NCBI GenBank assembly: GCA_000004695.1
Contig: CM000151.3
Location: 1,216,001-1,280,000 of the forward strand
Direction: 5' to 3'
Source: Dictyostelium discoideum
Taxonomy: Eukaryota
DNA length: 64,000 nt
In this document: positions 1 through 64,000 of the stretch, piece by piece
Layout: each line of letters starts with the position of its first letter
Position numbering within the stretch: the first letter of the stretch is position 1
The notes under the pieces: generated by a model
The model's input: only the letters and a program-made list of their open reading frames with translations
The model's database searches: none
What the model was told of the DNA's origin: nothing
Position numbers and translations under genes: made by a program

Positions 1-64
1 AAAAGGTTTTTTTTTTTTTTTTTTTTTTTTTACTCTCACCTTTTAAAATAATAAATAAATAAAA

Positions 65-640
65 ATGAAAATATTATATTTAATTTTTACAATTTTAATT
101 TTAATTAATTTTACATTTGCAAATGATGGATTTGTTTTAGTTACACCAATGGGAACAGGAGAAGAATGTTCATCAACTCCATATGGTGAAGGATACTATT
201 TACCAACTGGAACAGAGATTACAATCGATTATGAATGCTATCAATTTGATTTTGTAAACTCATCAACTCATTTACAAGTTCAATATTTAGGTAAAAACTG
301 CACAGCTGAACATCCATCAGTCACTATTTTCCCAATGAACGAATGTGTTGATTTCAAAATTAAAGAAGACGACCTTTCATTTATGTCAATAATTACAGCC
401 AATGATGTTATTCCAGAACAATCAATTTCATACGTTTATTATTACTATTCAAACTTTTGTAGTGGTCCAACTTACCAATTATTCTTTACAAATGGTTACT
501 CAAATGAATATTCAAAATATCAATGTGTAAATGGTAAACCACAAGTTTTTGTTTGTACTGATTCCGGTTCTTGTACTCCAATCGATGCAAGTGGTTGTAC
601 AAATAAAAATGTACCAATTCCATATAGAGTAGAATGTTAA
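65..640 (+). CDS. Small secreted cysteine-rich protein, 191 aa, single exon
   Basis: Complete ATG..TAA ORF. N-terminal signal peptide MKILYLIFTILILINFTFA followed by a Cys-rich mature region, including CTPIDASGCTNKNVPIPYRVEC at the C-terminus. A-rich upstream context is typical of Dictyostelium. No family recognised. Confidence 0.5.
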   Translation: MKILYLIFTILILINFTFANDGFVLVTPMGTGEECSSTPYGEGYYLPTGTEITIDYECYQFDFVNSSTHLQVQYLGKNCTAEHPSVTIFPMNECVDFKIKEDDLSFMSIITANDVIPEQSISYVYYYYSNFCSGPTYQLFFTNGYSNEYSKYQCVNGKPQVFVCTDSGSCTPIDASGCTNKNVPIPYRVEC

Positions 641-701
641 AAAAATAAAATAAAATATAAAATAAAAATAAAATAAAATAAAAATAACTTTTTTAAAAAT
701 T

Positions 702-2187
702 TTAAACTGCTTGTTTATTATCAATATTATTACTATTACTACTAGTTGTCGCTTGATAATCATAAATATCATTTGGATGATTTTCTATATTATTATTGTT
801 ATTATTGTTATTATTATTATTATTATCCTTTGGAATTGATGATTGATTATCAATATTATTCATATCATTGTCAGAATTAAAATCATCATCATCAGGATGA
901 TCATCGGTATTCTTTTTAATATTGAAAAGGATACGATGGAAAAGGTATTTCTTATTGATATGGCTACCCAAAACTTGACGAGCATAAACTGCATCTTGAT
1001 GAGCTGGTAATCTTCTGAAAAACATTAACCAGAAACACCAGAGGGCATAAAACATAATTAGAATGGCAATGATAAAGAGTAATGGAGTATTCCAATTTGC
1101 AATTTGTTGAAAAACACCTTGAAAACCCAATAGACCTGTATCTGGTTCAATTCCTTTATGAATATCGGCAACTGCCTTAATCAATACACCACCAAATGCA
1201 CCGAAAAACATTGATCTACCAACGGCACCAATTCTAGCGAAACCCAAAGCACCCCAATATAAATATTTATTCATACGTTCTGTTGAAAGTTCTCTCTTGA
1301 ATTTATCAGGTTTAATAAAGTAAACCAAGTACACTATTGACACCACAAAGAAAGTTACACCCAACACACAAACGATGATTTGTCCGAAAATATACTTGTA
1401 AAGGAAACCCAAGATATGGGATGTGCCACTTACCTCTTTTCTAGTGTGTGCCAATACTCTTGCAGCGTCAACACCCAATACAAAATAAAAACCACTTGAG
1501 AAAACTCTACCAAATCTCTTTAAAATTGCACCTGCACTTTTGTGTCCCAATTGATCAACATCGAATACAATATAAAAAATACCCCAACAACCATAACTCC
1601 ATAAACCGAGTAACAATAAGAATATTATACCACCACTAAACATTTCTTGTAATTCTTCAAATACACCATCTGGACCTGCTACTTTTCTTTCTTTATCAAC
1701 TGCTGCTGCTAATGATAATACACCTAATGAACAATATAAAATTGCTTTTTATAAAATAAAAAAAAAAAATAAAATAAAAAAAAATAAAAAAATAATTAAT
1801 ATTTGGTTTTGTTTTTTTTTTTTCTTTTTCCAAAAAAATATATATAATGTTACTTTTTGAAAGAAAACCAAATCTAGTAATAATTTGAGCTGCTAAATAA
1901 AATCTTTGATTTTGATTGATATCCCATTTATATTTATTTTTATTAAATATAAATTTAAAGTAACCCCATTTACTGGTTTCTTTTAATCTTTTTCTTTCAC
2001 TAAGTTCTTCATACTTTTTATTTAAATCTACATCTGGTTTAATACTTGGTGTTCCATGTTCACCATTCTCTCTATGTGAATCTCTATATTCATAATACTG
2101 TTTTCTATCATAATCCTCTTCAATTGGTGTTATATCGTCCCTATCTATAATTTTATAATTAATAATAATTTTTTTTTTATTATTCAC
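702..2187 (-). CDS. Multi-pass transmembrane protein, 2 exons: join(complement(1854..2187),complement(702..1744)); intron 1745..1853
   Basis: Two minus-strand ORFs in compatible frames. Donor GTAACA after ...RFGFLSK; acceptor AAAAAG before ILYCSLGVL. Both exon edges are phase 1. At least 6 hydrophobic helices, e.g. IIFLLLLGLWSYGCWGIFYIVF, IIVCVLGVTFFVVSIVYLVYFI and LLFIIAILIMFYALWCFWLMFF. Asn/Asp-rich C-terminal tail. Family not recognised. Confidence 0.55.
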
Positions 2188-2305
2188 GTATATATAAAAT
2201 ATAAAAAAAAAAAAAAAAAATTTTTAAAGTGTTAGAGTTTTTTTTTTTTTTTTTTTTACATATAAAATTGTCAAGTCCAAAAGTTATTTTTTTTTTTTTT
2301 TCACC

Positions 2306-2349
<44 letters not shown>

Positions 2350-2426
2350 GCAAATGTGTATATGTTTTATGGTATTATTTTTATGTTATTATTATTATCA
2401 TTATTATTATTCTAAATAATTTATAA

Positions 2427-2581
2427 CTATATGGAAGAGGAGGGGAGGGATAAAAAAAAATAATAAAAAAATAGTAAACTATTATAATATTCACATTCAA
2501 CTTTTAAACCACTTGGTGATGAGTTTTCATTTGGGTTTTTTGATAAACTTGCTGAAATATCTTTTATATTATTGTTATCAC

Positions 2582-2629
<48 letters not shown>

Positions 2630-3488
2630 TTGTATTATTACTATCATCAATAGTATTTGGATTATCCATACTATCTAATGTTGTATTTGTTGTTGAAGTT
2701 GTAGTAGTAGTAGTTGTTGTTGTTGTTGTATTATTACTATCGTTATTGTTGTTTTCGTGAATGTCAAAACTATTAATAATTTTATTTTGTTCGGCCAAAT
2801 TGTTTTTTATTTTATTTTCGTCCAAGGTCAAAGTCGAATTCGGAGCAAGTTCACGTGCTTTTTTTCTTTTTGAGTTTTTTGTGTGGTGGTCTTTTGATGA
2901 TTTTTTTGATTTTTTTTGGATTTTATTTTTGTTTTTATTTTTATTTTCACTTGAAATATTTTCAGTGGTCGAATTGTTTTTATTTTCACCAGTGTTATCA
3001 CTACTACTACTACTACTACTATCACTATTATCACTGTTATCAATATCAATTTCTATGAAATCTTTATTTTTACTGAAGTTATTTAAACTACTACTATTAC
3101 TAAAACTATTATTATTACTATTATTACTGTTATTATTACTATTATTACTGCTACTGCTACTATTGTTGTTGTTGTTGTTGTTTTTGTTATATGAGGATGA
3201 TGTGAGGTGAGGAGTTATTGAGGATAACATATCCCTCATACTTTTTTTACGTAATGAACAATATTCGGTGGAATTCTCTAAATCGTCATGTTCCAAGTTT
3301 GCACCTTCTTTACCAAATTCTATATTTTTTAAGATTGGATCAGGTGATGTCCTAGTTGTAGTTGTTTTTTTAATATCGTTATCATCTTCTTCGTCAACTA
3401 CAATTGCACCATTTTTACTTAAATTTATATTATTATTATTATCATTATTATTATTTATATTATTATCATTTATATTATTATCATTCAT
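2427..3488 (-). CDS. Asn/Ser/Thr-rich low-complexity protein, 353 aa; C-terminal end uncertain
   Basis: ATG-initiated ORF with a non-repetitive N-terminal part (GAIVVDEEDDNDIKKTTTTRTSPDPILKNIEFGKEGANLEHDDLENSTEYCSLRKKSMRDMLSSITPHL). The codon usage is AAT/TCA-rich, typical of Dictyostelium coding poly-N/S. The last ~25 aa are hydrophobic (LLFFYYFFLSL), so they may be read-through or a tail anchor. Confidence 0.4.
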
Positions 3489-3559
3489 TATTTTAATAAA
3501 TTATTATTTTTAAAAATTAAAAACTAAAAATATATTATTATTATTTTTTATTTTTTATT

Positions 3560-3581
3560 ATTTATTATTATTATTATTTTT

Positions 3582-3658
<77 letters not shown>
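3560..3658. repeat. Imperfect (ATT)n microsatellite in intergenic DNA
   Basis: Visible run of ttattattatt... units, with occasional T insertions. Confidence 0.8.
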
Positions 3659-3659
<1 letters not shown>

Positions 3660-4683
3660 ATTTTTTAAAGTTAATTAATTGTATAAATTGTAGTAGTTTA
3701 AATATTTATTGTTACAAAATTATTATTTTTAATTGATATTGATAGTTAAAAAAAATAAATAAATAAATATATAAATTATTATAAAACGGTGAATAAAAAA
3801 AAAAAATAAAAAAAAAAAAAAAATTAATGAATTATTATTTAATGTTAAAAATAGTAATAATAATAATCAACTATTTTATTTTAAATCTTATTTGATTGTA
3901 ATATTATTAATAAATAAATTTTGGAGTGTTTTTATTTTTAATTGTTTGTTTGGTTTGCGTTTGGGTGTTTTTTTTTTTATTTATTTATTTATTTATTTAT
4001 TTTTATTTTATTTTTTTATTTTTTTGATATATAATTATAATTATTGTTATATGAGTGTGTGTCTTTGATGTCAAAATGTATAAGAAAATTAATTTAAAAA
4101 ATAAAAAAGAGTAAAAAAAAATAAAATAAAAAAAATAAAAATAAAATAAAATAATAAAAAATTTAATAAATTAAAATTTTAATATACCCTAGATATTTTC
4201 GTGTAGCATTTAAAAGTGCAATATTCTTTTTTTCAAATTCTTTTTTTTTTTTTTTTCTTTGAGATTACAATGAATTTAAATGTTAATAAGTAAAAAAAAA
4301 AAAAAAAAAAAATAATAAAAATAAAAAAAAAAAAAAAAAAAAAAAATATTATTCATAACAATCTCCTTTTCAGACAAAAATAAAAAAAAAAAAAAAAAAA
4401 AAATAAAAAAAAATAAAAAGAATTTTTAAGGGGGTTTGCGAGAGAAATCGTCATTCTAACATTCAATGCAACCCCTATAAAAAAAAAAAAAAAAAAATTA
4501 AAAAACAGAATTAAAAAAAAAAAATATAAAAATAAAAATAGAATAAAGTTAAAAATACATTAAAAAATTATTTCTAAAATTTTTTTTGTTTATTGTTTTT
4601 TTAATTATTATTATTTTAATTTTTATTATTTTTTATTTTTTATTTTTTTTATTTTTTTTTTATTTTTTTTTTATTTTATTTTT

Positions 4684-5324
4684 TTACATCCAATTATAAG
4701 ATGGAGTTAATGAACCTTCGAATTTAAGAATTGAATTAATGAAAGAATCAGTTTCTTTGGCATAAAGACGATTATCGATATGGATCATATCTTGATCAAT
4801 GTAGAAATCGATATCCAATTGATTATTCCATTTAGTTTCACCTTTACCTAAAACGTTGAATAATTTATGTTTGTAACAAGTGAGTTTAACACGTAAATCC
4901 TCTGGATCGATTTGAAGTAAACCAGCCAACTTTTGAATGGAGATAGTTGAATACAAAGTGATATAACTACGAATGGTTGTCAAGAGGGATTGTTGTTTGA
5001 CCTCCTCTAAAAACAATGATAATTGAAGACGATGTGGATCCAAAGCGGTTACATTGAAACCTGAAATGTATGGTGGTACTGGACCGATACAACGTGGGGC
5101 AGCAAATGTATACAATTCCTCATAAACTGAAAGATCACCCTTTTGTAATCTTAATAATTTATCACCAAATTTCTCTTTCAAATTATTACTAACATTTTCA
5201 TCAATCTTATTTGGATAAAGTGCTTGACAAATTGTTAATAATGCATACATTTTATCTGTTTTTTTCTCATTCTAAATAAAATAAATAAATAAATAATTAA
5301 TTAATATAAAATCTTTTCAATTTG

Positions 5325-5368
<44 letters not shown>

Positions 5369-5983
5369 TATTAATTATAAAAAACAACTTACATGATCAG
5401 ATTGGAAATTTTGAGATTTTGATTTTGAAGCAACAGAAACTAAAATTGTATTTAAAGCTTTAGTGGCTTCATTATATTTTCTTGACATAAGATAGGCGAA
5501 ACCCAAATAGTAGTAAAGGGTGATATGACAAGCGGTGACGTAGGTATACATGGCTTTCTTACCCATATCGATGAGTTCCAATGTTTTCAAGGCCAATGTG
5601 TAATCACCCAATAAACATTGAACACGTACTAAACTGATTACAGAGTAGTAACCCAACATTTTGTAGACTGGATGTGAACAGAAATCTTCAGATGATGATT
5701 CGAATCTATTGGTATTTGCACTGAAAATTTGTGATTTCTTAATGATATAATAAAGATAACGAATAACGTTTGTGGTATCCCAAATCTCTGGATTCTCTGA
5801 TAAAAAGTCAACATCTTGTTTCTTTAACTTAAATTTAGCAAAAGTATGATATTGATAAACGAATTCATCAACAAGATCCCATAACCATGCATTTGGTAAA
5901 TCAATTTCAACATCATTTGGTGAATTTGCACCTAAAAATAAATAAATAAATAAAAAAAAATAAAAAAATAAAAAATTAGTATG

Positions 5984-6028
<45 letters not shown>

Positions 6029-6754
6029 TTTAATTAATAACTTACTTAATAAAGTATGGAAAATTTGATAATAATTTTGCCATGATTCAACACAGGTGTT
6101 TATATTTGGTTGAAAAACTAAAGCATAATAATAACGATAATAGATTTCTTTGTATAATAAAACAAAGAAACGATCGGTGAAGGAGGATTCTTCAAATTTA
6201 TCACCCAAGATTGGAATTAAGTTTTCAATGGTTGGTAATGCGCAATGTGGATAATAGGTTTCACAACTCTTGAAGAAACTATCGTATGAAACTAAAATAT
6301 CTTGATGTGATTGTGATTTAAAGTTATTGTAGAGATTGATGAAATAGTTGATCACTGGTGTGTAAAGAGCTGTTGCTGGTGGTAAAAAGTTGCTTTGGAA
6401 TTGAGCTGATTGGTTTTGTTGAGTTTGTTGTTGATATGCTTGTAATTGTTGAACTTGTTGTTGTGATAAATTAATTGGGAAACTCTCGACATTTGATGGG
6501 GTTTTACCACCACGATGACCACCTTGTTTATTTTGTTGTTGATTGCCACCACCTTGTTGATTACCTTGTTGATTTTGATTACCTTGTTGATTTTGGTGTT
6601 TATTTCTATGTTGTTGTTGTTGTTGTTGTTGGCCACCTTGTTGTTGTTGGTTATTGTTATTTCTATTTTGATAGTTTTTATTATTACCTCCTTTACGATT
6701 ATTATTTTGATTGGTATTGGTATTTGTGGTACCAGCGTTATTTGTTTGACTCAT
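4684..6754 (-). CDS. eif3L: Eukaryotic translation initiation factor 3 subunit L; 3 exons: join(complement(6046..6754),complement(5394..5933),complement(4684..5271))
   Basis: Strong similarity to human EIF3L across all three exons: [10 protein letters not shown] ~ [27 protein letters not shown] ~ [47 protein letters not shown] ~ [43 protein letters not shown] ~ [36 protein letters not shown] ~ [34 protein letters not shown] ~ FYIDKDMIHIAD. Intron donors are GTAAGT at plus 6040-6045 and 5388-5393; acceptors are TTTAG and TTTAG. There is an N/Q-rich N-terminal extension of about 95 aa. Confidence 0.9.
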
Positions 6755-7039
6755 TCTGTACAGAATCTATTTTTTGATTTTATTATAAATATAATAATTT
6801 AGACACACAAATGAATGTTATCTTTTTTTTTTTATAAGTATAAATAAAATAGTCAATCAAATTGAAAAAAAATAAAAATAAAAAAATAAAAAAATTGAAA
6901 AATTGAAAAAAATGAAAAATTTTTTTTTTTTTTTTTTTTCTTTTTTTTCCTAACAAAAAAAAAACGTGCAAGAAGTTCAAAAAAAAAAAAAAAAAAAATG
7001 GAAAATTTAAAAATAATTAAAAAAAAAACCAAATTTGTA

Positions 7040-7070
<31 letters not shown>

Positions 7071-7493
7071 TTATTATTATTATTATTATTAATAATTTAT
7101 TATTTAGTATTTTATTTTGTTTAGAAAAAAAAAATATACAATTATATATTTTTTTCTAACCAAAGTTAAATAATAATAAATTATTAATAAAAAAAATCAA
7201 TTATTTAATATGAAATTTATTAAATAATAAAAATAATAAAAAACCAATTAATTAATTTTTATAAAATTATTATTAAAAAATAAAAAATTATCTGATCAGG
7301 AATTGAAGTTATGATTGGGAACTTAAGTTAGGAAATAAAAAACGTGAAAAAAGCCCCTTTTTTTAATTTTTTTTTTTTTTTTAAAATTTTTTTTTTTTTT
7401 CGAATTTTAATATTTTTTTTTTTTTTTTTTTTTTTTTTTCTCAATTGATTATTTTCATTTATATAATTATTTCATTTTTATATAAATAAAAAA
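6755..7493. promoter_or_regulatory. Shared divergent intergenic/promoter region between eif3L (minus) and eif3A (plus)
   Basis: Two start codons 740 bp apart facing away from each other. The interval is AT-rich with long T/A homopolymers and (ATT)n at 7041-7100. No specific motif identified. Confidence 0.4.
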
Positions 7494-10400
7494 ATGTCAA
7501 CACAACAAGCATTAGCTCAGGCTAATGAACATGCTTTAAGCCAAGCAAATGGTAATGTTATTTAAATAAAATAAAATAAAAAATTATTTATTTATACTAA
7601 TTTTTCTTTTTTTTAAATATATATATATATATAGATTTAATTAAAGTTGGATCAAAATTAAGAGCATTAAGTGTCTTAAGAGATTTATTAAGTGATCGTA
7701 GTCAATGGCATTCAAGTTTAGAACAAATTATGTCATTATACGTTTCATTATGTGCTGAACAATTAGATTATCAATCATTAAGAGATGGTATTCATCATTT
7801 CAAAGTTTCAATCATGTCACAAAAGGAATTCTCAATTGTACCATTAGAAAATATCTTTAAAGAAATCATTACACCAATTGAACAAAAAGTAGACGAATTA
7901 AAAGAGAAAATTGAAAAAGAAAATCAAGAGAATCCATTAGTTGAACAAAATGAAATCTCACTCATTGATCCACAACAAACTCTCTTATTCTCTTATATGA
8001 AATATTTATTTGAAGCTTATAAAGCAATGATTGAAGTACTCACTCGTCAAAATACTAAATTTGAACATACTAAATTTGATCATTCTAAATTTGATTCAAC
8101 TTTACTTGTAAGTATTTTTTTATTTTAAAAATAACAAATATTTATTTATATATTAATTTTTATATTTATTTTTATTTTTTTTAAAAAGAAAATTTCAACT
8201 CAAGCATTAAATTATTGTTCAAAATATCAAAGAAAACCAGATTTTATGGTATTAACAGAATTATTTAGATCAAGTATTGAACAATTATTTAAAGTACCAT
8301 CATTGGATACAGTGAATACTCATATTGAAATTCGTTTCCATCAATTGACCGTTGCAATTTCATTGGGATTATATTTGATTGCTTACAAGTCAATTGAAGA
8401 TATTAATATTATGTTATTCTCATTGTTAGTTAAACCAAAGCCAGTAGTTTTAGCAACATACTATCAAAAGTTGGCTCAAGTCTATTGGATTACCAATGCT
8501 CATTTATTACATGCCTACGCATTATATAAACATTATGTTTACAATAAGAATTATAATATGAATTTCACACAAGCCGATTCTCAATTATACTCTTCAGTAT
8601 TATTGGTTGCTGCATTATCATCACCAATTCAAGAGGTTAATCAAAATCAATCATTATTACAATTTGATTCACAATCACAAAGAGCTATGGGATTGGCATC
8701 ATTGTTGTCACTCCAATCCATTCCAAAACGTGAAACTTTCCTCGTTGACGTTCGTAAGGTTACCAATGAAGTTTATCCAGAGTTGGCCGATCTCGCTTCA
8801 ATCTTTGAGAAGAAAACATCACCATTGATGTTTGCCAAGCTTTTAGAGCCAAAGATTAAATTCATCGAAGGTCACGCACAACTCTCTCAATACTTAAAAC
8901 CATTCCTTCGTGTAGTTTTCACAAAGATCGCTCTTCAAGTTAGCAAAGTCTACGAAGTTATCAAGATTGAAGAATTCATTAAATTGGTACCATTCTATAC
9001 AAAGACTCAAATTGAACTCTACCTTTTGGAATCAATAAAGAGAAAGTTAATCGGTGCTAGAATCGATCATAAGAATGGTGTAATTCGTTTCGGTCACTAC
9101 GACTTTGACTCTGCCAAAATCTCTGATCAATTATCAAACTTGGCCACTGGTGTTGGTAAAGCTTTGAATATGATTGAACCAGAAAAGAAACAACAACAAC
9201 ATGATAAACTCAAGAAAGAGGTCTACGTCAAGATCATCAATTCACTCCAAGATGAACATCGTCGTATTCTCGCTCGTAAGGAAATCATTGAAAAGAAGAA
9301 AATCTACATGGAACAACAAGATCGTATCAAGAAACAAAAAGAACATGAAGAACTTCAAAAGAAAATCCAAGAGAAAGTCGCTCGTGATCAACAACGTCTC
9401 AAAGAGGATATGGAACGTCGTGAAAAAGAACAAGCCGAAGAGGAATCACAACAAAATCAACTCGATCAAACCATCAATGCCATCGATAAAGCCAAGGTTG
9501 AAATGAAAGCCAAGATCGCTAAAATCGCCAAACAATTGTACATTCTCGAACGTGCCTACCGTGAAGAGGAATTACCAGTCGTTGAAAGCCTCCAAAAAAC
9601 TAAAGCCGTCGAAGATAAGCAATACTTTGAATCAACTCAAGCCGAATTCCTTAAACTCCATCGTGAAGTTCATGACCGTAATGTCACCGAAAAAGCTCGT
9701 CTCAACAGAATCGTACCAGAATATCAAAAATTCACTCAAGCCGTCATCGAAGAGAGAAAGAAACAATTACCAGCCCTTCAAAAGGAGCAAGAAAAGAGAT
9801 TCCAAGAGTTCCTCATTCAACAAGAACAAGATGTCCAAGAGAGAAAGGCAAAGAGAGAGAAAGCTCGTATCGCCGCTGCCCAAGAAAAAGCTAGAAAGGA
9901 AGAACAAGAAAGAGAAAGACTCGAACAAGAACATTTGGAACAAGAACGTTTGGAAGAAGAGAGAAAGAATGCTCCATACGTTCCACCATCTTCAAGAAGA
10001 ACTTTCAGAGACGACGATGATGAACGTGAAGAAAGTGGTAGATGGGGTGGTAGACGTGGTGGTGATGATTTCGGTAGATCCAAAGCTGATGAAGGTGATC
10101 GTTGGGGTAGACGTGAAGATGCTCCACCACCAAGACGTGACGAAGGTGGTGATCGTTGGGGTAGACGTGAAGATGCTCCACCACCAAGACGTGATGAAGG
10201 TGGTGACAGATGGGGTAAACGTGAAGATGCTCCACCACCAAGACGTGACGAAGGTGGTTGGGGTAGACGTGATGATGCTCCACCACCAAGACGTGACGAA
10301 GGTGGCGATAGATGGGGTAGACGTGATGATGCTCCACCAAGACGTGATGATGCTCCACCACCAAGACGTGATGATGCTCCACCACCAAGACGTGATGAAG

Positions 10401-10750
10401 GTGGTGATCGTTGGGGTAGACGTGATGATGCTCCACCAAGAAGAGATGGAGGTGGTAGTGGTGGTTTCGGTGGTAGACGTGATGATGCCCCACCAAGACG
10501 TGACGAAGGTGGTGATCGTTGGGGTAGACGTGAAGATGCTCCACCACCAAGACGTGACGAAGGTGGTGATCGTTGGGGTAGACGTGATGATGCTCCACCA
10601 AGAAGAGACGGTGGTGGTGGTAGTGGTTTTGGTAGAAATCAAGGAGCCCAAGGTGATCAAAACGATAGCTGGAGATCCGATAACAAAAAAGAAGAAAACA
10701 AAAAAGATGCTGATGGTTGGCAAACAGTTGGTGCCAAAAAGAGATATTAA
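7494..10750 (+). CDS. eif3A: Eukaryotic translation initiation factor 3 subunit A; 3 exons: join(7494..7551,7635..8107,8189..10750)
   Basis: PCI-domain region matches human EIF3A: LFSLLVKPKPVVLATYYQKLAQVYWITNAHLLHAYALYKHY ~ [55 protein letters not shown] ~ TRVLLATLSIPI; NSLQDEHRRILARKEIIEKKK ~ NSRKEHQRILARRQTIEERKE. It has a long Glu/Arg/Lys coiled-coil and a C-terminal Arg/Asp/Pro repeat region. The C-terminus ...DADGWQTVGAKKRY matches ...DEDGWTTVRR. Donors are GTAATG at 7552 and GTAAGT at 8108; acceptors are ATAG at 7631-34 and AAAAAG at 8183-88. Confidence 0.9.
10080..10615 (+). repeat. Coding tandem repeat, about 10 copies of a 54-bp unit encoding RDDAPPPRRDEGGDRWGR (some 36-bp variants)
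   Basis: Near-identical DNA units gatgctccaccaccaagacgtgacgaaggtggtgatcgttggggtagacgtgaa recur in frame in the eif3A C-terminus. They are analogous to the DDDRGPRRG decapeptide repeats of metazoan eIF3a. Confidence 0.85.
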
Positions 10751-11098
10751 ACTCTTTATTCCACTCTTTTTTTAATCATTGTTTTTTAATTGTATATCAT
10801 TACTTATTATCTACATCTTTTAAAAAAAAAAAATCATTAAAATAAAAAAATAAATAAAAAAAAAAACTTATAAAAAAAAAAAAAATAGAACAAAACAATT
10901 AAAATCATAAAAATAAGTTAATGTTTTATTTGAGATTGTTGAAAGGATCGATTTCCAATCATTTAATAATTAGTCAAATATTTGACTATAGAACTATGAT
11001 TACTAAATAAAAAAGACATTAATTTAATTAATTTAAGCTTTCAAATAATTAATATGAATTTACCATATGGTAAATTTTGTGGGAAAGGTTAATACCAC

Positions 11099-11160
11099 CA
11101 CATGTGGTTATTCTTCATATTTTTTTTTTTTTTTCCAACACATGTGGTTATTCTTCATAT
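11099..11160. repeat. Direct duplication: two copies of CACATGTGGTTATTCTTCATAT 40 bp apart; each copy starts with the perfect palindrome CACATGTG
   Basis: Read at 11099-11120 and 11139-11160, separated by poly-T. This lies 350 bp downstream of the eif3A stop and about 480 bp upstream of the FNIP-repeat gene ORF. Confidence 0.8.
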
Positions 11161-11643
11161 TCTTTTTTTTTTTTTTAAACTTATTCTATTTTTAAACACA
11201 CCTAAATATAATAAAAAAGCTATTTTTTTAAATTATTTTTATTATTATTTTTTTATTATTTTAATTAAATTTTTATTATTATTGTATTATTTATTTTGTA
11301 ATTATTAATATTATTTTTTTTATAATTTTTATTATTATATTATTATTTTTTTATTATTATTACTATTCAAAAAGGAAATATTTGGATAAAAATTATTGAA
11401 AATGGTATTGATTTTTTTTTTTTTTTTAATTTTTGATTTTTTAAATATTCTTTTTCCTTTTTTTTTTTTTTTTTTTTTTTTCATTGTTGTAATTTTTTTT
11501 TTAATTTTAAAAATGTTTTTTATTAACACTGCTATTAATAAATTAAAAAAAAAAAGGAAATTAAAAAAAATAAACAGGAATTATTAACAACTGGTTTAAA
11601 TGAAATTTCAAGGGATTCAGTATATCAACCAATAATAAATATA

Positions 11644-11975
11644 TTGAATAAAATTAGTAGTGATAGGAACAATTATAAATCATTCAAAATAAATTATTCC
11701 AAAGAAATTAGAGAGTTATTAGATATAATTAAACCAGCACAAAAATTAATTACAGAATCAACTCAAGTAAGAATAGATTTTATTCAGACAAAAAAGATTG
11801 ACCATGAAATATTTAAACCAATAATCATTAATATTGAAAGGGTTAATGAAATTAATTCTATTATAAAAGATAATGAAGAAAATGGTAGTGGTAAAAATGA
11901 ACAATTACCAACAACAACAACATCTCTAATGGATTATTCTAAAACAACTAAATCTCAATCATCAACATTATCATC

Positions 11976-12013
<38 letters not shown>

Positions 12014-15000
12014 ATTTAATAGTAGAATTAAAAAAACTATTAATAAAATATTCAGAACTTCATCAGATGTATATTAATCAACTTTTTGAAAAAGCAAACA
12101 AACGTGTAACCATTTTATTTGATGAATGTCCATTATTTATAAATGATAGTTTAATATTTAGAGAAATGGATTCATTAACAATGGTATACGATATTATATC
12201 ATATGATAGTCAAGAACATTGTTTCACAAAGAAATCTGAAAGAGGGACTTGCTCTGGTGTAATAATGAATAATGTATACTTTAAAACTGATAATGGCTGT
12301 GGATTACTTAGACCTGCAAAAGAGAATGCTGTATTTGAATTCTATAAAGATCTTTACCCTGAATCTTCAAAAGGTTCATCATTTGTTTCGCCAACTAGCT
12401 TTATGATTATTACTGAAATTCCAATTTTACCGTCATCTCCAATTGAATGTTCAAAAAGAAAAGAATTGATTGAATTTAAAAGTTTATATAAAACAAATCA
12501 TGCTAGATCAGTATACCTTAGAAATCTTGAGTTTGAACGTGATATTCTAAATTCAAGAGTTAGAACTAATGTATCGACCCAGGCTTCACTTTTAGTAAAG
12601 GGTGAACCACTTGATAAACTAATTGAAAAAAATCGTGATAGAATGGAACGATTTGAAGATTCATTAGATAATGAAAGTTTTGGTGCTCATATTTTATCAA
12701 GTTTATTATTGAATACAACAGATTATAAACCAGATAATATTTTCATTGAAAGTACTACAAATAAAATCATTGGTATTGATAATGATGAATGTATGGAATT
12801 TTATGAAATTCAACAAGGTGCAGATGGAAAACAATATGTCCATTTCAAAAATATATTATTTTTACTTAAGAAAAAAATGTCAACCAAAGTGAACCAAAAA
12901 ATTCGGGAACAATATTTGAAGCATCAACCAAATACTTTTATTTTATCTTGGTTATTAAAAATACTTGAAAAAGATAAGAATTATAAGAATTTAGTTGATT
13001 TAGCTTTTCCTGATGATCAATCACTACGTAATCAAACTAACAGTAGTTTAAAATTACCTTTTACATTTAAAAAAGGTTGGATAAATTCAATGTTATCAAG
13101 ATTTAAATTGATTAAAAGTTTATTAAAAATAAATAATTATAAAAATGGTGGGGAAATTGGTGGTGGCGGCGGTGGTGTTGGTGTTAGTAGTGGTAGTGGA
13201 AGTTTTTATGGAATAGTTAGTTATCAAGATTTATTTAAAGAGGTTTTGCCACTTGCATATATTTACTATCAACGATTGGAATCTGAAAGTATTGGAGACC
13301 CAATTAATCAAATTAAAATAGTATATGAAAGAGAATTTTCATTTGGAGATTTACTTTTTAAACATGATATTGAAGCAGAGCCAAATAAACATAAAACAAT
13401 GAAATTTGTTGAAAGTAAAGAAATATCAATTATTGAAACTATTAAAGAATTAATATTAAATTCAGGAGAAAATGATTTTGAATCACCATCTGATTTTATA
13501 AAATGGTTAGAACAAATTCTTATGTTTAAAAATTCTATTGATATTAGTAGTAGTAGTAGTAGTAGTGGTATTGGTGAAATTAAACTTCATGAATCATTTT
13601 ATAAATCAACAAAATCAATAATTGCAAATCTTTTTAAAGGTGAAGCAGATTTTAAATTAATTAATGATTTTATTAATTTTACAAATTTTAATATTAAAGA
13701 ATTATCAGAACCAACAGTATTTTCATCATCAAAAAATGATGATGGGGCTAATGAAATACAACAACCTTTACTTCATTCAACAATTTATTCAAAAAATTTA
13801 AAATTATTTGATCAAATCAAATTTATTATTAATAATTTAAATGTTAATATTGATTTAGTTAATGAAAAAGGTTTAACAGCATTAGATTTATCAGCAGAAT
13901 TAAATAATTTTAAACTTTTTATTTTATTAATTGAATTGGGTGGTGGTAAAGTTTTCAATTCATCAATTATTAGTAAATTTTATAATTCATTAAAAGCAAA
14001 AGAAAAATTAGAGTTTAAACCATATTTACAAGTTTTATTTCATACCAATCCAAATGCAGCATGGTGTATTTCTTTAAATTGTTTATTACCAGAATATAGC
14101 GGATCACAATTGGCTTTAAATAAACATATCAAAACCATTTCAACCGTTGTAAAAGGTAGAAGAAAAATTTCAGAAGAACATTTTTATTCATTGTTTGATA
14201 GATATGGAGAACCATTAAAAACAAATCAGTATGGTTCTAGTGCTGTACCTTCAATTAAAGATGAATATGGTAATTGTATTTACATTAAATTTAATCCACA
14301 ATTTCCAGGCACAGATATTGCAGTTACAAAATTATCAGAGTATTTATTTGGTCACTGTTCACCATGTTGTGAATTAGGTTCAATAGAAGAACTACCAGTT
14401 TTATTGGTTCAAGAGGTATATGGTGAACCATTAATTAATGTTTTAGAGAAAACACCGGAAATTATAGATAAACTTGATCCATTAAATATTTCAAAACAAT
14501 TAATAATGGGAATTTTAACAAATAATGCAGATGGTAATTTAGGTAATTTTATAATTACTTCAACACCTAAAAAACCAATTTCTAAATCAACAAATAATCT
14601 TGAAGAATCATGTGAAAATAAATTTAAAATTTATTCAATTGATAATGAACAATGTTTTATGCCATCAACTTCAAAACAAACAGAATCAGATACTTCACTT
14701 TTAAATAAATTTAAATTACAAGTAGAGACAGCAATTTTATTATTCAACCAAATGAATGACAATGTTCATCAAGAAGTAATTAAACGTATAAAATCATTAG
14801 ATATTAATGAATTTTGCGAAAAATGGTTACATTTTTTAGAGAAACAAAATTCATTATCATTGGTTCATTTTAAAGAATTGGGACAACAATTAAAAAATCA
14901 AAAGAAAACTATTGTCGGAGTAAATTTTATTAATGAAATGATGAAAACTTTTTATACAAAATTAGCAAGACTTCAACATCATTTAACAATTGCAGAAGAA

Positions 15001-17247
15001 AATATTACTCATTTACAATTATTAGAAAAATTAGAACCAATGATTGCAGAAAGAATTAAACCAATTTTAATTAGCTCAGCCAATGAATCAATTATTAAAA
15101 GATATTGGAAATTAAAAAATGGTTGTACACAAACTATTATTGTTAGAAATTCAAGTTATAATTTAGAACTTACTAGATCAAATAATCCTTCAGCATTTTT
15201 AGCACAACCAATTGATAAACTTAACCCACAAGATATTGAAAATCAACTTTGGGAAGGCCATTATGATCCTGAAAAAGCATTGAGAGAATTTAAAGAAATG
15301 AAAATAGAATTTTCAAAAATTAGTCAAATTTTTAATAATATTAATGATGGTGTCATTGATAGCATTTCTGATTTAGATTTAACAGAATTTTTAAAAAAAA
15401 CAAGTTTTGATAATTTAACAAAAGTCCAAAGTAATAAAATATTTGAAACTTTAAAATCAAGATCAATCAATATCATTCATATTAAGAATTGTGAATATTT
15501 AAAATTAAGAATTTTTAAACATTTTAATTTAGAGAAATTAACAGAAATTGATTTATCTGGTTGCACAAAATTGAAATGTATTAGAAATGGTTTAAATACA
15601 ACTTTAACATTGGCATCTCTAAAAATATTAATAGTTAGAAATTGTATAAAATTAATGGATTTAAAATTAAAAGCAGATAATTTAGAAACTTTAATAGCAT
15701 CAGATTGTTTTAAATTAAAAGAATTTGAAGTTAATTCACCAAATTTAAAAATTTTAAATTTAAATTCATCAATTAATAATCCTTTAATTTTCAATTGTTT
15801 AAACAAATATAAGAAATTAACATTTTTAGATATTTCAAAATCAAAGGGAATACCAGTGATTGAATTTGATTTTCAAGAATTAAAATTTTTAGATGCAAAA
15901 TCAATTGCAGGTTGTAATAAAGTAATTTTAGATTTACCAAAAATTGAATTAATAATTTTTGAAGGTTGTAAAGATTTGAGAGAAATTAAGTCAAAATCAA
16001 ATCATCATTTAACATGGAAGGCTTTAAAATCAAATTCAAATAAATTAATCTTTAATGAAAAACAAATTAATTTAAATTTAATTGGTCCAGATTTAAAAGA
16101 GTTACCAATTGGTTGTGAAAGTGAAATCGAATTAATTGATCCAAATCATTTTCAATTATATTATGGTGATGTTGATGAAATGAAAAATAATCAGGAAAAG
16201 AATTATTATAAAATTAAAAGTTTAGTAATTGGAAATATACCAAAAACTGTCAAATCTTTAATATTGCATGATTCATTTTGTCATTTATTATCACCTGGAA
16301 TAATACCTGATAGTGTAAAAACTTTAAATCTTTATGATATTAAAGCTCCATTAGATGTTGGTTCAATACCATCATCAGTAAAGAGTTTAATATTAAATAA
16401 AGGGTTTGGTCGTATACTAACAGAGGGTATCATACCAAATGGTGTTGAAAATTTAGATATATATGATATTAAACTTCAATTAGAGATTAAATCAATACCG
16501 TCATCAGTAATATCATTAAAATTTCATGATGGGTTTAATCATGATTTAAAACCTGGTATCATTCCAAATGGTGTTAGAAATTTACAAATTCAAAATTTAA
16601 AAAAACCATTGGTTATTGGCTCTATTCCTCAGTCTGTTAATAGGTTAACAATTAATCAATCAATACAATTTAAATTAATACCTGATATTATACCATCAAA
16701 TGTTAACTTTCTTTATTTATATGATGTTAAAGAAGAATTACAAATTGGTTCAATTCCTTCAAATGTAAAATCTTTAGCATTAAATTATAAATTTAATTCC
16801 CCATTATTACCAAAAATAATTCCAGATGGTGTGGAAACCTTAGATCTATATAATGTATTACAACCTTTACAGCGCGGTTCAATACCATCATCAGTTGATA
16901 CATTAACTATTCATGATGGATTCAATCAGATTTTAAGGAGATCAATCATTCCAAATAGCGTTAAAACTCTTCATCTACATGACATAAAACAAAATTTACA
17001 AATTGGTTCAATACCATCTTCAGTAAAAAAATTGATACTTCATGATAAATTCAATCAGAATTTATCTGTTGGTATTATTCCAGAAGGTGTTGAATATTTA
17101 TCTTTACATAATATCATACAAAATTTAGAAATTGGTTCAATACCAAAATCTATGTTACAAATTACATTTGAAAAAAGTTTTGATAAATCAGTACCTCCTT
17201 TTGTAATTCCTAGTGGCACTAAACTTTTATATGCAAATAAAAATTAA
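11644..17247 (+). CDS. FNIP-repeat / LRR protein with two divergent kinase-like modules, 1867-aa ORF; the true 5' end is unresolved (the ORF tool start is TTG, and a micro-exon may lie upstream)
   Basis: The C-terminal third holds at least 17 tandem ~22-aa FNIP repeats (e.g. DGFNHDLKPGIIPNGVRNL, DKFNQNLSVGIIPEGVEYL, YKFNSPLLPKIIPDGVETL). Before them is a Cys-containing LRR-like block (LSGCTKLKCIRNG..., IVRNCIKLMDLKL..., IASDCFKLKEFEV...). One ankyrin-like repeat reads KGLTALDLSAELNNFKLFILLIELGG. Two segments share HxD-K/N..N plus IDN[DE]xC motifs: LLNTTDYKPDNIFIE...IIGIDNDECMEF and ILTNNADGNLGNFII...YSIDNEQCFMP. Stop TAA at 17245-17247. Confidence 0.75.
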
Positions 17248-17469
17248 AATAAAAAAAAATTAATCATATTAAATAATATCAACAAAAAATTAGTATTTCT
17301 TTTTTATCTTTTTTAATAAATGAATTGATCTACTATTTCATCCTTATTCATTAATATTGAATCGATCAAGGGAAGTAATTATATTTGGAGATTTAAAATT
17401 AAACTTGTACATATTTATTTTATCAAAAGTTTATTTTTTCATCAGAATAAATAAAAATCTATTTTTAAA

Positions 17470-17512
<43 letters not shown>

Positions 17513-17761
17513 ATTGCGTTCCTGTTTTTAATTTATTAAAAAAATAAAAAAAAAATATTTTCAACAAAGCCCTATTTTTTTTTGATTAATTTTTTATTTA
17601 ATTTAATTACCAAGCACCAAAAATGTAATACGTTACTGTTTTTAAATTACTATTTTTTTAAAAAAAAATAATAAAAAAAAAAAAAAAAAAAAAAAAATCA
17701 TTTTTAAATTCGAAAAAATAAAAATATCATTTACAATTTTTTTTTTTTTTTTTTTTTTGAT

Positions 17762-20700
17762 ATGAATAAAATATTATACTATTTATTATTATTTATATTC
17801 TTCTTTGTACATTACCTTAATTCACAACCACAACAACCACAAGAACAACAACGAGAGCAACAACCACGACTACAACAATCACAAGATATCAATAATGATA
17901 TAATAAATATTTATGTAAATTCAAATTATACCAATAGCAATGGTAATGGTACCATAGTAAATCCATTTCAAAATTTATGTGTGCTTAATAATTTATTACC
18001 AAGATTAAACAATTTAAACAATACAATAATAATAATAAATATAGGATATGGTTTTTATGATATTAAAAAATGCACTTTTTCTCAATTAATAATAAAAAAT
18101 TATAACAATATAACTTTTATACCATATGATTTTAATAATGAGAATAATAATAATAATAATAATAATAACAATAAAATAGTTTTAAAAAATACATATTTAA
18201 TTATTACAAATTCAACAATTAATTTTCAAAATGAAATAATATTAAATTTAAATGGTTTTTCATTTTCTTTTAGTCACATAGAGTTTAATGATGGAGTTGA
18301 AATTAATTTTCAAGGAACTTTACCAACGATAAATTATTGTAATTTAAAATTTAAAAATTCAAAATTTAATTTTTTATACTCCACATCTCATATGGAATGT
18401 ACAAATAGTTTAATTGAATTCATAGGATCAACATTGGGAGGTGGGGAAATTATATTTTATTCAGGTTTAGAACCAATAAAAGATAGTGGTATTATATTTA
18501 GAGATAATAGTTTTTCAATAAAGAATAATTTGAAAATGGCAGTTTATAAATTACATGTTGAAAATTCAGTATGGATAGATTCAACAGTATCAAGTTTTTC
18601 AAGTATTCATTTCAATGAAACTAATATTTTTAAATCACAAAATCAAAATGATAATCAACAACAACAACAAATAGAAGAAGATAATCCAATGTTTTCATTA
18701 TCAAATCAAGATTTATTTAAGATTAATGTAATTTTAAATATAGTGAATTGTAAAATCAATTATATTGATCCACATCAAGGTGAGACAAGTTATTCAATGA
18801 TTTCAATTTTTTCAAGTTTTCAACCAGTTATTCAAATGATTTCAATAAGTAATGTGGAAATCTCAGGATTTAATAGTAAACAACCATTAATTTTTCAAAA
18901 AGGTGAATCAAGTTCATTAGAAATTAATAATGTTCTCATAGAGAATTGTACATCATTACAATTTATAGATTCACAATCTGGTGATATAAAATTAAGTCAA
19001 ATGAAATTTAGAAATAATAAATTTAAAATATTAATTGAAATTAGAAATTCAAATCTTTATTTCTATGAAACTGGAATACTTTGTAGTGATAATAATGATA
19101 TAGGTTTAATGGTATCTTTTGATACTACAACCTATTTGTTAACAGAGGATGTAGAAACAGCAATAACAACAACAACATATGGTCGTAATAATATTTTATT
19201 AGAGAATTTAGTTTTTCAATGTTCAGGTTTATTTAATTTCATTAAATCTGATATTAGAATTGAAAGTGTTAGAATGGAATCATCATTTAAAAATTCATTA
19301 ATTTCACTTTATAATGATTGTTCAGCACAAATATCCAATAGTCAATTACTTTCAAATTCATTTGAATCAAAGTCATTATTCTATATAAATTCAAGTCAAT
19401 TATTTATATTTAATAGTGACTTTAGTGGTAGTACTGCATCATTTGTTTCAGCATGGAAAGATTCAATAATTTATTTAGAATCTACAAGTTGGAATAAATT
19501 ATTCTCAAAGGGTAAACCAAATTTTATTATCGAGGAATCCTATTTACATATTACAAATTCAACATTTGATGGTGTTCAATCATCTAGTGCACTAATTGAA
19601 AGTTATAAATCATATATTGATATTAGTAATACAACGATTAATGCATTTGGTAGTAAATCAATTCTTTATAGTGAATCTTCTCAATATGTAATTCTTAGTG
19701 ATTTGGTTTTAAATGGTTGTTTCTCTCAAGATCAATTATTTTATATATATCAAGCTCAAACAGTTGATATAAAAAGATGTATTTTTAATAATAATCGTGG
19801 ATATGGTTATAATTTATTTAAATTTATAAATTGTACCACTGTGAATATAGAGTTTACAAAGTTTATTGGAAACTCATTCTCACCATTAATTCAAAGTTAT
19901 CAATCAAGTTTAATTTTACAATCGATTACATTGATTGGTAATTCAGGTTCGTTCATTAATAGTATTGGTGATGTCATTGTGAAAGTTTATAATTTAACTT
20001 ATACAGATAATTTAATAACCTATGACTATTTATTTGTTTCTGAAAATACTCGATCGATTATTCTAAATTCCATAACTATCAATAATAATTATTTCAATAA
20101 TTTTTTATTCATTTTTGATAATGTATCAAATTTATTTTTTAATGATTTCACTTTATCAAATAATCTATTAAGTGAAATCGATAAAAACGATACACCAATG
20201 ATACTTTTTCAAAATTGTCAAATCACTTCATTCATTAATTTCAATATTATTAATAATTCAATTTCAAAATCATTATTCAAGTCTACAAATTCTAGATTGG
20301 TTTTTGCTCGATTAATATTTTCATCAAATCAAATCACTGGTATTGATAATAGTTTCATTGATTCTTTAACTTCAAATATTATAATTACAAATTCAATAAT
20401 ATCAAATAATAATGGTAATTGTAAAAGTTTAATAAATTTAAATGCTTGTTCTTTAACTATAGATTCAACTAATTTCCAAGGAAATTATTTCATTCAAAAT
20501 GGTGATGGATCAATTATTTCTTATAAATCTATTATCAATGAAAAGATTGGTAATAACTTTTTTCAAATTTCAAATTCAATATTTTATAATAATTTTGGGA
20601 AATTTGGTGCTGTTTTTTCATTTTATAATTTCTCACTTTTAAATGATACAAAATATCCAATCATTAATAATAATAGTATATTCAATAATAATAGTTTTAT

Positions 20701-22792
20701 TTCAAATACTGCCACTCAACAAGGTGGTGTTTTCTATACAAAAAATTTTTTATTTAATTTAAATTCAACTTTATTTAATTCAAATATTTTTTTAAATAAT
20801 ATTGCATTTTGTGGTATAAATTTTTCTTCAGGTTAGTATTATATAATTTATATAATAAATTTATATTTTTTAAGATTTACTAATAATTATTAATTATTTT
20901 TAGAATTTAATAAAGTAATATTTAAAAATAAAAATGTAATTAATGGTTTAAATTCATTAATTGAATATAACCTTTTAGATTATTATGGTAATATTTTTAC
21001 ACCATTATCAACTACTGTTAATATTAGTATAACAAGAGTATCAAATATGAAATCAATTATAATACCAAGTGTTATTATTGTTGGAGTTGGAAATTTTAAA
21101 TATCAATTTATTGGTGATTTTGGTGAAAATTATATTATTGAAACTATTAATGGTGATAATGATGATGATAATGATAATGATGATGATAAATCAAATATTT
21201 CATTTAAAGAAACAATTATGGTTTTAGGTTGTTTACAATATCAATATTTTAATGAAACCAATGATAGTTGTAATTATTGTTCAGTTGATTTCTCTTACAG
21301 TCCTTCATTAAAAAAATGTTATCAATGTGATCCTGATAAAATATCTTGTTTAACTTCATCAGTTGTTACAAATGATGGTTATTATTTAGTGAATCAAGAT
21401 GTTTCCATGGTTGAAGAATGTCCAGTTGCAATGTGTCTATCAAATAATACTTGTCTTTCAAATAATAGTTTTGGTAATTTATGTTTTAGTTGTAAAGATC
21501 AATTTGGAAATGTAATACAGTCAAAAAATGGTATAAGATGTTGTTCAAGTTTTAAACCAAATTTAATCATACCAATATTAATAATAGTTTATTTAATTTT
21601 TGGTTTATCATTATCATTATTAAAATATAATCTACTTGAAAAACCAATTGGTCAAATTATAATATTCCTTCAAATTAATTCTGTGGTATTCTTTTCATAT
21701 AGTGGTGTTTACATTTTACCATTATTCAGAATGTCAATTGACCTATTTGATGGAGTTTGCCTATTTAAAGGTTTAAATGCAAATTATAAATTTTTCATTT
21801 CACTTTTTATTATTACCTCATTATTTTTCATTGGTTCAACTGATATTACATTAAATCTATTAGAATTTACTTTAAAAAGAATTTTCAAATTTTCAAATTA
21901 TCCAAACTTTTTAAATAAAATTTTAATTGGTAAAGTTAATCAAGGTAAAATTTATAAATGGAAATCAATTTGGTCATTATATCAAATATTTATAATACCA
22001 TTATTATTTAATTCAATTTGTTTCTTAATTTCAAAAACTATAAATAATATTGATTATTTATCAATTGATTTTTCAATTAATTATAAATCAAAAATTAATC
22101 AACTTTGTATTACTCTATCAATTATAATTATTTTAATGATATCATTAATTTCTATAATTTCAATTATATCATTTTTAATTTTCAAATTTAAAACTTTAAA
22201 AAGAATTTTAAAAATTAATAATAGTAATAATAACTCAAATGATAATAATAATAATAATCAAAATTCAAATAATAGAAAATTAAAATCATATTTCATTTCA
22301 AAATTAAATTTAATATTTTTAAATTTTTATAGATTACAATTACAATTAAATTATAAAAGAAATTTTAAATATTGGGATAATTTAATATTATTAAAATCAT
22401 TATTATTAGTGATATTATCAATTTCTTTTATTTTTAATTTTAGTCATTTTATGACTTTTGTTATAACAATTCAAATCATATATACAACAATTCACTTTCT
22501 TTTTAATCCAATTAAAAAAGAACTATTACCAATAACAAATTTTAATAATTTAACAAATCTATTACAATTAATTATTTTCATCATTTCAGATTCAACATTG
22601 CTTAAATCAGTTTCATTATTTAATCAAGGAAAAATTTTAACAAGTTTATCATTTTTATTTTCTTTATTTATTTGTTTTAGTTATTATTATTATTATTACT
22701 ATTATTATTTTAAAAGAAATAATTTTTCAACAACAACAACAACATCAACAAATAATTTTGATTTTAAATCAAATCAATTAAAAAAATTATAA
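17762..22792 (+). CDS. Large secreted beta-helix-like (Pmp-like repeat) protein with Cys-rich module and C-terminal 7-9 TM domain, copy A; join(17762..20831,20904..22792)
   Basis: Signal peptide MNKILYYLLLFIFFFVHYLNS. About 1000 aa rich in N/S/I/F with recurring FxxN (FNNNSF, FIGNSF, FYNNFG, FDGVQ) and a QQGGVFYT motif near the end, as in Pmp repeats or a parallel beta-helix. Donor GTTAGT follows ...AFCGINFSS and acceptor TTTTAG is at 20898-20903. Exon 2 encodes the Cys-rich block CNYCSVDFSYSPSLKKCYQCDPDKISC...CPVAMCLSNNTCLSNNSFGNLCFSCKDQFG...RCC, followed by at least 7 hydrophobic helices. Paralogous to copy B (48510..53657). Confidence 0.7.
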
Positions 22793-22869
22793 TAAAAATA
22801 AATAATTATAGTAAACCAACCTTTATATAAAGTTTTTAATTTTTTTTTTTTTTTTCTTCTTTTATTTAA

Positions 22870-27718
<4,849 letters not shown>

Positions 27719-28093
27719 TATGTTATTTTATTTTGATTTGGTTCTTTTTTTTTTTTTTTTTGTTGTTACTATTCTTTTTATACTTTTTTTTTTTTTTTTT
27801 TTTTATTTTCTCCTGTATTCTTTTTATTTTATTTTTTTTTTCTATTTATTGTTTTTTTTTTTTTTTTTTTTTATTATTTTTTAATATTACAAAAATTACA
27901 ATTGTGCGCCTTAAAATGGTGGGGTGTGATTATTATTTACATAGAAAATGATTTTAATATATATTTATATTATAATATGTGTGTGATGTATAAAATTATT
28001 ATAGGTATCACTATTTTAATAGTGATGAAGTGGTGTGATTATGTACAAAAAGGATAGTGCTACTGTTAATAAATGAATATATCAAAATTTTTC

Positions 28094-28140
<47 letters not shown>

Positions 28141-29111
28141 AAAAAAAAAAAAAAACAAAATTTTTTAAAAAAAAAAAAAAAAAAAAAAAAGGCTAAAATT
28201 AGCTTTTTTTATTTATATGGGATTGTTTTTAAATTTTAAATACAAATAAATAATTAAATTAATTAAATTAATAAATAAATAAATAAATAATTAAATAAAT
28301 AGATTTTTAAAGGTTCTTTCTAAGGGAAAAAAAAAAAATAAAAAAAAATAAAAAAAATAAATCTGGATTTATTTTTATTAAAATTTATATATATGTTACA
28401 ATTATTTTTTTTTTTTTTTTTTTTCAATCAAAAAAAAAAAAAAATAACCAAAAAAAAAAAAATAGAAATAAAAAAAAAAAAACAAAAATAAAAAAAAACA
28501 AATTACCACAAAATTAAAAAAAAAAAAAAAAATTAAATAATTGAAAAAAAAAAAAAAAATATATATATTTAAATAAATAAATAAATAAAACTTTAATTCG
28601 AGTCTAATGATTAAAATTACTCACACCCACACATAAAACGTAAACCCCCAAAAAAAACCCAATATATTTATATTTATTTATTTATTTAAATTGTCTCCTT
28701 TGTTATTGCAATAATAATAATAATAATATTAATAATAATAATAATAATAATAAGTTATTAGATCTATCATATAAAATAAAAATTGTTTTAAATTTAGTTT
28801 ATAATAAATTATTTTCCTTTTTTTTTTTTTTTTTTTTTCATTTTTATTTTTTTTTCATTCTGTTTATTAATTTGTTTGATAAATATTGTTATTATAAAAG
28901 TAAAGTATGATTTTATAAATCATGATTTATAAAATTTTCTTTTTATGGTTAAAAAAAATATTTATTATTATGTTTTTTTTTTTTTTTTTTTTAAGATAAA
29001 AATAAAAAAATGAAAAATTAAAAAAATGAAAAAAATAAAAATAAAAATATCAAAGATTAACTTAGATTACCAAAAAAAAAATAAAAAAAAAAATAAAAAA
29101 AAATAAATTAT

Positions 29112-29129
29112 TTTGGCGCGCGGCGTTTT
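29112..29129 (+). promoter_or_regulatory. E2F-like GC motif TTTGGCGCGCGGCG in the AT-rich promoter, about 590 bp upstream of the HLTF/Rad5-like gene
   Basis: TTTGGCGC matches the TTTSSCGC consensus. It is the only GC cluster in about 1.9 kb of >90% AT intergenic DNA. GAATGACTT occurs twice nearby, at 29134 and 29219. Confidence 0.3.
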
Positions 29130-29270
29130 ATCCGAATGACTTGGAATAGTTGGAAAACCTAATTTTTACACAAAGATTCTTGTGTATACGATTTTTTTTT
29201 TTTTTTAAATTTCTTTGAATGACTTCTTAGTGATTTGAAAAAAAAAAACGGCTCAATTTTTAAAAACACA

Positions 29271-29306
<36 letters not shown>

Positions 29307-29424
29307 TATTATTCTTTACTTAACCTTATTTTTAAATTAATTTTTTTAAATCCATTTAATTTTTAATTTTTTTTTTTTGGGAATTTTGGAAAAAAATTTT
29401 TTTGAAATTAAAATAGGATTTTTG

Positions 29425-29467
<43 letters not shown>

Positions 29468-29701
29468 TAAAAATAATTTTTGTATCATTCCCATTTGCCG
29501 CAAAAAAAAGAAAAAAAAAATTTATTTAATTTAAAAATATTAAAAAAAAAAAATAATTTAATAAGATAGAAGCCTTATTATCTCACCCTCGAAAAAAAAC
29601 AAAACAAAAAAACAAATTTTCTAAAAACTTACATACATTCATTCATTCATACATATAGATAGATAGATAGATAGATAGACACAGATATATGCAACATTAA
29701 G

Positions 29702-35311
<5,610 letters not shown>

Positions 35312-35604
35312 TTGAATTCCATCAATCGTGCCATCTACCAAAAAAAAAAAATTTTTTTTTTTTTTAATTCCTTTAAAAAAAAAGATACTTGTTTTATTAT
35401 TATAATTATTTAATAGATTTTTGTTTAATAAAAATTCTAGAATCTTATTTTTAAATTAATTTTTATTTTTATAAAAAATATTTTTTATTATTATCTTTTT
35501 TTTTTTCTTTCTTTTTTTTTTTTCTTGGTTTATTTTTTTTCTTTTCTTTTTTTTTTTTTTTTATTTGATTGAAATATTTATTTTATTGATGTGAATTTAT
35601 TTAT

Positions 35605-39395
<3,791 letters not shown>

Positions 39396-39769
39396 AGTTT
39401 AATTTTAAAGTTGTAATTATTTGTAAAAAAAATAAAAAAAAATTAAAAAAAATAAAAAAAAAAAAATAAAAAAAAATTAAAAAAATAAAAATAAAAAAAA
39501 TTAAAAAAAAAAAAAAAAAAAAATAAAAATAAAAAAAAAATAAAATTAAAAAAATAAATAAAAAAAATAAAAATATTGATCAATATTCACAAACACAAAA
39601 AAAATCATACTTGGAAAAAAAATAACAAATTCTTACACACACCTTTGTTCAATAGATTTTTTATTAGATCGGTATGAAATATAATTTAGAAATTATTTTT
39701 GAACACCACACAAGATAATAAAAATTAAAAAAAACCATTTAAATTAATTATTTATTTTATTTTATTTGG

Positions 39770-39800
<31 letters not shown>

Positions 39801-40439
39801 CTTTATCTGGAACGATGTTTTGCAAAGCAACATATCCCAATACACCTTTTTTAATTTTATTAATTCATTATCTTCCTTTTTTCCCATATTATTTAAATTT
39901 GATTATCTATTTAATGGGGAATTAGAATGAGATATTTCTTTTTTTATTTTTATCAATTCTAACTTTTTTAAAAAAAAAAAAATAAAAAATAAAAAAAAAT
40001 AAAAAAAGTAAATTTGTTAAAGAAAGAAACTTGTTTTATTTTATTTTTATTTATTTTAAAAAAATAAAATTAAGACTCTTAATTATTAAAATTAATATTA
40101 ATTTATTTATTTATTTACTTATTTATTTTTTTTTTATAATTTCTAACTGATGTAAAAATTAAATTGAATATTAAAAACCATTTACTATCATATTTCCATA
40201 TTTTATCCCTTTTAGGTTTGGCAATAAATAAAAGAAAAAAAAAAAAAATGAAAATCCATTTTTATTTTTTTTTTTTTTTATTTTTTTTTTTTTGATATAT
40301 TTTTTAACAAAATAAAAAAAAAAAAAAAAAAAAACTATTGAGGTTGTATTTTAAAAAATAACACATTTTATTTATTAATTTTTTTTTTTTTTTTTGTGTT
40401 ATTATTAATTATTTTTTATTTTGTTATTATTTTTTTTTT

Positions 40440-40620
<181 letters not shown>

Positions 40621-40623
40621 AAA

Positions 40624-40723
40624 NNNNNNNNNNNNNNNNNNNNNNNNNNNNNNNNNNNNNNNNNNNNNNNNNNNNNNNNNNNNNNNNNNNNNNNNNNNNN
40701 NNNNNNNNNNNNNNNNNNNNNNN
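40624..40723. other. Assembly gap (100 N)
   Basis: A run of exactly 100 n characters. Confidence 0.99.
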
Positions 40724-40811
40724 AACTCTCTCTTTTTTATATAGTGTAAACAATTTTTCAAAAAGTATATTAAAATAAAATAAAATAATATATTTCATAT
40801 TATAGCGGTTA

Positions 40812-40879
<68 letters not shown>

Positions 40880-41159
40880 AAAAAAAAAAAAAAATGAAAA
40901 CTAATATCTCTTAATTTGAAAAAAAAAAATATATATATACACAGAATCGAGATACTTGCATCATCAACCAAACATTTTCAATCAATATGTAGAAGACTAT
41001 ATAGAATATTTGCACATGCATTTTATCATCACAGAGAAGCTTATAATGAATATGAAGTAATATTATTTTATTTTATTTTTTTTTATTTTATTATTATTTT
41101 ATTTTATTTTATTTTATTTTTGTTTCATTACTAACAATCAAAAATAATTATTTTTTTGG

Positions 41160-41205
<46 letters not shown>

Positions 41206-41401
41206 ACAATAACCAGAGTAAAACTTTATTACATAAAAGATTTGTAAAATTTTGTTTAAAGAATAGTTTATTACCAAAATCGGCAATCATTATAAAAGAA
41301 AATTAATTCAAAAAAATAAACCCTTTGTAAACTTAAATCATTAAAATAATAGCGCAATTTTAAATTTATATAACCATGTATCAATAAATATAAATAAATA
41401 A

Positions 41402-41435
<34 letters not shown>

Positions 41436-41581
41436 AATTATTTGTAAAAAAAAAAAAATCATTTGCCTAACCTTTTTTTAAAAATAAATGTATGTTTTTA
41501 TAACTTAATATTTTATTTTATTATTATATTATTTTTTTTTATTTTTTTTTTTTTTAAAATTAATAAAATGGATTCGAGTAT

Positions 41582-41622
<41 letters not shown>

Positions 41623-42762
41623 TAATTTAAATCTTAACAAATTCAAAATAAAAAAATAATTATGATTAAAAATAAAATGGGGAACTTGGTTTAAATTACA
41701 ATTTAAAAATTATAATAAGTTGAGAAAATAAAAAAAATAATTTGATTAAAAAAAAAAACAAAAACAATAAAATAAAACAAAACAAGAAATAATTTGATTA
41801 AAAAAAAAACAAAACAAAAACAAAAACAAAAACAAAATAAAATAAAAACAAAATAAAAAAAAAATAAAATAAAATAAAATAAAATAAAATAAAAAAAGAA
41901 AAAAATACATATGTATATACAATGTATATATCATATTTTATTATATTAAAAAAACAAAACAAAAACAAAATAAAATAAAATAAAATAAAAAAAGAAAAAA
42001 ATATATTGTATATCTCATTTTTTTAACAAATATGTTGCCTCTATCTCATTGTTTTGAAAATTTCGCGCAAACTAAAAAAAAAAAAAACCAAATTTTTTAT
42101 TTTTTTTTACATTGGAATGTAAAAGCTGTGTCAAAATTTTACATTTCCAGTGATAATTTTTTTTTTTTGGCATCACAATTTTTTTTTTACGGCGTCTCGG
42201 GCTGAAAAAAAAAAAAAAACATTTCAGAAGGGTCTTTTTCAATTTTCATAATACACGTATAATGTAATATTTCAATCTCTCATTTTTTTTTTTTCTAATT
42301 AAAAAAAAAAAAAAAAAAAAAAAGTAAAAAATAAATAAAAAAGAGAGAATAAGGTGAAGAAAAAAAAAGATTAATGGCAGCCACGAATATAATAAATAAA
42401 TAACAGTGATAAAAAAAATAATAAAAAAAAAATAATAAAAAAAAAAAACCGAGTTGAGAAACAGAAATGGTTTAAGTTAGCAAAAAAAAAAAAAAAAAAA
42501 AAAAACATATAGTAAAAAAAAAAAAAATAATAATAAAAAACAGACTCGACAGAAATAATAGAGAGAACACTTACAATTGGATAGGACAAAATATTTAAGA
42601 AAAAAAAAAATAGTATTATATGACTGATAGAGGAAAAAATACAAATAAAGAAACAACGAAACAGATCTATTATTTCCAACACAATCACCAACGTTGCTGC
42701 TGGGTTTTTTTTATTTTTTTTATCACTCTTTTCCATCAATTTTTTACTTTTTTTTATTTTTC

Positions 42763-42799
<37 letters not shown>

Positions 42800-42877
42800 A
42801 TTTCGAACCACCTTCTAATATTTTTTTTTTATTTTTTTTTTTACACAAATTCCCATCATCACAATAATAGAGAAAAT

Positions 42878-43135
42878 ATGGCTAGAGAATTATGGTTAAC
42901 TCACCCAAGAAACTTCGGTCCAGGTTCCCGTACCTGTCGTAAATGTGGCAACCATCACGGTATCATCAGAAAATACGACTTAAACATGTGCAGACGTTGT
43001 TTCCGTACCGACGCTGAAGCCATCGGTTTCAACAAAGTAAGTCTTTATATTATTTTTTTTTAAAAAAAAAAAGAAAACATTTAACTAATATATTTTTTTT
43101 AAATAAATCAATTTTAATAACTTTAGTACCGTTAA
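42878..43135 (+). CDS. rps29: 40S ribosomal protein S29 (uS14), 55 aa; join(42878..43036,43127..43135)
   Basis: [53 protein letters not shown] matches human RPS29 (...[45 protein letters not shown]), including the CxxC...CxxC zinc-binding motif. Donor is GTAAGT at 43037; acceptor CTTTAG is at 43121-26. The last exon encodes only YR plus TAA. Confidence 0.9.
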
Positions 43136-43247
43136 GCTCTATATAATTATTTTTTATTTAAATAAAAAGAAACGATTAGAAAAGCAATTTAGAAAAAAAA
43201 AAAAAAAAAAAAAAACCACTCTTTTTTTATATATTTTTTTATTCCTT

Positions 43248-43368
43248 TTTTTTTATTCTTTTTTTTTTATTCCTTTTTTTTATTCCTTTTTTTTATTCCT
43301 TTTTTTTTATTCCTTTTTTTTATTCCTTTTTATTCCTTTTTTTTTTATTCCTTTTTTTATGACGGAAG
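43248..43368. repeat. Minisatellite of about 9 copies of TATTCC(T)7-10, downstream of rps29
   Basis: Recurring tattccttttttttt units. Confidence 0.85.
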
Positions 43369-43740
43369 ACCATTGTTTAAAATTTTTAATTTTTTTTTTT
43401 ATCCTTTTTTTTTTATTTTTTAAAAACGAGCAATGAACAAATAACTCTGTGATCAACCAACACTACTACAACAATCGCAACAAAACCAATTCGAATTCCG
43501 CTCAAACGATCAGCACCAACTTCAAAAACCATCGGTGCCAATTTCGAAACACATCATTTTTTTTTTTTTTTTTTCAACACTTTATATTTTTAACAAAAAA
43601 CAAAAACTTTAAAAAATAAAATTTAAAAATATAATTTTAAATAATCAAATAAAATAAATATATATACATATATATAATTTTAAATAATTAAATTATAATC
43701 AGAAATATACAAAGACTAAACTTTTATTTTTTTTGATAAA

Positions 43741-46700
43741 TTAATTAATTAAAACCAAAGAAAATGAAAATGATACACTAGTCAACACTAAACCTTGGCC
43801 AAAAAGCGACCCTAATTGCAGTAAATTTGAATTTGCAACAATGAAAATTATTAATTGTGCCAAATTAATATAGTTATTTAAATCTCTTGATGAGTTATTT
43901 GAGGAGGTGGCCAAGAAGAAATAAAAGGACATATAAACTATTTGAATTGAGGTATAATAGCAGTATAAAATTGTATTAAAGATATTGAGTTGAACATCAA
44001 AGGTATTACAAAAAGTTGAAATAAATGACCAAATCGATTTCCAATAATATACTTTTGAATTTGATTTTTCATTTATTCTCTTTTTTATTTTTTCTTTTAA
44101 AAATCTGGGGCACCATGTTTTTTCAATTATTGTCTTCTCTGAATCATTTATATTTTTTTTCCTATTTCTAATGCTATTATTATTTGCTATTAATGGTATT
44201 TTCTCGTAAATTTTAATTAAAACTATAGGCGTAATATCAGTTGAACCAATTAAAAATAATGAAATTATAATTGAAAACGATAAAAAGCTTTTGAAATTAT
44301 AATTTAAACCCTCCCATAGACAATAACCATCTAGCATGTCTACTGACATTCCGAATAATGGTAAAATGTAAATACCACTATATGAAAAGAATACTACTGA
44401 ATTAATTTGAAGGAATATTATAATTTGACTAATTGGTATTCTAAAACTATTATGTTTAATTAACGATAATACTAATGCAAATATTAAATGGAATACTAAA
44501 ATTGGTATTAAAAGTATTGGTTTGAAATGTGAGAAACATCTTATACCATTCTTTGTTTGGACTTTATTACCATATTCATCTTTACAGCCAAAGTATAAAT
44601 TACCAAAACTTGAATTTGATGTACAAAGATTATAAGAAAGACACATATCCAATGGACATTGTTCAACCATTGAAACATCATTATTACTAAGTAATAGCCA
44701 TCGATTGCAAATACAGTTGAGGTGAAACAATTCATTATATTTGTATTACATGGGTAGCACCGATTCAACGATTGGCTAAATGCATAATTATTTGGACGAT
44801 AATTACAGGTTTCATTAACCAAAGAGAGATATTGGTATGGTAAACAGCCATCAACATAGAAAATTTGTTCTAAATTTAATGTTGGATCTACATATTGCAC
44901 TAAATACATTTCACCTATATCACCTTTAAACTGATAAAGGAATGCCTTTACCTGCCATAATACTTAAAGAGAACTTGGTTGAACTATCTAAAAGTCTAGT
45001 AATACTAATATTTAATGGCATTGACAAAGACGCAAATGTATTATTAAAATAGTCAAAAAAATAAAATTCTACCAAAGTATCAACACCATTTATAACATTT
45101 ATACTATCATTTGAAAATATTGCTTTTTGTAATTCTTTTAATAAAAAAAAAAAAGAAAAATTAGTAATTTTATTTTATTATTATTGTTATTTATTATTTT
45201 TACATACCAGAAGAAAAATTAGGACCACATAAGGAGGTATTATTTTCAAAATTATTTAATTTTATTATTTGAAAATGAGAAATTTTCAGTGTAAATTACA
45301 CCGCCTTGTTGTGAACCAATATTTGAAGAGAATTTATTATTGATAAATTTAGAGATTGGATTTATGAAAGCATCATTTTTATTTGAATAAGCACCACCAA
45401 ATTGAAATACACCACCAAATTTCGCAATATTAAATGATGCAATTAAATCTGAAATTTTAAAATAATTAAAAGTAATTGAATTAAAAAATGATTAAGATTA
45501 GAATTTATTAAATTCATACTATCACCTAGATTCCAATAAATTTAGAATTTAACATTGTAATATTAGATTCAATAGTTTGAATAAAATAATATCGATTACC
45601 AATTATTTTTAATTATTAAATTTACAGATTGAAAATAAAAGAAATTTGATGATATTATATTATCAACAATAATTAATCTATTCATTGAAAGATTATTAAT
45701 TTCATTAAAAAATATTAATGATGAAGATGATATAGAAAATGGTGATGAGTTTTGATTAATTGTTACAATTTTATTATTTGTAAAATTAAAATTTGAAATT
45801 TTCATAAACACCATTAATCAAAATTAAATATTGAGTTAAATAATTATTAACCATGGAAATTGAATTTAAAATTATTTCATTACAATTTTCAATTGAAAAT
45901 AAATAGTCATATGGTATTTTATTATCATTATAAATTAAAGTATTTATATGTAAACTTTTATCATTTGAACTTTTTAAAAAGGAACCAACATTTTCATTAA
46001 GTTTTATAGAGTTAAATATTATTAAACTTGCATTTTCACTTATAATCATTGGTGAGAATGAATTATCAATGAAATTAGTTGAAATTATTTAAAAATGAAT
46101 TGATTGATTTCATTGAAAAAGTTGATAACCAAAACCATGAATATTTATAAATAATGAATTTGAAATTATTATAGAATCTGAATTAGATTGAAATAATCTA
46201 TATTGTGTAAAGAAATTTGTCATTACCAATTGATTTATAATTATATTTGAACCAAAACCATCTAAAAATACATCACCCAATGTATCGATTGTGCAAATAT
46301 CAATAGTAATATTTGATATGAAACTATCAATTAATGAAGTTGATGGTATATATGTTTGTTCAAAAGTACAATTATAAAAATCCAATGTTGAATGACCAAT
46401 AGTAAAAACAGGTACACTTAGAATTATACTTAGAATTCTTGTATTTACTAAAGTTATACTAGATCCATTTGTTGATACAACAATACCAGTACCCGAATAA
46501 CCAAATATACTATCAACAATATATAAATCACTAATGTTTTCAACCAAGAATGCTGTACTTTTTGTTGAACATGTTAATGGATCTAAAATGAAATCACATC
46601 TATCAATTACTAAAATACTCTCTTTAGTTAGAGTAAATAAAAATTGATTAAATGAAGCTGACATATTAACTATTAACAATTCAACTAATGCTCTTTCAAA

Positions 46701-48100
46701 TTGAAATGAACCAATACAACTTAATTCCATAAATGAAAAACTAACATTACTCTTTGATAAGTATTGATTATTAACATCATAAACATCATCAGCTGTTGCC
46801 ATTACAATCATTGAATAGAATTTATTATTCATTTCACATGTTGTAATTAATTCACTAATTGTTACATTTGAAACACCAGTCACATCAATTATTGAATCGA
46901 ATGTATTATCTTTGAATTTAATTTTATTAATTTCAATACTACCACCATCACTAAAACCTCCTTTTCTAGTTGATATTAATGAGTTTGATATACAATCTTC
47001 AATGAAAATTGAATTCATTATTATTTCAGAACCTTCACTTGAAATTACCATTGGATTTGAACTTCTGTAACCTTTTATTTTTACATTTTCAATTGATACA
47101 TATGAATACCGATAGGCTATAATTATAATTAATGGATCAACTGATTTGGAAAATGTAATGGTTGTATCTATAATTGATAAAAACAATTGATCATTAAATC
47201 AATATTTTTCTAAATAAAATAATTCATTTGTTAATAACTTTTCTATTGGTAAAGTTTGAGAAATCTCTGATTTTGAAACTAAAATAGTTGAACCTTTAGA
47301 ATCTACTGCTGAATCTCTTCATTTTGAATTGGGTAAAATTTAAATCAAATGAACCTAATGAAATTTCAGTTAGATCAAAAATACTATTATCACTAAATGA
47401 TACACCACAACCACTAATACAAATAATATTACTATTACTACTACTACTACTATTACTACTACTATTACTACTACTATTGCTACTACTATCACCGCTACTA
47501 CTATCACTATTTATTAAATTAAAAACAATTCCACCATTTATAAATGATGAGCCAATGAATCTAAATAAACTATTTGTTGCATTTAATTCACCAGTGAAAA
47601 CTGTAAATCTAAAGGTTGAGTTTACGAATACCATTGATGAATTATTTATATTATTTTCATTTTGACTTGGTATACCATAGCGAGTAGTTTATTATAATAT
47701 CATCATTAAAATTTGAAAAACTATTAATAGAATTAATTCCTGTCATATTCAATGTTATGGACCATTAATTATTAAATTTGTATTTTCAAGATTTAAAAAT
47801 AAATTTTCAATTATTGTTTGATTTTGATTAAAATTATACGGAGATATTGAAATATTATTAAAGTTTGAAATTGAGATTGATTGGCAAGTCAGATTATAAT
47901 TTCCATATCCAATATAAATTTTTATAATTGAATTCAAATTATTTTGATTAAAATTAATATTTTCATAATAATTATTATTAAAATTATAAAATGATTGTTG
48001 TAAAATATTATTTAATATACATAAATCTTGGAATGGATTGATTATTGTTCCATTGCTTTCATTATTACTATTAATAATTAATTGTGTTTTGGGAATGAAT
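43741..48100 (-). pseudogene. Disrupted paralog (copy C) of the Pmp-like beta-helix/Cys-rich/7TM family, tandem to copy B
   Basis: The TM-domain ORF 43741..44730 is almost identical in protein and DNA to copy B, e.g. 44221-44530 versus 49371-49680. Upstream, the Cys-rich block (44541..44909) is in a different frame. The beta-helix part is split over at least 5 ORF fragments in different frames (45596..45814, 45786..46049, 46110..47186, 47296..47634, 47755..47937). The conserved QQGGVIYT...CGPNFSS segment near 45200-45330 contains an in-frame stop. Frameshifts are too numerous to be explained by introns. Confidence 0.6.
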
Positions 48101-48509
48101 TAAAATATAATTTATTTGAAAAAAGATAAAATAAATTAAAAAAGTTGGTCGTTTCATTATTACATTATTTAGATTTTGATTTATAAAAAAAAAAAAAAAA
48201 CTAGTAAAAAAAACGATTTTTTATTTAGATATTTTATTAAAAATCTTTTCTTTTTACAATTTTTTCATTTTTTTAAATAAAAAAAAGCAAAACAATCTTT
48301 TTTTTTCTGTGTCATTTTTACATTCTGATTATTATTTTTTTTAATTTTTTTTTTATTTATTTTTTTCTCTCCAATCATTTTTTTTTTTTTTTTATTTAAA
48401 ATATCAAAAAAAAAATTATCAAATATTTTAATATTATTAAAATACTTTCATTTTTTTACCATATTGTTTGGTTTTTTATATTTATTTTGAAATATTATTA
48501 TTACTATTA

Positions 48510-51500
48510 TTATTTAAGTTTTCTTCTAATTTTTTTATTTTTTCCATTATATAATAAAAAAATGGAAATTATTGAGAGTAAAGCAAAAGAGAAAGTGATA
48601 ATGGTTATTATTAAACCTTCATTAAAGAGTGATTTTGATTGTAATAAATTTGAGTTGGCAGTGATTAAAATCACCACTTGTAATAAATTGATAATATTAT
48701 TAAAATCTCTTAAATATTTCCATTTGATTGGATTAATTAACAAAGAAATTATTGTATAAAAGATTTGAATTAATAGAATGATTGGAATGTAATATTGTGC
48801 TTTAAATAATAAAACTATTGATAAAACACAAATAATAATTGATCTGGAGTTTATGACAATTGGAAACCATTTAAAGTTTGTTCTGTATTCTAATTGATAT
48901 TGTTGAATCTTTAATAGAGATTCTGTAATTCTATTTTTAAATATTCGATTACCACCAATTTTAAATTTAGACAATAATAATATTAATTGCATAAATAAAA
49001 CAATGGCTAAAATTATAAAGATTAAAATTGCAATTAAAATACAAGCTTGATTTGAATTTGATTGAAAATCAATTGAAAAATCTACTGCTAAATAATTTTC
49101 ACTACCAACTTGTTTTGAAATTACTAATGACATTGCATTGAATGCTAATGGAATTACAAATAATTGAAATAACGACCAAATGGATTTCCAATAATAAATT
49201 GATCTATGCTTAATTTTTCCTTCTAAAATTTTAATTATGTAATTTGGATATTTTGCTATTGGTTGTTGTTGTTGTTGTAGTGGAGTTATATTTCTATCAT
49301 TAATTAACAATGATAAATTTCTATTATCTTTTCTTGTTGAAATTTTTTTATAAATTTTAATTATAATTGAAGGTGTAATATCAGTTGAACCAATTAAAAA
49401 TAATGAAATTATAATTGAAAATGATAAAAAGCTTTTGAAATTATAATTTAAACCCTCCCATAGACAATAACCATCTAACATATCTACTGACATTCTGAAT
49501 AATGGTAAAATGTAAATACCACTATATGAAAAGAATACTACTGAATTAATTTGAAGGAATATTATAATTTGACTAATTGGTATTCTAAAACTATTATGTT
49601 TAATTAACGATAATACTAATGCAAATATTAAATGGAATACTAAAATTGGTATTAAAAGTATTGGTTTGAAATGTGAACAACATCTTATACCATTCTTTGT
49701 TTGAACTAAATTACCATACTCATCTTTACAACTAAAGCATAAATTACCAAAACTTGAATTTGATGTACAAAGATTATAAGAAAGACACATATCCAATGGA
49801 CATTGTTCAACCATTGAAACATCATTATTCACTAAATAATAACCATCAATTGCAAATACAGTTGATGCCAAACAATTCATTATATTTGTATTACATGGAT
49901 AACATTTTCCTAACAATTGACTAAGGGCGTAGTTATTTGGACAATAGGTACACATTTCACTCGTTGTATTATAGAATTGATATGGCGAACAACCATCAAC
50001 ATAAACTTTTGCAAGCACTGGTGTTGGACTATTCACACCAATTAAATATTCATCATTAATACTACCAATGAATTCAAATGTGAATTTACCCATTCCAGCA
50101 TTAACATTATTTGTAACATTCATCAAATGATTGGTTGATGTTCTATTAACATAAATAGTAAGTATTGAAGAGAATGGAGTAAACAAATTACCATAATAAT
50201 CTACAAATTGATATTCAATTATTGATGAACCATCATCAACAACTTGACTAATTGGATTTGAAAGTTGTGGATTTTTCATCATATCTATTTAATAATAATA
50301 TTAGTATTTATTTTATTATTATTATTATTATTTTTTTTCAAAAAAAAAATAAAACTTACTTGATGAAAAGTTTGGACCACAAAATGCAGTATTGCCAATA
50401 AAAAAATTAGAGTTAAGAACTTTGGTCATATTTTCATTGAAAGGAGAATCTGTTGTATATACAACACCGCCTTGTTGTAAAGCTCGATTATTTATAAAAG
50501 AATTATTTTCTATTTTAGATAATGGGTTATTTAGAGACTGGGGAGAGTTGAAATAAAGTACACCACCATAGATACCAAAGTTTGTAGTCAAAAGAGATTG
50601 TACAATAACAAACCATTGAAAACTATCATCTATTAAGTAGTCTGGGAAAAATGATAATATTGCACCCGTTCCATTTTCAAAAAAATTTGAATCTATTGAA
50701 CAACCATAAATTGTTATATTTGAATTTATGACCAATATTAAACCCTTACCATTACCTTGATTTCCATTAAAATAAGTTAAAGAAATTGAAACTTCTGAAC
50801 TTTTAGATTCAATTAAATAGTTGGATTCTGAATATAAACTTATATCACTTTGAATGGTATTTGAAGTGAATTGTGAATTTTGAATATTAACACTACCACT
50901 ACAACTACTACTACCGCTACTACTGCCGCTACTACTGCCACTACAACTACCACTACTACCACCACCAACACCACTTCCAGTATTACTATAACTATTACTA
51001 TAACTATTACTATTACTATTGTTACTATTATATTTACTAAAGACACAATCATAAAAAGTTAAAAATGTAGTACCAATTTGATTATTTCTAATATTAAAGT
51101 TTTTGATTAATACATTGGAAACTTGAGTTAATGATATAAAACCACCTAATCCATCAAATTGATTGTAAGGACATAATAGCATTGGAACATGAACTATTAA
51201 ATTATTGCCAAATTCGAAAGTATCGATTTCAAATGTTTCAGCATTAAAAGAACTAATGAAAAATTGAGTGAAATAATTATTATTGATAAATATTTGATTT
51301 AAAATAATGGTTTTGGTACTATCTGAACTTAAAAGATAGTTAATTGGTAGTCTACTATCATAGAATTCGAGAAATGAAATTGAAATCAATTGATCATCTT
51401 TACTATTTATAAATGAACCTGTATTATTTGAATAAAGAGTTTCAACGAATTCTATGGTCGAATTTACACTTTTAATCAATGGATTAAATGAATTTCCGTT

Positions 51501-53174
51501 GAATTGAGTTTGAGTGATATTTAAAATTGAACCATTTAAAGTAAACATTTGATAACTTAAACCATGATTACCATCAAATACTGAACTTGCAATGAAAATA
51601 TAATCATCTACTGATGTTATCAATTGACTTTGTGTAAAACTTTGAGAAACATTAACAATATTCATGGAGATCTTTGACCGTGATGAATTGAATAGTTGTT
51701 GACTAACCAATAGAAAGTTAGTCTCACTAATATAAACCAATGAACTCTCTGATTGAATTAAAGATGATGAACTAATTCTACAATTGTTAAATAGTGTAGA
51801 ATATATCTCCAATATCGAGTCATCAGCAACGGTAATTATCGGCTGACTGGTTTGAAGGTCAATAAATTTTGAATTGTTATCAATTAACACAGAGGAATTC
51901 TTCACAGCCATCACTATTGGTACTGCGCTATCAAAGAAATTAGATTGTGATATTGTTATTGAACTTTGTTCGAAATAGAAAAGTTGATTAATTTTACCAA
52001 ATGGATTTGAAATGAAATCACTTGATATAATATTAACTATGCTCCCTTGATAGCCATTTATGAATGAATCACTACCTATTGATATCATTGTTACAAATTC
52101 GAAATTAACAATTGAATTTCTGAACTCAAATGAACCTTCAATAGATTCCAAGAAAATATTAGAGAATTCAATACTACTCGACATTTCGAAACTATTTTCA
52201 TCTTTTGGCATCGACAAAAACTTTTGAATTATATTATTTTGTGTAGAGTTAATTGATAGATTTGAAATTTCAATATTTGATGAATTACGTGCTTCTAACA
52301 TTGTCTCAAAAATACAATTTGTAAAAATTAAATCACTGATTACTAAATTTGTATTCTCCATTGTAAACATTGATGGTGAAACGCAATTATCAAATTCCAC
52401 CAACTCCAATGATATTGTTATATTTCCACCATAGGATGTCGATGCAAACATTGACTCATATTTATGAAATCCTATCATTCTAATATTATACAATATAATC
52501 AATACATCTTGCTCAATATCAAGTGAAACTATTAATGAAAGTGCGCCATATTTAGGATTGGCTCTAAATTCTGAATTTAGAATAGTAATTTTTGAGCCAT
52601 TTTCATTGAATAACTCTTTATCTATATTAATAATGCCAACACTATTATAATATTCTGACCATAATTTTAGGTCATTTTGATTAAATAATATATTTTCAAA
52701 TTTACTATTATCTGCTACTGTAAATAGTACAGTTTCTTGCCATATTGAATTTTTAACATTTATATCACTAAATCCCATTTGAAAGAAACTTCCCATTACT
52801 TTAGAATCTATAATTTCTACTCTACCACCACCACCACTACTAGCGAATTTCGGATTTGAATTGAAATTAATTGATACTTGTTTTAATGTTGATTTTTGAA
52901 AATATAGTAAACTATCCTCTATCATATATTTTTGATCATAGATTGATGATATCATTGTTGAATTTATTAATTTAATCACTGAATTTGAAATTATACTATA
53001 TATATTATATTTATCCTTGAAAATTATATAAGCATTATCTATAATATTCATTTCACTATTACTTATATTCCAACTACCATAAAATGTTATAAAAGGTCCT
53101 TGAATATAAAATTTTGAATTTATTATTTTAAATGAATTATAAATTGAAACTTTTTGTTCTCCTTCTTCTTCTTC

Positions 53175-53254
<80 letters not shown>

Positions 53255-53397
53255 CTTTACTACTGCTACTATTACTTATATATGGTTTGAATGTAACATT
53301 TTTACAATTTAAAATTAAAAATTGATAACAATTTGTATCATTGTATATACCATATCCTATATTTACTATTATTATAGATGTAGCTATATTATTATTA

Positions 53398-53435
<38 letters not shown>

Positions 53436-53657
53436 ATTATTAAGTATTGATTCTATTTGACAAATGCTATTGTATGGATTTATAATTGTTCCATTACCAT
53501 TATTTTGATTGTTTGAATTTATGTAAATATTTATTATATTATTATCTTCATATTGGTTAATATTATTATTATTATTATTAATATTTTGTGAACAAACGTT
53601 ATTTAAAAAAATAAAAATTAAAAAAATAAAAGTTAATGAATATTTATATATTTTCAT
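48510..53657 (-). CDS. Large secreted beta-helix-like (Pmp-like repeat) protein with Cys-rich module and C-terminal multi-TM domain, copy B; join(complement(50361..53657),complement(48510..50284))
   Basis: Signal peptide MKIYKYSLTFIFLIFIFLNNVCS. Same organisation as copy A: IINIYINSNNQNNGNGTIINPY...IIIVNIGYGIYNDTNCYQF ~ IINIYVNSNYTNSNGNGTIVNPF...IIIINIGYGFYDIKKCTF. QQGGVVYTTDSPFNENMTKVLNSNFFIGNTAFCGPNFSS sits before donor GTAAGT at 50355-60 (minus); the acceptor is AAATAG. Exon 2 reads CSPYQFYNTTSEMCTYCPNNYALSQLLGKCYPCNTNIMNC...CPLDMCLSYNLCTSNSSFGNLCFSCKDEYG...RCC followed by at least 7 helices. Coding poly-Asn/(ATT)n tracts lie at 53160-53250 and 53400-53440. Confidence 0.7.
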
Positions 53658-53681
53658 TGTGTGTAGGTATTATTGTTACTA

Positions 53682-53682
53682 T

Positions 53683-53749
<67 letters not shown>

Positions 53750-53752
53750 TTT
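53682..53752. repeat. (ATTT)n microsatellite of about 17 units immediately upstream of the copy B start codon
   Basis: A perfect atttatttattt run 25-95 bp 5' of the ATG at 53657 (minus strand). Confidence 0.9.
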
Positions 53753-55353
53753 TACAGGCAATCATCTTAATTATTTTTTTTTAAAAATAAAAAATTGTAA
53801 AAAAAAAAAAAATCACTGGAAAAATCTTTGGGAAATATCTTTTCTTTAAAATTTGAAATAATTGAAAAAAAAAAAAAAAAGAAGACCGAATTTTCTTTTA
53901 AGATAATAATGGATATTTTTTAAAATTTTATTTCACACGTCATTAAATTAAAAATAAAAAATAAAAAAATAAAAATTAAAATTAATAGCGCCCACAATAA
54001 ATCATTTTGATTTATTTTAATTTAAATTATACATTTTGGGTATACCAAAAATAAATTTATTATTTGAAAAAAAATTCATTTAAATGATTAACTATGTCTA
54101 AAAACTTGGTAATCATAATTCTCAATACATGTTAAAAATTATCTAGGAACAGAATAAAGAGATTAAAGATTTCCATAATAGTTTTTGATTAAAAAAAAAT
54201 AATAAATTATTATGATTTTTTTTTTTTTTTTTTTTTTGTCAATAAATTTTAATAATTTTGTTTTATTACATTTAAAATATATATATATAATTCAATAGAT
54301 TGATTATTTTTGTGTAAAAAGATCTGTTTTCAAGATTTATATTAAGATTTCCCACTATTTATGTTTTTAATAATAATAATAATTGTATGGCTACATCTGT
54401 AATAATTTTTTTTTTTTGTCATGGTGGGTGAGCTAGTGGTTGTGTTGAAATTTTTGGTGAAATTATTATTTATTTATGTGCATATCTAAATACAAATTTG
54501 TTTTATTTTGTTTTACTACTCACCATAACTTAAATTGTTCCCATTTTGAGTTTTTTTTTTTTTTTTTTTTTTGGACAACACTAAGCCCAGATTGAATCTT
54601 TCTGTGTTTATCAGAATATATTCCTAATTTTATTTATTTTACAAATATTAAAAATTAAATATATTTATGTTTTTGTTTCATATAAAAAGAATATTTTTTT
54701 GTTTTTTTTTTCAATAAATAAAAATTATCAAAACAAATTACTAAATATACAAAAAAAAAAAAAAAAAAAAATGCCAATTTTAGGTAAATAATATAAAAAA
54801 AATATAATAAAATGTTTAAAATTTTTAAAAAGTAATAATAATTTTATTAATTTATTTTTTTTTTTATTTTTTTTTTTAATCCAAATTTTAAATATTAACA
54901 ATTCAGGATCCATAAGCACATTTTCACAATTTAATGTAAAGAAAAGTAAAAATGATTCAATTTCATCATTTTTAAAATCTAATGTTGGGTATTCAAATTC
55001 AATGGTTAGTGAAATAGATGGTAGATTCGATAATCTTCCTATTATTATCCAAAAACCACCAAATAAACCAAATGCTTACATTTAATCAAGAAAACAAGAT
55101 TTTATTTTGAATTTAAAAATAAAATTATTTCTTTAAGTTTTCTTTTTGTTCATCAAATTTATTTTAATAAAATATTTTATTTTAAAATCCATTTTTATTG
55201 CTTACAATTAAAAATAAAAAATATATAAAGAGATAAAATAGAAATAAAAAAAACTAATAAATAAAAGAAAGGATCCAACACATTTTAAAAGTTTTTTATT
55301 TTTTTTTATTTTTATGTTTAAAAAAATATTAATTTATTAAATTTTAAAGGTTA

Positions 55354-58300
55354 TTAATCCCAAGAACTATTGTTATTGTTATTTTGACCCCATTGATTTT
55401 GTTGTTGTGGTGGTACATTCCATGGTTGATTTGGTGGTCTGTTAAATTGTTGTTGTTGTTGTGGTTGTTGTGGCATTTGGCCATATGGTTGTTGTTGTTG
55501 GCCATATGGTCCTTGTTGTTGTTGTTGTGGTGGACCCCATTGATTTGGAGGTCTGTTATATTGTTGTTGTTGCTGATATTGTTGTTGTGGTGGCATTTGT
55601 CCATATGGTTGTTGTTGTGGTGGTCTTTGTTGATATTGTTGTGGTTGTTGTTGTTGGTATTGATTGTCGTTCCAACTTTGTGGTCTTTGTGGTGGTTGTT
55701 GTTGTTGATATGGATTATATTGTTGTTGTTGTTGTTGTGGTTGCTGTTGTTGTGGTGGTTGTTGTTGATATGGCTGTTGTTGTTGTTGTTGTTGTTGTGG
55801 TGGTTGTTGATAAGGTGGTCTACCTTGAGAGTATGGTTGTTGTTGTGGCATTTGCCCATATGGTTGGTTTGGTTGTGGTTGTTGTTGGTAAACTGATTGA
55901 GGTGGTGGTTGTTGATATTGATTTGGTTGTTGTTGTTGATATTGATTTGGTTGTTGTTGTTGATGTTGAGGTCTTTGTGGTGGTTGTTGAGTTGATTGTT
56001 GGAATTGTTGATGTTGTGATCTTTGTTGAGACATATTATTATTATTATTAGAATTATTATTAGAATTATTACTACTATTTTTAATATTATTATTATTATT
56101 ATTTGAAACAGAACGTGAAGAAGTATTTGAAGGTAATCTTTGATTTGATGTATTATTATTATTATTATTACTTGATGAACCACTACTACTACTACTACTA
56201 CTACCTGGTTGTAATAATTGAGCATAATTTCTTTTAAAATATTTAATTAATTCATAATAAGTTGGATAAAGTTTTTTTCTTAAGATAAAGCCATCAGCTT
56301 TAACTAAAACAGGTTCATGTCTTGGAGTATTTGAAGGTACATGATAGAGTGTAAGGAAACCTGGATGTTCGAAATCATAACCGAAATAATAAGGAATCGT
56401 TTTTGGATTCTTTTTCTTTTCTTCTCTAATTAGATCATCAACATCTGAACGATTACCATCCTTCCAATGGGCAGTATTTGATTTGACTTCATTGAGATTG
56501 TTTATTAAATATTCTACATGTCTAGCCAAGATTTCATCCAATGAATCATATTTTACATCACCCATATAGAAAGATTTACCTAAACTTACTGCATTTGGTT
56601 TATCGGCTTCTTTAATGTCATGATGTAAGAATATACTATCGGCAAATTTGAAGGTAGCAGTGATATGATCATGACCTTTACTTGATGGACGTAATAAAAC
56701 ATCACCAATTGGTTTATCACTTAAATAGGTTTCAGCCTCTAAACAACTAAAGTCATGCCATAATGGATGAACCACGGTTCTTTTTATTCTTCTTTCTCTC
56801 TTTGGTTTTCTCTTTGTTTGTTCTACTGGTGGAGCAACCTCTTCAAGACGTAAATATTGATTAGCACCATTCTCTTTCAATTCACGGAAAATAGTTTCCT
56901 CCCAGAAACTTGGATTAAGATCCGATGGTTTACAAGATAATGAAACGGTGAATTGATATTTATCAACACCCATCACTCTACAATTGATAGTGACACCTCT
57001 ACCTAAAGATTTAGTTTCCCCATTGTCACTGATACAATCGGTTGGAATGGAACCTTCTAAACCATTATCCAATCTACATTTGACTGAATTATCAAAGGTA
57101 CGAATAGTGGTTACAGTTACGAGGGTACCTCTTCTTAATGATTGATTGGTTTCACCTGTTAACCATTCAAAGATTGTATCGGCCGATGGCTCTTCATATG
57201 GATGTCTAATATCGGCGAATGGATTTGTCAACTCTTTCTTTATGAAATATAATAACTTTCTAGCTGGACGATCCTCATGTGACTCGATGATATCAGCAAA
57301 ACCATCCAAATCTAAACGATCCAATTTCTTTGGTCTCTTTATGATATCTTCAATGTAGGAATGGAAATTTCTTTCATCTAAATTCTTATCCAATGCTTCG
57401 GCTGCGATACGATAAGTGATTGGATAAGAGGTTGGATGAATTCTTGTGTCATCCAATAGATCAGCTTTATAGTCTGCTGCATGTCTTTCACGAATTTGAA
57501 TGAAACCAATACAATTTCTATAGATGACATCTTGACTCAACACCTTCTCCAATGATTGTCTGCTAGTGACAAAACCACCACGACGGAATAAAGAATTTAA
57601 TAACATTTGAGCCTTTCTTGAACCCAAACCACTGACAAATTGTAAAGTAGCCGATGTGAATCTACATTGAATCATACGATTGATATCTACACCCACTGCA
57701 TTGACGACATTAATGAAACAACGATGTAATAATTTCACCAAATAATCCTTACCAATCATATCTTGAAGTGGATGTAACTTTAGGAATAGGATCTCGTTAT
57801 GATCGTTGCACAATGATGCATACTCTGTGATTGGATCCAATGCACAACGACCCACAGCAATTGTGTGTCTAAGAATTGGTGGATACTCTTTAAACTCTTC
57901 TTGTAATCTTGATGAGGTTTGTAATGATAAACCAATCTCTGGACTATAATAATTCAAGAGTACACTCTTTCTAATGATACGTCTCTCACCATTGGACCAA
58001 CGTTGAAGATGATCTTTCACCTCTTCATAGAGACGTTTACTATCCATCTCTGTTGCACTTACCAACACCAAACGTGGTTGATACTCTTGACAAATCTCCT
58101 CCAATCTCTTTATATCCTTTTCTTTCTTCTCTTTTAATGACTCACCTAAACGATCACAAATGAAATCCAATTTAATATGTGACAATACTTCACCATCTGA
58201 ATTTAAAACTGCACCCATAGTTGGAATTTTATCTGAACCCCAACAAAGTGATAAAATTTTAAATGGTATTGGATTACCATCTCTATCGTAATCAACTTCT

Positions 58301-60784
58301 TCATCATCATCTTCATCTTCGTCATCATCATTACTATAACCGTTATTTGCTCTTGAACCACCAAATAGTACACTTGAATTTGAATGACCAATACCACTAG
58401 ACGAAGAAACTGGTCTCCAAGGTGCAACACGAATTTTGTCTTCCAATTTCTTTGCACATTCAAAAGCCACACGATTACTTGCTTCGGTTAATAATTTATT
58501 TCTTAATTCTTTCTCTAAAACTGGATAAAGGAATTTATTTAATGCTTCACGAATGATAAGTTTTCTTTGTTCATTCCATTGTTGAGTGATTGCTGATGTA
58601 CCATCACTTAGATACAATGATTCCATCTCTGGAATGATGACGGAATTATGAGTTTTCTCGGTGATTGCCATAGTGGATTTGATGAAACCTTCCTTCTCTG
58701 CTTTGAGAATCAAAAGATATTGAGAGTCTTCAAAGAGATGAGCTGGTTTCTCTTGAATACTTTTCACTGTGAAATAAGGATGGAAAACATCAATCTCTTT
58801 GAACCCTTTCAAAGTGGGTGTGGTTGTAATATGTGCATACTTTCTATAGATCATTCTAACCGAGTAACGTACATGTGGATCATATCCAATCTCTTGTGCC
58901 ATCATATAACGAGTTGCTTGTAAAACACGATCTTTATTATCAGCCTCCAAACAAATGTGAACCAATGCCATTGTCGATGGTTCTGCCATTTGGTCTCTAG
59001 GTTTGTTGGTTGTATAATTATCCATTAAATTTTGACCAAATTCTTGTGCTGTCATACCAAAATTTGGTAAAAATTTTGATAACCCTGCTTTAGTATAAAT
59101 TGTATAAAGATCTCTCTTGATTGCTTTCTTTTGTCTACTTAAACCACCAACTGTATTACCTTGAGTTGCACTACTACCACCCTCTTTATCATCATAACCA
59201 TCGCCACCACTGCCTAATGATGAACTACCATTTAAAAGATTAGTATTCTTTTGAATACCATTTATCATTTGAAAAAGATCATAAAGATCAGAGATACTCT
59301 CTTCGGAACGACTCTCCAATAGAACCGATTTATAAGGCTCCAATTGTTGATTGTTTGAACCGATTTGCTCTAAATTTCTTTTATTCACCTTCATATGAGC
59401 CCATTTCTCGTCGAGATCAAATATATTCCAAAGTTCTTGAAGGGTGAAATAAGGTTCATAGATGTCCTTTTCATAGGTGTAGATGAATGGTATCTCCAAG
59501 AGATCACGTTGAATGAATTGTAATATCTTAAAGATCGCTGTGATTGCCTTTGCGTCTCTAACAGGTTCAGTATTTGGATTTCTTTGTTGCTGTTGTTGGA
59601 AATCACGTTGTTCAAATGCAACTTCATAAATCCATTCAGCTTCTTCTTCACAAGCCATCTCACCTGCATATTGTGTACCCTTTCTACTTTGTAATCTCTC
59701 TGGTACATTCTTATTACGAATTTCCTCATCAGCATCTGTAAAATGTTTCTCTTCCAATAATGATGGTTCGTATTGTTCTCTGATCGCTGCTAATCTATCC
59801 TTGGCTCTATCAGCTTCGGTTTTATTTATACCTGAATCCTCCTCTTCCTCTCCACTACCATATCCTTCTTCCTCATCATCATCGAAAATATCACTCATAA
59901 TTCTAGAACGATTAGAACTCTCATAGCTCATACGTTCACGCTCATGACTCCTCTTTACTGGTTTACCATGTGAATCAACTACAAATCCATCATCCTCTTG
60001 TTCACCATTATATCCATCCTCTACATCATCTTCTTTATCTGATAAATCTAATTATTATTATATTAAAATTAATATATATTATATTATACTTTTGTTTTTT
60101 TTTTATATTATTTACCTTTATTTGAAGCTCTTAATTTCTTTAAACGTTGTAAACCACCTTTTTCACGTTTTCTTCTCTCTTCACGTCTTTTTCTTCTTCT
60201 TTCTCTTCTAGCTTGTGCAACTTCTTCGTCCTCTTCAGATTCAGATTCAGATTCACTTCCATCTGATCCATCATCACCATCTTCATCACCATCAATATCT
60301 TCATCAAGATGATTATTGGTTCGTTTTGGGCTACTACTATTACGGCCACCACTACCACCACTACCTCCACTACCACTACCACCACCACCACCACGATCCT
60401 CCTCCTCTTCTTCTTCATTATCATCTTCATTATCGCTATTTGATGATGATTTCTTTCTTTTTTCTTTTTTCTTTCTTTTTCGACGTTCATCGTCATCACC
60501 ACCAACCACGAAATCATCATATTGATACTGATTTGGTTCATTTTCATCCTCCTCACTACTATCATGATATTCCTCTAGTTCTGATGATTCATCATCTTTA
60601 TTTTTATTTAAATTCTTGAATTTCTTTTTTGGATGAATATTTTCTTCATTTTCAATTTCATCATCACTATAATTTTCTAGATTTTATTTAATTTTTTTAT
60701 TTAATTTTTTAATTTAATTTAATAAATTTGTATTTCTTATGTTTTATATTGAAAAAAAAATAATAAATACATACTTGAACTCAT
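55354..60784 (-). CDS. spt6: Transcription elongation factor Spt6; 3 exons: join(complement(60775..60784),complement(60116..60676),complement(55354..60037))
   Basis: Acidic N-terminus (exon 2: ...EEYHDSSEEDENEPNQYQYDDFVVGGDDDERRKRKKKEKRKK...SESESEEDEE...RRERRRKRREERRKREK). Main exon has YqgF/HhH/S1-like regions (YRNCIGFIQIRERHAADYKADLLDDTRIHPTSYPI; NGLEGSIPTDCISDNGETKSLGRGVTINCRVMGVDKYQFTVSLSC). The tandem SH2 region reads WHDFSCLEAETYLSDKPIGDVLLRPSSKGHDHITATFKF...YDSLDEILARHVEYL. A Q/P-rich tail of about 330 aa follows. Exon 1 is ATGAGTTCAA plus donor GTATGT; exon 2 has donor GTAAAT at 60110-15; acceptors are TCTAG and AATTAG. Phases are consistent. The 10-nt first exon is the least certain part. 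Confidence 0.85.
55372..56030 (-). repeat. Coding low-complexity Gln/Pro-rich repeat region (Spt6 C-terminal tail)
   Basis: Iterated QQQPNQYQQ, PYGQMPQQ and PPQQQ units; CAA/CCA-rich DNA. Confidence 0.8.
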
Positions 60785-61151
60785 TTATGATTTCTATATA
60801 TAAAATGTATATAATATGTATTTATTGTGTAATGAGCTGTGTTAATATCTCCTATATAATTAAAATATTGTTGAATATAGGTGATTTAAAAAAAAAAAAA
60901 AAAAGAAAAAAATAAAAATAAAAAAAGTTGAAACTATTTATTTTTTATTTTTTTTATTTTTTATTTTTTTTTTTTTTATTATTAACTATTTTTATAAAAT
61001 TTTTTTTTTTTTTTTTTTTTTTTGTTTTGATTTTTATATGGTAAAAAGAATAAATAAAAGACTAGTTCAAATAAAAAAATTATATTTAGTATGCAACTGA
61101 AGCCTATTTGAATTCAAAAAATTGAAAAAAATTAAAAAAAAAATTTAAAAA

Positions 61152-61184
<33 letters not shown>

Positions 61185-62286
61185 TGAAAAAAAAAAAAAT
61201 AAAAATAAAAATGAAAATAAAAAAAGAGAATGAACATGAGAAAAAAAAAAAAAAATTAATTAAAAAATAAAAAAAAGAAATCTGATGATTTTAAAAAAAA
61301 TAAAAAAAAGATAAAAAAAGAGAAATCATTTTTCTTTTTTTATTTTTACTTTTCTTTTTATTTTTTATTTTTTTTTTATTTTTCTTTTTATTTTTTTTAT
61401 TTTTTATTTTTTTTTTTATTTTTTTCTTTTTATTTTATTTTTTTTTTTTTTATCGTTCAGCACCGAATCGATATTTTTAACCCCACTTTGGAATTGAAAT
61501 AATTTTTTTTTTTCTTTTATCATTATTACCGTTTTGGTTTTGGATTTCCAATTTTTTCCTTTTTCTTTTTATTTTTCCATTTTTTTTTTTAAAAAAAATA
61601 TTATTTTCCTTTATTTTTAATTAAAGTGTATTTATTTAGAATTTAAATTAAAACTAAAACTAGTTTTTATTTTAATTTATTTTTAATAATTAAATAAAAT
61701 TTTAACTTATCTTTCAAAATATTTATTTATTTTTAAAAAAAAGAGAGGGAGACTTGTGAACTTCCAATTTTTTCCTTTTTCTTTTTTTTCTTTTTTTTTT
61801 TGCTTTTTTTTTTCTTTTCAAATTTTTTTTTTAGTTTTTTCAAAGTAACAATTTGTTCGTGTGGTCAATTCTAAAAAAAGGTAAAAAACAGTGTTTAAAA
61901 CAATAGTTTATAACTTGTTAATTTGGTGTTACAATAATCTTTAAAATTTTTAAAATTTTAAAATAAAATTTTTTTTTAATAAAGACGACCATAATTGGGG
62001 GTGGAGGGGGGAAATTAATTATAATAATTTTTGTGATAAATTTGGATATTATCTATTTATATCACTTTAGGAAAAGAAATAAAAATAAAATAAAAATAAA
62101 CTAAAACTAGTTAAACAATTTTTTTTTTTTTTGATTTATTTCTTTTTATTTTTTTTTTTTTATTTTTTTTCCATATTATTTTGTCTTGCAAGTAATAACT
62201 TTTTTTTTTTTTTTATTTTTTTATTTTTTTTTTTATTTTGTTTTCATTCTATTTACGGGGAGTTATAATGATTTTAAAATTAAAAA

Positions 62287-62322
<36 letters not shown>

Positions 62323-62810
62323 TTTTTTTTTATTTTATTTTTTTTTTATTTTTTTTGAATTCAAATAAAAATTTTTTTTTTTTATTTTTTTTTTTTTTAT
62401 TTTTTTTTTTTTTTTATTTTATTTTTTTTTTTTTTTATTTTTTTTTTTTTTTTTTTTAAATTTTCATTTTATAGAGCGTGTGTTTATTGTGGTGGGTTTA
62501 TTATTATTATAAATTTTTATTATTATTCTTATTTTTTTTTTTTAAAAAATTATACGAATATTTATATATTAACATCATATCTTTATTTTTTTCTTTCTTT
62601 CGTTTTTTTTTTTTCTATTATAAAAATAATTTGACACAGGGTTTTTTTATTTTTTTTTTTTTTTTTTTAAAAAAATATATTTCATAAAAATTCAAAAATA
62701 ACTCAAGAGAAGAGAATAAAATTTCAAATATTTAAATAACTTTAACAGAAATCAAAAAAAAAGTAATTGTAAAAAGAGTAGTATCAATATAGAATATAAA
62801 TAAAAACAAA

Positions 62811-64000
62811 ATGCAAAGATCAAAACAAGAAACTAGAAAATCACAATATAAAAAGTCAATTGATTCAGATGAGTCACGTAGAAAGAGAGAAGAAGCTTCA
62901 CTCTCTATTAGAAAGAATAAAAGAGAAGAAAGTTTATTAAAAAAGAGAACTCAAGCAGTCCCAGGTTCTACTCCAGTTAAAGTTGATTCTTTAATTAACC
63001 AAAGAGTATGGTTTATTCAATTTTATTACTATTATTATTTTATCCCTCTTCTTTAGTTCAAGCAATATCTTTTTTTTTTTTTTTTTTTTTTTTATTATTA
63101 TTATTATATAAAATAGTAATAAGAAAAAAAAAAAAGTTATATATTATTATTAATAATTTATAATTATTATTAAAATTTATACTAATTTTTTTATTTTTTT
63201 TAATTTTTATTATTTTAATTTAAAACAGTTGGAACAACTCCCATCTTTAGTTGCAGAAATTAATTCAGAAAACCCAGATTTAATTTTAAAATCAACTACA
63301 GCATTTAGAAAATTACTTTCAATTGAAAAATCCCCACCAATTGAAGAAGTTATTAAAACTGGTATTGTCCCAAGACTCGTTAAATTTTTATATATGCAAG
63401 ATTTCCCACAACTTCAAGTAAGTATTTCTTTTTGTTTGTTTTAAAATGATATCTATTAAATTATTTATAATATTAACTTTTTAATTATTTTATTATTTTT
63501 ATTATTTATTATTATTATTTATTATTATTATTTTTCTAATTATAGTTTGAAGCAGCATGGGCATTAACAAATATTGCATCAGGTACACCAGAACAAACTA
63601 GAGTTGTAATTGAAAATGGTGCAATTCAAGTATTCGTTTTATTATTAAGTTCACCACATGATGACGTTAGAGAACAAGCAGTTTGGGCCTTAGGTAATAT
63701 TGCAGGTGATTCACATTATTGTAGAGATTTGGTATTAAGTCACAATGCTTTACCACCATTATTAAGTCTCTTACAAAATCCAGCAGCAATCAAAGTTAGT
63801 ATGGTTAGAAATGCTACATGGACATTATCCAACTTTTGCAGAGGTAAACCACAACCACCATTTGAAATTGTACGTGCCTCACTTCCAGTATTAGCCAAAT
63901 TAATCTACTATCAAGATGAAGAAGTATTAATTGATGCATGTTGGGCTCTCTCTTATCTCTCTGACGGTTCCAATGAAAGAATTCAAGAAGTTATTGACGC
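62811..64000 (+). CDS. Importin subunit alpha (karyopherin alpha), 5' portion; join(62811..63005,63229..63417,63546..>64000), continues beyond the window
   Basis: Exon 1 is the IBB domain: [46 protein letters not shown]. Exon 2 reads [54 protein letters not shown]. Exon 3 holds ARM repeats: [55 protein letters not shown]...[12 protein letters not shown]...[18 protein letters not shown], matching importin-alpha consensus. Donors are GTATGG at 63006 and GTAAGT at 63418; acceptors are AACAG and TATAG. Confidence 0.85.

What the first reader, a model, noticed from the sequence alone, without database searches (positions are those of the whole stretch)
4684..10750. Two eIF3 subunits (eif3L and eif3A) arranged head to head on a shared 740-bp promoter region
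Genes for two subunits of the same translation-initiation complex are divergently transcribed from a common intergenic region (6755-7493). This suggests bidirectional co-regulation. The pairing is not universal in eukaryotes and may be a lineage-specific synteny.
Basis: partly seen in the sequence, partly recalled or inferred. Interest (0 to 1): 0.5.

Follow-up and report, generated by a model that had tools for sequence, protein, structure and literature searches.

The report
Conserved head-to-head eIF3A–eIF3L gene pair
Two subunits of translation factor eIF3 (a and l) sit back to back on a 739-bp spacer in Dictyostelium discoideum, and the same pairing occurs in every social amoeba checked and in two chytrid fungi, so it is old or recurrent, not a local quirk.

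Summary
eif3L (minus strand, 3 exons, 611 aa) and eif3A (plus strand, 3 exons, 1030 aa, identical to D. discoideum AX4 Q86B20) are divergent. Their start codons are separated by 6755-7493 (739 bp, 10.7% GC), and no other gene, tRNA or Rfam RNA lies in between. The spacer has the average size and composition of a D. discoideum intergenic region.

The unusual feature is the pairing. It is kept, in the same orientation and with 299-739-bp spacers, in all seven dictyostelid genomes examined, across all major groups, while the outer neighbours differ. The same head-to-head pair is also found in two chytrid fungi, Cladochytrium replicatum (307 bp) and Chytridium lagenaria (268 bp). In Polychytrium the two genes are still 5 kb apart. 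The pair is absent in Spizellomyces, Coemansia and four metagenomic eukaryote contigs.

The eIF3L phylogeny follows the species tree, so gene transfer does not explain the shared arrangement. "Not universal" is right; "lineage-specific" is not. The pair is either ancestral to Amoebozoa plus fungi or arose twice. Co-regulation from shared promoter elements is plausible but untested. Only weak candidate motifs were found (GAASTTC, AAAAACGTG). I found no earlier description. Interest is moderate.

The parts
4684..6754 (-). eif3L gene (eIF3 subunit L): exons 6754-6046, 5931-5393 and 5271-4684; 611 aa with a ~120-aa Q/N/G-rich N-terminal extension
   Evidence: Splice models. Pfam Paf67 at 2e-136. 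PDB eIF3L at 1.8e-100. Junctions identical to the independent annotation P0001.
7494..10750 (+). eif3A gene (eIF3 subunit A): exons 7494-7551, 7635-8107 and 8189-10750; 1030 aa
   Evidence: Pfam PF22591 plus PCI. PDB eIF3a at 3e-50. Exact match to AX4 XP_645332.1/Q86B20.
6755..7493 (.). Shared 5' intergenic spacer (ATG to ATG, 739 bp, 10.7% GC), the presumed promoter region for both genes
   Evidence: No credible ORF, no tRNA, no Rfam hit. Equivalent spacers are 268-710 bp in the other genomes.
6949..6978 (.). GC-containing island proximal to eif3L. It carries AAAAACGTG (6960-6968) and the palindrome GAAGTTC (6972-6978), flanked by an A20 run (6979-6998) and a T20 run (6920-6939).
   Evidence: 97.7% conserved in the sister-lineage locus L006. 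GAASTTC lies 203-254 nt upstream of the eIF3L ATG in D. discoideum, D. purpureum and P. violaceum, and at 260 nt in Cladochytrium. Its function is inferred, not shown.
7290..7357 (.). GC-containing island proximal to eif3A, carrying the second AAAAACGTG (7338-7346)
   Evidence: 95% conserved in L006, where the flanking AT-rich DNA has indels. It does not fold better than shuffles. This 9-mer occurs only twice in the 64-kb window, and both copies are in the spacer.
7413..7439 (+). T27 run about 55 nt upstream of the eif3A ATG, the likely position of the eif3A core promoter and transcription start
   Evidence: Read from the sequence. The link between oligo-T runs and Dictyostelium start sites is my own knowledge; no start-site data were available.
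10094..10600 (+). 54-bp (18-aa, DRWGRRxDAPPPRRDEGG) tandem repeat, 9.7 copies, encoding the C-terminal tail of eIF3A; this is the GC-rich part of the gene
   Evidence: for the repeat and for 50-55% GC. Protein lengths of 1005-1173 aa among close relatives are consistent with copy-number variation.

Best explanation
The interval 6755-7493 is the common 5' regulatory region of two divergently transcribed housekeeping genes, eif3L and eif3A, and the pair behaves as one evolutionary unit.

Shown: the two genes, their orientation and an empty 739-bp spacer; the same junction kept in every dictyostelid sampled while the outer neighbours change; the same head-to-head junction in two chytrid fungi that lie on either side of the deepest sampled chytrid split; and an eIF3L tree that follows the species tree.

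Inferred: each gene has its own core promoter next to a homopolymer run (about 7413-7439 for eif3A, about 6979-6998 for eif3L). The ~400 bp between them, with two small GC-containing islands, supplies upstream elements that serve both genes. Both mRNAs would then follow the same growth-linked programme. A breakpoint inside the spacer would damage at least one gene of an essential complex, which is why the junction survives rearrangements that remove everything around it.

On origin, the more likely reading is a single ancient origin before Amoebozoa and Opisthokonta split, followed by many losses. The alternative is two independent gains.
For: The spacer is empty.

The pair is conserved head to head in:
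- D. purpureum (710 bp)
- T. lacteum (299 bp)
- P. violaceum (358 bp)
- H. album (384 bp)
- C. fasciculata (436 bp)
- a divergent D. discoideum-complex strain (693 bp)

These come, with the eIF3A identity confirmed by tblastn and the start codons checked.

Outer neighbours are not conserved. None of the D. discoideum flanking ORFs lies next to the pair in four of the five other species. One DUF1206-like gene lies on the eIF3L side in D. discoideum but on the eIF3A side in C. fasciculata, so local rearrangement left the A|L junction intact.

In chytrids, Cladochytrium has a 307-bp spacer and Chytridium lagenaria a 268-bp spacer, both ATG to ATG. In Polychytrium eIF3A lies 5 kb from eIF3L with one gene between them.

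In the eIF3L NJ tree, Fungi have 99%, chytrids 90%, Opisthokonta 97% and Dictyostelia 100% bootstrap support, so there is no sign of transfer.

Candidate shared elements are GAASTTC at a constant 203-260 nt from the eIF3L ATG in four spacers and AAAAACGTG, found twice and only in this spacer in 64 kb.

General precedent: conserved divergent pairs with short spacers are enriched for functionally related genes (PMC2871058).
Against: No expression, transcription-start or chromatin data were available, so co-regulation and element sharing are not shown.

No strongly conserved motif emerges from the six dictyostelid spacers: there are 0 shared 6- or 7-mers at the strict cut-off, and AACTTC in 5 of 6 is only marginal. 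The motifs I cite were chosen after looking at the sequence.

eIF3a and eIF3l are not direct partners. eIF3l enters the complex as a dimer with eIF3k and contacts eIF3e and eIF3c. It is dispensable in Neurospora and in human cells, whereas eIF3a is the essential nucleation core (PMC3826745, PMC5159561). A stoichiometry argument is therefore weaker for a and l than it would be for k and l.

Short spacers alone favour persistence of gene pairs.

No non-dictyostelid amoebozoan, holozoan protist or apusomonad could be sampled, so ancestry cannot be separated from convergence.
Confidence: 0.6

Rival explanations
1. Neutral persistence. The two genes became neighbours by chance and have independent back-to-back promoters with nothing shared. 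The junction survives only because a short spacer between two 5' ends is a small and hazardous target for breakpoints.
For: The spacer is average in length and composition for this genome. No strong conserved motif was found. Short intergenic distance is a general predictor of pair conservation. eIF3a and eIF3l are not direct structural partners.
Against: The outer junctions of the same loci are equally short, for example 170 bp between eIF3A and its neighbour in C. fasciculata and 98-370 bp elsewhere. Yet 0 of 10 are shared with D. discoideum, while the inner junction is kept in 5 of 5 species. The same specific pair in the same orientation recurs in chytrids. For a random neighbour this has a probability of order 5e-5 per genome (my estimate).
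Confidence: 0.25
2. Convergent origin. The head-to-head eIF3A-eIF3L arrangement arose independently in the dictyostelid (or amoebozoan) stem and in the chytrid stem, and was fixed each time because co-regulating the two genes is advantageous. This rivals only the 'single ancient origin' part of the best explanation.
For: The pair is absent from most lineages sampled between the two groups: Spizellomyces, Coemansia, N. crassa and four unidentified eukaryotes. From my own knowledge it is also absent from human, Arabidopsis and C. elegans. In Spizellomyces eIF3L shares a 375-bp divergent spacer with eIF2-beta, another initiation factor. This hints that eIF3L tends to end up paired with translation genes.
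Against: The pair is demonstrably stable for the whole depth of Dictyostelia and across the deepest sampled chytrid split, so very long retention is feasible. Forming the same pair twice by chance is improbable. Polychytrium looks like a decayed version of an older linkage.
Confidence: 0.35
3. The spacer hides a further transcription unit (a small ncRNA, a lncRNA or a micro-ORF gene), so it is not one shared promoter but two promoters separated by a third gene.
For: Two islands of higher GC (6949-6978 and 7290-7357) are conserved in the sister lineage. D. discoideum has 621 annotated intergenic lncRNAs.
Against: There is no tRNA and no Rfam match at E<=1. The 7285-7360 island folds no better than shuffles on either strand, with z of +0.85 and +1.23. 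The only ORFs are low-complexity and 65 aa or shorter. The spacer's GC of 10.7% is below the 17% median of D. discoideum lncRNAs and even below the 13% of silent intergenic DNA. There is no DUSE-like promoter element at the right distance, and none of the Class I RNA features are present (features taken, checked by reading).
Confidence: 0.05

Closest known systems
Evolutionarily conserved divergent gene pairs encoding parts of one machine: histone H2A-H2B, HSPD1-HSPE1 (Hsp60/Hsp10), and the ribosomal protein pair L13/S16 of fungi and alveolates (Davila Lopez et al. 2010, PMC2871058)
   Same: Head-to-head orientation, a spacer well under 1 kb, products that belong to the same complex, and adjacency kept over very long evolutionary distances while the surrounding genes change.
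   Different: The products here are not direct binding partners (eIF3l pairs with eIF3k). One is essential and the other dispensable in the organisms tested. The phyletic pattern is patchy (Dictyostelia plus some chytrids). No co-expression or shared element has been demonstrated. The pair was not found in the text or in the held parts of the supplementary tables of that survey.
Mammalian-type bidirectional promoters (divergent transcription starts less than 1 kb apart)
   Same: The geometry meets the operational definition quoted in PMC2871058: divergent genes with an intergenic region under 1000 bp.
   Different: Mammalian bidirectional promoters are CpG-island based. This spacer is about 11% GC, full of homopolymer runs, and has the average length of any D. 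discoideum intergenic region. So the definition is met trivially by roughly a quarter of all gene junctions in this genome.
eIF3 PCI/MPN octamer subunits a and l as known from human, rabbit and Neurospora eIF3
   Same: Both proteins are clear orthologues with full-length matches to solved chains. eIF3L is 100% identical over its conserved 488 aa between D. discoideum-complex strains.
   Different: Dictyostelid eIF3L carries a Q/N/G-rich N-terminal extension of about 120 aa. Dictyostelid eIF3A has its own 18-aa C-terminal repeat in place of the mammalian 10-aa repeat (the mammalian repeat is my own knowledge).

Membership tests
eIF3 subunit L (Pfam Paf67, PF10255) | Full-length match to the family profile above the curated cut-off | tested here: met
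   455 bits against a cut-off of 27, profile positions 2-397 of 397.
eIF3 subunit L (Pfam Paf67, PF10255) | Sequence homology to eIF3L chains in solved eIF3 structures | tested here: met
   E=1.8e-100 to 5a5t_L, 6yam_t and others over residues 158-601.
eIF3 subunit L (Pfam Paf67, PF10255) | Orthology: the gene tree is congruent with the species tree and the gene is single-copy in the locus set | tested here: met
   NJ bootstrap support: Dictyostelia 100%, Fungi 99%, Opisthokonta 97%.
eIF3 subunit A (PF22591 eIF3a_PCI_TPR-like plus PF01399 PCI) | N-terminal TPR-like/PCI architecture and identity to a curated eIF3a entry | tested here: met
   PF22591 at 186 bits and PCI at 28.5 bits. PDB eIF3a at 3e-50. 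Exact match to UniProt Q86B20.
Bidirectional-promoter gene pair | Divergent orientation with less than 1 kb between the 5' ends | tested here: met
   739 bp ATG to ATG. The transcription starts must lie within that distance unless there is a 5'-UTR intron.
Bidirectional-promoter gene pair | No other transcription unit between the two genes | tested here: met
   No credible ORF, tRNA or Rfam RNA, and no stable fold. An unannotated transcript cannot be excluded without RNA data.
Bidirectional-promoter gene pair | Correlated expression of the two genes | not testable with these tools
   The supplementary tables that could be searched contain no eif3 gene names.
Bidirectional-promoter gene pair | Cis-elements required by both genes | tested here: inconclusive
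   The k-mer screen of six spacers gave nothing at strict cut-offs. AACTTC in 5 of 6 is marginal. GAASTTC is positionally conserved in 3 dictyostelids plus Cladochytrium. AAAAACGTG occurs twice, only here. All motifs were chosen post hoc, and only an experiment can show function.
Deeply conserved microsynteny (conserved divergent gene pair) | Same adjacency and orientation in distantly related genomes | tested here: met
   Seven dictyostelid genomes and two chytrids.
Deeply conserved microsynteny (conserved divergent gene pair) | Conservation is specific to the pair, with the flanks turned over | tested here: met
   The called neighbours differ in every species. tblastn of the D. discoideum flanking ORFs finds only one relocated gene, in C. 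fasciculata.
Deeply conserved microsynteny (conserved divergent gene pair) | Single origin, meaning presence in intermediate and outgroup lineages | tested here: inconclusive
   Absent in Spizellomyces, Coemansia and four metagenomic contigs; loosened in Polychytrium.

The most novel reading that the evidence does not exclude
The eIF3A-eIF3L head-to-head junction is a relic of gene order from the common ancestor of Amoebozoa and Opisthokonta (more than a billion years old). It has been held together by a shared bidirectional promoter and survives today in Dictyostelia and Chytridiomycetes. That would make it one of the very few non-histone gene adjacencies conserved between eukaryotic supergroup-level lineages, and it would point to an unrecognised regulatory or functional link between the essential scaffold eIF3a and the dispensable peripheral subunit eIF3l.
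Probability: 0.4. Interest if true: 0.6.

Novelty: new member of a known kind. Interest (0 to 1): 0.42.

Why it matters
Both genes are annotated and individually ordinary. What could matter is the junction between them.

Adjacencies that survive across all Dictyostelia, where synteny between groups is otherwise almost gone, and that reappear in chytrid fungi are rare. They usually mark genes that must be controlled together.

If the pair is ancestral, it is a useful marker of ancient gene order and a natural experiment on why some lineages could break it. If it arose twice, it is evidence that selection favours joint control of eIF3a and eIF3l specifically. Structural and assembly data do not predict that link, because eIF3l's obligate partner is eIF3k. 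It would suggest that the level of the optional k-l module is tuned relative to the scaffold.

Practically, the 739-bp spacer is a compact candidate for a balanced two-gene expression cassette in Dictyostelium.

Tried and rejected
1. A third protein-database search with the eIF3A PCI region, meant to find other Amoebozoa, returned nothing, not even the protein itself. Together with the caps this prevented sampling of Acanthamoeba, Physarum and similar genomes.
2. The look-up of the AX4 locus by the exact eIF3A protein was 'not on record', so the AX4 annotation of the interval could not be read. My 611-aa eIF3L model is not in the protein collection as an exact string, although its junctions match P0001.
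3. The metagenome scan gave 80 loci, but about 70 are transcript-sized contigs of 1.7-2 kb without flanks. The six long ones were negative for eIF3A.
4. Horizontal transfer of the pair between chytrids and dictyostelids is rejected, because the eIF3L tree follows the species tree.
5. A hidden ncRNA in the spacer is rejected. Class I RNA or DUSE identity for the GC islands is also rejected: there is no 11-nt motif, no CUGU end and no DUSE at about 60 nt (features).
6. Strict motif discovery across six dictyostelid spacers found nothing. MAFFT alignment of the D. discoideum and D. purpureum spacers is not meaningful outside the ends.
7. Co-expression could not be read from published supplementary tables, which hold no gene names. 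One table gave only a DDB0233930 identifier.
8. The literature searches found no earlier description: eIF3a + eIF3l + synteny gave 0 papers, eIF3 + divergently transcribed + gene pair gave 1 irrelevant paper, and the gene-order survey PMC2871058 does not list the pair in its text or in the held parts of its tables.
9. The bacterial-type promoter/terminator scan was not used, because it does not apply to a eukaryote.


Full report
**What is in the sequence.** The region is extremely AT-rich, with GC-richer exons, which is typical of Dictyostelium.

On the minus strand a three-exon gene (6754-6046, 5931-5393, 4684-5271) has canonical GTAAGT donors and AG acceptors and encodes 611 aa. It matches Pfam Paf67/eIF3L over the whole profile (E=2e-136) and solved eIF3L chains at 1.8e-100. 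Both junctions agree with an independently annotated orthologue.

On the plus strand a three-exon gene (7494-7551, 7635-8107, 8189-10750) encodes 1030 aa with the eIF3a TPR-like/PCI architecture. It matches solved eIF3a chains at 3e-50. The product is letter-for-letter D. discoideum AX4 XP_645332.1/Q86B20, on an 8.48-Mb contig, so the window is AX4 chromosomal DNA.

**The interval.** It is 739 bp and 10.7% GC. It contains only low-complexity ORFs of 65 aa or less, no tRNA and no Rfam match even at E<=1.

According to Rosengarten et al. (PMC5295588), D. discoideum intergenic space averages about 700 bp, silent intergenic DNA about 13% GC, and lncRNAs 17% GC. By size and composition the spacer is therefore an entirely ordinary, probably untranscribed, intergenic region. 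About a quarter of gene junctions in such a genome are head to head. The geometry alone is not remarkable. The identity of the two genes is.

**Conservation in social amoebae.** I retrieved the genomic context of the eIF3L orthologue in:
- D. purpureum
- Tieghemostelium lacteum
- Polysphondylium violaceum
- Heterostelium album
- Cavenderia fasciculata
- a divergent strain labelled D. discoideum

In all six, a gene of 1018-1066 aa lies divergently upstream. tblastn with the window's eIF3A, and with eIF3A fragments from other species, shows that it is eIF3A every time.

The ATG-to-ATG spacers are 710, 299, 358, 384, 436 and 693 bp.

The outer neighbours differ from species to species. None of the D. 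discoideum flanking ORFs is found beside the pair in four of the five other species. The single exception is a DUF1206-like gene that lies on the eIF3L side in D. discoideum and on the eIF3A side in C. fasciculata. Local rearrangement has therefore happened around the pair without opening it.

As a rough internal control, the inner junction is kept in 5 of 5 species and the outer junctions in 0 of 10. Several of those outer junctions are just as short.

**Beyond social amoebae.** The same head-to-head pair is present in two chytrid fungi:
- Cladochytrium replicatum: eIF3a of 997 aa with PF22591, 307-bp spacer.
- Chytridium lagenaria: eIF3a of 933 aa, 268-bp spacer.

Start codons were verified, taxonomy, and eIF3A identity.

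In Polychytrium aggregatum, eIF3A lies 5 kb downstream of eIF3L on the same strand, with one unrelated gene between them.

The pair is absent within 10 kb in:
- Spizellomyces, where eIF3L instead shares a 375-bp divergent spacer with eIF2-beta.
- Coemansia.
- Four unidentified eukaryotes represented by long metagenomic contigs.

In Neurospora the two genes have unrelated locus numbers (NCU00040, NCU06279; PMC3826745). From my own knowledge they are on different chromosomes in human (10q26, 22q13), Arabidopsis (At4g11420; At5g25754/7) and C. elegans.

**Transfer, ancestry or convergence.** A bootstrapped NJ tree of 35 eIF3L proteins recovers Fungi (99%), chytrids (90%), Opisthokonta (97%) and Dictyostelia (100%). 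The shared arrangement is therefore not the product of gene transfer.

The two chytrids with the pair fall on opposite sides of the deepest split among the sampled chytrids. The arrangement is therefore most simply ancestral for that class, lost in Spizellomyces and loosened in Polychytrium.

This leaves two readings:
- One origin before Amoebozoa and Opisthokonta diverged, with many later losses.
- Two independent origins, each then frozen.

Demonstrated stability across the full depth of two old clades makes long retention credible. A chance repeat of the same oriented pair is improbable (about 5e-5 per genome for a random neighbour; my estimate). I therefore lean towards common ancestry (about 0.4 absolute probability once other uncertainties are allowed for). 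The decisive taxa, other Amoebozoa, apusomonads and unicellular holozoans, could not be sampled.

**How it probably works.** This part is inference.

Each gene has a homopolymer run near the expected core-promoter position: T27 at 7413-7439, about 55 nt before the eif3A ATG, and A20 at 6979-6998 (T20 on the eif3L strand), about 225 nt before the eif3L ATG.

Between them lie about 400 bp of AT-rich DNA and two short GC-containing islands (6949-6978 and 7290-7357). These islands are 95-98% conserved in the sister lineage L006, whereas the locus as a whole aligns at 92-94% identity with many gaps.

Both islands carry AAAAACGTG. This 9-mer occurs nowhere else in the 64-kb window (0.67 copies expected in the whole window) and is kept in L006.

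The eif3L-proximal island also carries the 7-bp palindrome GAASTTC. This occurs exactly at 224, 254 and 203 nt upstream of the eIF3L ATG in D. discoideum, D. purpureum and P. violaceum, and at 260 nt in Cladochytrium. A one-off variant (GAAGTTT) lies at 246 and 280 nt in T. lacteum and C. fasciculata. The background is about 0.1 per kb.

These are leads chosen after inspection. An unbiased k-mer screen found nothing at strict thresholds and only marginal enrichment of AACTTC. The island at 7285-7360 does not fold, which fits a protein-binding site rather than an RNA.

**Why a and l?** Published assembly work gives no obvious reason. eIF3a with eIF3b is the essential nucleation core. eIF3l enters last, as an obligate dimer with eIF3k, contacts eIF3e and eIF3c, and is dispensable in Neurospora and in human cell lines (PMC3826745, PMC5159561). 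A simple 'equal amounts of two partners' argument is thus weaker than for classic pairs such as H2A-H2B. Tuning the optional k-l module to the scaffold is a possibility, not a finding.

**Comparison with what is known.** The general rule fits this case. Among conserved eukaryotic gene pairs, divergent ones with short spacers are over-represented and tend to be functionally related, for example Hsp60/Hsp10, H2A/H2B and RPL13/RPS16 (Davila Lopez et al. 2010, PMC2871058).

I found no paper that mentions eIF3a, eIF3l and synteny together. The pair is not in the held parts of that survey's tables.

The feature is a new example of a known kind, a conserved divergent pair of same-complex genes. Its interest is moderate and rests on its unexpected depth or recurrence, not on anything unusual in the D. 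discoideum sequence.

Noticed in passing
window 4425-4480 (about 210 bp beyond the eif3L stop codon): An isolated GC-richer island in poly-A/T DNA. Its ends pair (GGGGGTT...AACCCC), and the minus strand folds at -13.8 kcal/mol with z=-2.35. It is 98.5% conserved in L006, above the local average. It has no Rfam match and none of the Class I RNA hallmarks or a DUSE at the right distance. It could be a small RNA, a 3'-end signal or a protein-binding site.
   Followed up: partly
window 4170-4280: A second unique GC-containing island in the eif3L downstream intergenic region, 96.5% conserved over 113 nt in L006. Its function is unknown.
   Followed up: no
window 10094-10600: The eIF3A C-terminus is encoded by a 54-bp tandem repeat (9.7 copies, 50-55% GC) giving DRWGRRxDAPPPRRDEGG units. 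eIF3A lengths of 1005-1173 aa among D. discoideum, D. citrinum and D. dimigraforme entries are consistent with repeat-number variation.
   Followed up: partly
L006 (GCA_054859385.1, labelled D. discoideum) versus window 3000-13000: This 'D. discoideum' assembly is only 92-95% identical to AX4 at the DNA level, with many indels. That is far more divergence than I would expect within one species (my knowledge), so the label may cover a cryptic sister species.
   Followed up: no
L008:8418-11967 (Spizellomyces sp. 'palustris'): Here eIF3L is divergently paired across 375 bp with eIF2-beta, identified by its lysine boxes, its C4 zinc finger and PF01873. After loss of the eIF3A partner, eIF3L is thus again next to a translation initiation factor. 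I did not test whether this is chance.
   Followed up: partly
window 705-2223 (-) and L005:2590-3843: A DUF1206-like membrane-protein gene is the only flanking gene shared between D. discoideum and C. fasciculata, and it lies on opposite sides of the eIF3 pair in the two species.
   Followed up: partly
window 6400-6754 (eif3L exon 1, N-terminal ~120 aa): A Q/N/G-rich low-complexity extension, absent from fungal and animal eIF3L. It has small indels between AX4 and the ACTFIR strain, while the remaining 488 aa are 100% identical. It flooded the first homology search with unrelated candidates.
   Followed up: partly
window 4684-6754: My 611-aa eIF3L model is not present as an exact sequence in the 15-billion-protein collection, although AX4 eIF3A is. 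The deposited AX4 model for eif3L may therefore differ, for example in a splice site or the start codon.
   Followed up: no
window 11644-17247 (+): A single 1867-aa ORF lies immediately downstream of eif3A, with repeated 'GSIPSSVKSL...' units in its C-terminal third. It is conserved in L006 but not next to the pair in other species. It was not characterised.
   Followed up: no
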